Shown piece by piece: positions 1-64,000 of a stretch of 64,000 nucleotides of DNA. Every line of letters starts with the position of its first letter. Position 1 is the stretch's first letter. The stretch is from assembly GCA_963771355.1 (NCBI GenBank), contig CAVYTA010000006.1, forward strand, positions 1,504,001 to 1,568,000, in the 5' to 3' direction. The DNA is from an uncultured Candidatus Rokubacteria bacterium. Its GTDB lineage: Bacteria > Methylomirabilota > Methylomirabilia > Rokubacteriales > CSP1-6. The notes under the pieces are model-generated. The model made no database searches. It was not told the DNA's origin and worked only from the letters and a program-made list of their open reading frames with translations. Both the position numbers and the translations under genes were made by a program.

Positions 1-1188
1 GAGGGCGGCGGCGTCGACGAGGGCGAGGAGCAGCAGGTCCGGCCACTCGGCGTCGAGGTCACGGAAGAAGCGATGGCGCGCGCGGCGCGTGATCTCGCCG
101 GCCTGGGCCAGATGCATGGGTCGCAGGTGATGGCGGACCAGGCGCTCGACCACCGCGGCGGCACGGCGCGAGAGCCGCAGGCGCTCCGCCACCGCGAGTG
201 CACGCGCGGCGCCGATGACGTCGTGGCCGATGAATCGCACGCGTCCGTCCGTCTCGGTTCGCGTCTCGGGCTTGGCCACGTCGTGGAGCAGCGCGGCGAG
301 CTTGAGGGTGGCCCGCCGGGTGAGCCCGTCGCCGAGGTCCTCGGCCAGGTGCGCGATGAGGTCCGGAGCGAAGTCCGCGGCGGGCGCCGCCAGCACCGCG
401 TCGGCTCCCTCCACCGTCCGGAGCGAATGCTCCCAGACGTCGAAGTGATGGGGCTCGGGCTGGGCGGTGGCACGCATCGCGCGGCTCTCCGGCAACAGCA
501 CCGCGAGGGCGCCGAGGTCGTCGAGGAGCCGCAGCCCCTGCCCGGCCCGCGGTCCCTCCAGCATGCCCCCCAGCTCGTCGCGCACCCGTTCCGCCGCCAC
601 GCCGGCCAGGGCGGGCGCGGCGGCGCGGGCGGCGGGCGCGACGCCGACGTCGAGCCGCCATCCCGGCCGCAGGGCGAGCCGCACCGCGCGCAGGATGCGC
701 ACGGGATCGTCGGCGAGAGCGCCGGGCCCGCAGAGCCGGACGCGCCGCGCGGCGAGGTCGGCCTGGCCACCGGTGGGATCGGTCACCGGGGCGCGCCCGG
801 TGGCCGCGAGGGCCCGCAGCGGCACCGCGAGCGCGTTGACGGTGAAGTCCCGCGCGCGGAGGTCAGCCTCGATGGTCGGCGCGCGGAAGTCCGCGAGGTC
901 GATCTGCACCGGGCCCGCCAGCCGGCAGACGCCGCGCGCTTCGTCCAGGACGATATAGGCCGCGCCCAGGCGGTCGGCGAGCCGGCGCCCCCGCGCCAGC
1001 GCGCCGGCGGGCACCGCCAGGTCCAGCTCCGCCGGCGTCTCGCCCCCGAGGACGTCCCGCACCGCCCCGCCCACCAGCCAGGCGGGCGCATCGCCGGACT
1101 CGGCCTCGGAGAGGATCCCGATGACGTCGCGCAGCGCCACGGGAAGCCGGCCAAGCGCGAGCTCACCGCCCGGCGCCGTTCCGCTCAC
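1..1188 (-). CDS. CCA-adding enzyme/poly(A) polymerase family nucleotidyltransferase with HD domain (3' end outside window)
   Basis: Not in the ORF track; translated by hand from GTG at 1188, which overlaps the upstream TGA. Motifs WLVGGAVRD, ELDLAV, DLRARDFTVNALA, HFDVWEHSL, LHDVAKP. Confidence 0.88.
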   Translation of the reverse strand, partial: MSGTAPGGELALGRLPVALRDVIGILSEAESGDAPAWLVGGAVRDVLGGETPAELDLAVPAGALARGRRLADRLGAAYIVLDEARGVCRLAGPVQIDLADFRAPTIEADLRARDFTVNALAVPLRALAATGRAPVTDPTGGQADLAARRVRLCGPGALADDPVRILRAVRLALRPGWRLDVGVAPAARAAAPALAGVAAERVRDELGGMLEGPRAGQGLRLLDDLGALAVLLPESRAMRATAQPEPHHFDVWEHSLRTVEGADAVLAAPAADFAPDLIAHLAEDLGDGLTRRATLKLAALLHDVAKPETRTETDGRVRFIGHDVIGAARALAVAERLRLSRRAAAVVERLVRHHLRPMHLAQAGEITRRARHRFFRDLDAEWPDLLLLALVDAAAL

Positions 1189-2033
1189 CGCGCGCTCACC
1201 ACCCAGCGGCCCGGCCAGCCCGCCACCGTCTCGTCCACGCGGGCGACGCCGGACCGAGCCAGCGCCGCCACCGCGGCCTCGGCCTCCGCCGCCGGCACGC
1301 CGAGCAGCCGGGCCACCCGGAGCGGCGTGGTGTACCGCGCGCCATGCAGATACCGGGACACGAGCTCCCGCAGCGCGGTCGCCCGCGGGAGCCGCCGGCC
1401 CTCCGCCACCGCCTCCGGCAGCCAGCGCTCGACGAGATCCCACCGATATGAGAACGAGGGCTCGTAGCGCTCCTCGGTCTTGACGACCCAGAGCCCCTGC
1501 TGCAGCTCCGCGATGGCGCGCTCGAATTCCCGCGTCTTGGCCGGCTCGAGCATGAAGCACTCCGCGCGCAGGCCGCGCGTGTACTGCGGGGCCTCCCGCA
1601 CGAGGGCGTCCACCACGCGCTTCGCGGTGAGGGAGAGCCGGCCCGCCTCGTACTCGACGCGATAGTCGCGCGCCCGCTGCCGCCCGCGCACCAGCGCGTA
1701 GAAGGCCGGGAACAGGTCGAGGGCGACCAGCACCGGCCGGCCCTTGAGGAGCTTGCCGTAGTAGACGTCGCGTCGGGCGGGCAGCGTGTCCTTGAGCTCC
1801 CAGGTGAGGCCGATGGCCGCGTCGTGATGCGAGCGGCGCGGCCAGCGCGGCTTCGCCCGGCCCGCCACCGCCTCCCACAGACAAGCCAGCCCATCGGGAA
1901 ATCGGTAGAAGGTGGAGCACACGCCCACTTCCTGGACGAACGCGAGGGCCGCCCGCGCGGACCGCACGCGCCGGCCCGGCGACTGACGGAAGCAATGGCG
2001 GCGCTGCGCTTCGAGATCAGCGCCCTGCAGCAT
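1185..2033 (-). CDS. AlkZ/YcaQ-related winged-helix protein (putative DNA crosslink-repair glycosylase-like)
   Basis: 282-aa ORF: AALAFVQEVG..., WELKDTLP...VYYGKLLKGRPVLVA, ERAIAELQQGLWV; tightly coupled to both neighbours. Confidence 0.6.
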   Translation of the reverse strand: MLQGADLEAQRRHCFRQSPGRRVRSARAALAFVQEVGVCSTFYRFPDGLACLWEAVAGRAKPRWPRRSHHDAAIGLTWELKDTLPARRDVYYGKLLKGRPVLVALDLFPAFYALVRGRQRARDYRVEYEAGRLSLTAKRVVDALVREAPQYTRGLRAECFMLEPAKTREFERAIAELQQGLWVVKTEERYEPSFSYRWDLVERWLPEAVAEGRRLPRATALRELVSRYLHGARYTTPLRVARLLGVPAAEAEAAVAALARSGVARVDETVAGWPGRWVVSAR

Positions 2034-2037
2034 GCCG

Positions 2038-2922
2038 CTAGACGAACTGGAGCCCTTGCTCGGTCACGCGATACTCCGCGAACTCGTCGCTCATGGCGCT
2101 GCCGCGGTGCTTGACCACGGCCAGATAGCGCGCGAGCCGCGAGCCCACCCGCTCGCTCCCCAGTACCAGGATGGTGTTCGCCACCGCGCCGATGTCGCCG
2201 CTCGCGACCTTGCGGGCCAGCAGGTGCTCGAGCTGGGTCTCCTCGGTGGTCACGAGCAGGAGCGTGGTCACCGCCCGGTGATCGTAGAGGTGGCCGTCGA
2301 TGTACTCCCGGTGCTTCCACACCGGCAGGCAGAGCTCCATCCCCAGCGTCTCGGCCTCGCGATGTATGGTCTTCCGGTACAGCTCGTCGAAGATGTAGGG
2401 CTGGATGTAGTCCGACGGCACGTCCATCGGCTCGATGCCGTCCACCACGATGCGCCGCGAGCCCGCGCCGAGATGGAAATACACGAACGGCCGCACTGTG
2501 TAGAGCGCGGCATTGTAGGCGGCCTTCCAGTTCCAGTCGAACTCGAACCCGTCCGGCGAGGGCAGCTGGTACTCACGCAGCTTGCCCGCCCAGGGAAACG
2601 CGTCGCAGTAGTAGGCGTCCAGCTCTCCCGGCGGCGGATAGGGATCCGCCATGGGCATCACGGTATGCGTCCAGCGCCTGAGCGGCCAGCCGAACAGGCG
2701 CTCGGCATACGCGTGATGCTGCTGCGAGTCGCCGCGCACGTTCATGTCGAAGAGGATGCCGGGGCGGCCGTCGGCGACACGCCCGTGGCTGGCATAGGTG
2801 AGGCCGAGGTGGGTCTTGCCGATGCCGGTGGCCCCGTAGATCACGGTGAGCGTGCCGGGGAGGAGGCCGCCCCCCAGCATGGTGTCGAGCCGCGGAAGTC
2901 CCGTAGACACGCGCGTCGTCAT
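2038..2922 (-). CDS. single-domain KaiC/RAD55-family ATPase
   Basis: C-terminal part of the 2038..4668 ORF. RVSTGLPRLDTMLGGGL, Walker A GATGIGKT, RIVVDG, LAVVKHRGS; ATG at 2922. Confidence 0.88.
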   Translation of the reverse strand: MTTRVSTGLPRLDTMLGGGLLPGTLTVIYGATGIGKTHLGLTYASHGRVADGRPGILFDMNVRGDSQQHHAYAERLFGWPLRRWTHTVMPMADPYPPPGELDAYYCDAFPWAGKLREYQLPSPDGFEFDWNWKAAYNAALYTVRPFVYFHLGAGSRRIVVDGIEPMDVPSDYIQPYIFDELYRKTIHREAETLGMELCLPVWKHREYIDGHLYDHRAVTTLLLVTTEETQLEHLLARKVASGDIGAVANTILVLGSERVGSRLARYLAVVKHRGSAMSDEFAEYRVTEQGLQFV

Positions 2923-2974
2923 AGGGCCGGATTGTATCGAGCGGCCCCCCGGCGGGGCAAGCGCCCCCGAAATC

Positions 2975-3003
2975 TTGACTCCCCCCGGGGCAGGCCATAC
3001 TCT
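2975..3003 (+). promoter_or_regulatory. sigma-70-type promoter of the HD-GYP gene (probably leaderless)
   Basis: TTGACT-17 nt-TACTCT, 6 nt before ATG 3010. A divergent TACAAT (2936..2931) precedes the KaiC-like gene. Confidence 0.55.
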
Positions 3004-3009
3004 CGCGCC

Positions 3010-4914
3010 ATGCATCGCCAGCTCGTCTGGTTTCCGGACGGCTCGCCGGTCGCGGTGCTGGCCCAAGCGCTGCCCGCGGAGTTCGAGGCGCACCCCCTGT
3101 CCGAGATCGAGAGCCTGCGGCGCCGCGCCGATGATCCCGAAGTGCTCGTGGTGGACCTCGAGGCGGACTCCCCCGATGCCGTCCGCGCCGCGCTGGCGCG
3201 ACCTCGCCTCGTCCCGGTGGTGGGACTCCTGAGCGGGGTGGAGGCCCCGCGCGGCTGGCCCGCCACCCGGTACTCCTATCTGCCGAAGTCGGCCACCCCG
3301 TTCGTCCTGGCCGCCACGCTCGAGCAGGCCTTCGAGCACCTCCGCCTCACCGCGGAGGCCGATCGCACGCGGATGGAGCTGAGCGAGCTCAACGCCATCG
3401 GGGTGCGACTGTCCGCCGAGCGCGACCCCGATACCCTGCTCGGGCTCATCCTCACCAAGGCGCGCGAGATCACGCACAGCGACGCGGGATCCATCTACCT
3501 GGTGGACGAGCCGGAGGAAGGCCAGCCGCGCCTGCGGTTCAAGCTCACGCAGAACGACTTCGTCACGGTGCCCTTCACCGAGTTCACCATCCCCATCAGC
3601 GACGAGAGCGTGGCCGGGCACGTGGCCAAGTCCGGGGAGATCCTGCACCTCGAGGACGCCTACGCGCCCTCCGCGGGCGCGCCCTTCAAGATCAACCGCT
3701 CCTTCGACCAGCAGGTGGGCTACCGCACGAAGTCGATGCTGGTGGTGCCCATGCGGACGCCGGCGGGCGAGACCATCGGCGTGCTCCAGCTCATCAACTG
3801 CAAGCGCGTGGCCTCGCGCCGCTTTCCCGCCGTGGAGGCCATCGAGCGCGAGACCATTCCCTATCCCGAGCGCTTCATGAGCTTCGCGGCCTCGCTGGCC
3901 TCCCAGGCCGCGGTGGCGCTGCAGAACAGCCGCCTGCTGAAGAATATCGAGGCGCTGTTCGAGGGGTTCGTCAACGCCTCCGTCACCGCGATCGAGTCGC
4001 GCGATCCCACCACCTCCGGCCACTCGTTCCGGGTCGCCGACCTCACGGTGGCCCTGGCCACCGCCGCCGACCGCGCCGATGCCGGGCCGTTTCGCACCCT
4101 CCGGTTCACCGCCGAGCAGATGCGGGAGATCCGCTACGCCTCGCTGCTCCACGACTTCGGCAAGGTGGGCGTGCGCGAGGAGGTGCTGGTCAAGGCCAAG
4201 AAGCTCTACCCGAGCCACCTGGAGCTGATCAAGCAGCGGCTGGAGCTGATCAAGCGCGGCGTCGCCCTGCGCTTCGGCGCGCAGAAGCTCGATGCCCTTC
4301 TCCGCGAAGACCGCGCGCGGGCGGTCGGGCGTGCGGGCGCGTGGGACGCCGAGCTCGAGGTCGCGCTGGGGGAGCTGGACGAGCACTTGAAGGCCATCGT
4401 CTCCGCCAACGAGCCCTCCGTGATGGCGGAGGACGTGGCCTCGAAGATCCAGCACCTCGCGGTGGCCGCCTACCTCGACCATCTGGGCGAGCCCCACACG
4501 GTGATCACTCCCGAGGAGGCGCAGATCCTGTCCATCCCCCGCGGGAGCCTCACCGCCGAGGAGTTCAAGCAGATCCAGTCGCACGTGGTCCACACCTACC
4601 AGTTCCTCATCCAGATCCCCTGGACCAAGGAGCTGCGGGGCGTGCCGGAGATCGCGCGCTCTCATCACGAGAAGCTCGATGGCTCCGGTTATCCGAACCG
4701 CATCGGCGCCGCCGAGATTCCCGTCCAGTCGAAGATGATGACGATCTCGGACATCTTCGACGCCCTCACCGCGAGCGACCGCCCCTACAAGGCGGCGGTG
4801 CCGGTGGACCGGGCGCTGGACATCCTGGGCTTCGAGCGCAAGGCGGGCGCGGTGGACGGGGACCTCCTCGAGCTGTTCACGGCCGTCAAGCCCTGGGAGA
4901 AGCGGCCCACCTGA
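3010..4914 (+). CDS. HD-GYP cyclic-dinucleotide phosphodiesterase with degenerate REC and GAF domains
   Basis: GAF (SDAGSIYL, GYRTKSMLVVPM, IGVLQLIN), LLHDFGKVG, HHEKLDGSGYP, ISDIFDALT..RPYK. Confidence 0.92.
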   Translation: MHRQLVWFPDGSPVAVLAQALPAEFEAHPLSEIESLRRRADDPEVLVVDLEADSPDAVRAALARPRLVPVVGLLSGVEAPRGWPATRYSYLPKSATPFVLAATLEQAFEHLRLTAEADRTRMELSELNAIGVRLSAERDPDTLLGLILTKAREITHSDAGSIYLVDEPEEGQPRLRFKLTQNDFVTVPFTEFTIPISDESVAGHVAKSGEILHLEDAYAPSAGAPFKINRSFDQQVGYRTKSMLVVPMRTPAGETIGVLQLINCKRVASRRFPAVEAIERETIPYPERFMSFAASLASQAAVALQNSRLLKNIEALFEGFVNASVTAIESRDPTTSGHSFRVADLTVALATAADRADAGPFRTLRFTAEQMREIRYASLLHDFGKVGVREEVLVKAKKLYPSHLELIKQRLELIKRGVALRFGAQKLDALLREDRARAVGRAGAWDAELEVALGELDEHLKAIVSANEPSVMAEDVASKIQHLAVAAYLDHLGEPHTVITPEEAQILSIPRGSLTAEEFKQIQSHVVHTYQFLIQIPWTKELRGVPEIARSHHEKLDGSGYPNRIGAAEIPVQSKMMTISDIFDALTASDRPYKAAVPVDRALDILGFERKAGAVDGDLLELFTAVKPWEKRPT

Positions 4915-4947
4915 CGCGGCGCCCGCGGCCGGCGCGCGCCTCCGCCC

Positions 4948-5235
4948 TCACGCCGCCATCAGCGCCAGCAGCAGCGCCCACGTCGCCGCGCATGCCACCA
5001 GCGCCGCGCCGCCGAGCCAGGGCTCCAGCCGCGCACGCATCGCCATCTGACGAGTACGTGAAGCCGAAAAAAAAGCGCGCTGGGCCACGAGCGCGTTCCG
5101 CCGCCCGGCATAGAGCCGTCGCGTCGGCCACGCGCCCGAACCGCCCGAGGCACGCAACCCCGCGCGGAAGGGCGCGCGGGGACCGGGACGAGTCCTGCCG
5201 TATCGGCTGCCGATTCGCCTCTCGCTGATCACCAT
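4948..5235 (-). CDS. small hypothetical protein with C-terminal TM helix, downstream of lexA (alternative start 5046)
   Basis: AGGAGG 6 nt before ATG 5235; hydrophobic C-terminus WLGGAALVACAATWALLLALMAA. Confidence 0.45.
   Translation of the reverse strand: MVISERRIGSRYGRTRPGPRAPFRAGLRASGGSGAWPTRRLYAGRRNALVAQRAFFSASRTRQMAMRARLEPWLGGAALVACAATWALLLALMAA
5067..5097 (-). terminator. intrinsic terminator-like hairpin plus U8
   Basis: Minus strand CGCGCT-N8-AGCGCG followed by C and TTTTTTTT. Confidence 0.5.
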
Positions 5236-5253
5236 GCTTCGCCTCCTCGACGT

Positions 5254-5886
5254 CTAGAATCCGCGAACCAGGCCCATCACCTTGCCGAGGATCCGGAAGT
5301 CCGCCCGTCCCGGCTCGACGACGATGGGCTTCATGGTCGGATGCTCGGGCTTGAGCACGACGCGCTCGCCGTCACGCGCGAAGCGCTTCACGGTGGCCTC
5401 GTCGTCCACCAGGGCGGCCACGATGTCGCCGGGCTGCGCGCCGGTCTGGGCGCGCACGAGGACGAGATCGCCATCCATGATGTGGGCGTCGATCATGCTC
5501 TCCCCGCGCACCCGCAGGGCGAACACGTCCGCGCCCTTGCGGTCCACCCACTCCGCGCTCAGCGGGATGGTGCCCTCCACGTTCTGCTCCGCGTAGATGG
5601 GGGAGCCGGCGGCGATGCGCCCCAGCACGGGCACCTCGCGCACGTTACTCCGACGGCCCGCGCCCGAGCGCTGGGTGAGCACGAGGGTACGCGACACGCG
5701 CTTGTCGGTGACCCGGCGCTGGAGCATGCCCTTGCGCTCCAGGGCGCGCAGGTGGTCGAAGGCGGCGCGCGCGGTGAAGCCGAAGCGCTCGCCGATCTCG
5801 CGCACGGTGGGCGGGGCGCTGTTGCGCTCGGTGAAGCCGCGGATGAAAGTCAGGACCTCGCGCTGCCGAGACGTCATCTCTTTCAT
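5254..5886 (-). CDS. lexA: SOS repressor LexA
   Basis: wHTH PPTVREIGERFG, cleavage site GRIAAG, catalytic GESM and EATVKR; RBS CAGGAG. Confidence 0.97.
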   Translation of the reverse strand: MKEMTSRQREVLTFIRGFTERNSAPPTVREIGERFGFTARAAFDHLRALERKGMLQRRVTDKRVSRTLVLTQRSGAGRRSNVREVPVLGRIAAGSPIYAEQNVEGTIPLSAEWVDRKGADVFALRVRGESMIDAHIMDGDLVLVRAQTGAQPGDIVAALVDDEATVKRFARDGERVVLKPEHPTMKPIVVEPGRADFRILGKVMGLVRGF

Positions 5887-5916
5887 TCGCAGTCTCCTGA
5901 GTGGGAGGGGCTTCCG

Positions 5917-5950
5917 CTCAACAGGTCAGTAGTACACAACAGTTGAGTAC
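5917..5950. promoter_or_regulatory. candidate LexA operator(s) upstream of lexA
   Basis: GTACACAAC-A-GTTGAGTAC (5932-5950, one mismatch) and a related copy CTCAACAGGTCAGTA 18 bp away; TTGACT on the minus strand just upstream. Confidence 0.6.
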
Positions 5951-5968
5951 CACAAGTCAAAAAAAATC

Positions 5969-6457
5969 TCAGGCCCGCTCCCAGGGCTCGCAGGAAGGAC
6001 AGGTCATGAACCCGGCGTCCTTGGCCTCGCTCACCTGCTTGAAGTACACGCGCTCGGCCTCGGGAATCTTGCGCACCCAGCCGCAGTCGCGGCCGTGGAA
6101 GAGGCGGCCCCCCCGCTGGGCGAGGTAGGGCTCACCGGGCGGCGGCTCGACGGGCCCCGCGCCCTCCGAGGGAGCCAGGGGATCCAGCACGGTGTCGGGC
6201 AGCGCCTCGGCCTCGGCGAGCGGGCTCGGGGTGGTCGCGGTCTCGGTCACCGCGGGGGTGGTGGTCGACGGCGGCGGATCCAGATCGTTCATCTGGAGAT
6301 TGGTCTCGATGGTGCTCCGGAACTCGTCGCTGGCCCGCCGGAACTCCCGCATGGCGCGCCCCATCGAGCGACCCAGCTGCGGCAGGTTCTTCGGCCCGAA
6401 GACCAGCAGGGCGATCACGAAGATGAGGACCAGCTCTTGAAGGCCGATGTCGAACAT
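5969..6457 (-). CDS. twin-arginine translocase TatA/TatB subunit fused to a C-terminal Ada-like metal-binding domain
   Basis: MFDIGLQELVLIFVIALLVFGPKNLPQLGR...; C-terminal FHGRDC...F...EA..AGFMTCPSCEP. Confidence 0.88.
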   Translation of the reverse strand: MFDIGLQELVLIFVIALLVFGPKNLPQLGRSMGRAMREFRRASDEFRSTIETNLQMNDLDPPPSTTTPAVTETATTPSPLAEAEALPDTVLDPLAPSEGAGPVEPPPGEPYLAQRGGRLFHGRDCGWVRKIPEAERVYFKQVSEAKDAGFMTCPSCEPWERA

Positions 6458-6511
6458 GGTGGCTCAGTGACGGATGATACCACCCCGGCCGAGGGGGCGA
6501 GGAGCGGGCGC

Positions 6512-6985
6512 TCAGGAGGCGGGCTTGGCGACGGCCCTCGACACGGCCCGGCGCGAGCCCCCGACGCGACGGAGCTCCACCGAGACTCCGCGCACCCGCG
6601 TGTTGCACTCGGCGCAGTGATAGCCCAGGCGGACCTCCTTGCCGCAGTCCGCGTGGACCAGCCGCGCGCGCTTGTAGACGTGGCGCGAGCCCCAGTCCGC
6701 CAGCGCGCCCACCACCACCCCCAGCCCCTGCCCGCGCTCGCTGAGGGTGTACTGGGCCCGCGGCGGGTGCTCCGAGTAGAACGCCCGCGTGACCAGGCCG
6801 TGACGCTCCATCAGCTTGAGCCGGTCGGAGAGGATATTCGGCGCGATGCCGGGCAGGCCCGCCTGGAGATCCTGGAACCGCCGCGTGCCCCGGAGCAGAT
6901 CGCGGACGATGAGGAGGGTCCATCGGTCGCCGAGCACCTCGAGCGACTTGGCGACGGGACAGGACTGGCCGTAGCGCTTCGGCAT
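6512..6985 (-). CDS. HxlR-family transcriptional regulator
   Basis: YGQSCPVAKSLEVLGDRWTLLIVRDLL...HPPRAQYTLSERG; C-terminal HADCG..CAEC. Confidence 0.92.
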   Translation of the reverse strand: MPKRYGQSCPVAKSLEVLGDRWTLLIVRDLLRGTRRFQDLQAGLPGIAPNILSDRLKLMERHGLVTRAFYSEHPPRAQYTLSERGQGLGVVVGALADWGSRHVYKRARLVHADCGKEVRLGYHCAECNTRVRGVSVELRRVGGSRRAVSRAVAKPAS

Positions 6986-6991
6986 GTCTCG

Positions 6992-7051
6992 AGTATAGGC
7001 GACGGAGCACCGGTTGACAATTCCGCAAGTCACTATTATTTTAATAGTGAC
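6992..7051. promoter_or_regulatory. divergent promoters and palindromic operator between the HxlR and MATE genes
   Basis: Perfect IR GTCACTATTA-TTT-TAATAGTGAC (7029-7051); plus strand TTGACA-17-TATTTT; minus strand TTGTCA-17-TATACT. Confidence 0.75.
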
Positions 7052-8491
7052 ATGACGACCGCCGCCCTCACCGCCCCCGTGACCGACGCCGGCGCCGCGC
7101 CTCCCCCCCGGAGCGAGGCGCCGGACGCCCCCGATCCGCGCACGCGGGCCCTGCTCGAGGGACCCATCGCGTCCACGCTCCTGCGGCTTGCCGCGCCCGG
7201 GGTGGCGGTGATGCTGCTGCAGGCCGGCGTCGGCACCATGGACGCCGTGTTCGTGGGCTGGCTGGGGGCGGAGGCCCTCGCCGGCGTCTCGCTCGTCTAT
7301 CCGCTGCTCATGCTCATGCAGACCATGTCGGCGGGGGGCATGGGCGGCGGCATCTCCTCGGCGGTGGCGCGCGCGCTGGGCGGGGGCCGGCGCGAGGAAG
7401 CCGACCGCCTCGCCGCCCACGGGCTCCTGGTCGCGCTCGCCATGGGCGCGCTCTTCACCAGCACGCTGCTGGCCGCAGGGCCCGCGGTCTATCGCGCCCT
7501 CGGCGGCCACGGCGCGGCCCTGGATGCGGCCCTCGCTTACTCGCGGGTGCTCTTCGGCGGGGCCGCCGTCTTCTGGCTCTTCAACTCGCTCGCCAGCGTG
7601 ATCCGGGGCACCGGGCGCATGCTCCTGCCCGCGGGGGCCATGGCGGGGGCCAGCGTGCTGTACCTGCTGCTCTCCCCCGCGCTCGTGCTGGGCTGGGGCC
7701 CCCTGCCCCGCCTCGGCGTGGCGGGTGCGGCCGCCGCCAGCGTCATCGCCTTCGGCGCGGGCACGCTCGTCCTCGCCGCGCATCTCCTCTCCGGCCGGAG
7801 CCTGGTCCGCCTGCGGCCGTCGGGATTCCGTCCGCGGGTCGCCCTCTTCTGGGAGATCCTGCGCGTGGGCGCGCCGGGCGCGCTCAACACCGTCTTCACC
7901 AACCTCACCGTGGTGCTGCTCACCGGCCTCATCGGGCCCTTTGGTATCCACGCGCTCGCCGGATACGGCATGGGCGCGCGACTCGAGTACATCCAGATCC
8001 CGCTGGTGTTCGGGGTGGGCTCGGCGCTGGTGGCCATGGTCGGCACCAATGTCGGCGCGGGCCGCATCGCCCGGGCCGAGCGCGTGGCATGGATCGGGGC
8101 CGGCCTGGCCGGCGCGATCACGACCGCCATCGGACTCACCTTTGCGGTGTTCCCGCACGCCTGGCTGGGCCTCTTCACCACGGAGCCCGCGGTGCTGGAG
8201 ACGGGTAGTGCCTATCTCCGTATCGTCGGCCCCGCGTACGGATTCTTCGGCGTCGGGCTCGCGCTCTACTTCGCTTCGCAGGGGGCAGGCCGGCTGGCCT
8301 GGCCGCTCCTCGCGGGCTTCGTGCGCCTGGTGGTCGCCGCGACGGGAGGCTGGGTGGCCACGCGCTGGTTCGGTGGCGGCCCCCACGCAGTGTTCGTGGC
8401 CATCGCGGTGGCTCTCGTCGTGATGGGCGTCATGGTGGCGATTCCCCTCAAGGCCGGCGCGTGGCGTCGGGGTCGTCGAGGTGGCCGATGA
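7052..8491 (+). CDS. MATE family efflux transporter
   Basis: LLEGPIASTLLRLAAP, SAGGMGGGISSAVARALG, GTNVGAG..RA; about 12 TM segments. Confidence 0.93.
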   Translation: MTTAALTAPVTDAGAAPPPRSEAPDAPDPRTRALLEGPIASTLLRLAAPGVAVMLLQAGVGTMDAVFVGWLGAEALAGVSLVYPLLMLMQTMSAGGMGGGISSAVARALGGGRREEADRLAAHGLLVALAMGALFTSTLLAAGPAVYRALGGHGAALDAALAYSRVLFGGAAVFWLFNSLASVIRGTGRMLLPAGAMAGASVLYLLLSPALVLGWGPLPRLGVAGAAAASVIAFGAGTLVLAAHLLSGRSLVRLRPSGFRPRVALFWEILRVGAPGALNTVFTNLTVVLLTGLIGPFGIHALAGYGMGARLEYIQIPLVFGVGSALVAMVGTNVGAGRIARAERVAWIGAGLAGAITTAIGLTFAVFPHAWLGLFTTEPAVLETGSAYLRIVGPAYGFFGVGLALYFASQGAGRLAWPLLAGFVRLVVAATGGWVATRWFGGGPHAVFVAIAVALVVMGVMVAIPLKAGAWRRGRRGGR

Positions 8492-8961
8492 CACCATTCC
8501 AGATCTTCGGGCTCCAGTTCGCGCTGAGTCTCGTGGTGGGCTCGCTGCTCGCGCGCTGGCACGTCTGGCCGCGGCTGGCGGCGCTCCCGACTCGGCGGGC
8601 CCTCCCGCCACTGCTCTTCGTCCACGCCACCCGGTACATCGGGCTCGTCTTCCTGGTGCCCACGGTGGTGCCGCCCGGCGTCCCCGCCGCCTTTGCGGTG
8701 CCCGCCGCTTACGGCGATCTCCTCGCCGCCATGCTCGCGCTCGTGGCTCTCCTCGCCCTGCGCGGCGAATGGCCGGGGGCGCTCGCGCTCTGCTGGCTCT
8801 TCAATGTGGTGGGCACCGCGGACCTCCTGTATGCGGTGGCCCAGGGCGTCCGGCTCGATGTACAGCTCGGCGCCGCGTACTACATCCCCGTCCTCGCGGT
8901 GCCGGTGCTGTTCATCACCCACGCCATGATCTTCGCCCTGCTCCGCCGCCGGCACGGCTGA
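8488..8961 (+). CDS. hypothetical multi-pass membrane protein
   Basis: ATGA overlap with the MATE stop; about 5 hydrophobic segments; HATRY, YGDL, FNVVG. Confidence 0.8.
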   Translation: MTPFQIFGLQFALSLVVGSLLARWHVWPRLAALPTRRALPPLLFVHATRYIGLVFLVPTVVPPGVPAAFAVPAAYGDLLAAMLALVALLALRGEWPGALALCWLFNVVGTADLLYAVAQGVRLDVQLGAAYYIPVLAVPVLFITHAMIFALLRRRHG

Positions 8962-8978
8962 GCGTCAGGAGACCCGTC

Positions 8979-9416
8979 ATGCCCAGGATGCTCGACCTCA
9001 TCCAGAAGACCCAGCGGGGCGAGCTGCCCCCGCCGCCCATCGCCGAGCTGATCGGCTTTCGCCTGAGCTCGGTGGAGCCGGGCCGCGTGGTGGTGGAGTT
9101 GGACGCGGCGCCGCGCCACGCCAATCCGATGGGCACCGTGCACGGGGGCGTGCTCTGCGATCTGGCCGATGCCGCCATGGGCATGGCCTACGCCTCCTCG
9201 CTCGACGAGGGCGAGACCTTCACGACGCTCGAGCTGAAGATCAACTTCCTGAAGCCGGTCTGGACGGGACGCCTCATCGCCACCGGGCGCCTGGTCAAGG
9301 GCGGACGCACCGTGGGCTTGACCGAGTGCGACGTGGTGGACGACAAGGATCGGCTCGTGGCCCGCGCCTCCAGCACCTGCATGACCTTGCGCGGCGAGGC
9401 AGCCGAGGGCCGCTAG
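8979..9416 (+). CDS. PaaI family thioesterase
   Basis: HANPMGTVHGG..LAD.AMG, TTLELKINFLKP; RBS AGGAG. Confidence 0.93.
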   Translation: MPRMLDLIQKTQRGELPPPPIAELIGFRLSSVEPGRVVVELDAAPRHANPMGTVHGGVLCDLADAAMGMAYASSLDEGETFTTLELKINFLKPVWTGRLIATGRLVKGGRTVGLTECDVVDDKDRLVARASSTCMTLRGEAAEGR

Positions 9417-9491
9417 CCCGCTCCGCCCGGCATCCGCTTCGTCTTGACGGCGGCTCCCACCCCCTGCTAGCGTTTCGGCGGGGAGGACGCC

Positions 9492-9665
9492 ATGCACTTC
9501 GAGGTCGAGCTGAGCGAGGAGGAGGGTGGGGTCTTCAAGGCCGTCGCCGTCGCCTACCCGACGGTCACCGCCAGCGGACGCACCGAGAAGGAAGCCCTGG
9601 GCCTGCTCATGGAGGCGATGGAGAAGTACATGCGCGCGCAGGCCAAGGCCGCCGCGCGCGCCTGA
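9492..9665 (+). CDS. small HicB-like (antitoxin N-terminal fold) protein
   Basis: 57 aa, below the ORF-track cutoff: MHFEVELSEEEGGVFKAVAVAYPTVTASGRTEKEALGLLMEAM...; GGAGG RBS; promoter TTGACG-18-TAGCGT. Confidence 0.7.
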   Translation: MHFEVELSEEEGGVFKAVAVAYPTVTASGRTEKEALGLLMEAMEKYMRAQAKAAARA

Positions 9666-9684
9666 GTCGAGCCGCGGCGCCCGG

Positions 9685-11007
9685 TTATCGCGGGGCGGTC
9701 TCCAGCACGCGGCGCAGGAAGAACGGCAGCAGGGTGGCCGTCTCCAGGCTCGTCTCGAGATAGGGGATGGTGTCCCGCGCCCACGTTGCCGCGTAGTGGA
9801 GCGGGGCCAGCGACTGGGCGAGGTCGAACGCCCGGCGGTACCGTGCGGAACCCTCCCGGCCACTCCAGCCCGCCAGGTACGCGTCCTTCACCCGCCGGGC
9901 CGCCGCCCCACGCGCGCCCCAGCGATCGTGGAACCCGTGGCTCCACGGCAGCATGAAGACGCTCCAGAACGGATGTGAGACCACCGCGTCCTCCCAGTCG
10001 AGGTACACGGGTCCCCGGCGGCTCGCGATCATGTTGCCCGCCCAGAAATCCGCGTGATCCAGCGTGAGCGGCACCGCGCAGCCGGCGAGCGCACGGCCCC
10101 GCGCGCGAAGCACGGGCGCCAGCGTGCGGAGCCGCGCGATCTCGCCAACGGAAAGGCGCTCCCGCCCGCCCGCGGCGAGCAGTCGGCGATCGCGGAAGAG
10201 TCCCCTCATCTCGCGCAGAGCCCACTGTGTCCCGCGGTGCGGGCAGCCGAGCCGGCGTAGCGCCGGCGTGTGCCCGACGACGGCGCGCTGCAGGCGCCCG
10301 TACTCGAAGGCCGCCTGCTCCCACCGGCGGAGTTGGCGCGAGTGGCGGAGGCTCGGCCCCTTCGCCTCGCGCGTGAGAAGCCAGCGCCCCCCGCCGCCGA
10401 CCGCCACGACGGGCGCGATCAACCGGGGGAAGCGGTGGGCCAGCCAGCGCGTCAGGCGCGGCTCCCAGTCGCACCGCGCCGCCACCGCCTTGAGATAGAA
10501 GACGCCGCGGCGCGAGCGCAGGCGATAGACGCAGGACGATTCCCACGCGCGGGGCTGCTCGACGCGGGTGGCGGGGGCGCCCATGCGGCGGGCCGCCCAT
10601 CGCAGCGCCCGATCGCGCCAGCCGGGCTTCGCCCACTCCGGACGCCCGCGGGCGGGACGGCGCCACCGCGTCCAGGCCTCGCGGTCGTCTTTCCTGTAGA
10701 GGGAGTGCCCTCTGATCTCCGCGACGGGGATCCAGCGCGCGCCCCGCCCGCGGAGGGGCTGGGCGTCGAAGAGCTCCAGCTCGAGCGCGACATTGAAGGC
10801 ACCGGTGGCGGGATCGCGGGGACGCGCGAGGGGCCGCAGCACGCTCGCCCGGAGACCGTAGCGACGGCGCGCGGCGCGCAGCACCGCGTCGATGGCGCCG
10901 GGGTGCTCGCGCGGCACCTGCACGCTGGGCAGCGCGAGCCCTCGGGAGCTCGCGATCAGGAGGATGCGCGAACGCGTGACATCAGGGACGATCAGCGCGT
11001 GACGCAT
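9685..11007 (-). CDS. aminoglycoside phosphotransferase-like kinase with N-terminal NUDIX-like region
   Basis: FYLKA, LTLDHADFWAGNM, YLDWED. Confidence 0.8.
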   Translation of the reverse strand: MRHALIVPDVTRSRILLIASSRGLALPSVQVPREHPGAIDAVLRAARRRYGLRASVLRPLARPRDPATGAFNVALELELFDAQPLRGRGARWIPVAEIRGHSLYRKDDREAWTRWRRPARGRPEWAKPGWRDRALRWAARRMGAPATRVEQPRAWESSCVYRLRSRRGVFYLKAVAARCDWEPRLTRWLAHRFPRLIAPVVAVGGGGRWLLTREAKGPSLRHSRQLRRWEQAAFEYGRLQRAVVGHTPALRRLGCPHRGTQWALREMRGLFRDRRLLAAGGRERLSVGEIARLRTLAPVLRARGRALAGCAVPLTLDHADFWAGNMIASRRGPVYLDWEDAVVSHPFWSVFMLPWSHGFHDRWGARGAAARRVKDAYLAGWSGREGSARYRRAFDLAQSLAPLHYAATWARDTIPYLETSLETATLLPFFLRRVLETAPR

Positions 11008-11043
11008 GCGTCAGCACCCGGGGGAGGATAGCACGCTCCGCAC

Positions 11044-11078
11044 GGCGAGCCGCAGCCGCAGGCGAGGCGAGCGGATAC
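11044..11078. repeat. short intergenic repeat (REP-like), copy 1
   Basis: GGCGAGCCGCAGCCGCAGGCGAGGCGAGCGGATAC; the same modules recur at 15690-15815. Confidence 0.6.
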
Positions 11079-11134
11079 GGAAAATGCTTCCCGAGCGGGC
11101 GTGGCGGCGGCATGCTAGTGTCGCGTCCGACGGC

Positions 11135-12823
11135 ATGGGCGCCAATCCGTTCCTCGACGCGACGGCGGGCGGGATGCTGGCCGAGGTGGCTGCGCGCTTC
11201 TCCGACCGCGAGGCCCTCGTCGCCGCCGATCGGCGCCTGTCCTACGCGGCGCTCTGGCACGAGGCCCGGCGCTTCGCGCGGGCCCTCCTCGCGCTGGGGG
11301 TGCGGAAGGACGACAAGGTCGCGGTGTGGCTTCCCAACCGCCCCGCCTGGCTCTTCGCCCAGTACGGCTGCGCGCTGATGGGCGCCGTCGTGGTGGCGCT
11401 GAATCCGAGATACAAGGCCCACGAGCTGGCCTATATCCTCAAGCAGTCCGACACCTCCACCCTCCTCCTCGCGGATCACCTCGGGCCGGTGGACTTCCTG
11501 GAGATCCTGGGCGAGGTCCTCCCCGAGCTCACCGCCGCGGTCCCCGGCGAGCTCGAGGCCGGGGGCTTCCCGCTCCTGCGCCGCATCATCGTGGACGCGG
11601 AGGATCCCTATCCCGGCTGCCTGCGTCTCGCCGACGTCCTCGCGGACGCCGACGGACCCGAGCTGGAGGCCGCGCTGGAGGGAGCGCGCGCGCAGATCGC
11701 ACCCGACGATCCCTTCACCATTCTCTACACCTCCGGCACCACCGCCTTCCCCAAGGGCGCGGTGATCAGTCACCGCAACGCGATTCCCCACGGCTGGTAC
11801 TGCGGCGAGGTCCTGCGCGTGACACCGGCGGACCGCGTGCTCCACGCTTTGCCCTTGTCGGGCACGTGGGGCGGTCTCTGCATCCCGCTGTCGACCTTCT
11901 CCCGCGGCGCCACCCTCGTGCTCATGGAGAGCTTCGACGCCACCGTGGCGCTGGCTCTCATGGAGCGCGAGCGCATCTCGATCTGGAACGCGGTGGACGC
12001 AATGGCCATCGCCGTCCTCGACCATCCGGACCTCGGACGCCGGGATCGCTCGCACCTCCGCACCGGCGGCTTCGGCATGACGGGCGGTGGCCGCGACGGG
12101 CTCTTCGAGGAGATCGTCGAGCGGCTGGGCGTCCGACAGGCCTATCAGCCCTATGGCATGACCGAGCTCAACGCCCTCTGCCTGCACCATCAGCTCGACG
12201 AGCCGGCGGCGGCGCGCGCGCTGCCGGGAGTGTGGCCCGCGGACGGGATCGAGGCACGCTGCGTCCATCCCGACACCGGGCGCGACGTGGCGGCGGGCGA
12301 GGAGGGAGAGCTCTGGTTCCGCGGCCGGCTCGTCACCCGCGGCTACTATCGGAAGCCGGAGGAAACCGCCAAGGCCTTCACCGCGGACGGCTGGTTCAGG
12401 ACCGGCGACCTCGCCGCGCACGACGCCGAGGGGCGCTTCGTCTTCAGAGGACGGCTTCGCGAGGTACTGCGCATCAGCCACTTCATGGTGGCGCCCGCCG
12501 AGATCGAGGCCTTCCTCATGGAGCACCCGGCCGTGCTGCAGGCCTTCGTGTTCGGTGTGCCCGATCCCAAGCTCAACGAAGTGGCGGTGGCTTACGTGAT
12601 TCCCCGTCCCGGCGCCACGGTCACCCCGGAGGAGATCGTGGCCCACTGCCGGGGCCGGATCGCCTCCTACAAGGTGCCGCGCCACGTGCGGGTGGTGGCC
12701 GACGTGCCGCGCACGCCCGGGCCCCATGGCGACAAGGTCCAGAAGGGCCGGCTCCGCGAGCAGTTCCTTGAAGGCCTGGGAACCCTCGCGTATGCTCCCG
12801 GCATGAAGGAGACCACCCCGTGA
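11135..12823 (+). CDS. acyl-CoA synthetase (AMP-binding)
   Basis: ILYTSGTTAFPKG, YGMTE, GWFRTGD, YKVP; start ATG 11135 inferred. Confidence 0.93.
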   Translation: MGANPFLDATAGGMLAEVAARFSDREALVAADRRLSYAALWHEARRFARALLALGVRKDDKVAVWLPNRPAWLFAQYGCALMGAVVVALNPRYKAHELAYILKQSDTSTLLLADHLGPVDFLEILGEVLPELTAAVPGELEAGGFPLLRRIIVDAEDPYPGCLRLADVLADADGPELEAALEGARAQIAPDDPFTILYTSGTTAFPKGAVISHRNAIPHGWYCGEVLRVTPADRVLHALPLSGTWGGLCIPLSTFSRGATLVLMESFDATVALALMERERISIWNAVDAMAIAVLDHPDLGRRDRSHLRTGGFGMTGGGRDGLFEEIVERLGVRQAYQPYGMTELNALCLHHQLDEPAAARALPGVWPADGIEARCVHPDTGRDVAAGEEGELWFRGRLVTRGYYRKPEETAKAFTADGWFRTGDLAAHDAEGRFVFRGRLREVLRISHFMVAPAEIEAFLMEHPAVLQAFVFGVPDPKLNEVAVAYVIPRPGATVTPEEIVAHCRGRIASYKVPRHVRVVADVPRTPGPHGDKVQKGRLREQFLEGLGTLAYAPGMKETTP

Positions 12824-13845
12824 AGCTCGACATCGGCATGCTGACCCACGATCTCCAGACCCTTCCGGACTACGCGCGCAAGGCCGAGGCCATGGGCTAC
12901 GACACGCTCTGGTCGGCGGAGACCCAGCACGATCCCTATCTGCCCCTCGCGGTGGCGGCCTCCGCCACGTCGCGAATCAAGCTGGGCACCAATATCGCCA
13001 CCGTGTTCTCGCGCAGCCCCATGGTCACCGCCATGATCGCGTGGGATCTCCAGAAGGCCTCGGGCGGGCGCTTCACGCTGGGGCTCGGCACCCAGGTCAA
13101 GGCGCACAACGAGCGCCGCTTCTCGGTGAAGTACGAGTCGCCCGGGCCGAAGATGGCGGAGGCGGTGCGCGCGATCCATGCCATCTGGGATTGCTGGCAG
13201 AACGGGACCAAGCTCGACTTCAAGGGGCAGTTCTACACCTTCGACGTCATGACACCCTTCTTCAATCCCGGGCCCATCGATCACCCGAAGATCCCCGTCT
13301 TCGTGGCGGCGGTGAATCCCTACATGTGCGGGGTGGCCGGCGAGTTCTGCGACGGGATGCACGTGCATCCCTTCAACAGCCCCAAGTACCTCCGCGAGAT
13401 CGTGCAGCCGGCGGTCAATGCGGGACTGGCGAAGTCCGGCCGCGCGCGCAAGGACTTCACCTATGCCACCGCCTCCTTCGTGGTGGTGGGTGACACGCCG
13501 GAGGAGCGGAGCCAGCAGGCCCAGATGGTCAAGCAGCAGATCGCGTTCTACGGCTCGACGCGCACCTATCAACCGGTGCTCGACTGCCACGGCTGGGGCG
13601 ATCTCACCACCAAGCTCCACCGGAAGTCCATCGAGGGCGACTGGAAGGGCATGGCGGACCTCATCACCGACGAGATGCTGGACACCTATGCCGTGACCGC
13701 GACCTATGACAAGCTGGCCGCCGCCCTGCAGGCGCGGTACGCGGGGCTGCTCGACCGCACCGGGCTCTATCAGCCCTACCCGCCGCGCCAGGACGATCCG
13801 CGCCTCCCCGCGCTGGTCAAGGCCTTCAACGGGAGTCCATCATGA
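12820..13845 (+). CDS. LLM-class, probably F420-dependent oxidoreductase (MSMEG_2256-like)
   Basis: SAETQHDPYLPL, GRFTLGLGTQVKAHNERRF, IAFYGST..Y; RBS AAGGAG; internal promoter-like TTGAAG-17-TATGCT at 12768-12796. Confidence 0.88.
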   Translation: MKLDIGMLTHDLQTLPDYARKAEAMGYDTLWSAETQHDPYLPLAVAASATSRIKLGTNIATVFSRSPMVTAMIAWDLQKASGGRFTLGLGTQVKAHNERRFSVKYESPGPKMAEAVRAIHAIWDCWQNGTKLDFKGQFYTFDVMTPFFNPGPIDHPKIPVFVAAVNPYMCGVAGEFCDGMHVHPFNSPKYLREIVQPAVNAGLAKSGRARKDFTYATASFVVVGDTPEERSQQAQMVKQQIAFYGSTRTYQPVLDCHGWGDLTTKLHRKSIEGDWKGMADLITDEMLDTYAVTATYDKLAAALQARYAGLLDRTGLYQPYPPRQDDPRLPALVKAFNGSPS

Positions 13846-14648
13846 CGGACAAGGTGCAGGTCGAGATCAAGAGCCCGGTCGCCACCATCACGCTCAACAA
13901 GCCCGATCGCCTCAATGCGCTGGACGTGGAGATGTGGGAGGGCATCGCCGACGCCGCCGCCCAGGTGGACGCGGCGCCCGAGGTGCGCGTCGCCGTCCTC
14001 ACCGGCGCCGGCGGCGCCTTCTGCGCGGGTCTCGACCTCAAGGCGGGCTCCACGCTGTCCCGGCCCGCGGGTGAGACGCTGCCCCAGACCCTGGTGGGGA
14101 TCCGCACCCACCTCAAGCATCTGCAGGAGTGCTTCACGCGGCTGGAGTCCTGCCGCGTGCCGGTGATCGCCAGCATCCAGCGCGCGTGTCTCGGCGGCGG
14201 CCTCGAGCTGGCACTGTGCTGCGACGTGCGCCTCGCCGCCGAGGGGACGATCTTCTCCATCCCCGAGGTGCAGATCGGCATCGTGCCCGACATGGGCGGC
14301 ACCCAGCGCCTGCCGCGCACGGTGGGGATCGGCAAGGCCAAGGAGCTGATCTATTCCGCGCGGCGCATCGACGCCGCCGAGGCGCTGCGCATCGGGCTCG
14401 TCAACGGGGTCTACCCCGCCGCCGACCTCCCCGCCCGGGTGGCGGAGCTGGCCGCCGAGATCGCCGCCAATGCGCCGCTCGCCGTGCAGGCCGCGAAGCA
14501 ATCCATCAACGGCACCTACTGGCGCGAGCGCGAGTCGTGGCTCGCCTGGGAGGCCGACCTCGCCGCGCCGGTGCTCCTCTCCGAGGACCGTCTCGAGGGC
14601 ATGCGGGCCGGGCAAGAGCGCAAGCGCGCCAACTTCAAGGGGAGATAG
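13842..14648 (+). CDS. enoyl-CoA hydratase/isomerase
   Basis: LNKPDRLNAL, FCAGLDL, GGGLELALCCD, PEVQIGIVPDMGG. Confidence 0.94.
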   Translation: MTDKVQVEIKSPVATITLNKPDRLNALDVEMWEGIADAAAQVDAAPEVRVAVLTGAGGAFCAGLDLKAGSTLSRPAGETLPQTLVGIRTHLKHLQECFTRLESCRVPVIASIQRACLGGGLELALCCDVRLAAEGTIFSIPEVQIGIVPDMGGTQRLPRTVGIGKAKELIYSARRIDAAEALRIGLVNGVYPAADLPARVAELAAEIAANAPLAVQAAKQSINGTYWRERESWLAWEADLAAPVLLSEDRLEGMRAGQERKRANFKGR

Positions 14649-14656
14649 GCCCCGGC

Positions 14657-15685
14657 ATGAAGGCGCTCGCGTTCCAGGAGCACGGCGGTCTCGACAAGCT
14701 CAAGTATCAGGTGGTGGCCGACCCCAAGGTCGGCGCCGGCGATGTGCTCGTGCGGGTCAAGGCGGTGGCGCTCAACCACCTGGACCTCTTCGTCCGCGAG
14801 GGAATGCCCGGGCTCAAGCTGCCCCTGCCGTTCTGGTCCGGCTGCGATATTGCCGGTGACATCGCCGAGGTGGGGGGCAGCGTGTCAGGCGTGGCGGTGG
14901 GCGACCGCGTGGTCGTCAACCCCAACCTGGAGTGCGGGCGCTGCGAGTACTGCCAGAAGGGCCAGCACAGCCTCTGCGTGTCCTACGGCATCCTGGGCGA
15001 GCACACGCACGGGGGGCTGGCCGAGTACGTGAAGGTGGACGGCCGGAAAGTGGTCAAGCTCCCGGACGCGGTGACGTACGAGAACGCCGCCGCCTTCGTC
15101 CTCGTCAACATGACCGCCTGGCGCATGCTGGTGTCCCAGGCCCGGCTGCGCGCGGGGGAGGACCTGCTCATCCTCGGCGTGGGCGGTGGCGTCTCGTCCG
15201 CCGGCGTGCAGATCGGCAAGCTCTGCGGCGCGCGGGTATGGGTGACGTCGTCCAGCGACGAGAAGCTCGAGCGGGCCCGCGCGCTCGGCGCCGACGAGTG
15301 CATCAACTACGCGAAGGAGGACTGGGTGAAGGTCATCGCCCAGAAGACAGGGCGGCGCGGGGTGGACGTGGTGCTGGAAAACGTGGGCGCCGCCACCTGG
15401 GCGGGAGCCATTCGCGCGCTCGGCAAGGGCGGCCGGCTCGTCACCTGCGGGGGCACCTCCGGACCCATCTGCGAGACCGACGTGCGGCAGGTGTTCTGGA
15501 AGCAGATCTCCATCATCGGCTCCACCATGTCCACCAATGCCGAGTTCGCCGCCGTCTTGGGCCAGCTCTTCCGGGGCCGGCTCAAGGCCATCGTGGACTC
15601 CGTGATGCCGCTCGAGGACGGCGTGGCCGCACAGCAGCGACTGGCCGAGGGCAAGCAGTTCGGTAAGATTGTCCTCACTCCGTAA
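14657..15685 (+). CDS. zinc-binding medium-chain dehydrogenase/reductase
   Basis: ALNHLD, CGRCEYC..C, GVGGGV, GKIVL. Confidence 0.92.
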   Translation: MKALAFQEHGGLDKLKYQVVADPKVGAGDVLVRVKAVALNHLDLFVREGMPGLKLPLPFWSGCDIAGDIAEVGGSVSGVAVGDRVVVNPNLECGRCEYCQKGQHSLCVSYGILGEHTHGGLAEYVKVDGRKVVKLPDAVTYENAAAFVLVNMTAWRMLVSQARLRAGEDLLILGVGGGVSSAGVQIGKLCGARVWVTSSSDEKLERARALGADECINYAKEDWVKVIAQKTGRRGVDVVLENVGAATWAGAIRALGKGGRLVTCGGTSGPICETDVRQVFWKQISIIGSTMSTNAEFAAVLGQLFRGRLKAIVDSVMPLEDGVAAQQRLAEGKQFGKIVLTP

Positions 15686-15689
15686 CCCG

Positions 15690-15815
15690 GTAGCGGCTTG
15701 GCGAGCCGCAGCCCGCAGTGGGAGCCGCAGCCGTAGGCGAGGCGACCATCCAAGAAATCGAGGCGAGCGGATACATGATGGGGTCCGAGCGGAGCGAGGC
15801 GAGGCGAGCGGACTC
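15690..15815. repeat. composite REP-like intergenic repeat
   Basis: GTAG leading into the imperfect palindrome GCGGCTT-GGC-GAGCCGC, then repeated GAGCCGCAGCC and GAGGCGAGCGGA modules. Confidence 0.6.
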
Positions 15816-16457
15816 ATGACGGACGAGATGACCCGTTACTACGCCGAGCGGGCGGCGGAGTATGACCGCGTCTATTCCCACCCGGCCTGGGCCCGGGACC
15901 TTCCCCGGCTCGGCGAGCGGATCGAGGCGCTCTTCCCCGGGCGCCGCGTGTTCGAGGTCGCCTGCGGCACCGGCTACTGGACGGAGCGCGTGGCCCGCGT
16001 GGCGGCGCGCGTTCACGCCGAGGATCTCAGCGCCGAGACGCTCGCCCTCGCCCGCCGACGCCCCTACGCCCCCGCCACCGTGACCCTGGCGCGCCACGAC
16101 GCCTACGTGCCGGGAATCGGCGGATTCGACGGCGGCCTGGCCGCGCTCTGGCTCTCCCATGTCGATCTCGCGCGGATGGACGACTTTCTGGCCGCCTTCC
16201 ACTCGCGGCTCGAGCGAGGGGCGGTCGTATTCATGTTCGACGAGCGCGACACGCCGGACCGGCCGGCGGCCGCCAGCCGCGTGGACGAGGCGGGCAATCG
16301 CTACGAGCGGCGCCGACTCGCGGCGGGAGGGGAGTTCGAGATCGTGAAGAACTTCTTCGACGGCGACGGGCTCGCGCGCCGACTCGCCGCGCATGGACGG
16401 GCGTTCGCCTTCGAGGAGCTCGAGCGCTTCTGGATGCTCGCCTACCGCGCGCGCTAG
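15816..16457 (+). CDS. class I SAM-dependent methyltransferase
   Basis: YYAERAAEYD, EVACGTGYWT, WLSHV, FEIVKNF. Confidence 0.9.
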   Translation: MTDEMTRYYAERAAEYDRVYSHPAWARDLPRLGERIEALFPGRRVFEVACGTGYWTERVARVAARVHAEDLSAETLALARRRPYAPATVTLARHDAYVPGIGGFDGGLAALWLSHVDLARMDDFLAAFHSRLERGAVVFMFDERDTPDRPAAASRVDEAGNRYERRRLAAGGEFEIVKNFFDGDGLARRLAAHGRAFAFEELERFWMLAYRAR

Positions 16458-17521
16458 GCGGCGGGAGGCGCGGCCCGGCGGGAGCGGACGGCCTTGGCGA
16501 GGTCGGTGAGGACCGGTAGCGTGAGGTCCCAGCCCAGGCAGGCGTCGGTGATGCTCTGACCGTATCGAAGCGGCTGGCCGGCCACGAGGTCCTGCCGGCC
16601 GTCCTCGAGAAAGCTCTCCAGCATCACGCCGAAGATGCTCCGGTCTCCTGCCCCCACCTGCTCGGCGATGTCCCCCGCCACGATCGGCTGGCGGCGATAG
16701 TCCTTGCCGCTATTGCCGTGGCTGGCGTCGATCATGAGGCGCGGCGGCAGTCCCGCCGCGCGTAGCGCGTCCCCCACCCGGGCCACGCTCGCGGCGTCGT
16801 GGTTGGGGCCGGTCTGGCCGCCGCGGAGAATCACGTGGCAGTCGGGATTGCCCCGCGTGGCCACGATGGCGCCCAGGCCCTGCTCGGTCACGCCGAGAAA
16901 GCTGTGAGGATGGGCGCTCGAGCGGACGGCGTCGATGGCGATCTGGACGCCCCCGTCGGTGCCGTTCTTGAAGCCCACCGGCATGGACAGGCCCGAGGCC
17001 AGCTCCCGGTGCACCTGGCTCTCCGTGGTACGGGCGCCGATGGCGCCCCAGGACACCAGGTCGGAGGTGAACTGCGGCGAGATGGGATCCAGGAACTCGC
17101 AGCCGGCGGGCAGTCCCAGCTCTGCCAGGTCGAGCAGCAGCCGGCGCGCCCGGCGCAGCCCTTCGTTGATGGCAAAGCTGCCGTCGAGTCGCGGGTCGTT
17201 GATCAGCCCCTTCCAGCCCACGGTGGTCCGGGGCTTCTCGAAGTACACCCGCATCACGATGCAGAGGTCGCCCGCCAGGTCATCGGCCAGGGACTTCAGC
17301 CGGCGTCCGTACTCGAGGCCGGCGACGGGGTCGTGGATGGAGCAGGGGCCCACGACGACCACCAGACGGTCGTCCGCACCGCGGAGCACGGCCGAGACCT
17401 CGTCCCGGCCCCGGGTCACCGTGGCGGAGCTCCGCTCGCCCAGGGGCACCTCCTCGAGGAGGATGGCCGGGGGCACCAGGGGGCGAAAATTCTCGACGCG
17501 AAGATCACGGGTACGGTGCAT
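16454..17521 (-). CDS. aroG: 3-deoxy-7-phosphoheptulonate (DAHP) synthase, class I
   Basis: GPCSIHD, RVYFEKPRTTVGWKGLINDP, IGARTTESQVHRELASG, YGQSITDAC. Confidence 0.97.
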   Translation of the reverse strand: MHRTRDLRVENFRPLVPPAILLEEVPLGERSSATVTRGRDEVSAVLRGADDRLVVVVGPCSIHDPVAGLEYGRRLKSLADDLAGDLCIVMRVYFEKPRTTVGWKGLINDPRLDGSFAINEGLRRARRLLLDLAELGLPAGCEFLDPISPQFTSDLVSWGAIGARTTESQVHRELASGLSMPVGFKNGTDGGVQIAIDAVRSSAHPHSFLGVTEQGLGAIVATRGNPDCHVILRGGQTGPNHDAASVARVGDALRAAGLPPRLMIDASHGNSGKDYRRQPIVAGDIAEQVGAGDRSIFGVMLESFLEDGRQDLVAGQPLRYGQSITDACLGWDLTLPVLTDLAKAVRSRRAAPPAA

Positions 17522-17579
17522 GCTCTTGGCTCAGGCGGCCATTATGCCTCAAGAAGACCGGAAGTCGAGAGTTGCTAAG

Positions 17580-17674
17580 TGTCGACCCCCTTTACATTTT
17601 CCACACGATCGCGAGGAGCACATCATCCAAGTGCCGATACAATCGCGCCTCGTGGGTGTGGCATCCCCCGTGCT
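17580..17674 (+). promoter_or_regulatory. enhancer box plus sigma-54 promoter
   Basis: TGTCGACCCCCTTTACA (TGT-N11-ACA, 17580-17596); TGGCAT-CCCCC-GTGCT (17659-17674) with correct -24/-12 spacing. Confidence 0.65.
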
Positions 17675-17708
17675 ATCACGCACTGGTTGCCAAAAAGGAG
17701 CCTCGCTC

Positions 17709-17924
17709 ATGTCCCCTGTCGCCCCTCGCAGGGCCCGGTGGTCCGGGCTTGCGACCCTGCTGCTCGTCATGCTGCTTCCCGGTCCGGCGGTCGCCCTCAC
17801 ACGGACGGCCGAGGTGCCTCAGCCGGAGAGCCTGCTGCTCCTGGGGGTGGGGCTGATCCTGGTCGCGGTGGTTGTGGGCTGGGCGCGACGGCGGCCCAAC
17901 CAGCGGCCCAGCCAGGACCGCTAG
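17709..17924 (+). CDS. minimal PEP-CTERM-like protein
   Basis: RBS AAAAGGAG; signal peptide ending AVA, then LTRTAE-VPQPESLLLLGVGL...WARRR. Confidence 0.72.
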   Translation: MSPVAPRRARWSGLATLLLVMLLPGPAVALTRTAEVPQPESLLLLGVGLILVAVVVGWARRRPNQRPSQDR

Positions 17925-17928
17925 GCTT

Positions 17929-18726
17929 TCAGAACCAGCGGGGATCGCCCGGCAGGACGGGCACGGGCTTGCCATCCACCCGGATGATGCGGGGCCGAAT
18001 CGTGGGCACTTCACGGCGACCCAACCCCGCCACCGCCTCGGGCGCGCTCGGATATGCCGCCACCAGCTCCAGGTTCTTGAGGGTCGGCGTGCGCAGCGTG
18101 ATCTCGTTCCGTTGGAGCGCGTCCATCGCCTCCTTCGGAGACAGCCAGCGCAGGTTGACGATCTCGTGACCGTCCACCTCGGGCTGCTGCCCCACCGGCG
18201 CCATGGCGGCAAAGAACCGCGTGTCGAAACGCAGGGGTTGCTCCTCCGGCGTGATCCAGTGGGCGAAGTACGCGAGCTGGTCGGTGGCGAGGGTGAGGTG
18301 CTCGGCGCGCAGCATGTCGAAGAAGGCGGTATTCGACTCCTGGCAGTCGGCCCGGTAGCCGGCGAAGCGCTCGCGGTCGGCCTCGGCGATGCGCAGCGGC
18401 GCCCCGGTGGGATCATAGGCGAGGAGCACGCCGACCTCCTCGAAGGCCTCGCGGATGGCGCCGATCCAGTAACCCAGGGCCTCACGCGGCCCGAGCCCCC
18501 CGCCCAGCCGGCCGGCCGCCCTGGCCGCGGTGAGGCCGGCGCACAGGCGCTCGCCATCGAGGGGGACGTCATCCTGCTCGACCTTGCCCCCCGCGAACAC
18601 GTAGTCGCCGGCGGCGAACTTGCTCTTCGAGTGACGCTGGATGAGGAGGGTCTCGAGCCCGCCGGCGGGACGGTCCCGGAGCAGCACGAGGGTGGCGGCG
18701 GGGGACGGGATGGCGGGCTCGGGCAT
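17929..18726 (-). CDS. NUDIX hydrolase (NUDT19-like)
   Basis: AATLVLLRD, YVFAGGKVE, AIREAFEEVG, HWITP...RFDTRFF. Confidence 0.9.
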   Translation of the reverse strand: MPEPAIPSPAATLVLLRDRPAGGLETLLIQRHSKSKFAAGDYVFAGGKVEQDDVPLDGERLCAGLTAARAAGRLGGGLGPREALGYWIGAIREAFEEVGVLLAYDPTGAPLRIAEADRERFAGYRADCQESNTAFFDMLRAEHLTLATDQLAYFAHWITPEEQPLRFDTRFFAAMAPVGQQPEVDGHEIVNLRWLSPKEAMDALQRNEITLRTPTLKNLELVAAYPSAPEAVAGLGRREVPTIRPRIIRVDGKPVPVLPGDPRWF

Positions 18727-18821
18727 GGGCGGCGCCGGTCGGCGCGTCGTGATTGTGACATGACTTACTTGACTCGCCGTAGGAATCCTGCCAGGGTATA
18801 CGCAGATTTGGGGGGAACGAC

Positions 18822-19112
18822 ATGAACGATCCGATGGCGGATCTCCGGAGACACCCGAGGTCCAAGGTGGCCTGGCCGGTGATCGTGGAGGCGGGGGGGC
18901 GCAGGTTCGAGCGTCACACCGTCAACCTCAGCCCCATCGGAGCCAAGGTGCGGCTCGAGGAAGAGTTGCCGGTGGGCAGCAATGCCCGCCTGCGCTTCCG
19001 GCCGCCTCAGGGTCAGCCGCTCGACGTGGACGCCGTCGTGTGGCGGTCCGACTCCGACGGGCCCGCGTTCTTCTTCGTGAGCGTCGATGACGCCGCGATG
19101 AGCCATGGCTGA
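18822..19112 (+). CDS. single-domain PilZ protein
   Basis: RRHPR and NLSPIG c-di-GMP-binding motifs. Confidence 0.85.
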   Translation: MNDPMADLRRHPRSKVAWPVIVEAGGRRFERHTVNLSPIGAKVRLEEELPVGSNARLRFRPPQGQPLDVDAVVWRSDSDGPAFFFVSVDDAAMSHG

Positions 19113-19210
19113 TCTCGCCGGGCGGCCCCGCGGCCGCTCTCCGCTCCGCCCGTAGCCGCACTCCCCCTCGTCCCCGGCACCCGCACGGCACCCCCGCACA
19201 AGGAGGCACC

Positions 19211-19672
19211 ATGGGCGCGGAAGCACGGATCAAGGAGCTGGGTATCACCCTGCCGCCCCCGCCGAAGCCGGCGGGCAACTACGTCCCCGGCGTGCGCGTC
19301 GGCAACCTGCTCTTCCTGTCCGGACACGGCCCCCTCCACGTGGAGGGCAAGACCCGGCCCCAGGGCAAGGTCGGGCGCGAGATCTCGCCGGAAGAGGGCT
19401 ACAAGATCGCGCGCGAGATCGGTATCAACCTCCTCGGCTCCACCCGCTCGCTGCTCGGAAGCCTCGACAAGGTGAAGCGCGTGGTGAAGGTGCTGGGCAT
19501 GGTGAACTCCGCCGACGGCTTCGGCGAGCAGCCCAAGGTGATCAACGGGTTCTCCGACCTGATGGTCGAGGTGTTCGGCGACAGCGGCCGCCATGCCCGC
19601 TCCGCGGTGGGGATGGGGGAGCTGCCCTTCGGCATCCCCGTCGAGATCGAGATGGTCCTGGAGGTCGAGTAG
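19211..19672 (+). CDS. RidA/YjgF family protein
   Basis: PAGNYVP, LFLSGHGP, VINGFSDL, GRHARSAVG..LP...PVEIE; RBS AAGGAGG. Confidence 0.93.
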   Translation: MGAEARIKELGITLPPPPKPAGNYVPGVRVGNLLFLSGHGPLHVEGKTRPQGKVGREISPEEGYKIAREIGINLLGSTRSLLGSLDKVKRVVKVLGMVNSADGFGEQPKVINGFSDLMVEVFGDSGRHARSAVGMGELPFGIPVEIEMVLEVE

Positions 19673-19676
19673 CGGG

Positions 19677-20444
19677 TCAGCCCGCGCCGAGGAGCTCGGG
19701 CACGGTCTCGAGCGCCTCGGCGATGCGCGGGCCGTACCAGGTCAGCAGCTTGCCGTCCACGAGGTGGATCCGCCCCTCGCGCACCGCGGGGACGTCGGGA
19801 TAGGCCTCGAAGTCCCGGGCGTGCACGCGGCGGAACCGATACGGCTCGTCGGGCAGCAGGATCACCTCCGGCGCCGCCCGCGCCACGTCCTCCAGCGTGA
19901 TCGTCGGGTAGCGCGAGCCGTGGTCGGCGAACACGTTGTCACCCCCGCAATCCGCCAGCATGTGATGCGCGTAGGTGTCACGGCTCAGCGTCATCCACGG
20001 CTTGCGCCAGATGGGGTAGAACACGCGCGGAGCCCGACGGCCGGCCAGCCGCGCGCGCGTCTCGCGGTGCCGCGCCTCGAGCGCATCGGCGAGCGCGTGA
20101 CCGCGCGCCTCCGCGCCCACCACCTCCCCCAGCTCGCGCACGAGCGCGATGCCCTCGGTGACGGTCCGCGGGTAGCTGACGTGGACCATGATGCCCCAGC
20201 CCCGAAGGGTCTCCACGTGCTCGCGCAGGTTCTCCTCGACGTTGGCGAGGACGAGGTCGGCGCCGAGCTCACGGATGAGCTCGAGGTTGGGGTTCTTCTC
20301 GCCGCCGACGCGCGTCGTGCGCGCCACGCCCTCGGGGGGCTGGGTGCAGAAGATGGTGCAGCCGGCCACCGCGTCGCCGACGCCCAGCGTGAAGAGGATC
20401 TCGGTGAGGCTGGGCACGAGCGAGACGATACGGCGGGGTGCCAC
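19677..20444 (-). CDS. helical-backbone metal receptor (BtuF-like), no signal peptide
   Basis: RIVSLVPSLTEILF, VGGEKNP, ANVEEN, LPDEPYRF, WYGPR; GTG overlaps the upstream TAG. Confidence 0.87.
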   Translation of the reverse strand: MAPRRIVSLVPSLTEILFTLGVGDAVAGCTIFCTQPPEGVARTTRVGGEKNPNLELIRELGADLVLANVEENLREHVETLRGWGIMVHVSYPRTVTEGIALVRELGEVVGAEARGHALADALEARHRETRARLAGRRAPRVFYPIWRKPWMTLSRDTYAHHMLADCGGDNVFADHGSRYPTITLEDVARAAPEVILLPDEPYRFRRVHARDFEAYPDVPAVREGRIHLVDGKLLTWYGPRIAEALETVPELLGAG

Positions 20445-20626
20445 TAGAGCTTGGCCGCGCGCTCCGAGAGGCGCTCGATCAGCGCGATGAGGTCCTTGAG
20501 GTGGGTGCGGAGCTCGGCCTCCGCCTTGCGCGCGGCATCGCCGGAGCCGCTTCCGACCGCCTCCTCGAAGGCCGTCACCGCCACGCCGAAGAGCTTGAGA
20601 GTCTGGCGCGTGCCGTCGTCCGCCAT
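20444..20626 (-). CDS. small helical hypothetical protein
   Basis: 60 aa MADDGTRQTLKLFGVAVTAFEE...; -10-like TATGCT upstream; coupled to the next gene. Confidence 0.7.
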   Translation of the reverse strand: MADDGTRQTLKLFGVAVTAFEEAVGSGSGDAARKAEAELRTHLKDLIALIERLSERAAKL

Positions 20627-20712
20627 CGCGGAAAGCATACCACGCGCTCGACGCCCGGGTATGGCCGCACAATCGCCCTCGGGCCCCCGAAGCCCCGAGG
20701 TAGACTTGCGCC

Positions 20713-21876
20713 ATGCGGAAGCGCTCGATGGCGATCGCGACCGGCCGCATGGCGGTCACGGGTCCTGCCGCCGCCGCCGACCGCCTCGCCCTCCATCGGG
20801 CCGCGCTCTGGACCCTCCTCGCCGCCAAGCTCGTGACCGGTTGGGGCGTGCAGTGGGATATCCAGTGGCACGTCCTCATCGGCCGGGATACCTTCTGGAT
20901 CGCCCCGCATGTCATGACCTATCTGGGCGTCACCCTGGCCGGGCTCATCTCCTTCGGCCTGCTCGCCGGGGACACCCTGCGCGGCGGACCGCCCGCGGGC
21001 GCCCTCCGGATCGCCGGGCTCGTCAGCACGCGCGGTGTCCACCTCGCCGCCTGGGGCATGGCGCTCACCGTGCTCGCGGCGCCCATCGACGATCTCTGGC
21101 ATCGCCTCTTCGGGCTGGACGTCACGCTGTGGAGCCCCCCGCACCTCCTCGGCATCGCGGGCGGCATCGTCAATAGCTGGGGCATCCTCCTCATGGCCGG
21201 CGAGCTCTATCCCGCCGGACCCTGGCGGCTCGCCGCGCTCCTTCTCGGGAGCGCCTCGCTCTACCGCGGCCTCCACCTCACCGTGGACCCCGCGACCCTC
21301 ACCGCCTATAGCCGGGGCGGCATCTTCTTCTTCGCCTGGGCAATCCTCTCCGCTCTGGTGCTGCCCGCCGCGCTCATCCCCATCGCGCGGCTGGTGGGGC
21401 GCTGGGCGCCCCTGGCGGTGTTGTTCGTCGTGATCATCACCGGCATGATCGGCCTGGAAATCGCGCGGATCGGCTTCCAGACCCTGCAGCCCGTCTCGGT
21501 CATCGAGGAGGAAATCGCGCGCGAGCCCGACTCGCCCATCGCGCTCGCCACCGCCATCGCGCGGAAGAACGGCCACGGGCCGGGACAGGTGGGCGGCCTC
21601 CTCTACCTCGTGAGCGCGCTGCCCATCTTCCTCTTCTGCATGGTGGACGCGCGCCGGCGGCCCATTACCGCCACCCTCATCTATGCGGCGACGCTCTGCC
21701 TCACCACCGCGTGGGCGCTCGGGCATACGCCCGCGTTCGCGCCGCTGGTCCCCGGCGGAGCCGTCGCCGCGATGGCCCTGGTCCTCGCGCTGGGGGCCGG
21801 CCTCGCGGGAGGCTCCCTCGCCCTGAGGCTCGCCGACGCCCTCGCGCCCGCTGCCGCCGACCCCGCGCCCCGCTAG
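20713..21876 (+). CDS. multi-pass membrane protein with duplicated D-x3-H-x12/13-H motif
   Basis: WDIQWHVLIGRDTFWIAPH and IDDLWHRLFGLDVTLWSPPH; about 10 TM segments. Confidence 0.8.
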   Translation: MRKRSMAIATGRMAVTGPAAAADRLALHRAALWTLLAAKLVTGWGVQWDIQWHVLIGRDTFWIAPHVMTYLGVTLAGLISFGLLAGDTLRGGPPAGALRIAGLVSTRGVHLAAWGMALTVLAAPIDDLWHRLFGLDVTLWSPPHLLGIAGGIVNSWGILLMAGELYPAGPWRLAALLLGSASLYRGLHLTVDPATLTAYSRGGIFFFAWAILSALVLPAALIPIARLVGRWAPLAVLFVVIITGMIGLEIARIGFQTLQPVSVIEEEIAREPDSPIALATAIARKNGHGPGQVGGLLYLVSALPIFLFCMVDARRRPITATLIYAATLCLTTAWALGHTPAFAPLVPGGAVAAMALVLALGAGLAGGSLALRLADALAPAAADPAPR

Positions 21877-21877
21877 C

Positions 21878-22939
21878 ATGGACGACCGCGACACCGAGCC
21901 CGTCCGCGGTGACGAGGTCCTCGACGCGCGAGCGCTCGATGCGTATCTCCGGCCGCGGCTCCCCGACGTGATGGGCGAGCTCGAGATCGAGCAATTCCCC
22001 GGCGGCCACTCGAACCTGACCTATCTGCTCCGCTGGAGCGATCACGAGTACGTCCTGCGCCGCCCGCCGCTGGGTCCGCTCGTGCCCAGGGCCCATGACA
22101 TGGGGCGCGAGCACCGGGTGCTCGAGGCGCTGTGGCCCGTGTTCCCGCCCGCGCCGCGCCCCTGGCACCTCTGCGAGGACCCGGACGTGATCGGCGCGCC
22201 CTTCTACGTGATGGAGCGGCGGCGCGGCGTGGTGGTGCGCCGCGCGCTGCCACCGCAGTGGGCGGCGGACGAGCAGGCGCGCCGGGCGCTGGGCGAGACC
22301 GTGGTGGACACCATGGTGGCGCTGCACGCGGTGGATTTCGTCGGCGCCGGCCTCGGAGCGCTGGGCCGTCCGGAGGGGTTCATGGCCCGTCAGGTGCGGG
22401 GCTGGGCCGAGCGCTGGAAGGGCGCCCGTGATCGGGACGTGCCCGCCATCGAGACCCTCGCCGCCTGGCTCGCCGCGCGCGTCCCCGCCCCGCCCGCGCC
22501 CACCCTCGTCCACGGCGATCTCAAGCTCGACAATCTCATGGTGGCCGCGGATGACCCGCGGCGCGTGGTGGCGGTGCTCGACTGGGAGATGTGCACGACG
22601 GGGGACCCGCTCGCCGATCTCGGCACCCTCCTCGGCTACTGGACCTCCGAGGGCGATCCCTATGCCCGTGCCGAGCACGGCGGCTACGTGAGCGAGCAGC
22701 TCGGCTTCCCCACCCGCGACGAGATCGTTGCGCGCTACGCGGCGCGGAGCGGCCGCGACGTGTCGCGCATCGCCTTCTACGAGGTGTTCGCGCGCTACAA
22801 GACGGCGGTGGTGGTCCAGCAGATCTACATCCGCTGGAAGCGCGGTCAGACCCGCGACGCCCGCTTCGGGCAGATGGCGCCGCGGGTCGAAGCCCTCGCG
22901 CACTCCGCGCTCGCGCTCGCCGAGCGCTCCGGCCTCTAG
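21878..22939 (+). CDS. phosphotransferase family protein (APH/ACAD10-11 N-terminal-like)
   Basis: QFPGGHSNLTY, VLRRPP, AHDMGRE, LVHGDLKLDN, VLDWEM..GDPLADL. Confidence 0.93.
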   Translation: MDDRDTEPVRGDEVLDARALDAYLRPRLPDVMGELEIEQFPGGHSNLTYLLRWSDHEYVLRRPPLGPLVPRAHDMGREHRVLEALWPVFPPAPRPWHLCEDPDVIGAPFYVMERRRGVVVRRALPPQWAADEQARRALGETVVDTMVALHAVDFVGAGLGALGRPEGFMARQVRGWAERWKGARDRDVPAIETLAAWLAARVPAPPAPTLVHGDLKLDNLMVAADDPRRVVAVLDWEMCTTGDPLADLGTLLGYWTSEGDPYARAEHGGYVSEQLGFPTRDEIVARYAARSGRDVSRIAFYEVFARYKTAVVVQQIYIRWKRGQTRDARFGQMAPRVEALAHSALALAERSGL

Positions 22940-22940
22940 G

Positions 22941-23675
22941 TTAGCGGACGGGGCCGCGGAGTCCGGCGCCCCGGAGCGCGGCTTCGCGTCGAAGCAGCTG
23001 GCGGATACTCAGGGCGTGCAGCGCCCATGCGAACGGCACCAGAAAAGCGGGCAGCCAGATCCATGGGAGGTAGGCGATGAAGGTCACCGGGGGCTGGGTC
23101 ATGAAGACCCGGAACGGGGTGGGCGCCGACAGCTGGGCATGCACCACCACGTTGAGCAGGATGAGGATCCCCGCCACGTTCCACCACACCGCCGCGCGGA
23201 ACGACCAGGCGCGCCGACCGAAGCACTGCCACGCGATGAGCGGCGCGGTGAGCCCCACCACGATGTCCACGTTGCGCCCCTCGAAGGTCATGATGGCGGG
23301 AATGGCGCCCACCACGAAGAGCTGCCAGAGAATGAGCTCCATCACGATGCGGAAGGCCTGGGGGTAGACCAGCCAGCCGGGGGGAACCTCGTCGAGCAGG
23401 CGCCCGACCGCCGCCGAGCGGCACAGCCAGAGGATGGCGAGTAGCGGCGGCACGAACGCGAGCACGATGCGCGGGGGAATGCGGGCGAAGTCCTCGAAGA
23501 GACCGGCGGCCGCGAGCACCGCGGTCACGCCCAGCCAGCCATCCACCGCCAGCGACGCGACCGCCGCCGCGCCCCCGCCGCGCCGGAGCGCCACCGCCAC
23601 CAACAGCAGCGTCGCCACGCCCAGCACCAAGGCAATGAAGGCGACGGTCAGCCAGACGGGGACGGGGGCGGGCAC
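22941..23675 (-). CDS. hypothetical multi-pass membrane protein
   Basis: About 7 TM segments; QAFR..E, TFEGRNVD, WNVAG, WLPAFLVP...H. Confidence 0.82.
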   Translation of the reverse strand: MPAPVPVWLTVAFIALVLGVATLLLVAVALRRGGGAAAVASLAVDGWLGVTAVLAAAGLFEDFARIPPRIVLAFVPPLLAILWLCRSAAVGRLLDEVPPGWLVYPQAFRIVMELILWQLFVVGAIPAIMTFEGRNVDIVVGLTAPLIAWQCFGRRAWSFRAAVWWNVAGILILLNVVVHAQLSAPTPFRVFMTQPPVTFIAYLPWIWLPAFLVPFAWALHALSIRQLLRREAALRGAGLRGPVR

Positions 23676-23685
23676 GCGGGGAGCC

Positions 23686-24549
23686 TCAGCGGGCGAGCGC
23701 GTCCATCAGGTCACGGGACAGCGTGCCCGTGTACACCTCCTCCACCGGACCCTGGAGGCGGATGGACCAGTCCGGGCGCACGTCGATCTGGAGCGTGCCG
23801 CCGGGCATGCGCACCGTGACCCGGCCGTGATCGCAGTGCCCGTTCTTCACCGCCGCGCAGGCCACCGCGCTGGACGACGAGCCCGAGGCCAGCGTCCAGC
23901 CCGCCCCTCGCTCCCAGATGAGGATGTCCACCTGGTCGCGCGAGACGACGCGCGCGAACTGGACATTGGTGCGGTTGGGAAAGGCGGGATGATGCTCGAT
24001 GAGGGGGCCGAGCCGGCGTACCAGGGCCTCGTCCAGCCGGTCGGTGAAGACCACGCAGTGCGGGTTGCCCACCGACACCGCGGTGACGATCAGGGTGCGG
24101 TCCGCGACCTGCAGCGGCACCTTCACCACCTCGCGCTCGGGCCCGTTCATGGGGATCTCGGGCGCGACGAAGGTGCAGCGGCCCATCTCCACCGTGACCT
24201 CGTTCACCCGCCCGTCCTTCACGTGGCACTGGCATTCCACGCGCCCGCCCATGGTATCCACCGTGAAGGTGGGCCGGCGCGCGTGGCCGTGGTCGTGGAG
24301 GTACTTGGCGAAGATACGGAGGCCGTTCCCCGATTTCTCCGCCTCGCTCCCGTCCGGATTGAAGATGCGCAGGCCGAAGTCCGCGCCGGCCCACGCGGGC
24401 ACCAGGAGCAGGATGCCGTCGGATCCCACGCCCCAGTTCCGGTCGCAGATCTTCTCGATCTGGGGGGGCGTGAGCGCCGCCGGCAGATCGGCGCCGTTGA
24501 TGACGATGTAGTCGTTGCCGAGTCCGTGGCCCTTCGCGAACGGGATCAT
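23686..24549 (-). CDS. dapF: diaminopimelate epimerase family protein (catalytic Cys pair replaced by Ser)
   Basis: FAKGHGLGNDY, GVGSDG, IFNPDGSEAEKSGNG, VGNPHCV, WERGAGWTLASGSS. Confidence 0.9.
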   Translation of the reverse strand: MIPFAKGHGLGNDYIVINGADLPAALTPPQIEKICDRNWGVGSDGILLLVPAWAGADFGLRIFNPDGSEAEKSGNGLRIFAKYLHDHGHARRPTFTVDTMGGRVECQCHVKDGRVNEVTVEMGRCTFVAPEIPMNGPEREVVKVPLQVADRTLIVTAVSVGNPHCVVFTDRLDEALVRRLGPLIEHHPAFPNRTNVQFARVVSRDQVDILIWERGAGWTLASGSSSSAVACAAVKNGHCDHGRVTVRMPGGTLQIDVRPDWSIRLQGPVEEVYTGTLSRDLMDALAR

Positions 24550-24571
24550 GTGGGCTCCATGGTGGGGGTGT

Positions 24572-25354
24572 TCAGGGGCGCCGCAGCCGGTCCATGAGAC
24601 GTTCGCGCAACGGGCGCACGTCGGATGGCAGCCGGTGCCGCCACCGGGCGGCGAAGCGGGTAAGGGCGGCCCGGCGCTCGGCGAGGTCCTGGGCGGGCGG
24701 GCGCGGGGCTCCCTGCCCGGTGCGGGTGCCGCCGCCCCGGTGAAGGAAAGGCGCGCGCACCACCACGCAACGTTGCCCGGCCTCCCGCACCGCGAACGAC
24801 AGCTCGCGGTCGTAGCCGTGGAAGAAGCCGTAGCCCTCGTCGAAGCCGCCGACCTGCGCGAGCAGGGCACGGCGGAGGAAGAGGCACACGCCGTCCACCG
24901 CCGCCACCTCGGTGACGGGCGCGGGCGGCGGCGGCGCGCCCTCCAGGCTCGACACGATGGTGCGCCCCACGTACCGTCCGTCGCCGCGGAGACGCCGCGC
25001 GCCGTAGAGACCGGCCAGCCCCACGCCGTCGCCGTCCACCACCGCGTCGCGGAGCCGCGCTAGCCACTCCCCATCGCGGAGCTCGGTGTCGTTGTGGAGG
25101 AAGCAGAGGAACTCGCCGCCGGCGAGCCGCGCTCCCGCGTTGAGCGCGCGGATGAGGCCCACGTTCTCCGCGCTCCGCTCGTAGCGCAGCGGGTAGGCCA
25201 GGGGGAAGCGGCGGAAATACGCCTCGGTCCCGTCGCTGGAGGCGTTGTCCACCACGCAGAGCTCGAAGGGGACGGTGGTGGCGCGGAGGCTCTCGAGGCA
25301 GGCGCGGGTGAGCGAGAGCTGGTTGTACACCACCAACACGACACTCAGGAGCAC
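24572..25354 (-). CDS. glycosyltransferase family 2
   Basis: SVVLVVYN, VVDNASSDGT, FLHND, VGGFDEGY. Confidence 0.9.
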   Translation of the reverse strand: MLLSVVLVVYNQLSLTRACLESLRATTVPFELCVVDNASSDGTEAYFRRFPLAYPLRYERSAENVGLIRALNAGARLAGGEFLCFLHNDTELRDGEWLARLRDAVVDGDGVGLAGLYGARRLRGDGRYVGRTIVSSLEGAPPPPAPVTEVAAVDGVCLFLRRALLAQVGGFDEGYGFFHGYDRELSFAVREAGQRCVVVRAPFLHRGGGTRTGQGAPRPPAQDLAERRAALTRFAARWRHRLPSDVRPLRERLMDRLRRP

Positions 25355-25399
25355 GGCGGTGCCTCCGTGCCCGGCCGCGCCGGGGGCGGCGTCCCGCCC

Positions 25400-26554
25400 C
25401 TACCGGTTCGCCAGCGGGACGTACTTCAGGTCGAGGGCGCCGGTGTACTCGCCCCGCGGCCGGATCAGCCGGTTGTTCCCGTGCTGCTCGAGCACGTGGG
25501 CGGCCCAGCCCGCCACGCGGCTCATGGCGAAGATGGGCGTGAACTGGTCGGTGGGGATCCCCATGGAGGCGTAGGCGGCGCCGGAGAAGAGATCGACGTT
25601 GGGGAAGATGTGCTTCTCGGCGGACACCACGCGCGCGACCGTCTCCAGGATCTCCAGCTTGGCGGTGCTGCCGGCCTGGCGGCCCAGCTCCAGCGCGAGC
25701 CGGCGGAGATGCTTGGCCCGCGGGTCCTCCACACGGTAAACGCGGTGGCCGAAGCCCATGATCCGCATCTTGTCCGCGATGGCCTTGCGGATCCAGGCCT
25801 CCGCCTTGGCGGGATCCTTGATCTTCTCGACCATGAGCATCACCTGCTCGTTGGCGCCGCCGTGCAGCGGCCCCTTCAACGCGCCGATGCCGGACACCAC
25901 CGCGGAGTGGACGTCGGACAGCGTGGCGGCGGTGACGCGGGCGGCGAAGGTGGAGGCGTTGAACTCGTGGTCGGCGTGGAGGATGAGGGCGACGTCGAAG
26001 GTCTTGGTGGCCAGCTCGGTGGGCTTCTTTCCGCTCAGCATGTAGAGGAAGTTGGCGGCCAGCGAGAGCTTCGGGTTCGGGGCCACCGCGGCCTTGCCGC
26101 GTCGGATGCGCTCCCACGCCGCCACCAGGGTCGGAATCTGCGCCACCAATCGCATGGATTTCCTCAACGTCGCGTCGTGCGAGTTGTCGGCGGCGTCGGG
26201 ATCGAAGGCGGACAGGGCGGAGACGCCGGTGCGCAGCACCTCCATCGGGGTGGTCTTCTTCGGGAGCTGGCGGAGCATGGCGAGCAGCTTGGGGGGAAGC
26301 CGGCGATTCGCGGTGGCGGACAGCGTCTTGAGGTTCGCCTCCAGCTCCTTGCGATTCGGCAGCCGGCCGTGGAAGAGCAGGAACACCGTCTCCTCGAAGT
26401 TCGAGTGCGCCACCAGATCGTCCACGTCATAGCCGCGGTAGACCAGCCGGCCCTTGTGTCCGTCGATGAAGCAGATCTCCGTCGTGGAGACGACGACGTC
26501 CTCGAGCCCGGCCTTCATGGGCGGTGCTCCCGCTGCGGCTCCGGCGTTTGTCAT
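25400..26554 (-). CDS. gltA: citrate synthase (short, Gram-positive/archaeal type)
   Basis: GLEDVV, LHADHEFNASTF, GPLHGGAN, MGFGHRVY, PNVD; own ATG and RBS at 26554. Confidence 0.95.
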   Translation of the reverse strand: MTNAGAAAGAPPMKAGLEDVVVSTTEICFIDGHKGRLVYRGYDVDDLVAHSNFEETVFLLFHGRLPNRKELEANLKTLSATANRRLPPKLLAMLRQLPKKTTPMEVLRTGVSALSAFDPDAADNSHDATLRKSMRLVAQIPTLVAAWERIRRGKAAVAPNPKLSLAANFLYMLSGKKPTELATKTFDVALILHADHEFNASTFAARVTAATLSDVHSAVVSGIGALKGPLHGGANEQVMLMVEKIKDPAKAEAWIRKAIADKMRIMGFGHRVYRVEDPRAKHLRRLALELGRQAGSTAKLEILETVARVVSAEKHIFPNVDLFSGAAYASMGIPTDQFTPIFAMSRVAGWAAHVLEQHGNNRLIRPRGEYTGALDLKYVPLANR

Positions 26555-26671
26555 GGCTCCCTCGGCACTCCTTTGGACGGTGAATGGGGCGGATCGAAAC
26601 CGCCTTCTTGTACCATAGGGTAGGAAGCACTTCAACCCTGCCCCGGGCCCGTGGGCGGGTAGAGTAATGCG

Positions 26672-27500
26672 GTGACCGAGCTCGACCCCGGCGTCATCGA
26701 TTTCTACGACCGCCATCCCATCAGCGCGCCCCAGGTGCTCGACGCGCTTCGTCGCCAGGGCAAGGTTGGGGGCCGCCTGGCGCCCGACGACCTCTACGCG
26801 CTCGACCAGGACCACTACGGCGGCCTCGCGGCAGTGGAGGCCCTCGCGCGCCGCGCCGGCATCGGACCCGGCCGGCGCGTCCTCGACGTGTGCGCGGGGC
26901 TCGCCGGTCCCGCGCGATTCCTCGCCGCCCGCTTCGGCGCGCGCGTCACCGCCCTGGATCTCAATGCGGGGCGGTGCGCGGGCGGCGCGCGGCTGAGCCG
27001 GCTGGTGGGGCTCGAGACCCAGGTGCGGCCCGTCCGCGGCGACGCGCAGGCCCTGCCCTTTCGCGACGGTGCCTTCGACGCCGCCATCAGTCAGGAGGGC
27101 CTGCTCCACATCCCTGACAAGGGGGCGGTGCTGGGCGAGTGCGCGCGCGTGCTGGCCCCCGCGGGTCGCCTGGCCTTCAGCGACTGGATCGCGACCTCCC
27201 GGCTGGGCGACGGCGAGCGGCGGCGGCTCACCGTCTGGATGGCGGCGGTGAACGTCCAGAGCATCACGGGGTATGGCGCGCTCCTCGCGCGCGCCGGCTT
27301 CGCGGGAATCGAGGCGGAAGATCTTTCCGGGGAGTGGATCGGCATCCTGCGCGAGCGCTTCGCCATGTACCGTCGCCTGCGCGCCGACACGGTGGCGCGA
27401 CTGGGAGAGGCCCGCTACGAGGAGTACTGTCAGCTCTACGGCTTCTTCGTGGGGCTGGTGGAGGCGGGCAAGCTGGGCGGCGCGCGCTTCAGCGCGAGAG
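26672..27500 (+). CDS. class I SAM-dependent methyltransferase (3' end approximate; no stop at expected position)
   Basis: DQDHYGG, VLDVCAGLAGPAR, GDAQALPF, RVLAPAG; family-like sequence ends at GGARFSAR near 27500. Confidence 0.8.
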
Positions 27501-29071
27501 CTGTCGAGGAGCTGCTTGACCGCGTCGCGCCCGCCCACCGTGGCGCCGGTAGGTACCGCCACCAGCTTCCCGCCCACCGCGCCCGTCACCCGCGCCTTGA
27601 TCTGATTGCGGCCCTGGGTCAAGGTCACCGCCATCTCGGTACGGCCGTCGGCCAGAGCGTAGCTGCCCGAGGCGGCCGCGGTCAAACCCCGGCCCTGATA
27701 GTCGAGATCGTTGCTCGTAACCACCCCGTTGACGATGCGGAAGGTCGCGGTCACCGAGTCGAAATCCAGCGGACGCAGGGGAGCGCCCAGCTTCCCGGAG
27801 TCGGCCAGCGCGCCGATCACACCCGCCACGTTCAGGAGACCGCGCAGGAGGCCGAGCGCCTCACGCCCGACCACGCGGCCCCGGCCGAGGCGCAGCCGGC
27901 CGGCGCCGTTGAGGGTCCGTGTCGGCTCGCCCGCCTGGAGGGTGAAATCTCCGGTGAGGTCGAGCGGGCCCGTCGCCGCGAAGCCCGAGCACAGATAGTC
28001 CACGAGGATGGGGCCCAGCTCCACTCCCTTGACCTCGACCTCCTTGAACGTCACCGGTCGCGTCGCGCCGGTGAGCGCGGTGGACAGGCGCGCCGACACG
28101 CGGCCGCCCGCCGCCTGGGCGGTGAGCGGCGCGCTGTCGAGCTGGCTCAGCTTGAAGGCGACGGGCACGCGGACACCCTCCAGACTCAGCCGCCGGTCCA
28201 CCGGCGGAGGGCACTGGGGACGGCGCTCGCTGAGCGTGAGCCGAGAGGTGGTGAGCTCGCCCTGCGCGAACGGCTGGGTCAGCGTGCCGCCGAGCCGGAG
28301 CCGGCCCGCGACGGAGCCGGCCACGCCGGGCGACGCGAGGAAGGGGCGGGCCAGCGGACCCACGTCGGGAGCGTCGAGGTCCACCACGCCCCGGAGGGGC
28401 GCCTCGCCGAGGGGGCGGCCGGCTCCGAGAGCCAGCGTGGCGTCGCTCAGCTTGAGACGCACCCCGCCCGGCGCCAGCTGCGCGGTGCCCGCGAGGGTCA
28501 GGGTCTCGCCCGACGGTCGCACGGTGACGTCCACCCCCTCGAGGCGCAGGTCGGTGGCCGAGGGTCCCCGGCGCACGTAGTGGATCACGCCGTCCTTGAT
28601 GCGCACCTGGGCGAGGACCGCGGCGGCGCCGGCGGCGGGGGCGGCGGCGCCGGGGGCCCGCGGGGCGGGGCGCGCGCCGGACGTCGACGCGCCGAGACTC
28701 GCGATGTTGAGCCGTCCGCCGTCCTCGATCACCTCGAGCCGCAGCTTCTCGAGGGTGAGGTCCGACAGCTCCACGCGGCCGGTGAAGAGCGGGCGCAGCT
28801 TGATGCCGACGCGGCCCTCCGCGACGGTGAGAAATGGCTGGGTACCGAAGCGCGGGTCCTCGGCGACCTCGAATCCCTTCAGCCGCACCGAGGGCGTGGG
28901 AAACGCGCTGACCGAGAACGAGGCGAAGCGCACCGGCCGGCCCAGTACCTGGCTGGCGGCCTGCGCGATATAGGCCTGGACACGGGGGGCGTCGACCAGC
29001 CAGGGCAGCGCGAGCAGCGCGGCCAGCACCAGCGCGACCAGGCCCGCCACCGCGACGATCAGCCACTTCAG
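27500..29071 (-). CDS. AsmA family protein (3' end approximate; no stop at expected position)
   Basis: N-terminal TM (KWLIVAVAGLVALVLAALL), LGRPV, EDPRFG..PFL, beta-rich body, FDSVTATFRIVNGVV; possible CTG start at 29071 or GTG at 29050. Confidence 0.8.
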
Positions 29072-29151
29072 CGGCGCAGGTCCTTCTTGTCGCCCGTCGA
29101 GCGGTCGGCCACGTGACGCGCCGACCGCTCGAGCAGGGAGACCACGTTCAT
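29068..29151 (-). pseudogene. 27-codon ORF, possible remnant of an acyl-CoA ligase, containing a 13-bp inverted repeat
   Basis: MNVVSLLERSARHVADR-STGDKKDLRR; IR at 29097-29109/29120-29132. Confidence 0.3.
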
Positions 29152-29167
29152 GCGGATCCGAGCGGCG

Positions 29168-30136
29168 CTACGGGATCAGGAGGACCTTGCCCGTCGTCTT
29201 GCGGCCCTCCAGCGCGCGGTGCGCGTCGGCGGCCTTCTCGAGCGGGAAGGTCGTCTCCACCCGTAGATTGAGCTTCCCGTCCCGGATCCAGCCCAGCACG
29301 TCGCCGGAGCGCTGGAGGAGCTCCTCCCGGCTGGCGATGTGGTGGTTGAGGCTGGGCCGCGTCACGAAAAGCGAGCCGCCCGCGTTGAGCCGCTGGAGGT
29401 CGAGCGGCCCCACCGGCCCGCTGGCCGCGCCGTACAGCGCCATGACCCCGCGCGGCCGCAGCGAGTTGAGGCCCTTGTCGAAGGTCGTCGCGCCCACGCC
29501 GTCGTAGATCACGTCCACCCCGCGGCCGCCGGTGATGCGCTTCACCTCGGCCTCGAAATCCTGTGTGGAGTAGAGGATGACGTGATCCGCGCCCGCCTTC
29601 TTGGCGAGGGCGGCCTTCTCCTCGGTGGACACGGTGCCGATGACGGTGGCTCCGAACATCTTCGCCATCTGGGTGAGGAGGAGGCCCATGCCGCCGGCGG
29701 CGGCGTGGACGAGCGCGGTGTCCCCCTTCTTCAGGGGATAGGTCGAGCGCGTGAGGTAGTGCGCGGTCATGCCCTGGAGCATGGCGGCGGCCCCGTCGCG
29801 GAAGGTCAGCTTGTCCGGCAGCTTGACCAGCCGATCGGCAGGCGCCACGTTCACCTGCGCGTAGGAGCCGGGAATGCCGGTATACGCGACGCGATCGCCG
29901 GGCTTGAGGTCGGTGACGCCCGACCCCACCGCGGTCACCGTCCCCGCGGCCTCGAGCCCGGGGGTGAGCGGCAGCGGCGCCTTGTAGGTGCCGCTCCGGA
30001 AATAGACGTCGATGAAGTTGAGCCCGGCGGCCTCGATCTTCACCACCGCCTGCCCCGCTCCCGCGGTGGGCTCGGCGATCTCTTCCAGCTTCATCACCTC
30101 GGGACCGCCCGGTGCATGGACGCGAATCGCCTTCAT
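29168..30136 (-). CDS. qor: NADPH:quinone oxidoreductase
   Basis: GLNFIDVYFRSG, LQGMTAHYL, HAAAGGMG, GSLFVTRPSL, RKTTGK. Confidence 0.95.
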   Translation of the reverse strand: MKAIRVHAPGGPEVMKLEEIAEPTAGAGQAVVKIEAAGLNFIDVYFRSGTYKAPLPLTPGLEAAGTVTAVGSGVTDLKPGDRVAYTGIPGSYAQVNVAPADRLVKLPDKLTFRDGAAAMLQGMTAHYLTRSTYPLKKGDTALVHAAAGGMGLLLTQMAKMFGATVIGTVSTEEKAALAKKAGADHVILYSTQDFEAEVKRITGGRGVDVIYDGVGATTFDKGLNSLRPRGVMALYGAASGPVGPLDLQRLNAGGSLFVTRPSLNHHIASREELLQRSGDVLGWIRDGKLNLRVETTFPLEKAADAHRALEGRKTTGKVLLIP

Positions 30137-30189
30137 GGGGATCGTCTCCTGATTGGAAGGGGGTGACGGGGCCGCGCCTGGTGAGAGGC

Positions 30190-30693
30190 CTAAACCTTGA
30201 GGAGCCCGCGGATCTCCTTCACCACGCCGCTCCGCCAGTCCAGGTAGCGCTCGGCGCGGAGGGCGCGACGGGTCTCCAGCATCTTCTTCTCGATCTCCTC
30301 GGTCTGGACGGGCGGGCGCTCGATGAAGCGCGCCACCTCGTTCATGTTGTCGTCGAAGAAGGCGAAGACGGGAATGGAGCGGTACATGCCCTGGTTGAGG
30401 TACTGGTCCATCAGCTCCTTGTTCTTGTCGCGGAGGAAGATGCGCATCTCGACGTTGGGGTTGCCCTCCACCATCTTGGCCAGCACCGGCACGTTGTAGA
30501 GCGCGTCCCCGCACCAGTCTTCGGTGATCACGAGCACATTCAGCTTCTTGCCGTACTTGTCGAGCGCCTGCTTGTCGGCGGGGTCGATCTTGACGGTGTC
30601 GAGGAACTCGACGAACTTGTCCTTGTTCGTCCCCATCTGCGCGAGGTACTGGTCGATCGTCATGCCCTGCTTGAACTGCTCCTTGGTGACCAT
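30190..30693 (-). CDS. thioredoxin-fold protein (WCGD, single active-site Cys)
   Basis: VITEDWCGDA, FLRD, SIPVF, ERP. Confidence 0.88.
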   Translation of the reverse strand: MVTKEQFKQGMTIDQYLAQMGTNKDKFVEFLDTVKIDPADKQALDKYGKKLNVLVITEDWCGDALYNVPVLAKMVEGNPNVEMRIFLRDKNKELMDQYLNQGMYRSIPVFAFFDDNMNEVARFIERPPVQTEEIEKKMLETRRALRAERYLDWRSGVVKEIRGLLKV

Positions 30694-30710
30694 GAGGCTC
30701 CTCCCCGCTC

Positions 30711-31289
30711 TCAGCGCATGGCCGAGAGGTCAACGGTGAACGTCGAGACTTCCTTCTCGTCGGGATTGCGCACCACCAGCGTGAAGCGGCCCTTGCCGTT
30801 GAGCCCGGCGGCGGGAAACACGTAGAGGCAGCGCGCGGCGTAGCCGCCGTCCTCGGCCCGGAGTGCGGTGCGCTCGTTCTGGACGAAGGACGGCTTGATC
30901 TCGGTCTTGCCGTCGAGGAGCATCGGCGCGTAGAAGCGGGCGAAGTCGGGGCTGCCGCCCTTCAGCGTCACCCACACCGTGAGCTTGCCCCCGGTCTCCT
31001 TGACCGCGGTGTCGATCTCCTTGGGCTTGAGCGGCTCGCCCTTGAAGGCGGCGTTCCGGGCCGCGAGAGCCAGGCGATGGAAGGGCGTCATCACGCTGAG
31101 CGTCTCGCCGGAGGCGTTGCGGGCCCGCCACTCCCCGCCGAAATCCTCGCTCACCACGCTGCGCCGGCCGACGGCGATGGCGTCCTGCCGCTCGCGGTCC
31201 CCGAGGGTGAAGGACGCGGCGGCAGCGGGCTGGCCGATGGTGGGCCAGAGGATGATGCCGAGGGCGAGGAGGATGGCGTAGCGACGCAT
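30711..31289 (-). CDS. exported hypothetical protein
   Basis: Signal peptide MRRYAILLALGIILWPTIGQPAAAA; coding-like codon usage. Confidence 0.75.
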   Translation of the reverse strand: MRRYAILLALGIILWPTIGQPAAAASFTLGDRERQDAIAVGRRSVVSEDFGGEWRARNASGETLSVMTPFHRLALAARNAAFKGEPLKPKEIDTAVKETGGKLTVWVTLKGGSPDFARFYAPMLLDGKTEIKPSFVQNERTALRAEDGGYAARCLYVFPAAGLNGKGRFTLVVRNPDEKEVSTFTVDLSAMR

Positions 31290-31351
31290 GGCTCTACTCA
31301 GGGAGGCACATTGTAGCACGCCGCCGCGGGGCCTCCCCGGACCCCGCCGGG

Positions 31352-32473
31352 CTAGTCCGTCTGCACGCGCGACGGCAGCGCCGCCAGCACCGCCCGCGCC
31401 TCGCGCACGATCTCGCGCACCACCTCGCCGGCGCCGGGGAGATCGTGGATGAGGCCGACGCTCTGCCCCGCGTGCATGGCGTAGTACTCGCCGGTTTCCT
31501 GGCTCAGGGAAGCGGCGTAGACGTCCATCGCCGCGCGCGCCTGGACGAGCGCGGGCAGCACCGGCGCCCCCGACGCCGCGTATTCCGCGTTGAATCGGTT
31601 CACCAGGGTCCGCGCGTAGAGGCCGGTGAACACGTCGGTGACGGTGGTGGTGTCGCTGCCCCGTTCCAGGAGCGCCTTCTTCCAGAACTCCGGGGCGCTG
31701 GACTCGCGCGTGGCGACGAAGCGCGTGCCGAGGAGCACGCCGGACGCGCCCAGCGCGAGCGCCGCCACCAGGCCGCGGCCGTCGGCGATGCCGCCCGCCG
31801 CGATCACCGGCATCCCCACCGCCTCCGCGACCTGCGGCACCAGGGCCATGGTGCCGATGCCGGCCGCCTCGCGATTCTCCCGCTTCACCCACGTGGAGCG
31901 GTGGCCGCCCGCCTCGCTGCCCTGCGCCACCACCACGTCCACGCCCGCGGCGGCCACCTCCCGCGCGTCGTCCACGGTGGCGACCATGGCGATGACCTTG
32001 ACGTCCCGCTCGTGGCAGCGGCGGACCAGGGCGGCGCCGGGGTCGCCGAGGCCGATGCTCCAGACCGGGACGCGCTCCTCCAGGATCACCTCGATGGCGG
32101 CGTCCACGAGATCGGGCGGCCGGGTGAGCGGAGGCGGCGTGGGGGCGAGGCCGAGCTCCGCGCGGAACCGGTTGAGGGTCTCCTGCACCGCCCGCACCGT
32201 CGCCTCGGGGAGCCGCGCGGGGTCGGCGGGCGGGCGGATGTCGCGGTGCAGCCAGAGATTCACCCCGAAGGGACGCCGGGTGAGCGCGCGCACCTTGCGG
32301 ATCCCCTCGCGCACGACGTCGACGGGTTGGTTGAGGGCGGCGAGGATGCCGAGACCGCCCGCCTCGCACACCTCGGCCACGAGCTCGGGGCCGGCCACCG
32401 CGCCCATTCCGGACTGGACGATCGGATACTCGATCTCGAGCAACCCGCACAGCGCCGTACGTAACCGGTCCAT
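31352..32473 (-). CDS. nitronate monooxygenase family flavoprotein
   Basis: PIVQSGMG, QGSEAGGHR, IAAGGIADGRG, LGTRF, AGQSVG. Confidence 0.93.
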   Translation of the reverse strand: MDRLRTALCGLLEIEYPIVQSGMGAVAGPELVAEVCEAGGLGILAALNQPVDVVREGIRKVRALTRRPFGVNLWLHRDIRPPADPARLPEATVRAVQETLNRFRAELGLAPTPPPLTRPPDLVDAAIEVILEERVPVWSIGLGDPGAALVRRCHERDVKVIAMVATVDDAREVAAAGVDVVVAQGSEAGGHRSTWVKRENREAAGIGTMALVPQVAEAVGMPVIAAGGIADGRGLVAALALGASGVLLGTRFVATRESSAPEFWKKALLERGSDTTTVTDVFTGLYARTLVNRFNAEYAASGAPVLPALVQARAAMDVYAASLSQETGEYYAMHAGQSVGLIHDLPGAGEVVREIVREARAVLAALPSRVQTD

Positions 32474-32560
32474 CGGAGCACCTCCGCATCGAGAGTCGCG
32501 CCCGCGCCGATTCTAGCGCAATCGGTTGCGAGGGGTAGGAGGCCGGGCTACGGTAAGAGC

Positions 32561-33116
32561 ATGGCGGCGCGACTCACGGTCCTGCTCGTGGGCCTTCTAC
32601 TGACCGGCTGCGGCTCCGTTTTCCCGAAGGCCAGCCTGGTCGGCGTGAACCGCGCGCTCACCATTCCCGAGCTGCGCCGGGACGCCGATGCCCACCAGGG
32701 CGAGCGCGTGGTGCTGGGCGGCGTCATCCTGGCCACCACCCCCAAGGTCGGCCAGACCGAGATCGAGGTGCTCTCCCGCCCCCTCGGCGAAGCCGACTCA
32801 CCCAGGCGGACCGACCAGTCCGACGGTCGCTTTCTCGTGGTGACGCCCGACTTTCTCGACCCGGCCGTCTATTCGACGGGGCGCCGGGTCTCGGTGCTGG
32901 GAACGGTGACGGGCGGTGAGGAGCGCAAGCTCGGCGAGCTCCCCTACCGATACCCGGTGATCCGCGCCGAGCGCATGTATCTCTGGGCGGAGGACCTGGC
33001 GCTGGGAGGCTATCCGTACTACGGCTACCCCTTGGTCTACGGGCCGCCCGGATTCTACGTGGGCGGGCTACTGGGGCCCTCGCTTCCCGGGGCCCCTTCA
33101 CCCGTTCTGGTGGTAG
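32561..33116 (+). CDS. Slp family outer-membrane lipoprotein (probable frameshift near 33065)
   Basis: Lipobox LLTGC; VLGGVI, SDGRFL, FLDPAVY..GR, Y.YP; +1 frame ends GYWGPRFPGPLHPFWW-stop at 33116. Confidence 0.85.
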
Positions 33117-33120
33117 CGCG

Positions 33121-34434
33121 TCACGGGCGCTTGCCCGTCACCATCACCGTCGAGAACGTGTCCGGGTCCAGGTAGAGCGCCACCACGCGCCGCACGTCGG
33201 CGGCCGTGACTCGCGCGATTCGCTCGCGGTAGCGCTCCGGATAGTCGAGGCCGAGCCCCGCCTCTTCCAGTGAGATCAAGAGTCCCGCGACCTTGGAGGA
33301 GGTGTCCACGCGGAGCGGGTAGCTCCCGATGAGATAGGCCTTGGCGAGCTCCAGCTCCTGCGGCGTCACGTCGTCCCGGCCGAGCCGCCGCATCTCCTCC
33401 CGCACCAGGCGCACCGCCTCGTCCGCGGACTCGTTCCGCGTCTGGAGAGAGACGGTCTGTGAGGCTCCGTGACGCGCGGCGGACAGGCTCGCGTGCACGC
33501 CATAGACGAGGCCATGCTCCTCGCGCACGCGGGAATAGAGCCGCGAGGCCGATCCCCCGCCGAGGATGTAGTTCGCCACCACGAGAGCGGGATAGTCGGG
33601 CGAATCCTGCCGGATGGCGGGACGGCCCAGCAGCACCGTGGTCTGGGTCAGGGGACGGGTGAGGACGCGGGTCTCGGCGGGCGCCACGGGCGGCGCGATC
33701 GGGATCAGGGGCGGCGGCGCGGGCGGCGGCATCCACGCCCCCAGCCGGGCGGCGAGCGCGGCGCGTATCTCCGCGGTGGTCACGTCCCCCACCACCGCGA
33801 TCACCGTCGCGTCCGGACGGTAGCGCTCGCGGTGGAATCGCGCCACCTGGGCGCGATCGAGGGTCGCCACCGTGGTGAGGGTGCCGGACACGGGGCGCGC
33901 GTAAGGATGTCCCGGGTAGAGCAGCGGAGCGAGCGCCCGCCAGGCGACCGATCCCGGGTCCGTCTCCGCGTTCTGGAGCGCGGCCTCGATCTCCGCCACT
34001 TTCCGCCTGAGCTCGGGCTCCGGGAAGGCCGGCTGGGTCAGCACCTCGGCGAGCAGGTCCAGGCCCAGCGCGAGGTCTCGCTTGAGCACGCCCACGGACA
34101 CCGAGGCCCCGTCGCGGCCGCCCCCGCTGCCGAGCGATCCCCCCACGGACTCGATGGCCCGATCGATCTCCGGACCCGAGCGGCGCGCGGTGCCGCGGGT
34201 GAGCAGCTCCGCGGTGAGGTTCGCGAGGCCCAGGGACGCGGGCGGGTCCAGCACGGCGCCCGCGCGCACGTAGGCGGTCATCGCCACGATGGGCAAAGCG
34301 TGCCGCTCGCTCACGAGGAGCACGATGCCGTTGGGCAGGACCTCGCGATCCGCCAGCGGCGGAGCGGCCGCGGCGCCGGAGACCAGGGCGAGGGACAGCA
34401 GCCAGAGGGACACTCGCGCGGCGCGCGTGCTCAT
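33121..34434 (-). CDS. M16 peptidase, non-catalytic subunit
   Basis: Signal peptide; LPNG, GLANLTAELLTRGT (no HxxEH), ILGGGSASRLYSRVREEHGLVY. Confidence 0.9.
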   Translation of the reverse strand: MSTRAARVSLWLLSLALVSGAAAAPPLADREVLPNGIVLLVSERHALPIVAMTAYVRAGAVLDPPASLGLANLTAELLTRGTARRSGPEIDRAIESVGGSLGSGGGRDGASVSVGVLKRDLALGLDLLAEVLTQPAFPEPELRRKVAEIEAALQNAETDPGSVAWRALAPLLYPGHPYARPVSGTLTTVATLDRAQVARFHRERYRPDATVIAVVGDVTTAEIRAALAARLGAWMPPPAPPPLIPIAPPVAPAETRVLTRPLTQTTVLLGRPAIRQDSPDYPALVVANYILGGGSASRLYSRVREEHGLVYGVHASLSAARHGASQTVSLQTRNESADEAVRLVREEMRRLGRDDVTPQELELAKAYLIGSYPLRVDTSSKVAGLLISLEEAGLGLDYPERYRERIARVTAADVRRVVALYLDPDTFSTVMVTGKRP

Positions 34435-34949
34435 GGCTCGAGAGTGAGCCGGAAGCCGCGCACCGTCAATCCCGGCGCCGGCTCGAAGTCCAGCTCGGGC
34501 ACGTGCACGAAGCCCAGCCGCGCGTACAGGCGCATCGCCACCGCCATCATGGGCGTGGTATGCAGGGTCAGCGCGTCCGCCCCCGCCGCCCGCGCCCGGT
34601 GAATGCACGCCTGCATCAGCTCCTCGCCCACGCCGTGCCCACGCTCGGCGGGGTCCACCGCGAGCAAGCGCACCTCCGGCCAGCGCGTGGAGGCGCCGTC
34701 GCCGTCTCGAGCCGGAAAGGCCGCCCCGGCCGGATAGAGCAGCACCGCGCCCACGATCCGGCCCTCGCGCTCGGCCACGAGCTGCGCGGCGGGTGTCACG
34801 TCCGCGAGCGTGCCCGTGATATTGGCGCGATAGGCTTCCCAGAAGGGCGGCGGTAGCTGGGTCGCGTACTGCTGGTACGCCGCCAGGGTCACCGACTCGA
34901 TGGCGGGAACGTCCGCCGGGCGCGCGTCGCGAATCGCGAGCGCGCTCAT
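34431..34949 (-). CDS. GNAT family N-acetyltransferase
   Basis: LLAVDPAERGHGVG, LHTT..M..A.RLYARLGF. Confidence 0.92.
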   Translation of the reverse strand: MSALAIRDARPADVPAIESVTLAAYQQYATQLPPPFWEAYRANITGTLADVTPAAQLVAEREGRIVGAVLLYPAGAAFPARDGDGASTRWPEVRLLAVDPAERGHGVGEELMQACIHRARAAGADALTLHTTPMMAVAMRLYARLGFVHVPELDFEPAPGLTVRGFRLTLEP

Positions 34950-35500
34950 GGCCGGGCGTCCGGGCTCGCGGTACGATCCGCCGCCGGCCAGCGCTGCGGC
35001 GCCGCGGGCAGCACCGTTTGCTTGCCCGTCATCCGCTCCACCGCGATCGCGTACAGCGTGATCTGGTCCAGGCGCGGATAGAAGCCGGCCGGGCGCCGCC
35101 AGGCGGGATCGCCATACTTGGTCATCAGCGCGCCGAAGAACCGCCGCTTGGCCTCCCGCTCCTCCACCACGCGGATGCGGCCGAACACCACCACGCTCCG
35201 ATACTCCACCGAGGTGTCGCACTCGAAGCGCCCGTAGGCGAACACCTCGCCCGGTTCGTCCACCTCGAAGCAGACGCGCGCCTCGTGGTCCACGTTGACG
35301 CGCAGGTGGCCGCGGACCCCCGCGTTGTGGACCCAGATCTCGCCGTCCCTCCAGACGTAGAGGAGCGGCACGATGTACGGCCAGCCATCCGGGCCCACGG
35401 TGGCCAGGCGTCCCGAGAACCCGCGCGCGAGCACCTCGGCGGCGGCGGCCTCCGGCATCGCCTTGTCGGCCCGTCGAATCGGGGCGGAGGGCGTGTCCAC
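34946..35500 (-). CDS. pyridoxamine 5'-phosphate oxidase-like (NimA-type) flavin-binding protein
   Basis: GRLATV..DGWPYIVPL, RVCFEVD, YRSVVVFG, MTGK. Confidence 0.9.
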   Translation of the reverse strand: MDTPSAPIRRADKAMPEAAAAEVLARGFSGRLATVGPDGWPYIVPLLYVWRDGEIWVHNAGVRGHLRVNVDHEARVCFEVDEPGEVFAYGRFECDTSVEYRSVVVFGRIRVVEEREAKRRFFGALMTKYGDPAWRRPAGFYPRLDQITLYAIAVERMTGKQTVLPAAPQRWPAADRTASPDARP

Positions 35501-35501
35501 G

Positions 35502-36314
35502 TCACTGGCCGTCGCGCGCGGCCAGCGCGGCGATCAGGTCCGCCACCGCGTCCACGTGGGTGGCGGTGAGCGCGTGGGTCGCCTGCTCGAGGGTGACGAG
35601 GGAGCCCTGCGGCGCGTGCGACGCGATGGCGCGGCAGATCCGGGTCATGGCCTCGGGGCTGCGCGTCCCGCACACCACCAGCACCGGCATGGGGAGCCGT
35701 CGGAGCGCGTCCGCGGTGTAGCGCTCACGAAACGTCGCGCGGACGTCGCGGACATTGTGCGCGGTATGGGCGACCAGGAACTCCTTCATCGGCGGCGGCA
35801 TGCGCTCGAAGGCGCCGGCGCCGAACCAGTAGTTCGCCATGATGCCCACCGCCTCGCCGTCGCCACCCTCGAAGGCTGCGATGTAGCGGTCGAACTCCGC
35901 CTTGCTCGCGACAAAGGTCTCGGCCTCACCCAGCGCCTCCAGCACGGGAACCGCCACCGGCTCGAAGAGCGCGAGGGCTCGCGGCGTCACGGCGCCCGCC
36001 AGCGCCACGCGGAGTGCGATCACCCCCCCATAGGAGTGCCCGGCGAGCACGCGCGGCGTGCCCACCTCCGCGAGCAGGGCCTCCACCAGGCGCGCCGCGT
36101 AGGCGTTGTCCGGCGGCGCCCCCGCGGGCGCCGCGCTCGTCTCGCCGTAGCCCGGCAGGTTCGGCGCGATCACGCAAAAGCGGTCGGCGAGCCGCTCGGC
36201 CACCCTCAACCAGGCCTTGGACGTGCCCGGCGAGCCGTGAAGAAGAACGACCACGGGTCCCGCTCCATACTGGTCGTAGGCGATGACGTCCGCGCCGGCG
36301 GTGAGGGTCGGCAT
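35502..36314 (-). CDS. alpha/beta hydrolase
   Basis: VLLHG, PNLPGYG, GHSYGG, late His (ATH). Confidence 0.9.
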   Translation of the reverse strand: MPTLTAGADVIAYDQYGAGPVVVLLHGSPGTSKAWLRVAERLADRFCVIAPNLPGYGETSAAPAGAPPDNAYAARLVEALLAEVGTPRVLAGHSYGGVIALRVALAGAVTPRALALFEPVAVPVLEALGEAETFVASKAEFDRYIAAFEGGDGEAVGIMANYWFGAGAFERMPPPMKEFLVAHTAHNVRDVRATFRERYTADALRRLPMPVLVVCGTRSPEAMTRICRAIASHAPQGSLVTLEQATHALTATHVDAVADLIAALAARDGQ

Positions 36315-36322
36315 GCGCGCGA

Positions 36323-37696
36323 CTACCCGCCGGGAACAGGCGGGCCGGCGACGGGCGGGGCGGACTCGGGCAGCAGGATGCCGGTGGTCTTGCGGTCGGG
36401 CGGGAAGTACGCGCGCGCCACCCGCTGGATGTCGGCGGCGGTGACCGCGCGGATGAGGGGCACGAACTCGTCGAGGAGGCGCCACGAGCGCATCAGCTCG
36501 AAGCGGCCGAGCGCGGAGGCGCGCGAATAGATCGAGTCCTGACCCCAGACGAAGGACGCCTCGATCTGGTTCTTGGCCCGCTCGAGCTCCTCCTCCGTCA
36601 CCGGCTCCGTCTTCACCCGCTCGAGCTCCTCCAGCAGCGCGCGCTCCAGGGCCTCGACGCTCACGCCGCGGGCGGGGCGGCCGGACAGCCAGAAGAGGTT
36701 AGGATCGCGCGAGCCATAGGAATAGTCCGCGTCCGCGTCCAGGGCCAGCCGCTGCTCCTGCACGAGCCGACGGTGGAGCCGCGCCGCCCGGCCGCCCGAG
36801 AGCACGGTCTCGAGCACCTCGAGCGCGGGTGCGTCGGCCGACTGGTAGTTGGGCACCAGCCAGGTCAACGCCAGCCCGGGCAACGGGACCGATGGGCTGC
36901 GCAGGGTGACCCGCCGCTCCGCGCGCGCCGGCGGCTCGACGGCGGTCACCGCGGGCGGCTCGGGCCCGCGTGCGATTGCGCCGAACACGGCGCGCACGCG
37001 CTCGAGCAGGGCGGGCGCGGCGAAGTCGCCCACCACCACCAGCACCGCGTTGTTGGGCCGATAGTAGAGATCGTAGAAGGCGCGCAGCTCGACCGGATTG
37101 ATCCGCGCGATGTCCGTCATCCAGCCGATGACCGGCCACTGGTACGGATGCGCGGAGAAGGCGGTGGCCATGAGCTCCTCGGCGAGGAGACCGTCGGGAC
37201 TGTCCTCCGTGCGCATCCGCCGCTCCTCCATCACCACCCGGCGCTCGGAGTCGATCTCCATCGGGTCGAGGAGGAGGTTGCGCATGCGGTCGGCCTCGAG
37301 ACGGAGAATGTCCTCCACCTTGTCGGCGGCGATGTTCACGAAGTAGGTGGTCGAATCCTGGGTGGTGAACGCATTGTCGCGGCCGCCGTTGCCCTCGACG
37401 AGGCGCGCGAACTCCCCCTTGCCGTAGGTGGGCGTGCCCTTGAACATCATGTGCTCGAGGAAGTGGGCGAGCCCGGTGGCGCCCGGTTGCTCGTTGCGCG
37501 AGCCCACGCGGTACCACACCTGCACCGACACGATGGGGCTGCGCCGATCCTCCAGGAGCAGCACGCGGAGACCGTTGTCGAGCGTGGCCTCCAGCACCGG
37601 CGTGGCGGCGCCTCCGGGGACGGCGGCGAGGAGGGCGGCGGCGACCAGCAGGGCCACCGTCGCGACGGCGGCCGGGCGGCGCGACGGGAGCGGCAT
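36323..37696 (-). CDS. M16 (pitrilysin-like) peptidase, catalytic subunit
   Basis: WYRVGSRNE, GLAHFLEHMMFKGT, NAFT, ERRVVMEERR. Confidence 0.95.
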   Translation of the reverse strand: MPLPSRRPAAVATVALLVAAALLAAVPGGAATPVLEATLDNGLRVLLLEDRRSPIVSVQVWYRVGSRNEQPGATGLAHFLEHMMFKGTPTYGKGEFARLVEGNGGRDNAFTTQDSTTYFVNIAADKVEDILRLEADRMRNLLLDPMEIDSERRVVMEERRMRTEDSPDGLLAEELMATAFSAHPYQWPVIGWMTDIARINPVELRAFYDLYYRPNNAVLVVVGDFAAPALLERVRAVFGAIARGPEPPAVTAVEPPARAERRVTLRSPSVPLPGLALTWLVPNYQSADAPALEVLETVLSGGRAARLHRRLVQEQRLALDADADYSYGSRDPNLFWLSGRPARGVSVEALERALLEELERVKTEPVTEEELERAKNQIEASFVWGQDSIYSRASALGRFELMRSWRLLDEFVPLIRAVTAADIQRVARAYFPPDRKTTGILLPESAPPVAGPPVPGG

Positions 37697-37708
37697 GCGC
37701 GGATTATC

Positions 37709-38941
37709 CTATGGGCGCGTGGGCGCGGCAACCGGCGGCGGCGCGCCGGCGAGGCGGAAGGCGGGGCGGAGCGCCATCACGCTGACCACGCTGAGGAGAG
37801 AGAGCACGGCGGCACCGTAGATGCCGGCCACGAAGGAGCCGGTGAGGTCGCGCAGCCAGCCGGTGACCACCGGCGCCGCCACCGCGCCCGTGAAGCAGAT
37901 GGTGTTGTAGGCGCCGAAGGCCTTGCCGAGCACGGAAGGCGGGAAGAGCGGCCCGAAGATCGCGTAGGCCGGTCCCCAGCAGCCCCACACGCAGAAGCTC
38001 GTGGTGAGGATGAGGAGGGTGACCAGCCACGCCGGCCCGTGCCGCTCGATGGTGAGGCCCATTGCCGCCAGCGACAGCGCGGCGAGGATCATCGCCGCCG
38101 CGATATTGACCTTCCGGTGCAGCCCGCGCTCGTGGAGCCGGTCCGCCACCAGGCCGGAGACGAGCAGCCCGACCGGGGCGGCCAGACCCTGGAGGCTCGC
38201 CAGCGAGGCCGAGCGCGCGAGGTCGCGCACGCCCACCTCCACGAAGAAGGCCGGTCCCCAGGTGGCGAGGAGGAACTGCACATAGACCGGCATCACTCCG
38301 GTGAGCCCCAGCAGCCAGAATTCCCGCGTGCGCAGCACGCGGCGAAATGGCCAGGCGGGATCGGCGGGCGCGGTGGCCTGCGGAGGCTCCGGGACGAACC
38401 GCCAGAGGAGCACCACGGACAGGAGCGGGGGCAGCGCGAAGAGGAAGAACACCGCGCGCCAGGGCAACGTCGCACCGAGCGCGCCGGCGAGGACGAGGCC
38501 GAGGGTGGTGCCCAGCCCCGCCCCCGAGAAGGAGATACCCTGCCCCAGCGCCATCTTCTCCCGCGGCGTGGTGGCGGCGATGATCACCCGGTCGTTGGAG
38601 AAGAGAAAGCCCTGCGAGAGCCCGGTGAGGAGCCGCGCCGCGAAGAGCAGCGTCAGCGAGCCGGCGAGCCCGGTCAGCACCGACGCGGCCACGCCCAGCA
38701 GCACCCCGGAGATGAGCATGCGCCGGCGCCCCAGCCGGTCGCCGAGCACCCCCGCGGGCAGCTGCATGCACATGTAGGCGTAGAAGAACGCGGACGACAG
38801 CAGACCCGCTTCCGCATAGTTGAGCTGGAACTCCTGCATGACGGGCGGGAGCAGCGCGGACAGCGCCATGCGGATGAGATAGTTCGCGATCCAGACGTAG
38901 ACGAAGATGGCCCAGACGACCGCGTAGGAGGGGAGCGCCAT
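37709..38941 (-). CDS. MFS transporter
   Basis: GVLGDRLGRRR; 12 TM segments. Confidence 0.93.
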   Translation of the reverse strand: MALPSYAVVWAIFVYVWIANYLIRMALSALLPPVMQEFQLNYAEAGLLSSAFFYAYMCMQLPAGVLGDRLGRRRMLISGVLLGVAASVLTGLAGSLTLLFAARLLTGLSQGFLFSNDRVIIAATTPREKMALGQGISFSGAGLGTTLGLVLAGALGATLPWRAVFFLFALPPLLSVVLLWRFVPEPPQATAPADPAWPFRRVLRTREFWLLGLTGVMPVYVQFLLATWGPAFFVEVGVRDLARSASLASLQGLAAPVGLLVSGLVADRLHERGLHRKVNIAAAMILAALSLAAMGLTIERHGPAWLVTLLILTTSFCVWGCWGPAYAIFGPLFPPSVLGKAFGAYNTICFTGAVAAPVVTGWLRDLTGSFVAGIYGAAVLSLLSVVSVMALRPAFRLAGAPPPVAAPTRP

Positions 38942-38979
38942 TGCCGGCGGTCATGGTAGCACGCGGGCGCGGCGCCGCT

Positions 38980-39700
38980 TCAGCGCGGAGCGCGCGCGAG
39001 CCGGCGGGCACGCGCGAAGACAGCGTCGAGCATGGGGCGCGTGAGGCGTCCGGTGAACGTGTTCTGCTGGCTGGGATGAAAGCATCCCAGCAGGGTGATG
39101 CCGTCGGGCATGCGCGCGGCCACCCCGTGGCCGAAGCGCGGAAGCGGCCGAGGCACCGCCGCGCCGGCGGCGCGGCGCGCGCGGAGATAGGCGTCCCACC
39201 CGATCTTGCCCAGCGCCACCACGACCTTGAGACGACGAGAGGCTTTGCAGCTCCGCGAGGAGATAGGGCTGGCACCGCGACTGCTCGGCGGGGGTGGGCT
39301 TGTTGCCGGGCGGCGCGCAGCGCGCGGCGGCGGTGATGTAAGCGCCGCGGAGGGTCAGCCCGTCCTCCCGGTGCGCGGAGGTCGGCTGGCTCGCGAAGCC
39401 CGCCGCGTGCAGCGCGCGGAAGAGCCAGTCCCCGCTCCGGTCCCCGGTGAACATGCGGCCGGTGCGATTGCCTCCATGCGCGGCCGGGGCGAGCCCCATC
39501 ACCAGCACGCGTGCCCGTGGGTCGCCGAAGCCGGGCAAGGGCCGGGCCCAGTAGGCCTGCCCTTGATAGCGCCGCGGTGGTCGCACCGCCACCGACTCGC
39601 GATGGCGCACCAGCCGTGGGCAGAGACGGCACGCGACGATGCGCGCGGAAATCGCGTCGAGCGAGGCGTTGTCCTCGCCGCTGACTTCGGGGACAATCAC
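38980..39700 (-). CDS. udgB: uracil-DNA glycosylase family 5 (frameshift near 39235)
   Basis: [35 protein letters not shown] in one frame; [22 protein letters not shown] in another. Confidence 0.88.
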
Positions 39701-39729
39701 GGGGCGATGATAGCCAACGGAGGGCGACG

Positions 39730-40593
39730 GTGACAAGCCGCGTACCCACCCTGATCGTCCACGGGGGCGCGGGCGCCGACCCCCACGACGGGCGCGAAGA
39801 GCTACGCGAGGGCGTCGCGGAGGCGGTACGCGCAGGCTGGGATCGGCTCGTGGCCGGCGGCTCGTCGCTCGACGCGGTGGAGGCCGCGGTGCGCGCGCTG
39901 GAGGATCACCCGCGCTTCAATGCCGGGCGCGGCTCCGTGCTCACGAGCGCGGAGACGGTGGAGATGGACGCCTCCATCATGGAAGGCGACGGCCTCACCA
40001 ACGGCGCGGTGGCCTGCGTCACCGGGCTCCGCCATCCGATCACCCTCGCCCGGAAGATCCTCGAGGCCGGCCGGCACTCGTTCTTCGTGGGGGACGGCGC
40101 GCTGGCGCAGGCTCAGGCCCTGGGCGTGCCGCTCTGCGACCCCGCCGAGCTCGTCACCGCGCGCCAGAAGGAGCGGCTCCGGGCGGTGCAGGCCGGCACC
40201 GTGGGCGCGGTGGCCCTGGACCGCGCGGGCGTCGTCGCCGCCGCCACCTCCACCGGGGGCACCTCGGGCAAGGCGCCGGGCCGCGTGGGCGACTCGCCGC
40301 TCATCGGGTGCGGCACCTATGCGGAGAGCACGCTGGGCGGCGTCTCCTGCACCGGCGACGGCGAGGCCATCATCCGCGTGGTGCTCGCCCGGCGCACGCT
40401 GGACATCCTCAAATCAGTCGATGATCCCATGCTCGCCTGCCGGGTGGCGATGGACGTGCTGACGGAGGAGGGTCGCGGCGGCGGCGGGCTCATCTGCGTG
40501 GACTGGAAGGGCCGGCTCGGCTGGGCCCACTCCACTCCGCTCATGCCGGTGGGCTGGGCGAGCCCGGCCTTGGGCCTGGTGGTCGGCTTCTGA
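39730..40593 (+). CDS. isoaspartyl peptidase/L-asparaginase (Ntn hydrolase)
   Basis: IVHGGAG, FNAGRGS, GTVGAVA, TSTGG, GRVGDSP, CTGDGE. Confidence 0.94.
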   Translation: MTSRVPTLIVHGGAGADPHDGREELREGVAEAVRAGWDRLVAGGSSLDAVEAAVRALEDHPRFNAGRGSVLTSAETVEMDASIMEGDGLTNGAVACVTGLRHPITLARKILEAGRHSFFVGDGALAQAQALGVPLCDPAELVTARQKERLRAVQAGTVGAVALDRAGVVAAATSTGGTSGKAPGRVGDSPLIGCGTYAESTLGGVSCTGDGEAIIRVVLARRTLDILKSVDDPMLACRVAMDVLTEEGRGGGGLICVDWKGRLGWAHSTPLMPVGWASPALGLVVGF

Positions 40594-40612
40594 CCGCCAC
40601 CGGGAGCGCCTG

Positions 40613-41830
40613 ATGGCGGTCACGCTCGCCGACGTGGAGGCGGCCCGCGCGCGCCTCCGCGGCGTCATCCACGAGACACCCTGCGCGTACTCACAGAGCC
40701 TCTCCGACCTCACCGGCGCGCGAGTCTTCGTGAAGCTGGAGAACCTCCAGATGACCGGCTCCTTCAAGGAGCGCGGCGCCGCCAACGTCCTCCTCCAGCT
40801 CTCTCCCGCCGAGCGGAAGCGGGGCGTCGTGACCGCGAGCGCGGGTAATCACGGTCTCGCGGTGGCCTTCCACGCCGCGCGGCTCGGCATCGGCGCCGCG
40901 ATCGTCATGCCGGAGTGGGCGCCGCTCACCAAGGTGACGGCGGCGCGCCGCCAGGGCGCGGAGGTGGTGCTCCACGGAGAGAACTACGACGAGGCCTATG
41001 CTCGCGCCCGCGAGATCGAGGCCGAGCGCGGCCTCGTCTTCGTGCACCCCTTCGACGACCCGCGCGTCATCGCGGGCCAGGGCACCATCGGGCTCGAGCT
41101 GGCGGCGCAGGTGCCCGACCTCGAGACGGTGCTGGTGCCGGTGGGCGGCGGCGGTCTCGCTGCCGGGACCGCGGTGGCGCTGAAGAGCCGCCGGTCCGGC
41201 GTGGAGGTGATCGGCGTCCAGACCGACGAGCTGGCGGCGATGAAGGCGGCCTGGGCCAGCGGCGAGCGCGTCACGGTGCCGCCGGCGCCCACTATCGCCG
41301 ACGGCATCGCGGTGCGGCGCGTGGGAGAGCACACCCTCGCCCTCTGCCGCCAGTGGGTCGACCAGATCGTGAGCGTCAGTGAAGAAGAGATCGCCAACGC
41401 CATCCTTCTCCTGCTCGAGATCGAGAAGACGGTGGTGGAGGGCGCGGGGGCGGTGCCTCTGGCGGCGCTGGTCAACAAGAAGGTGGCGGCAGCGGGCAAG
41501 ACGGTCGTGCTGGTGCTCTCCGGCGGCAACATCGACGTGAACCTGATCTCGCGCATCATCGAGCGCGGCCTGGTCAAGGACGGCCGCATCGTGCGCCTGG
41601 CGGTGATGCTGCGCGACCGCCCCGGCCAGCTCGCGCGGCTCACCGGGCTGGTGGCGGAAATGCGCGCGAACGTGCTCCACATCCTCCACGACCGCGCGTT
41701 CTCCCGGGCCCGGCTGGGCGAGACCGAGGTGGAGCTGACGCTGGAAACTTCCGGGCGCGAGCAGATCGAGGCGGTGAAGCGGCACCTGACCGCCGCCGGC
41801 TACACGGTGCACGAGATCGTCCGCAACTGA
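40613..41830 (+). CDS. ilvA: threonine ammonia-lyase with C-terminal ACT domain
   Basis: KLENLQMTGSFKERGA, SAGNH, VGGGGL, SGGNID, DRPGQL. Confidence 0.96.
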   Translation: MAVTLADVEAARARLRGVIHETPCAYSQSLSDLTGARVFVKLENLQMTGSFKERGAANVLLQLSPAERKRGVVTASAGNHGLAVAFHAARLGIGAAIVMPEWAPLTKVTAARRQGAEVVLHGENYDEAYARAREIEAERGLVFVHPFDDPRVIAGQGTIGLELAAQVPDLETVLVPVGGGGLAAGTAVALKSRRSGVEVIGVQTDELAAMKAAWASGERVTVPPAPTIADGIAVRRVGEHTLALCRQWVDQIVSVSEEEIANAILLLLEIEKTVVEGAGAVPLAALVNKKVAAAGKTVVLVLSGGNIDVNLISRIIERGLVKDGRIVRLAVMLRDRPGQLARLTGLVAEMRANVLHILHDRAFSRARLGETEVELTLETSGREQIEAVKRHLTAAGYTVHEIVRN

Positions 41831-41865
41831 GGGCGAGGTGCTACGATTGCCCTTACCGGATCGGT

Positions 41866-42825
41866 GTGATGCACTCTCTGTCCGTCATCGTCGAGTGGGA
41901 CAATGTCCGATACTACGAGGTCGCGCGAGCGACGCGCATGCTCCAGCGCCTCGTGGATCAGCTCGGTGGTCTCGCGGCCGCGCCCGCCGCCCGTCCCCCC
42001 GCGGAGATCTTGGTCCTCTATGACGAGGAGGCCATCGACGCGGCCACCGTGAACCGGGCCCTCGACGGCTTCGTCGGGCGCCTCCCCGCCGGCGTCGAGC
42101 TCCGGGGCGTGGGCACGCGAGGGCTCCGGTACTACCAGCTCAAGAACGAAGGCGCGCGTCGCGGCACGGGGGAGATCATCCTGTTTGCCGACAGCGACGT
42201 GCTGCCCGAGGACGGCTGGCTCGCCGAGCTGCTGATGCCGTTCGAGGACCCTGCCGTGCACGCCGTCATCGCCAACGCGTACATCGACCGCGACAGCCTG
42301 TACAGCAAGACGTTCGCGCTGGCCTGGTACTTTCCCGCCCGCGCAAAGGACGGGCCCCTCGCCGTCACGCGCTCCTCCATGGTCAATTCCATGGCGATCC
42401 GGCGGACCACCTTCGCGCGCTTCCCCTTCCCCGACGACCGGGAGCTCTACATCCAGCAATGCGTGGCATGGGCCCGGAATCTCCGGGCGCACGGGATCGA
42501 GATCCACCGCAACCCCCGCGCGCGCATCGCGCACCCGCCTCCCAGCTTCCTGCGCAGCGCCCTCATCCAGGGACACGACACCATCGTCACGTACCAGCGA
42601 CGAGCGGGCCGCTCGCCGGCGTGGCGGACGACCTACTGGTCGCTCCGGAGCCAGCTCGCCGGCTCGCTCGCCGCCGTCGTTCGCGACCACCGCGAGGTGG
42701 GACTCCCACGCGCGGCCATCCCGCTCGCGCTCGGCATCGCCACGACCTACTACGTTCTCTGGGCGCTGTCCGAGTGGGCGACCCGGTGGCGGCCGGGTAT
42801 CGTCCGCAGGCTCTACGGCATCTGA
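41866..42825 (+). CDS. GT-A/GT2-like glycosyltransferase
   Basis: LKNEGARRGTGEIILFADSDV..EDGWL. Confidence 0.75.
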   Translation: MMHSLSVIVEWDNVRYYEVARATRMLQRLVDQLGGLAAAPAARPPAEILVLYDEEAIDAATVNRALDGFVGRLPAGVELRGVGTRGLRYYQLKNEGARRGTGEIILFADSDVLPEDGWLAELLMPFEDPAVHAVIANAYIDRDSLYSKTFALAWYFPARAKDGPLAVTRSSMVNSMAIRRTTFARFPFPDDRELYIQQCVAWARNLRAHGIEIHRNPRARIAHPPPSFLRSALIQGHDTIVTYQRRAGRSPAWRTTYWSLRSQLAGSLAAVVRDHREVGLPRAAIPLALGIATTYYVLWALSEWATRWRPGIVRRLYGI

Positions 42826-42885
42826 CGCCACCAGGGATCGGCCCCTCCACCGTCCGGCGCCCGGGCAAACCGCCCGCGGCGGGCC

Positions 42886-44712
42886 ATGAATAGATTCTGC
42901 GGCGCGCTCGAGTGGGCGGAGGTGGACGACACCCGCGGGACCCCGTGGGACTCCATGGTCGCCCTGCTCGGGGACGGGGCGCAGGATTGCTCGCCGCGCC
43001 CGGGCCGACGCGTGCGGATGGCGGGGTGGGTGCCCGACGGCAAGCCGATGGGTCCCGCGGCGCTACGCACCGCGCCGGGAATCACCGTGCTATTCGCGGG
43101 CTACCTCCGCGACCTGCCGCCGACCTCCGCGGGCGAGGCCGACTTCGTCCTGAGCCGCTACCGCGCGGGCGACTGGACGTGGCTCGGCGACGCCAACGGC
43201 ATCTTCGCCTTCGCCATCGTCGACGCCGAGCGGAATCGCTGCGTCCTCGGCGTCGATCGGCTCGGCATCCGGCCCCTCCTCTACACGCAGACTCCCCGCG
43301 GCCTCGCGTTCTCGAGCGACCTGGCGGTGCTCACGCGCTGGCACGACCGCTTTCCGGGCGTCGACTACGACGCTGTCCAGGAGCTGGTCACGGTGGGCTT
43401 CCCGCTCGGGGACCGGACCCTCGTCCGGGAGGTGGAGCATGTGCCGCCGGGCGCCTGGGTGGAGTTTGGCCCCACCGGCTCGCGGGTGACGCGGTACTGG
43501 TCCGTCGAGTCCCTGCCCGCGCCGCGTCCTCAGTCCACCGAGACCTTCCTCGATGAGGGCCGGGAGCGGCTCCGGCACGCGCTCGGACGGCTCCTGGAGC
43601 GATGTGCGGGCGGAACGCTGTGTCTGCTGAGCTCCGGGTACGACTCTCGGCGCATCCTCCTGGAAGCGCACGCGCTCGGGACCCGCATGGACACGATCAC
43701 CGCGATCGTGCCTTACCCGTGGCGGAAGGGGACCACCATCGAGCCCGCGGTGGTGGGAGAGCTGAGCCGGCGTCTCGGCATCACGAATCGGATGGTCAGC
43801 CTCCCCGGAGCGGGCGCACGGAACATGCTGTGGCGCGACCGGGACGCGCGCGACGTCCTGCTCGACGGCCAGGTCGCCGGCCGTGACCACATCTGGTCCA
43901 TCCCGCTGGTCCGCTCCATTCCGGCGTCGAGCGGGATCAGGAACTTCGACGGGATGGCGGGTGACACGCTCTTCAACAATCCCTACTACTTCGTGTCGCC
44001 TTCGGTCTGGGGCCGGTGGCGTCCCGAGCGCGAGCTGCTGGACGCCATCGCCCCGGACGCGGAGCTCGCCGATCGGATGTGGGGCGGGCTCGTCTCGCGC
44101 TCCCTGGTCTCGCGGCTGACCGGGGCGCTGAACGCGCTCCCCGAGGGCCCGTACCGGCTCTCGTGGTTTTATCTGCTCGGGCGGACCCGCCGTATCGTGG
44201 GCCTGCTCACCTACGGCCTCTTCGGGCTCCGCGTCGAGTCGTTCTGCCCCTATCTCGACAACGACGTGCTCGACCACGCCCATACGATGGATCCGATGCT
44301 CAAGGGAGAGCTGCGGATGCAGAAGCTGGCGCTCCAGCGCCACTTCCCCACGATGGCCGACATCCCCTCCTCGCACTCCGCTCCCGCCGAGGTCCCCGCC
44401 GCGTACTGGCAGACCGCGGACTTCGCGGACACGGATGCCAGCTGGCGCCTCACCGCCCCCGAGTTCTGGCGTCTCGCGCGCACGCGGTCGCCCGGTGGGC
44501 GCCTTCCCCGGATCACCGCCGACGACCTCGCCTTCGCGGGAGTGAGCGCGTTGGGGCTCGGCTTCCTCGGCGGGCGCTGGCGAGAGCCGCGGGTCCGGCA
44601 CCTCGTCCACGCGCTGAGCGCGATCCGAACGGTGAGCGCGACGACGGAGGATCTGCGCGCGCGCCGGGCGCGTGCCCGGAAGTGGCTCGACCGGGCGCGG
44701 TCCGCCGGCTGA
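42886..44712 (+). CDS. asparagine synthetase-related protein
   Basis: NGIFAFAIVD, DRLGIRPL, LLSSGYDSR, DGMAGD, PYLDND; no N-terminal Cys at position 2. Confidence 0.82.
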   Translation: MNRFCGALEWAEVDDTRGTPWDSMVALLGDGAQDCSPRPGRRVRMAGWVPDGKPMGPAALRTAPGITVLFAGYLRDLPPTSAGEADFVLSRYRAGDWTWLGDANGIFAFAIVDAERNRCVLGVDRLGIRPLLYTQTPRGLAFSSDLAVLTRWHDRFPGVDYDAVQELVTVGFPLGDRTLVREVEHVPPGAWVEFGPTGSRVTRYWSVESLPAPRPQSTETFLDEGRERLRHALGRLLERCAGGTLCLLSSGYDSRRILLEAHALGTRMDTITAIVPYPWRKGTTIEPAVVGELSRRLGITNRMVSLPGAGARNMLWRDRDARDVLLDGQVAGRDHIWSIPLVRSIPASSGIRNFDGMAGDTLFNNPYYFVSPSVWGRWRPERELLDAIAPDAELADRMWGGLVSRSLVSRLTGALNALPEGPYRLSWFYLLGRTRRIVGLLTYGLFGLRVESFCPYLDNDVLDHAHTMDPMLKGELRMQKLALQRHFPTMADIPSSHSAPAEVPAAYWQTADFADTDASWRLTAPEFWRLARTRSPGGRLPRITADDLAFAGVSALGLGFLGGRWREPRVRHLVHALSAIRTVSATTEDLRARRARARKWLDRARSAG

Positions 44713-44717
44713 GCCCC

Positions 44718-47700
44718 TCAGGCCTCGACGCGCGCCAGCTCGGCCTCCGCGCGCGCCAACCAGAGCGTCATGCCCATCGCGCGGAGCAGCGACGCGGCCG
44801 CCGCCAGCTCGGTGCGGGCGTCGGAATCCCGTCCGAGGCGCCTGGAGAGAATCCCGCGGCCCAGGCGACATTGCGCGACAAGGGGCCGCATCCCGAACCG
44901 CTCCGCCAGGTCGATGGCCTCGCCATAGAAGGCCTCGGCGCGCTTGGCGTCGGCCCCCTCGCCCTGCGCCAAGACCTCTCCGCACGCGCGGAGGGCATGC
45001 GCCTCGTTGCCCCGTGTCCCGTGCTCGCGCGATAGCTCCAGCGCCTTCGTCGCGTGCTTGAGCGCCCGGTCCCGATCGCCGGCGAGGACCAAGGCCTCGC
45101 TCAGCCAGGCCGACCAGAGGGATTGCCTCGCGGTGATCCGGCGGGCCGCGCCCTCCTGCACCCCCTGCTCGAGCAAGGCGATCCCCTCTTCGTGCCGGCC
45201 GGCCAGCGCGTACGCGAATCCCAGGCTCGACTCGAGTCCGGCCAGCACGGCTCTGACGTCGCCGGCCCGGCTCAGCTCGAGCCCCTTCTCGAGCACGGGA
45301 ATGGCCTGGCCGAGGTCTCCCTTTCGCAGATGGAGGACGCCGAGCCCGATCAGCGCCTGGCCCAGGCTGAACGGGTGCTCGGCCGCCTCGGCGAACCTCA
45401 CCCCCTCTTCCGCATAGGCGAGCGCCTCCGCGAACTCGCCGCGCTCGGTGAGACAGCCGGCCAGGTAGGCTCGGGACGTGACGAACGGCATGCCCGCCCA
45501 CCCGAAGCGTTCCCGGGCGCGCTCCGCGGGCAGCGAGGCGATGGTCTTCCGCAGGCACTCGATCGCCTGCGGATAGTCCCCCACCCCGTAGTAAGCGAGC
45601 CCGAGATTGACGTTGGTCATCTGCAGGGAAAAGTCCCCGACGGCGTCGGCAATCTCGAGGGCGCGATGCCCGGACGCGATGGCGCCCGCCTGGTCGCCGA
45701 TCCGCCAGAAGTAGTGGCACATGTAGGCGGCGACCCAGCCGAGCCGCCGCTGGTCCTGGAGACGCTCGGCCAGGACCTGGGCCTGCTGGAGATTATCGAA
45801 GATGCGTCCCAGCTCACCGACGGCGAAGAACGCGTTCCGGAGGTCGAAGCGGAGATCGACCGCCTGCTCCAGCGTCTCGCGGCTCTCGGGCAAACGCTCG
45901 AGGGCGCCCAGCGCGTGCTCGAAATAGGTGATGGCGTCCCGGTTGGCCGAGCGCGCCATCGCCTTGGCGCCGGCCGTGCGGAGGTAGACCACCGCCTTGT
46001 CCCACACCTCGCCCCGCAGGGCATGGCTGGACACTCGCTCCGCCTGCTCCGCCAGCCGGTCGGGGTAGAGCCGCTCGATGGCGGCCACGATGCGCGCGTG
46101 CAGCGCGCGCCGCCGCTCGTGGAGCAGGCTTCCATAGGCCACGTCGTGGGTGAAGGCGTGCTTGAACGTGTACTCGATCTCCGGGAAGATCGCGGCCTCG
46201 TAGAGGAACTCCGCCGCCTGGACGCGGCTGAGGCCCTGGCGAAGGGCGTCCTCGGACAGCTCGGCGATGGCCTGGAGCAGCGGGAACGGAACGTCCTTGC
46301 CGATGACGGCGGCGGTCTGGAGGAGGCTCTTGTCCTCGAGCGAGAGCCGGTCGATCCGGGCCGCGAGCATGGCCTGGACGGTGGGCGGCACCTGGATGGC
46401 GTGCAGCGGCTGCGCCAGGTGGTAGCGGCCGCGCTCGCCCCCGAGCACGTGCGTCTCGACGAGGGTGCGCACGCTCTCCTCGAGGAAGAACGGGTTGCCG
46501 GCGGCGAGCTCGATGAGGAGATGCTTGGCGGGTCCGAGCGTGGGATCGTTGCCGAGCAGCGCTTCCAGCAGGGCGTCGGCGCTGCCGGCGGGCAGCTGAT
46601 CGATCCGGAGCTGGGTGTAGTAGCTCTTGTTCAGCCACCCATGCTGATACGCGGGCCGGTAGTTCACGAGCAGCAGCAAGCGCGCCCCGGGAATCCCCTC
46701 CACGAGGCTGTCGAGCAGGGCCTGGGTCTCGGCGTCGATCCAGTGCAGATCCTCGAAGAGGACCAGCAGGGGCTGGATCCGGCTCTCTCGGAGGAGGAGG
46801 TGGCGGACCGCGTCCAGGGTACGCTGACGGCGCTGCGGAGGATCGAGCGCCTCCCACCGGGGGTCGTCGACGGGCGCGCCCAGGATGGACAGCAGGGCCG
46901 GCAGGGTCGGCGCCAGCGTGTCCGCCAGCGACAGGAGCTTGCCGGTGACCTTCTCGCCGATCTTCCGCGGATCGTCCTGGTCCTCGATCTGGAAGTACGC
47001 CTTGAGGAGGTCGATGAGCGGTAGGTACGCGGTGGCCTTCGCGTACGAAACCGAGCGGCTCTCGAGGATCAGCCAGCCGCGGCAGCGATCGGAGCGGATG
47101 AACTCCCAGAGGAGCCGCGACTTCCCCACCCCCGCCTCGCCCACCAGTGCCACCACCTGGCCGTGGCCGGACCGGGCCAGCTCGAGCGCGTGGTGAAGCT
47201 GCTCGATCTCGCTGTCACGGCCGACGAAGCGGGTGAGGCCGCGGGCGTTGGACACTTGCAGGCGCGAGCGCGTCGGCCGCGTCCCCACCAGCTCGAACAT
47301 GGCCACGGGGTCGTGCAGGCCCTTGACCTGGACCGGACCCAGGGGCACCACCTCCACGTATCCCTCGACGAGCCGGAGGGTCTCTGCGGTGAGGGCGATG
47401 GTCCCGGGCCGCGCCATCTGCTCCATGCGGGCGGCGAGGTGGGTCGTCTGGCCGACCGCGGAGTAGTCGAGGTGCAGGTTCGTATCGATGGCGCGCACCA
47501 CCACCTCGCCCGAGTTCAGCCCGACCCGGATCCGCACCCCATCGTCGCCGCCGCGGCGAACCGCCGTCTGCATGGCGAGCGCGGCGTAGCAGGCGCGCAG
47601 GGCGTGGTCCTCGTGGGCGAGGGGCGCGCCGAAGAGGGCCATGATCCCGTCCCCCAGGACCTGGTTCACCGTTCCCTCGAAGCGGTGGACCGCCTCCATC

Positions 47701-48065
47701 ATCCGCTCGAGGATCGGATCGATGAGCCGGCGCGCCTCCTCGGGATCGCGGACGGCAAGGAGCTCCATCGACCCGCTCACGTCCGCGAACAGCACCGTGA
47801 CCTGCTTGCGCTCACCCTCCAGCGCGCCCCGCGAGGTGAGGATTTTCTCGACGAGGTGCCGCGGCGTATAGGTGTCGGGCGAGCTGAACCGCGACGGCCG
47901 CGCCGGGGCCACCGGCAACGACTTTCCGCACATGTCGCAGAAGCTATTGCCGGGAACGACGGTGGCGCCGCAGGCGGGACAGTGGTCCGCGAGGCGCGTC
48001 CCGCACTGTCGGCAGAACTGGGCGCCCGGGCGATTGTCCGCCCGGCACTGCTGGCACTGCATCAC
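44718..48065 (-). CDS. adenylate/guanylate cyclase with double zinc ribbon, AAA ATPase and TPR domains
   Basis: CxxC repeats, ERKQVTVLFAD, GDGIMALFGAP, GEAGVGKS, EDLHW, GNPFFLEE. Confidence 0.95.
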   Translation of the reverse strand: MMQCQQCRADNRPGAQFCRQCGTRLADHCPACGATVVPGNSFCDMCGKSLPVAPARPSRFSSPDTYTPRHLVEKILTSRGALEGERKQVTVLFADVSGSMELLAVRDPEEARRLIDPILERMMEAVHRFEGTVNQVLGDGIMALFGAPLAHEDHALRACYAALAMQTAVRRGGDDGVRIRVGLNSGEVVVRAIDTNLHLDYSAVGQTTHLAARMEQMARPGTIALTAETLRLVEGYVEVVPLGPVQVKGLHDPVAMFELVGTRPTRSRLQVSNARGLTRFVGRDSEIEQLHHALELARSGHGQVVALVGEAGVGKSRLLWEFIRSDRCRGWLILESRSVSYAKATAYLPLIDLLKAYFQIEDQDDPRKIGEKVTGKLLSLADTLAPTLPALLSILGAPVDDPRWEALDPPQRRQRTLDAVRHLLLRESRIQPLLVLFEDLHWIDAETQALLDSLVEGIPGARLLLLVNYRPAYQHGWLNKSYYTQLRIDQLPAGSADALLEALLGNDPTLGPAKHLLIELAAGNPFFLEESVRTLVETHVLGGERGRYHLAQPLHAIQVPPTVQAMLAARIDRLSLEDKSLLQTAAVIGKDVPFPLLQAIAELSEDALRQGLSRVQAAEFLYEAAIFPEIEYTFKHAFTHDVAYGSLLHERRRALHARIVAAIERLYPDRLAEQAERVSSHALRGEVWDKAVVYLRTAGAKAMARSANRDAITYFEHALGALERLPESRETLEQAVDLRFDLRNAFFAVGELGRIFDNLQQAQVLAERLQDQRRLGWVAAYMCHYFWRIGDQAGAIASGHRALEIADAVGDFSLQMTNVNLGLAYYGVGDYPQAIECLRKTIASLPAERARERFGWAGMPFVTSRAYLAGCLTERGEFAEALAYAEEGVRFAEAAEHPFSLGQALIGLGVLHLRKGDLGQAIPVLEKGLELSRAGDVRAVLAGLESSLGFAYALAGRHEEGIALLEQGVQEGAARRITARQSLWSAWLSEALVLAGDRDRALKHATKALELSREHGTRGNEAHALRACGEVLAQGEGADAKRAEAFYGEAIDLAERFGMRPLVAQCRLGRGILSRRLGRDSDARTELAAAASLLRAMGMTLWLARAEAELARVEA

Positions 48066-48155
48066 GGAGCCTCCACCGCGGGGATCGCCGACGCGTGGTC
48101 AGAGAGTAGCCAGCCCGTCATCCGCGGTCAAGCGGATGCGGCTGCCCACCGGGCC

Positions 48156-48761
48156 TCAGAGCCGCGAGGCCACCGCGGCGCGAACTCGGTCGGCCAGCTC
48201 GCGCGCGGCGTGGCGAAGGTCACCGCCGTCGCCGGACGGGGTGATCACGGGATGAAACACGATGGTGAGGCGTCCGGGACGCGGCAGGAGGCGGCCGGGA
48301 GGCCAGGATTCGTGACCACCGACAATGGTGACCGGCAAGATGGGCACGCGGCGAGCGCAGGCCAGCCGGAAGGCCCCCAGCTTGAAGCGCTGGAGCGTCC
48401 CGTCGGGACTTCGCGCGGCTTCCGGGAATATCATCACCACATGCCCATCGTCCAGCAGCCTCACCGCCGCGCGCGTGGCGCGGGGATCGGAGGCTTCGAT
48501 GTCCACGGGAAACGCGCGCAGCCGGCGGATGAGCCAGGCGAGCCCCGGGATGTCGAAGAGACGGTCCCAGGCCATGTAATGGATGGGCCGCCGGAAGGGA
48601 ATGCTCACCAGCGGAGGGTCGGCGAACGTCACGTGATTGGGCGTGATGAGGAGCGGGCCCTCCGGCGGGATATGCTCGGTCCCCTCGAAGCGGATCCGGA
48701 AGAACAGCCGCGCGCTGGCCCACACCGCCGGGCGAAACACGTCAAGGACAGGCGTCCGCAC
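48156..48761 (-). CDS. plsC: 1-acyl-sn-glycerol-3-phosphate acyltransferase
   Basis: NHVTFAD, IFPEAARS; start approximate. Confidence 0.88.
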   Translation of the reverse strand: MRTPVLDVFRPAVWASARLFFRIRFEGTEHIPPEGPLLITPNHVTFADPPLVSIPFRRPIHYMAWDRLFDIPGLAWLIRRLRAFPVDIEASDPRATRAAVRLLDDGHVVMIFPEAARSPDGTLQRFKLGAFRLACARRVPILPVTIVGGHESWPPGRLLPRPGRLTIVFHPVITPSGDGGDLRHAARELADRVRAAVASRL

Positions 48762-48796
48762 GTCCCGATAGTGCCACGGAGTCGCGGAACGGGACA

Positions 48797-49537
48797 ATGA
48801 CGGTTCCCGTCCCCCTGGTGATCGCCCACCGGGGCGCCTCGGCGGCGGCGCCGGAGAACACCATCGCCGCCTTCGAGCGCGCGCTCACGGACGGCGCCGA
48901 CGCCATCCAGCTCGACGTCCACCTCTCGCGCGACGACCATCCCGTGGTCATCCACGACCCGACCCTCGAGCGCACCACCAATGGATCGGGGCCGGTGCGC
49001 GGCCATACGATGCGCGAGCTCAAGCGGCTCGACGCGGGAGCCTGGCGCGGAGCCGCCTTTGCCGGCCAGCGACTGCAGACTCTCCAGGAGGTGCTGGAGC
49101 GCTTCCGCGGACGGACAAAGTTCTGGATCGAGCTGAAAGGAGGCCCGGATCTCTACCCGGACGTCGAAGAGCGCATCGTGGGGCTCCTGGAGGTCTACGA
49201 CGTCATCGACGAGGCGCTGGTGCAAACGTTCGATCCCGCGGCGCTCGCGCGCCTCCGGGCCTTTTCCAGGGAGCTGAGCCTGGGAGCCATGCTGGCCCGG
49301 GCCCCGCTGGACGTGGAGCGGGATGTGCCCCCGGCTGCGAGCGCGGTCTGTCCTTCGGCGGAGATCCTGGGGCCGCCGGAGCGCGAGGCGATTCGCCGCT
49401 CGGGGCGGCAATGCCATGTCTGGACAGTCAACGAGCCGGCCCTGATGGACCGGCTCGTCGATTGGTCGGTGGACGGGATCATCACGGACCGGCCGGATCT
49501 GCTCCGGGCCCGTCTCCAGGCCCGAAGCCCCGGCTGA
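48797..49537 (+). CDS. glycerophosphodiester phosphodiesterase
   Basis: IAHRG, PENT, HDPTLERTT, IELK, WTVN, GIITDRP. Confidence 0.93.
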   Translation: MTVPVPLVIAHRGASAAAPENTIAAFERALTDGADAIQLDVHLSRDDHPVVIHDPTLERTTNGSGPVRGHTMRELKRLDAGAWRGAAFAGQRLQTLQEVLERFRGRTKFWIELKGGPDLYPDVEERIVGLLEVYDVIDEALVQTFDPAALARLRAFSRELSLGAMLARAPLDVERDVPPAASAVCPSAEILGPPEREAIRRSGRQCHVWTVNEPALMDRLVDWSVDGIITDRPDLLRARLQARSPG

Positions 49538-49547
49538 TCCGCGCTAG

Positions 49548-49955
49548 CTAGTCGTCGTCGCCGTCTTCACCGCGAACGGGGCCCCCCACCGGCTGGAGGC
49601 GCTTCGACCGCTCGAGGCGGTCCTGGCAGCGCACGCACGTGGTGACCTCGGGCATGGCCCGGAGCCGCGCCGGCGCGATGGGCTCCTCGCACTCCTGGCA
49701 GGTTCCATAGTCGCCGCCGCGCAGCCGCTCGAGCGCCTCGGCGAGCTTGTTGGCCCGCTCGACGAGCATGCTCCGGGTGGCGAAGCTCATCTCACGATCC
49801 TCGTTCAGCTGGATCAGATCCACCTCATCGGCCAAGGGGGTGTTGTCCCCGAACACGCCGGGGAACTCCTCGAACACCACCGCTCCGCCCATCCGGCGAA
49901 TCCGGCTGACGGTTGAACTCAGCTCGGTCTCAAGCCGCTTCTTGATCTCGTCCAT
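49548..49955 (-). CDS. TraR/DksA C4-type zinc finger protein
   Basis: DEVD at the coiled-coil tip; YGTCQECEEPIAPARLRAMP..TTCVRCQ. Confidence 0.92.
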   Translation of the reverse strand: MDEIKKRLETELSSTVSRIRRMGGAVVFEEFPGVFGDNTPLADEVDLIQLNEDREMSFATRSMLVERANKLAEALERLRGGDYGTCQECEEPIAPARLRAMPEVTTCVRCQDRLERSKRLQPVGGPVRGEDGDDD

Positions 49956-50011
49956 CTCTCTATCCTCCTGGGTATCGGGTCTTTACCCGTCCCTGCGTTG
50001 GCCATGGGGAA

Positions 50012-50027
50012 TGCAAGCGGCATGCCC
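50012..50027 (-). promoter_or_regulatory. sigma-54 promoter of the DksA-like gene
   Basis: GGGCAT-GCCGC-TTGCA with GG/GC 12 bp apart. Confidence 0.55.
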
Positions 50028-50188
50028 GGATTCTCGAAGCTTGGACTCCCCGTAAGGCTTCGATATTCAAGATTACCCCCAGGGCAAAAGGGATTCAGGA
50101 GGGCGAATTTCCTACCTGGATCAGGGAGAAATCCCCCTGAGCTGCCAAACTTTGTGGCCGGAACGACTCCCCGGTCGATCGGTAGCGG

Positions 50189-51685
50189 TCAGGGGCGGCG
50201 AAGTCGCTCCAGGGCCGTGAGGAGTTCCCCTAAGGTGGAGATACCCCGGCGCCCAAGGAGTTCGAGCAGCCGGACAAGCACCTCAGCTGTGGCCAGAGCG
50301 TCGCCCAAAGCCGAATGGCGGGCAAGTATGGTCACACCCAGCCGTTCACTCACCGCCTCGAGTGAGTGCGACACGTCCGAGCCATGGACGAGAATCGAGA
50401 TCAGCCGAGTATCGAGCACGGTGCGGTTCCCGGCCAGACGAGGCAGTCCGAGTCGTAGAGCCTCCGCCTCGAGAAACTCCAGGTCGAAAACGATCTCGTG
50501 GCCGACCAGCGGCGCCTCCCCGGCGTACCGGAGGAACGCCGGCAGGACCTCCTCCATCGGCGGGGCGGCGGCCACCATCGCGTCGGTGATGCCGTGGAAG
50601 CGCGTGCTGGCAGCCGGGATCGGGCGCCCTGGATGGATCAGCGCGTCGAAAGCTTCGTGCGCCCGCACCGTTCCCCCGCCCACTCTCACGGCCGCCAGCG
50701 AAACCACTCGATGGCCCTCCTGGAGGCGAAGCCCGGTGGTCTCGGTATCGAGCACCACGAACGTGAGGTCGGCGAGCCGTCGGGCGCGGCCGGCGGCGCC
50801 GGCTTCCCGCGCGACGGTATCGAAGTAAGAGAAGTCATACAGTAGCGGGCGGGGAGGTCCGGGCTCGCTGGCTCCGACCCCCGAGGTCAGTCCCGCCGCC
50901 GGCCGCCGGGGCGCGTCCACGCCCGGCACGGTTGCGGGCGCTCCCTCTGCGGAGCGCGCGGGATCGCGAATGGCAAGGATCAGCCCGATCACGTGCGCAT
51001 CGGCATTCGTGAGCGGCGTGACCCCCGCCTCGAGCAGTCCTTTCCCGCGCCGCTCCAGCCCGACCCGGCCGGACACGGGCTCGCCGCGCTTCACCCGCTC
51101 GAGCAGACCGGCCACGGGCTCGGGCTCGACGAGGTCGAGGAGCGAGCGGCCCAGCAAGGGCGCGCTCCCGACGAGTAGCTCGCTGGCCACGCGATTGGCC
51201 AGGGTGATCCGCCCATCGCCCGTCACCGCCACCACGCCCTCGTCCAGGTCGGCGAGTATGGCGGCGAGTCGGGCCCGCTCCTCCGCGAAGGCGCGCGTCG
51301 CCCGGAGCCCCTCGAGGTCCAGTGCACGCCGCGCTGCGGTCAACCGGTCGCCGAGGCGGTTGACCTCCTCCGCGAGGGCTTCCAGCTCATCCCCGGTCTG
51401 GAGCGCGATGCGGTGGTCCGGATTCACGGTGGCGATGAGCTCGGCTCCCCGCCGAATAGCGTGGAGATGACCTACGAGCGCACGGCCGAGCCCATGGGCG
51501 ACGAGAGCCAGGTAGCCCATTAGCGTCAATCCACCGATCGCGAGCGTGAGGGCCAGCGTAACAGGGTCCGCGAGCACCCCACGCCGGTAGAGAAGGTACA
51601 GCGCGGCGGCCGCGACCACGGTGGGCAGGGCGAAAAGCGCGAGGACGCCCGCGAGCAGCCGCCTTTCGAGGCTTCGACGTGCCAT
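50189..51685 (-). CDS. membrane-anchored HAMP-PAS-DEDDh exonuclease (DnaQ-like) fusion
   Basis: 2 TM; HAMP (TGDELEALAEEVN); PAS (EGVVAV..DGRITLAN); DTETTG, GH...FD, HSALGDA. Confidence 0.88.
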   Translation of the reverse strand: MARRSLERRLLAGVLALFALPTVVAAAALYLLYRRGVLADPVTLALTLAIGGLTLMGYLALVAHGLGRALVGHLHAIRRGAELIATVNPDHRIALQTGDELEALAEEVNRLGDRLTAARRALDLEGLRATRAFAEERARLAAILADLDEGVVAVTGDGRITLANRVASELLVGSAPLLGRSLLDLVEPEPVAGLLERVKRGEPVSGRVGLERRGKGLLEAGVTPLTNADAHVIGLILAIRDPARSAEGAPATVPGVDAPRRPAAGLTSGVGASEPGPPRPLLYDFSYFDTVAREAGAAGRARRLADLTFVVLDTETTGLRLQEGHRVVSLAAVRVGGGTVRAHEAFDALIHPGRPIPAASTRFHGITDAMVAAAPPMEEVLPAFLRYAGEAPLVGHEIVFDLEFLEAEALRLGLPRLAGNRTVLDTRLISILVHGSDVSHSLEAVSERLGVTILARHSALGDALATAEVLVRLLELLGRRGISTLGELLTALERLRRP

Positions 51686-51693
51686 GGGACGAT

Positions 51694-53190
51694 TCAGCTC
51701 ACGAGGTTGGTCTGGAAGCGGTCCTCGAGCATCCGCTGCAGCCAGCCCACCGTCTTGAAGGCCTCCTTGAGAAGGAGACGGTCCGACTTGCCGAGCCGGC
51801 CGGGATCGATCCAGTTGTCCGGGTCGAGCCCGGCGTCGAGCTGCTCGAGCTGATGTCCAAGCCGCAGCCGCGAGACGACCTCGAAGGCCTGGCGGAGATC
51901 ACGGGCCTCCTCGACCCTGATGGCTCCGCGAGCCTCCGCGGCGGCCAGGCGGTCGAGTGTGCTGGTCTCGGGAACGCCGAGCGAAAGCGCGTAAACCCGA
52001 AGAGCCTGGGTGACGGGGAAGATGGCGCCCGCCTTGAGGTCCAGCCGGCCCCGGAGCGGGCCGGACCGCGACACGGCGAAGCCTCCGAGCAGACCCAGCG
52101 GCGGCCGGCGCTCCAGCGCGTCCCGCGCCATGAAGCTGAGGAACAAGTGCGCGGAGGGGGCGCGTTCGCACAACCAGCTCCGCAGAGTCCCCGCGAGCGC
52201 CTCGTCGCCGGCCAAGGGGCGGAGATCGCAGTACAGCGAGGCAAAGAGGAGGCGCTTGGGCTCCGGCGTGTCGATCCAGTCGGCGAACTCCCCGAGCCAG
52301 GAAGACAGGGGGCGACGCCAGCGGGGATTCGACGCCATGAACCCGCCGGGACAGGGCGGAAAACCGAGGCGGGCCAAGGCGGCTTCCGCCGCCTCAGCGA
52401 ATCGCGTGAAATACGCTTCCGTGTTCCCCACGCGGTCGGGCGCCGGATCCGCATAGACGAGTCCATTGTCCTGGTCGGTTCGGAGCGTCTGCTCGCGCCG
52501 TCCCTCGCTCCCCACCGCCAGCCACGCGTACGCCACCGGCGGACGGCCGACCCCCTCCCGTTCCAGCGCCGCCTCGACGAGCGCGAGCGTGCGGCGAACG
52601 AGACGGTCGTTGAGCTCGGCGATGATACGACCGATTTCCACGGCGCCCACGCTCACGCCCGCGAGCCAGCCCACCACACGCTGGAGCCGCGGCGCCGTTG
52701 CGATCAGCGCATCCAGCGACTCGGCGGTGTCGATTTCGCGCGCGAGACCCACCGGGTGCGCGGCCTGGAGGCCCAGCAGGTCGTGACTCGACACGACGCC
52801 GATGAGTCGCCCTTCCTCGACCACTCCCAGGTGATGGAAGCCGCCACGCGTCATCTCAAGCAAGGCCTCGAAAGCCCGGACCGCCGGGCCGACGGACCGC
52901 AGCGGCGAGGACATGATCCCCGCCACCGGAGTGTCCCCGGGTAGCCTCCGGGCGACCACACGACTCCGCAGATCGCGGTCCGTCACGATGCCGAGGGGGG
53001 CTCCGGTGGCATCGGCGATCACGACGGAGCCGATGTCACGCTCCGTCATGAGGCGGGCTGCCTCGGAGACGGGCGTCGCCGGGGCGCAGGTCACGGGCGG
53101 CCCCTTGATGAGGTCGCGGGCGCTCCGCACGAACAGGGGCAGGTCGCCCCGCGCGCCGCCCAGACTGTCGAGCCCGGGCGGGCCGCTCAC
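51694..53190 (-). CDS. CBS-pair plus DUF294 (GlnD/GlnE-like) nucleotidyltransferase
   Basis: GIVTDRDLR; GSEGRREQTLRTDQDNGL; CPGGFMASNPRW; LDLK. Confidence 0.92.
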   Translation of the reverse strand: MSGPPGLDSLGGARGDLPLFVRSARDLIKGPPVTCAPATPVSEAARLMTERDIGSVVIADATGAPLGIVTDRDLRSRVVARRLPGDTPVAGIMSSPLRSVGPAVRAFEALLEMTRGGFHHLGVVEEGRLIGVVSSHDLLGLQAAHPVGLAREIDTAESLDALIATAPRLQRVVGWLAGVSVGAVEIGRIIAELNDRLVRRTLALVEAALEREGVGRPPVAYAWLAVGSEGRREQTLRTDQDNGLVYADPAPDRVGNTEAYFTRFAEAAEAALARLGFPPCPGGFMASNPRWRRPLSSWLGEFADWIDTPEPKRLLFASLYCDLRPLAGDEALAGTLRSWLCERAPSAHLFLSFMARDALERRPPLGLLGGFAVSRSGPLRGRLDLKAGAIFPVTQALRVYALSLGVPETSTLDRLAAAEARGAIRVEEARDLRQAFEVVSRLRLGHQLEQLDAGLDPDNWIDPGRLGKSDRLLLKEAFKTVGWLQRMLEDRFQTNLVS

Positions 53191-53627
53191 ACGGTAGGCG
53201 GACCGCTCCGCCCGCGAAGCCGCGCGGCGAGCGCGGAGAGCACCAGGTAGGTCGCGCCGGAGAGGTTGGCCAGCGCCACGAGCGCGAGGGCCGTGATGAG
53301 GAGCACCATGATCCGACCGACCAGGTGGTCGGCGCCCGCTTCGGGAGGCAGCTGCGGCCGCACGGCGAAGAAGGGGGTCAGGACGGCGACGGGGGCCAGC
53401 ACCACGGTAAGGACCAGCGCAAAGGCGGCGCGTCCCGTGCGCTCGAGAGGCGACTTCGTGAGACTTCCGCGCCGCTCGATCCGCACCCAGAGGGCGACCG
53501 TCACCCCAAAGGCCAGGACGAGGCTCGCGAGAAATGCGCCCTGAGACAGCCAGCGCAATGCCGCCGCTCCATAGGCGCCCACGAAGAGCCCGACGCCGAG
53601 CGCATTGATCGCAGCCAGGACCAGCAC
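53187..53627 (-). CDS. hypothetical membrane protein
   Basis: 4 hydrophobic segments; GTGA overlap with the DUF294 gene. Confidence 0.65.
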   Translation of the reverse strand: MLVLAAINALGVGLFVGAYGAAALRWLSQGAFLASLVLAFGVTVALWVRIERRGSLTKSPLERTGRAAFALVLTVVLAPVAVLTPFFAVRPQLPPEAGADHLVGRIMVLLITALALVALANLSGATYLVLSALAARLRGRSGPPTV

Positions 53628-53636
53628 GTCTCTAGA

Positions 53637-53927
53637 CTAGCCCAGGTTCGGGCCGCCCCAGCTCCCGAGGAAAAGCCGCATCCCGAACCAGATAACAGCG
53701 TAGAGCCCCAGTGCCAGCCAGCGGAGCCGGGTCTCGGATGTTCCATTCGGCACCAGCTTCCGGATGGGCCAGATCAGGGGGCGGGTCACCACCCCGAAGA
53801 ACCAGAGGAGCCGGCTCTCGGGCTTCCGGCTGAACCGTGCCACCAGGATGTGAAGGACCAGATAGACGCTTGCCGTGTAGGCGAGAAACCAGAGAAGCAC
53901 GGACAGCCGATAGATGAGGTCGCTCAT
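53637..53927 (-). CDS. small membrane protein (YggT-like)
   Basis: 2 TM segments flanking FFGVVTRPLIWPIRKLVP. Confidence 0.65.
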   Translation of the reverse strand: MSDLIYRLSVLLWFLAYTASVYLVLHILVARFSRKPESRLLWFFGVVTRPLIWPIRKLVPNGTSETRLRWLALGLYAVIWFGMRLFLGSWGGPNLG

Positions 53928-53982
53928 GGGGCACGCGGGGGCGGAGAGGCAAGCCTCCCCGCCCCCGCTCACTTCCCGACGC

Positions 53983-55905
53983 TCAGTGCTGGCCCAGCCC
54001 GATGCCCTGCGCGGACCGCGCGGTGGCCTGGCCGGACTTCGGATAGCGCACCGACACCACGAGGTCCTGGACGGACTTCGGCGGAGGCGCGGTGAGCAGC
54101 GAGACGATCCAGATGGTGAGGAATCCCGCCGGCAGCCCGAAGATGGCCGACGCGATGGTGAGCGTCCCGTACCACTGCAGGCCGTAGAAGCGGCTGCCGA
54201 TCATGTAAAAGGTGGTCACGCCGAGACCGACGATCATGCCGGCGACGGCGCCCGCCTTGTTCGCCCGCTTCCACCAGATGCCCATGACCAGCGCCGGGAA
54301 GAACGAGGCTCCGGCGAGGCTGAACGCCCAGGCCACCAGCTCGACGATGAGAGAGAGCCGGAACGTGGCCACCCACGCCGAGATCAGCGCGGTGACGATG
54401 AGGAGCACCTTGGTGATGGTGAGCCGCTTGGTGAGGGACGCCGAGGGGTCGATGACGTTGTAGTAGAGGTCGTGCGAGATGGCATTGGCGATGGTGAGCA
54501 GCAGGCCGTCCGCGGTGCTGAGGGCCGCGGCGAGGCCCCCCGCCATGACCAGCCCGGTGATCACGAAGGGCAGTCCGGCGATCTCCGGTGTGGCGAGCAC
54601 GACGAAGTCCGTGCTCTTCACGACGAAGTCCGCCCACTGCACGATGCCGTCTCCGTTCTTGTCCACGACGTCGAAGAGGCCGGCGGGCTTCCAGAGGGTC
54701 ACCCACCGCGGCAGCTCGGCGACCTTGCTACCGACGAGCTTGGCGTAGATCGCGAACCGCGCGAAGGCCGCGTAGGCCGGCGCGGTGAAGTAGAGCAAGA
54801 AGATGAAGAACAGGGACCACGCCACCGAGGTGCGCGCCTGGCGCACCGAAGGCGTGGTGTAGTAGCGCGTGAGGATGTGTGGCAACCCCGCCGTTCCGAC
54901 CATGAGGCAGAAGGTCAGGGCGAGGAAGTTCCACATCCCGATGCCGGTGGGCACAGTCAGGTAGTAGCCGAACTTGGCATCCTCGCTCGGTGCAGGCGGC
55001 CGGGCCTGGGCGAGCGCCGCCGCCCGTACCCCCGTCAGCCTGGCCCGATCCGACTCCGGCAGCGCGGGATCCTTGAGCTTCTCGGTGGCCTCGTCGGCGT
55101 CCTTCTTCCAGAGCGCCCGCGTCTCCTTTTCCTTCGCGTCCTTGGTGATCTCGATGGCGCTGGTGTTGTTTCGCTGGAGCAGCTGGCCGTAGGTGAGCTC
55201 GGGAATCGGGATGGAGAAGATCTGCCACGAGAGGTACACCACCGGCACCAGGTAAGAGATGATGAGGATGATGTACTGGGCCACCTGGGTCCAGGTCACC
55301 GAGCGCATCCCGCCCAGCACGGAGCAGAACAGCACGCCGAGGAGCCCCACGAAGACGCCGACATTGAAGTCGAGCCCGATGAATCGGGAGACGATCAGGC
55401 CCACCCCCGTCACCTGCGCGATCAGGTAGGTGAAGGAGCAGGCGACGGCGGCGATGACGCCGATGATCCGCGCGGCGGTGCCGCCGTAGCGGGCGCCAAG
55501 GAAGTCGGGAATGGTATAGGCACCGAACTGGCGGAGATAGGGGCCGAGGAAGACCGCGAGAAGCAGGTATCCGCCCGTCCAGCCCATGACGTAGGCGAGG
55601 CCGGCAAAGCCCTGGGCGGACAGCGCGCCACCCATCGAGATGAAGGACGCCGCGGACATCCAGTCCGAGCCCGTGGCCATGCCGTTATAGAAGGCGGGCA
55701 CGCCGCGGCCGGCGACGTAGTACTGGTCGGGATTGGAGGTCCGGGTCACGATGCCGATGAACACGTAGATGGCGAGCGAGAGCGCCATGAAGATCCAGCC
55801 GATCCACCGGTTGGGAAGCCCGAAGAAGATCTCGCCGATGCCGATGAGGATGGTGACGGCAAGAAACGCGACGGTATAGATGCCGAAGAGCTTGTCCAGG
55901 CTCAT
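53983..55905 (-). CDS. sodium:solute symporter (ActP-like cation/acetate symporter family)
   Basis: YYVAGR, NGMATGSDWMSAASF, YTIPDF, GTAGLPHIL, AAALSTADGLLL. Confidence 0.95.
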   Translation of the reverse strand: MSLDKLFGIYTVAFLAVTILIGIGEIFFGLPNRWIGWIFMALSLAIYVFIGIVTRTSNPDQYYVAGRGVPAFYNGMATGSDWMSAASFISMGGALSAQGFAGLAYVMGWTGGYLLLAVFLGPYLRQFGAYTIPDFLGARYGGTAARIIGVIAAVACSFTYLIAQVTGVGLIVSRFIGLDFNVGVFVGLLGVLFCSVLGGMRSVTWTQVAQYIILIISYLVPVVYLSWQIFSIPIPELTYGQLLQRNNTSAIEITKDAKEKETRALWKKDADEATEKLKDPALPESDRARLTGVRAAALAQARPPAPSEDAKFGYYLTVPTGIGMWNFLALTFCLMVGTAGLPHILTRYYTTPSVRQARTSVAWSLFFIFLLYFTAPAYAAFARFAIYAKLVGSKVAELPRWVTLWKPAGLFDVVDKNGDGIVQWADFVVKSTDFVVLATPEIAGLPFVITGLVMAGGLAAALSTADGLLLTIANAISHDLYYNVIDPSASLTKRLTITKVLLIVTALISAWVATFRLSLIVELVAWAFSLAGASFFPALVMGIWWKRANKAGAVAGMIVGLGVTTFYMIGSRFYGLQWYGTLTIASAIFGLPAGFLTIWIVSLLTAPPPKSVQDLVVSVRYPKSGQATARSAQGIGLGQH

Positions 55906-55908
55906 GGT

Positions 55909-56178
55909 CTAGGCCTCCTCCTGGATGCCATACTCTTGGTCCTTGGCGTTCATGAGCTTGGCGTAGACGGCGATCTCGATCACGAAGATGGCCAGCGAGC
56001 CCTGGGCCGCCATGTAGTAACCCATGGGGAATCCGAGCACGGTGAACTGGTTGAGCCAGCTCGCCATGATGCCCGAGATGATGTAGGTGACGACGAACCA
56101 GATGACGAGCAGGATCGTCGTCAGCCGGACGTTGTAACTCCAGTATTCCTCTTTCTCTCGTTCGGTCAGATCGGCCAT
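55909..56178 (-). CDS. solute symporter small subunit (DUF4212-like)
   Basis: EYW..N, LGFPMGYYMAAQGS; RBS GGAGGGG; directly upstream of the symporter. Confidence 0.92.
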   Translation of the reverse strand: MADLTEREKEEYWSYNVRLTTILLVIWFVVTYIISGIMASWLNQFTVLGFPMGYYMAAQGSLAIFVIEIAVYAKLMNAKDQEYGIQEEA

Positions 56179-56260
56179 GGTCCCCTCCGTTGGGTGGCAA
56201 TTGGCTGATTGTCCCCGGTATTCCGGGCGACGAGGCGGGGCGGCGGCGCGCGAGGGACGG

Positions 56261-56576
56261 CTAATGGTCTTCGGAGCGAGCCGGCGGGGCTTCAGACCGC
56301 GCGTGGGTCCGAGGACGATCGACCATCCAGTCCTCGGTCGAGCGAGAAGATCGCCCAGCCCGGCTCGGTGCCATCCCCATCTTCCGGTCGGGCTCCACCC
56401 GACCAGATGATGGCAGGCTTGGCAAGCGGCCATGGGCCTCGCCGCGCGTCGACCCGGGCGCGCACGCCTTCCGCGGATGAACCCGCGTCGAAGGTGAACG
56501 CGCCACCGACGAACGGAGTGCCGAAGTCCACCGAAACGAACACGAAGAGCCAGAAGGCGAGCCGACGCGCTCTCAT
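56261..56576 (-). CDS. small hypothetical exported/membrane protein (possible frameshift; in-frame stop at 56292)
   Basis: MRARRLAFWLFVFVSVDFGTPFVGGAFTF...; just downstream of a sigma-54 promoter. Confidence 0.4.
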
Positions 56577-56591
56577 CCGATGTCGAGCATT

Positions 56592-56707
56592 AGCACGGAG
56601 TGTGCCAGGCCCCTCGACCATTCCAACCAGTTAATTTCATGAGCTCGACGCGGCCGTCTGCACACGATCCTTGGTATCCGCACCATGGCGGCTTGGTATC
56701 TCTACCC
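56592..56707 (-). promoter_or_regulatory. sigma-54 promoter with tandem upstream activator boxes
   Basis: TGGCAC-ACTCC-GTGCT (56607..56592); TGGTATCCGCACCA (56672-56685) and TGGTATCTCTACCC (56694-56707), 22 bp apart. Confidence 0.7.
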
Positions 56708-56821
56708 TGACGCAATGAGTCAGGTGCGATCCCAGGAGTCACGCCGCGACATTTTCCGACCGCTCCGCAATGAAGCCAATAGAATGTCGTGGCTCGTGCC
56801 TTTCCTGGAGACGCTCAACTC

Positions 56822-58063
56822 GTGACTGAGATCAAAGCGCTGCCCGCCTACACCATCCTCCCCTTCGTGGCCATGCTGCTGAGCATCGCCGTCCTGCCGC
56901 TCTGGACGCCGCACTGGTGGGAGCGCAACCGGAACAAGCTCCTCGTCTCCGCGGTCCTGGGCCTCCCGGTGCTCGTGCTCTATCTGGCGCGCCGGCCCGC
57001 CGCCCTCGTGCACATGGGCGAGGACTACGTCTCCTTCATCGTGCTGCTCGCCGGGCTCTTCGTGATCTCGGGCGGTGTCCTGCTCCGCGGCGACCTCAGC
57101 GCCACCCCGCTCGTCAATTCAGCCTTCCTCGCGGTGGGGGCCGTCCTGGCCTCCGCGGTGGGCACCACCGGCGCCTCCATGCTGCTGATCCGCCCCCTGC
57201 TCCAGACCAACCGCGAGCGAACCCGGCGCAAGCACACCGTGGTGTTCTTCATCTTTCTCGTCTCCAATGTCGGCGGCATGCTCACCCCGCTGGGCGATCC
57301 CCCCCTGTTCCTCGGCTATCTCGAGGGGGTCCCCTTCACCTGGACGCTCCGGCTCTGGCCCCAGTGGCTCCTCCTGACCGGCGCCCTGCTCCTGACCTAC
57401 TTCGTGTGGGACTCGATTGCCTACGCGCGGGAGCCGCTCGCCGCCCTGCGGCTCGACCGCGCCCAGATCGAGCCGCTCCGGCTGCGCGGGTCTACCAATG
57501 CGGTCTGGCTGGCGGGAGTGATCCTGGCGGTGGCCTTCCTGCGCGCGCCGCTCCGGGAGGTCGCCATCGTCCTCCTGGCCGCGCTGTCGCTCTGGCGAAC
57601 GCCCGCCGCCATCCGGCGCGCCAACGGCTTCACGTGGTATCCGATCATCGAGGTCGCGGTGCTCTTTCTGGGGATCTTCCTCACCATGATTCCCGCGCTG
57701 GAGCTCCTGCGGCTGCGGGGTGGTGAGCTGGGGGTCCGGACGCCGGCGCAGTTCTTCTGGGCGGCGGGGGCGCTCTCGTCGTTCCTCGACAATGCGCCGA
57801 CCTACCTCGCCTTCCTGGCGCTGGGACAGGGCCTGGGGCTGGCCGGTGAGGTGGTCGGGGTGCCGGCAGCCATTCTCGCCGCCATCAGCGTGGGGGCGGT
57901 GGCGATGGGGGCGAACACCTATATCGGGAACGCCCCCAACTTCATGGTGAAGTCGATCGCGGAAGAAACCGGGGTGAAGATGCCGAGCTTCTTCGGCTAC
58001 ATGCTCTACAGTGGGGCAATCCTGATCCCGCTCTTCGTGCTCGTGACGCTCCTCTTCTTCTGA
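56822..58063 (+). CDS. IT-superfamily sodium:proton antiporter / putative carboxylate transporter
   Basis: GTTGASMLLIRP, NVGGMLTPLGDPPLFLG, SSFLDNAPTY, TYIGNAPNFMVK. Confidence 0.9.
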   Translation: MTEIKALPAYTILPFVAMLLSIAVLPLWTPHWWERNRNKLLVSAVLGLPVLVLYLARRPAALVHMGEDYVSFIVLLAGLFVISGGVLLRGDLSATPLVNSAFLAVGAVLASAVGTTGASMLLIRPLLQTNRERTRRKHTVVFFIFLVSNVGGMLTPLGDPPLFLGYLEGVPFTWTLRLWPQWLLLTGALLLTYFVWDSIAYAREPLAALRLDRAQIEPLRLRGSTNAVWLAGVILAVAFLRAPLREVAIVLLAALSLWRTPAAIRRANGFTWYPIIEVAVLFLGIFLTMIPALELLRLRGGELGVRTPAQFFWAAGALSSFLDNAPTYLAFLALGQGLGLAGEVVGVPAAILAAISVGAVAMGANTYIGNAPNFMVKSIAEETGVKMPSFFGYMLYSGAILIPLFVLVTLLFF

Positions 58064-58093
58064 GCTTTGCCCGTCTTAGCTTGGCTTGGCCGC

Positions 58094-60046
58094 CTACTCT
58101 TCCTCGCCGTACTGGTCCTTGAGGCGCGCCACCACGGTGGGGTCGGCCAGCGTGGTGGTATCGCCCAGCGCCTTGCCCTCCGCGATGTCGCGGAGCAGCC
58201 GCCGCATGATCTTGCCGGAGCGGGTCTTGGGGAGATCGGCGGCGAAGATGAGGTCGTCGGGACGGGCGAGCGCCCCGATCTTCTTGCTCACATGCCCCTT
58301 GAGCTCGTCCATGAGCTCCTTGGAGCCCTGATGGCCGTCCTTGACGGTGACGAAGGCGGCAATCGCCTGCCCCTTGATCTCGTGCGGTCGCCCGATCACC
58401 GCCGCCTCCGCGACCTTGGGATGATCCACCAGGGCGGACTCCACCTCCATGGTGGAGACGCGGTGGCCCGAGACGTTCATGACGTCGTCCACCCGGCCGA
58501 GGAGCCAGAAGTAGCCGTCCTCATCCTGCTTGGCTCCGTCGCCGGTGAAGTAGATGCCCGGGTACTTGCTCCAGTACTGCGCCTGGAAGCGCTGCGGGTC
58601 GCGGTAGATGCCGCGCAGCATCCCCGGCCACGGCTTGGTGAGGACGAGATAGCCGGCCTTGGCCGGCTCGCCCTTGTCATTGACCACCTGAGCCTCGATA
58701 CCGGGGAAGGCCTTGGTGGCGGAGCCGGGCTTGAGCACGGTGATCCCGGGGAGCGGGGTGATCATGATGTGGCCCGTCTCGGTTTGCCACCACGTGTCCA
58801 CCACCGGGCAGCGCCCGCCGCCGATGACCTTCCAGTACCAGACCCAGGCTTCGGGATTGATGGGCTCACCTACCGATCCCAGGAGCCGGAGGGTCGAGAG
58901 GTCACAGCGGTTCGGGTACTGGTCGCCCCAGCGCATGAAGGTGCGAATGGCGGTGGGCGCGGTATAGCAGATGGTGATGCCGTGGCGCTCGATGACGCGC
59001 CAGAAGCGGTCCTTGTCGGGGAAGTCCGGGGTGCCCTCGTACATCACGGTGGTGGCGCCGTTGGCGAGGGGCCCGTAGACGACGTAGGAGTGCCCGGTCA
59101 CCCAGCCGATGTCGGCGGTGCACCAGTACACGTCCGTGTCCTTCAGGTCGAAGACCCAGTTGGTGGTCGCATACACGCCGGTGAGGTAGCCGCCGGTGGT
59201 GTGCTGGATGCCCTTGGGCTTGCCCGTCGAGCCCGAGGTGTAGAGGAGATACAGCATGTCCTCCGCGTCCATCTTCTCCGGCGGGCAATGGGCGGGGGCG
59301 TCCTTCACGAAGTCCGTCCACCAGATGTCCCGCCCCGAGACCATCGGAACGTCCTGCCCGGTGCGCTTGAGCACCACCACCGTCCTGACGTCGGGGCACT
59401 CCTTGAGCGCGGCGTCCACGTTGAGCTTCAGGGGCACGATGCCGCCCCGGCGGTAGCCGCCGTCGGCGGTGATCAACACCGTGGATTCTGCGTCGTGAAT
59501 GCGGTCGCGGACCGCGTCGGGAGCAAAGCCGCCGAAGATGACGCTGTGGGGCGCCCCGATGCGCGTGCACGCGAGCATGGCGATGGCGGCCTCGGGCACC
59601 ATGGGCATGTAGATGGTGACGCGATCGCCCCGCTTGACCCCATGCTGCTTGAGGGCCGCGGCGAAGCGATTCACCTCGCGGTAGAGGTCCCAGTAGGTCA
59701 GGGTGCGGGTGTCGCCGGGCTCCCCCTCCCAGATGAGGGCGGCCTTGGTGCGGCGGGCGGTGGTGATGTGCCGGTCCAGGCAGTTGTACGAGACATTGAG
59801 CTTGCCGCCGAGGAACCACTTGGCGTTGGGCGCCTTCCACGCCAGCGTCTTCTTCCACGGCGTGAACCAGTGGAGCTGCTTCGCCCAGCCCTCCCAGAAC
59901 TTCAGGGGGTTCTTCGCCGCCTCCTTGTAGATGGAGGGACGGTTGATGTTCGCCTTCTTCGCGAAGTCCTTGGGGGGCGGGAACTTCCGCCGCTCCTTGA
60001 GAAGGGCCTCGATCGGGGTCGCGCCGCCAGCGGGCTTGCTCGCCAT
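58094..60046 (-). CDS. acs: acetate--CoA ligase
   Basis: [44 protein letters not shown]. Confidence 0.98.
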
Positions 60047-60139
60047 GGGAAACCTCGCCTGATTGGGAGACTCGGTCGCGTCGCCGCGCCGGCTATCTTC
60101 TAAACCATCCCTCTTCGAACTGCAAGGGCCGGCCCCGCC

Positions 60140-61540
60140 TCAGCCGGAGCGCGGTGCGTCGCCGCCCTCCGCGGGCGCGATACGCCGCAACCCGTAGCGC
60201 ACCATCTTGTCGGAGAAGTTCTTGGGATCCATGTCGGCGTGCTTGGCGGCGGTGGTGAGCTTTCCCCCGTGGGCGTCGAGGAGACCCGCCACGTAGGCGC
60301 GCTCGAACTCCTCCACCACTCGCGCCTTGGCGTCGCGAAACGGCAGCGAGAGGTCTACCGCCGCGGGCGCGCCGCTGGGGGCCAGGAAGCGCTCCACCCC
60401 CGCAAGCACGTCGCCCTTGGCCACGATCACCGCGCGCTCGATCACGTTCTCCAGCTCGCGGACATTGCCCGGCCACGGGTAGGCGAGGAGGGCCTGCCGG
60501 CTCTCCGGCGCGATGCCGCGCAGGCTCTTCCGGCAGCGTCGGTTGGCGGACTCCAGGAAATGCTCGGCCAGCACCGGGATGTCCTCCGGCCGCTCGCGCA
60601 GCGGCGGCACCAGGATGGGCATCACGGCGAGGCGGTAGAACAGGTCGCGACGGAACGTCCCGCGCTCGGCCTCCGCCTGGAGGTCCTTGTTGGTGGTGGC
60701 GATGAAGCGGACGTCCACCTCCACCGGCCGGTCCGAGCCCACCGAGGTGACCTTCTTCTCCTCGATGGCGCGCAGGAGCTTGGACTGCAGATGCAGCGGC
60801 ATCTCGCCGATCTCGTCGAGCAGGAGGGTGCCACCGTTGGCCATCTGAAAGAGGCCGCGCCGGTGCTCGCTGGCGCCGGTGAAGGCGCCCTTCCGGAAGC
60901 CGAAGAGCTCCGACTCGAACAGCTCCGCCGGAATGGCCGCACAGTTCACCGCCACGAAGGGCCGCTCGCGCCGTGCGCCCGAGAAGTGTATGGAGCGCGC
61001 GAGCAGCTCCTTCCCCACCCCGGTCTCGCCGTGGATGAGGACGGTGGTGTCGAGGTCCACCACCGATTGCACGAGCTCGAACACCGCCTGCATGGACGCC
61101 CCCCGGGCGACGATGTTCTTGAAGGTGAAGCGCTCCTGGTTGCGGCGGATGGTGCGACGGCTCGCGGACTTGAGCTCCTGGAACTCGATGGCGCGGCGGA
61201 TGACGAGGAGCAGCTCGGCGACCTCGAACGGCTTGACCAGGTAATCCTCGGCCCCCAGCCGCATCGCCTCCACCGCCGACTCGATGGTGCCGTAGGCGGT
61301 CATCACCACCACCGCGAGGTCGGCATGGTCGGCCTTCACGCGCCGGACCAGCTCTACCCCGTCCATGCCGGGCAGCCGCTTGTCGGTGAGGACCACGTCC
61401 ACGTCCTCCACCTTGAGAGCGTCGAGCGCGTCTTCCGCACTCGGCACCGGGAGCACGTCATAGCCGGCCAGCTCCAGGGTCCGGTGAAGCGGCCGCAGGA
61501 ACACGTCGTCGTCTTCCACCAGCAGGATCTTCCGCTTCAT
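60140..61540 (-). CDS. sigma-54-dependent response regulator (NtrC family)
   Basis: REC (VEDD, TDKRLP), GETGVGKE, ESELFG..KGAFTGA, WPGNVRELEN, C-terminal HTH. Confidence 0.96.
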   Translation of the reverse strand: MKRKILLVEDDDVFLRPLHRTLELAGYDVLPVPSAEDALDALKVEDVDVVLTDKRLPGMDGVELVRRVKADHADLAVVVMTAYGTIESAVEAMRLGAEDYLVKPFEVAELLLVIRRAIEFQELKSASRRTIRRNQERFTFKNIVARGASMQAVFELVQSVVDLDTTVLIHGETGVGKELLARSIHFSGARRERPFVAVNCAAIPAELFESELFGFRKGAFTGASEHRRGLFQMANGGTLLLDEIGEMPLHLQSKLLRAIEEKKVTSVGSDRPVEVDVRFIATTNKDLQAEAERGTFRRDLFYRLAVMPILVPPLRERPEDIPVLAEHFLESANRRCRKSLRGIAPESRQALLAYPWPGNVRELENVIERAVIVAKGDVLAGVERFLAPSGAPAAVDLSLPFRDAKARVVEEFERAYVAGLLDAHGGKLTTAAKHADMDPKNFSDKMVRYGLRRIAPAEGGDAPRSG

Positions 61541-64000
61541 GACTCCCCTCCCGTGGCGATGGGATGGACCGCCGCCGCCGGCAGCGCGATGCGGACGCGA
61601 GTCCCCCCTCCCGGCGTGCTTTCGACCGTGATGTCGCCGCCGTGCAGGTCGACGATCTTCTTGACGATGGACATGCCGAGCCCGGTGCCCGACGGCTTCG
61701 TGGTGAAGAAGGGCAGGAAGATCTTCTCGCGGTCCTCGGCGCCGATGCCCACGCCGGTGTCGGACACCTCCACCACCACGCGGTCGTGATCGGCGCGCAG
61801 GTCCACCACCACCCGGCCGCCGCCCGCGCGCGGATCGATGGCCTCCAGCGCATTCTGCAGCACGTTGGCGAAGACCTGGCGAAGCTTCTGCCCGTCGCCG
61901 ACCGCCACCAGGTCCCGATCGGTTCGTCCATACGTGACCGTGATGTCGCGCGGGCGCCCGGTGGCGGCGGCCGACTCCACCACCGGATCGAGGATGCGCA
62001 TCACCTCGTACTCCGCCCGCTCCAGCCGCGTGTCGCGCGTGTAGTCGAGGAGGCTGTTGATGATCCCCTCGATCTCCCCGATGCCCGCCAGGATGGCGCG
62101 CGCCATCTCCTGCGACAAGGGCCGCGCGTCGAGATCGTCGGACGAGAGCAGGTTGGTCGCCATCTTGATCCCGCCCAGCGGGTTGCGGATCTCGTGGGCC
62201 ACACCCGCCGCCATCTCGCCGAGCGACGCCAGCTTCTCTCGCTGAATGAGCCGGCGCTGGGTCTCCACCTGCTCGGTGAGGTCGCGGAGCACGCCCACCG
62301 TGCCCATGAGCTGCCCGCGCGCGTCGAAGATGCAGCGGACGGCGAGGTGAGCGGGAAACGTCTGCCCCGCGCCGGTCACCCCGGCCACCTGCCCGCTCCA
62401 CCCCGTCCCGCCCACCACCGCTCGCGCGATGGCGGGGGCGGCGCGGCGGCGGTCGTCGGGGCCGAGCAGATCGGCGTAGCCGAGACCGGTGAGCCCGCGA
62501 TCGCCCAGGCCGAGCAGTCGCTGGCCGGCGGGATTCATGGTAACGAGCCGCCCGTTGACGTCGGCGGTGAAGATGCAGTCGTCCACGCTCTGGACCACAG
62601 AGGCGAGCAGGCGCTCGCCGCGCCGCACCTCCTCCTCGCTGACCTTGAGCGACTCCTGCATCTGGTGGAAGGAGGCCACCAGCTGCTGCGCCTCGTCCTT
62701 GGAGATGGTGAACCGGTCCTCCACGATCATGCGCGCGGCGGCGGCGCCCAGGGGGGCGGCGAGCAGGCGCTCGAACCGGATGCGCAGCTCGAGCAACTCC
62801 GGCACCGAGAGATCGGTGGGGGACTTGCCCCCGAACAGCTCCCGCGTGATGGCGCGCGCCTCTTCCTCGCCGACGAAATGGTGAACCAGCCGCTCGATCT
62901 CGGTGGGCGACAGGATGGCGGGCGCGCCCGCGCCGCCCTTGTCCTCCCCGCGCGCGCCCACGAAGGCGGCGGCCTGGGCCCGGTCGTCCCCGCGCTGCTC
63001 GGTCAGGAGAGAGACCAGGACGAAGAGCCCGGCATTGAGGAAGAGCGACCAGAACACGCCGTGGCTCAGCGGATCGAGCCCCTCCAGGCCGAGAAAGGCG
63101 GTGGGCCGGAACAGGCCGAGGCCGAAGGGGCCGTCGACGAGGAAGGTCGCCGTCAGCACCCCCTCCCTCTCCAGCGCGGGGATGATGAGGGTGTAGAGCC
63201 ACATGAAGAAGCCCGCCGAGATCCCTGCGAAGGCGCCCTGGCGGTTGCCACGCCGCCAGTACAGCCCGAGGAGGATGGCGGGCGCGCACTGGCTCACCGC
63301 CACGAACGACAGTAGTCCCATCTCCACCAGGAGGAACTGGCCGCGCTCCAGCCGCGCCCACATCAGACCCAGCGCCACCACTCCCAGCATCGCCAGCCGC
63401 GTGTAGAAGAGGGTGATCCAGTAGATGTCCTCCATGCTGCGGCGGCGCAGGAGCATGGGCAGGATCACGTCGTTGGTGATCATCTTGGAGAGCGCGAGCG
63501 AATCGACCACGATCATGGCGGTGGCGGCGGAAAATCCGCCGAGGAACACCACGATCGACATGAGCCGGTGGTCGAAGTGCAACGGCAGCCGGAGGATGAA
63601 GCTGTCCGCCTGCGCGCCCGCCTCCGGGAACACGGAGAGCCCGGCCAGCGCGATGGGCAGGACGAAGAGGTTGATGAGGAGGAGGTAGAGCGGAAACGAC
63701 CACGACAGGGTCCGCACGTCCCGCTCCTGCGCGTTCTGCACCACCAGGACGTGGAACTGGCGGGGCAGGAACATCACCGCCATCATCGAGATCACGAGCA
63801 TCGCCGCCCAGCGCGAATAGGAGGCGGTGGGGGGCTGGTCCAGGGTGAGGAGCCGCGACCAGCCGGGGTGCGCGGTGGCGCGGCCGAAGAGATCACCGAA
63901 GCCGTCGAAGAGCCCCCAGGTGACGTACACCCCCACGCAGAGAAAGGCCACCAGCTTGACCACGGACTCCACCGCCACCGCGGTCATGAGACCGGTCTGG
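61537..64000 (-). CDS. SLC5-fused PAS histidine kinase (CrbS/CbrA-like; 5' end outside window)
   Basis: ESVVKL, FLPRQFHV, GGFSAATAM, STAC-like ERLLAAPLGAAAAR, PAS, AHEIRNPL, QNALEA, FFTTK..GTGLG. Confidence 0.93.
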   Translation of the reverse strand, partial: QTGLMTAVAVESVVKLVAFLCVGVYVTWGLFDGFGDLFGRATAHPGWSRLLTLDQPPTASYSRWAAMLVISMMAVMFLPRQFHVLVVQNAQERDVRTLSWSFPLYLLLINLFVLPIALAGLSVFPEAGAQADSFILRLPLHFDHRLMSIVVFLGGFSAATAMIVVDSLALSKMITNDVILPMLLRRRSMEDIYWITLFYTRLAMLGVVALGLMWARLERGQFLLVEMGLLSFVAVSQCAPAILLGLYWRRGNRQGAFAGISAGFFMWLYTLIIPALEREGVLTATFLVDGPFGLGLFRPTAFLGLEGLDPLSHGVFWSLFLNAGLFVLVSLLTEQRGDDRAQAAAFVGARGEDKGGAGAPAILSPTEIERLVHHFVGEEEARAITRELFGGKSPTDLSVPELLELRIRFERLLAAPLGAAAARMIVEDRFTISKDEAQQLVASFHQMQESLKVSEEEVRRGERLLASVVQSVDDCIFTADVNGRLVTMNPAGQRLLGLGDRGLTGLGYADLLGPDDRRRAAPAIARAVVGGTGWSGQVAGVTGAGQTFPAHLAVRCIFDARGQLMGTVGVLRDLTEQVETQRRLIQREKLASLGEMAAGVAHEIRNPLGGIKMATNLLSSDDLDARPLSQEMARAILAGIGEIEGIINSLLDYTRDTRLERAEYEVMRILDPVVESAAATGRPRDITVTYGRTDRDLVAVGDGQKLRQVFANVLQNALEAIDPRAGGGRVVVDLRADHDRVVVEVSDTGVGIGAEDREKIFLPFFTTKPSGTGLGMSIVKKIVDLHGGDITVESTPGGGTRVRIALPAAAVHPIATGGES

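Follow-up and report, generated by a model that had tools for sequence, protein, structure and literature searches.

The operon and its surroundings

The window, i.e. the whole stretch of 64,000 nucleotides that was analysed, contains a gene run on the minus strand in which DUF4212, a VC_2705 symporter, two small membrane genes, a nucleotidyltransferase and an exonuclease follow each other in this order. The same-strand order confirms the first-pass annotation, according to which the two enzyme genes end the symporter run. The DUF4212 symporter small subunit (89 aa, 55909..56178, true start at 56178) is identified by Pfam and profile search, and the VC_2705-family sodium/solute symporter (640 aa, 53983..55905), the candidate target of the enzymes, by TIGR03648 (719 bits against a cut-off of 321). 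The first small membrane gene (96 aa, 53637..53927) has no Pfam match and only a YggT-like lead, its third Atlas match (YGGT at 0.91), for which this family covers 16% of the members; its relatives come after the symporter elsewhere in the phylum. The second (146 aa, 53187..53627) encodes a four-helix membrane protein, as judged from hydropathy, for which neither Pfam nor the Atlas search gives a known family, and its stop overlaps the transferase start. Transferase and exonuclease are 8 nt apart. The acs gene is outside the run, with an opposite-strand CitMHS_2 gene intervening, and Rfam gives no match at the locus.

A sigma-54 (-24/-12) promoter of the operon is predicted at 56593..56607 (-) by comparison across phylum loci. 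The site is not above chance within the window alone; upstream of DUF4212 the motif (at most one mismatch) occurs in 10/21 phylum loci vs 0/42 control segments. An SLC5-PAS kinase and an NtrC-type regulator are encoded near the operon and, together with the predicted site, suggest a regulator other than CrbS/R (MxtR/ErdR) here. Near-identical DNA is present in soil and rhizosphere sequencing runs, and contigs of two RNA libraries (one study) span parts of both enzyme genes, which cannot show transcription.

The transferase and the membrane-anchored exonuclease

The transferase (498 aa, 51694..53190, -), the candidate writer, is confirmed as an open reading frame with two CBS domains, DUF294 (residues 168-312, E 7e-46) and DUF294_C (349-492, E 6e-44) in Pfam. 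Its GS...DxD motif (G227-D241, 52468..52512) had been read as intact behind the CBS pair, and G227, S228, D239, D241, D322 and K386 are indeed invariant in 121/121 aligned sequences (the query and its best 120 matches); the motif was also read in a further set of loci. The CBS pair (residues 22-142, 52765..53127) has both G-h-h-T/S-x-x-D motifs of CBS domains intact and is likely an adenylate sensor, judging from the ligands of the family. The protein has no cNMP-binding domain at its N-terminus, unlike longer relatives; such short proteins make up 57 of the 121 aligned sequences. A 645-codon open frame around DUF294 was considered as a hidden cNMP domain and rejected, since its upstream part has neither start codon nor domain and overlaps the four-helix gene. 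A weak separate DUF294 match is found elsewhere in the genome, inside a 902-aa frame.

Among 48,161 PDB representatives, the best fold match to the transferase model (pLDDT 93) is DrrA (Z 23.3, rmsd 4.0, 299 aligned), followed by two GlnE domains (Z 22.7, rmsd 2.9, 316 aligned; Z 22.0, rmsd 3.6, 330 aligned); the remaining top-50 folds are CBS matches and another DrrA entry, and Foldseek agrees on a GlnE/DrrA-type fold. No cGAS/DncV, poly(A) polymerase or CCA-adding enzyme appears in the top 50 of this whole-chain query, where CBS matches dominate. A search by sequence found no solved structure matching the transferase domain, and identity to GlnD, GlnE and DrrA is only 12-16%. Their hallmarks are nevertheless present, including the Pol-beta fold with a helical substrate-binding domain (Z 22-23), GS...DxD and the third Asp, so that the catalytic Asp triad is complete and the active site is intact and of GlnE/DrrA type. 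Enzymes of this type modify protein tyrosines. GlnD carries an HD domain as its removing domain, and GlnE has a second transferase domain instead; Pfam finds neither in the present chain, and the candidate eraser is, in contrast to GlnD and GlnE, a separate DEDDh protein. DUF294_C has been grouped with GlnD/GlnE (PMC3710099, available part).

The exonuclease (498 aa, 50189..51685, -) has a 2TM-HAMP-PAS-linker-DEDDh architecture, as seen from Pfam, conservation, model and folds. Its DEDDh domain (RNase_T, residues 310-470, E 5e-31; 50276..50758) shows the superfamily marks ExoI DxE, ExoII D, ExoIII HxxxxD and RNase-H-like fold, and the catalytic residues D313, E315, D401, H457 and D462 are all kept in 121/121 exonucleases, sampled in the same way as the transferases. 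Hydropathy and the model place a two-helix membrane hairpin at residues 8-66 (51488..51664), with hydrophobic helices at 8-34 and about 41-66; the connecting loop of about 6-8 residues is too short for an outside sensor domain. HAMP is missed by Pfam at E<=0.01 and detected in 66%-identical relatives and in P0028, and its assignment here is by homology only. With this qualification the fusion of intact DEDDh residues to two TM helices, HAMP and PAS, as first annotated, holds. The PAS domain (residues 139-243, 50957..51271; Pfam) is under relaxed but still purifying selection according to the tree and dN/dS; neutral decay is ruled out by dN/dS of 0.16-0.52. A YDF linker motif is conserved ahead of the exonuclease domain (50831..50839). 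Its tyrosine, which resembles the glutamine synthetase site, was rejected as an essential NMP acceptor, because several relatives have Phe in its place and stand-alone exonucleases lack the motif.

The closest folds are the PolC (Z 24.5), DinG (Z 21.5) and epsilon (Z 20.9) exonucleases, with Cap18 (Z 17.9) and Orn-like enzymes also among the matches. Fold and five catalytic residues are common to the PolC/DinG/DnaQ-type enzymes, from which the present protein differs by its membrane anchor, signalling domains and patchy distribution tied to DUF294. Sources label it 'DNA polymerase III subunit epsilon', and its exonuclease domain has no second match in this genome, as might be expected of a housekeeping subunit at an incidental position. 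That identity, already disfavoured, is scarcely credible for a protein with two TM helices, unlike soluble DnaQ, and with a TIGR01406 (dnaQ_proteo) score of 93.1 vs a cut-off of 222.7, where only the domain model TIGR00573 passes. Moreover, the family occurs at E<=1e-40 in only 28/151 phylum genomes and tracks DUF294 across phyla.

Long and short forms of the exonuclease

A HisKA/HATPase-like segment precedes the exonuclease domain in 48/121 aligned exonucleases. It is a dead kinase, having His in 2 of the 30 segments matched by pattern (18 are unmatched). Such long forms are found in a cassette of receiver, dead-kinase-exonuclease and SLC5-kinase, which has the same TM-HAMP-PAS front, YDF linker, exonuclease, and DUF294 and symporter neighbours as the present locus. 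The exonuclease here is a short form lacking about 225 dead-kinase residues; Pfam finds no HisKA/HATPase in it, and tblastn no match to the segment in this genome. A receiver gene is upstream of 48/56 long forms vs 1/16 short forms and, within the phylum, receiver and SLC5 kinase are adjacent in 4/4 long vs 0/7 short forms. Orthologues of receiver, dead kinase and cassette kinase are absent from this 99.8% complete genome, the best receiver of which is 43-52% identical, compared with 80-91% among cassette receivers.

Based on these comparisons, the short exonuclease looks derived by deletion from a long form, and the dead kinase, receiver and cassette kinase look lost from the lineage of this copy (FastTree tree of the exonuclease region, modest support, 0.72 at the main clade of short forms, without topology test). 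The first-pass annotation had put the exonuclease in the place of a kinase output, which does not hold for the long relatives, since they keep the dead segment ahead of it. Its signal-gated eraser is likewise weakly supported here, given the receiver at 1/16 short forms, the missing cassette orthologues and the relaxed PAS constraint. In longer relatives, the transporter-like kinase and the receiver would control the eraser through the dead kinase segment. With this input lost, the N-terminus of the present exonuclease is likely mainly a membrane anchor, with residual PAS control at most, and regulation would likely rest on the CBS pair and sigma-54 transcription. The locus therefore adds less than the family as a whole: it is a reduced copy without the signalling input kept by longer relatives, a natural deletion separating membrane anchor from phosphorelay input.

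Importers, partner phosphoesterases and the candidate target

DUF294 is present at 66/80 exonuclease loci in many phyla, far above chance, although the genomes are related and co-occurrence counts overstate independence; the conserved pairing anticipated by the first annotation is thereby borne out. DUF294 accompanies the VC_2705 symporter in 27/28 phylum genomes carrying the latter, and has a DEDDh partner in 29/31 phylum genomes and 26/36 Bacillota loci. It is present in 14/16 Bacillota genomes with VC_2705 vs 18/235 without; in 10 of these 14 genomes the two genes sit on separate contigs or are separated by 16 kb or more. As a point against a transporter target, no symporter or Amt is found within about 12 kb at 23/36 Bacillota loci (74 neighbours scanned, not all), or among the annotated neighbours at 2/5 plasmid loci. 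Importers ahead of the pair include VC_2705, ActP/DUF485, sodium/sugar symporter and Amt. Since ammonium and sugar importers are among them, the pair is not acetate-specific, contrary to the role in acetate uptake assigned to it at first.

Partner phosphoesterases of DUF294 are interchangeable among three unrelated families. In addition to DEDDh enzymes, which can be fused to CBS-DUF294 (L076), they include PHP, fused to DUF294 in one chain (L105, P0243, P0245), and a calcineurin-like protein (L146), an exchange that parallels the HD domain of GlnD. Three Bacillota loci (L140, L141, L147) have the DxD damaged or unmatched and lack an exonuclease neighbour. Stand-alone partner exonucleases tend to have an amphipathic N-terminus, with a median moment of 0.51 (n=36) vs 0.33 (1,978 controls), for guessed starts.

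The two enzymes have intact active sites, the transferase shares the GlnE/DrrA fold, and the genes stay together behind uptake transporters. Fold, interchangeable partners and the Pseudomonas genetics described below lead us to propose, with about even confidence, that the pair is a writer and an eraser gating an uptake transporter by a reversible nucleotide tag. The CBS-DUF294 protein would transfer a nucleotide (AMP, probably) onto a hydroxyl residue on the cytoplasmic side of the symporter or of one of its small subunits and so shut uptake, the CBS pair would sense adenylate charge, and the membrane-anchored DEDDh enzyme would strip the tag and reopen uptake. If true, reversible nucleotidylation of transporters is an added means of uptake control, and a DEDDh 'exonuclease' gains a protein substrate. 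Against this reading, the exonuclease is nearest in fold to DNA exonucleases, and we know of no DEDDh enzyme that takes NMP off a protein. A DEDDh enzyme described in the available part of PMC6768110 hydrolyses the aryl ester pNP-TMP, which would be a chemical mimic of Tyr-O-NMP. The predicted complex of symporter, transferase domain, ATP and Mg reached scores of 0.18 and 0.11, where the mark is 0.32, in a run without control complexes.

Interchangeable partners are just as compatible with a synthase/degrader pair, and the two enzymes might instead make and destroy a small signalling nucleotide, or else some metabolite in nucleotidylated form, with indirect control of uptake or metabolism. The cNMP, CBS, Cache and PAS sensor domains are typical of messenger enzymes, and the fold matches of the exonuclease include Cap18 and Orn-like enzymes. 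We nevertheless hold a small signal to be unlikely, because protein-modifying enzymes lead the fold matches of the transferase by a wide margin, a conserved receptor gene is not seen in the loci examined, and the transported solutes (carboxylate, sugar, ammonium) are chemically unrelated.

The closest known system is PP_0354/PP_0353 of Pseudomonas putida KT2440 (Pflu5625; PA3233/PA3232), in the MxtR/ErdR (CrbS/CrbR) regulon, with the same order of CBS-CBS-DUF294 and DEDDh and a tie to a monocarboxylate symporter, as here to an SSF importer. It differs from the present locus in that PP_0354 has a cNMP domain and PP_0353 lacks the 2TM-HAMP-PAS part; here, moreover, the symporter is of VC_2705 type, and a predicted sigma-54 promoter and the SLC5-PAS kinase with its NtrC-type regulator are nearby. 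In Pseudomonas, few targets of the acetate-switch regulator are stronger than DUF294 and its 'dnaQ' neighbour, a pair found in many phyla. The pair is already known but unexplained there: protein modification by PP_0354-type transferases has been suggested in the parts of the Pseudomonas literature available, and our search of article texts found no biochemistry of either enzyme. The first-pass annotation was right that the function is unsolved in print, also for PP_0354/PP_0353.

According to the available text of PMC9927547, deletion of pp_0353 impairs P. putida growth on pyruvate, as does deletion of actP-I, and deletion of pp_0354 does not; loss of yjcH likewise impairs pyruvate growth (bioRxiv 2026.09.07.749794, available part). 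Exonuclease loss thus mimics transporter loss, not excess. This argues against a genuine RNA-trimming or RNA-degrading nuclease that would act, for example, on membrane-localised mRNAs of the transporter or of metabolism, whether or not the transferase adds tails to them, although mRNA degradation has been speculated upon (PMC9927547, same part) and PolC, DinG and epsilon exonucleases are the closest folds. As Pfam also finds no RNA-binding domain in the transferase, and PHP and calcineurin-like partners can replace the exonuclease, we consider an RNA substrate distinctly unlikely.

Growth on propionate is impaired in both P. putida mutants and unaffected by loss of actP-I (bioRxiv 2026.09.07.749794, available part), a result not expected from a simple off/on switch acting on ActP. 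This phenotype, together with GlnE among the closest transferase folds, would fit a soluble target, i.e. Acs or another acyl-CoA enzyme at carbon loci and, in a GlnE-like role, glutamine synthetase at nitrogen loci. In L121 and L134, Acs is the immediate neighbour of DUF294, and in L158-L160 amt and DUF294 are separated by a glutamine-synthetase-like gene (read from translation). Still, we rate a soluble target as rather unlikely. Acs is present at 12/45 long loci vs the symporter at 29/45, acs is outside the operon in this window, and P. putida mutants are normal on acetate at 20 mM, a condition that requires Acs (PMC9927547 and bioRxiv 2026.09.07.749794, available parts). The membrane anchor and the mutual exclusion of DUF294 and PII next to amt, described below, point to the membrane. 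Thus, of the targets named by the first-pass annotation, the transporter or its small subunit is favoured and Acs is weakened.

Bacillales amtB-DUF294-dnaQ operons (PMC3412718, Table 1, footnote d) likewise have this enzyme pair immediately after an importer, and differ by the ammonium channel, a short CBS-less transferase and a stand-alone exonuclease. The available part of this paper proposes no function for them; six listed species with only DUF294-type amtB show no glnK there, which is also missing in 14 of the 26 other amtB rows. DUF294_C is matched in 113/251 Bacilli genomes. GlnK gates AmtB. Among 150 listed Bacilli amt genes, DUF294 is adjacent to 71, PII to 34 and both to 0, and among 121 single-amt genomes PII is found in 0/49 with short DUF294 vs 33/72 without. 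More tentatively, at somewhat less than even confidence, DUF294 and its phosphoesterase may form a widespread PII-independent covalent importer switch. It would combine GlnE-like AMPylation of the cytoplasmic face (perhaps the Y-P-E tyrosine of Amt, and here perhaps Tyr621) with a DnaQ-fold de-AMPylase, which in long forms a phosphorelay would set via the dead kinase. If true, this explains ammonium entry control in many PII-less Bacilli.

The symporter C-terminal tail is R-Y-P in 22/49 and aliphatic-P in 22/49 sequences, and the R-Y-P tyrosine is therefore not supported as a universal acceptor, which counts against the proposed switch. The Y-P-E tail of Amt was found in 23/23 DUF294-linked vs 0/20 PII-linked proteins of a first sample; being also present in 17/40 unlinked Amts, including 7/21 from genomes without a DUF294 match, it is rejected as a DUF294 marker and kept as a lead.

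The gene pair and its operon

The pair lies on the minus strand and comprises a CBS-CBS-DUF294-DUF294_C nucleotidyltransferase (P0002, candidate writer; 51694-53190), assigned by Pfam domain search, and a PAS and RNase_T exonuclease behind two membrane helices (P0001, candidate eraser; 50189-51685), assigned by Pfam and hydropathy. Position and domain content of both genes agree with the first-pass annotation, as do the intact active sites, complete catalytic residue sets of each protein being found in 121/121 aligned sequences (the query and the best 120 of 372 and of 1,500 listed matches, one per protein). The HAMP domain also claimed has no Pfam match in P0001 itself; Pfam finds it in close relatives, and the putative HAMP is assigned by homology. 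In the structure model, the two membrane helices make a hairpin, and no domain lies outside. The pair is a real, intact module and a variant of the already known DUF294/exonuclease pair.

The pair ends a symporter run, as first described, being preceded on the same strand by a four-helix protein, a 96-aa membrane protein, the VC_2705 symporter and DUF4212. A gene on the opposite strand separates this run from acs and, further upstream, from an SLC5-PAS-histidine kinase, which extends past the window edge, with an NtrC-type regulator (60140-64000, minus). The latter two are a sigma-54 counterpart of CrbS/CrbR and are seen again in phylum loci. A sigma-54-type site ahead of the run recurs in 10/21 phylum loci vs 0/42 control segments; source labels of the relatives are Methylomirabilota or Rokuibacteriota. 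A second sigma-54-like site (50013-50027, minus, one mismatch), alone not above chance, lies upstream of a DksA/TraR-like gene (49548-49955), and a 1,115-aa zinc ribbon-adenylate/guanylate cyclase-AAA-TPR protein is encoded at 44718-48065 (minus).

Between the first sigma-54 site and DUF4212 is a 94-aa ORF (56292-56576, minus) with a hydrophobic N-terminus, a conserved D-x-x-x-P-F-x-x-G-A-F-x-F and a variable tail. It has no match in Pfam; relatives of this ORF are present in 12 phylum loci, with at least one further copy in the same genome, and the family may encode leader or arrest-type peptides. The four-helix and 96-aa membrane genes (53187-53927, minus), both without a Pfam family and kept across the phylum between symporter and transferase, are candidate accessory subunits or targets. 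Some Bacillota (L130, L134, L135, L145) have unnamed membrane genes of 140-170 aa in this slot.

Distribution of the pair and origin of the short exonuclease

The proposed conservation of the pairing was borne out. Among the best 80 loci of at least 600 matches to a P0001 profile in GTDB, DUF294 is present in 66; of the 45 that span 15 kb or more, 38 include DUF294, 29 a stand-alone symporter and 12 Acs. A strong DUF294 match occurs in 31/151 genomes of the window's phylum, and 29 of these loci also contain the exonuclease, as the long (4), short (7, the window's among them), further reduced (2) or stand-alone form (16). Of the other two, one carries a PHP fusion and the other reaches a contig end. 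Tandem DUF294 genes follow the sensor exonuclease in betaproteobacterial L037, L046, L060, L061, L063, L064, L067 and L070; only one gene of each tandem has CBS, and the motifs of both are intact. The symporter is in pieces in L092 (6290-8678) and DUF294 is split or frameshifted in L108 and L096, by assembly error or decay.

In the long forms (about 720 aa, 48/121 relatives), a kinase-like segment separates PAS from the exonuclease; its His is present in 2/30 pattern-matched long relatives, the remaining 18 being unmatched by pattern. Where GTDB loci extend far enough, an upstream receiver gene accompanies 44/52 long vs 1/9 short forms (4/4 vs 0/7 within the phylum), and a large kinase adjoins 38/62 vs 0/16. 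In the window's genome (99.8% complete), nothing matches the dead-kinase segment, and nothing matches the kinase of the long-form cassette (receiver, dead-kinase-exonuclease and SLC5-kinase) over its full length; the genome's receivers are only 43-52% identical to the cassette receiver, while cassette receivers share 80-91%. The term 'signal-gated' thus fits the long relatives more than the window's copy. A FastTree of the exonuclease region puts the short forms at two positions, next to or nested among long forms, with modest support; their outgroup is mostly long forms. PAS identity at matched exonuclease identity is 0.42 in short vs 0.58 in long forms (1,314 and 782 pairs, non-independent), and PAS dN/dS is 0.16-0.52 in seven short and 0.19-0.29 in three long pairs. 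From these comparisons, the short form probably arose via deletion of the dead kinase and loss of the phosphorelay, with the membrane anchor kept and PAS under relaxed selection.

Folds and partner enzymes

The P0002 model (pLDDT 93) has its best folds in DrrA and both GlnE domains (Z 22-23); apart from another DrrA entry, the remainder of the top 50 consists of CBS matches. Three Bacillota CBS-DUF294 copies with a damaged or unmatched DxD (L140, L141, L147), followed by a D-Ala-D-Ala-ligase/peptidase fusion, have no exonuclease neighbour and are possibly repurposed as sensors. Of the intact copies, four or five are likewise without one or are cut off by a contig edge.

The nearest folds of the P0001 model (pLDDT 80.5) are PolC, DinG and epsilon exonucleases; a role as proofreader is very improbable for an enzyme so regularly beside DUF294. 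The DUF294 partner is interchangeable: DEDDh accounts for 26/36 Bacillota loci, L146 has a calcineurin-like phosphoesterase and L149 an RNase_H_2 protein, and one-chain fusions occur with PHP (L105, P0243, P0245) and DEDDh (L076). Cap18 is among the fold matches (Z 17.9), and a nucleotide messenger handled by the pair is unlikely, beside GlnE-type folds for the transferase. PMC6768110 reports hydrolysis of pNP-TMP by an oligoribonuclease and cites the same activity for epsilon; removal of NMP from protein would be chemically plausible because this aryl-NMP ester resembles Tyr-O-NMP. Stand-alone exonucleases tend to an N-terminal amphipathic segment (14/36 exceed the control's 90th percentile), which suggests that the eraser may be held at the membrane in all forms.

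Linked transporters and phenotypes

A literature search largely confined to non-subscription papers turned up neither biochemical work on the pair nor an account of a sensor-fused exonuclease or of a writer/eraser model acting on a transporter. The P. putida pp_0354-pp_0353 (transferase-exonuclease) operon is under ErdR control, pyruvate growth is impaired by loss of pp_0353 or actP-I and not of pp_0354, the mutants are unaffected at 20 mM acetate, and degradation of mRNA is offered as a speculation (PMC9927547). A 2026 preprint repeats the pyruvate result, adding yjcH; on propionate both pp_0353 and pp_0354 mutants grow worse, actP-I being without effect, and protein modification is suggested for PP_0354, its function being called unclear (bioRxiv 2026.09.07.749794). 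A true nuclease is improbable, since the pp_0353 defect resembles a lack of transporter, not a surplus, and other phosphoesterases can take the place of the exonuclease. Pflu5625 has no phenotype (PMC5715377) and PA3232-PA3235 increase on propionate (PMC9765439).

The importers preceding the pair are unrelated: VC_2705, ActP with DUF485, a sodium/sugar symporter (gal operon), an MFS gene and Amt. DUF294 occurs in 27/28 phylum genomes with VC_2705 vs 4/123 without, in 14/16 vs 18/235 in Bacillota, and in 9/18 for DUF485, kin being independent in none of these or the amt counts. DUF294 and VC_2705 are on separate contigs or at least 16 kb apart in 10/14 Bacillota with both, where a contig break may mask adjacency, and no importer is nearby in 23/36 Bacillota loci and 2/5 annotated plasmid loci (74 neighbours scanned). 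A writer/eraser is the preferred reading and, with the transporter as best target, has about an even chance; the same activities on a soluble enzyme are rather unlikely, if the least so of the alternatives.

Among 150 of 255 amt matches listed from 251 Bacilli genomes (one duplicate dropped), DUF294 lies within 3.5 kb of 71, PII within 1.5 kb of 34, both near 0 and neither near 45; for a single DUF294-linked amt, a weak PII-like match lies at 2.4 kb. In single-amt genomes (n=121), PII is present in 0/49 with short DUF294 vs 33/72 without. PMC3412718 marks the same amtB-DUF294 operons in Table 1 and lists no glnK for six species with only this amtB kind, nor in 14/26 other amtB rows. The exonuclease is also present in 23/23 fetched DUF294-linked amt loci. 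A Y-P-E tail, found in 23/23 DUF294-linked vs 0/20 PII-linked Amts and also in 17/40 unlinked ones, may be the acceptor, as a lead rather than a result. A glutamine-synthetase-like gene lies between amt and DUF294 in three loci. In L150 and L151, the next gene after the amt-DUF294-exonuclease operon is on the opposite strand and encodes a JAB domain; L152 has an ORF of similar size.
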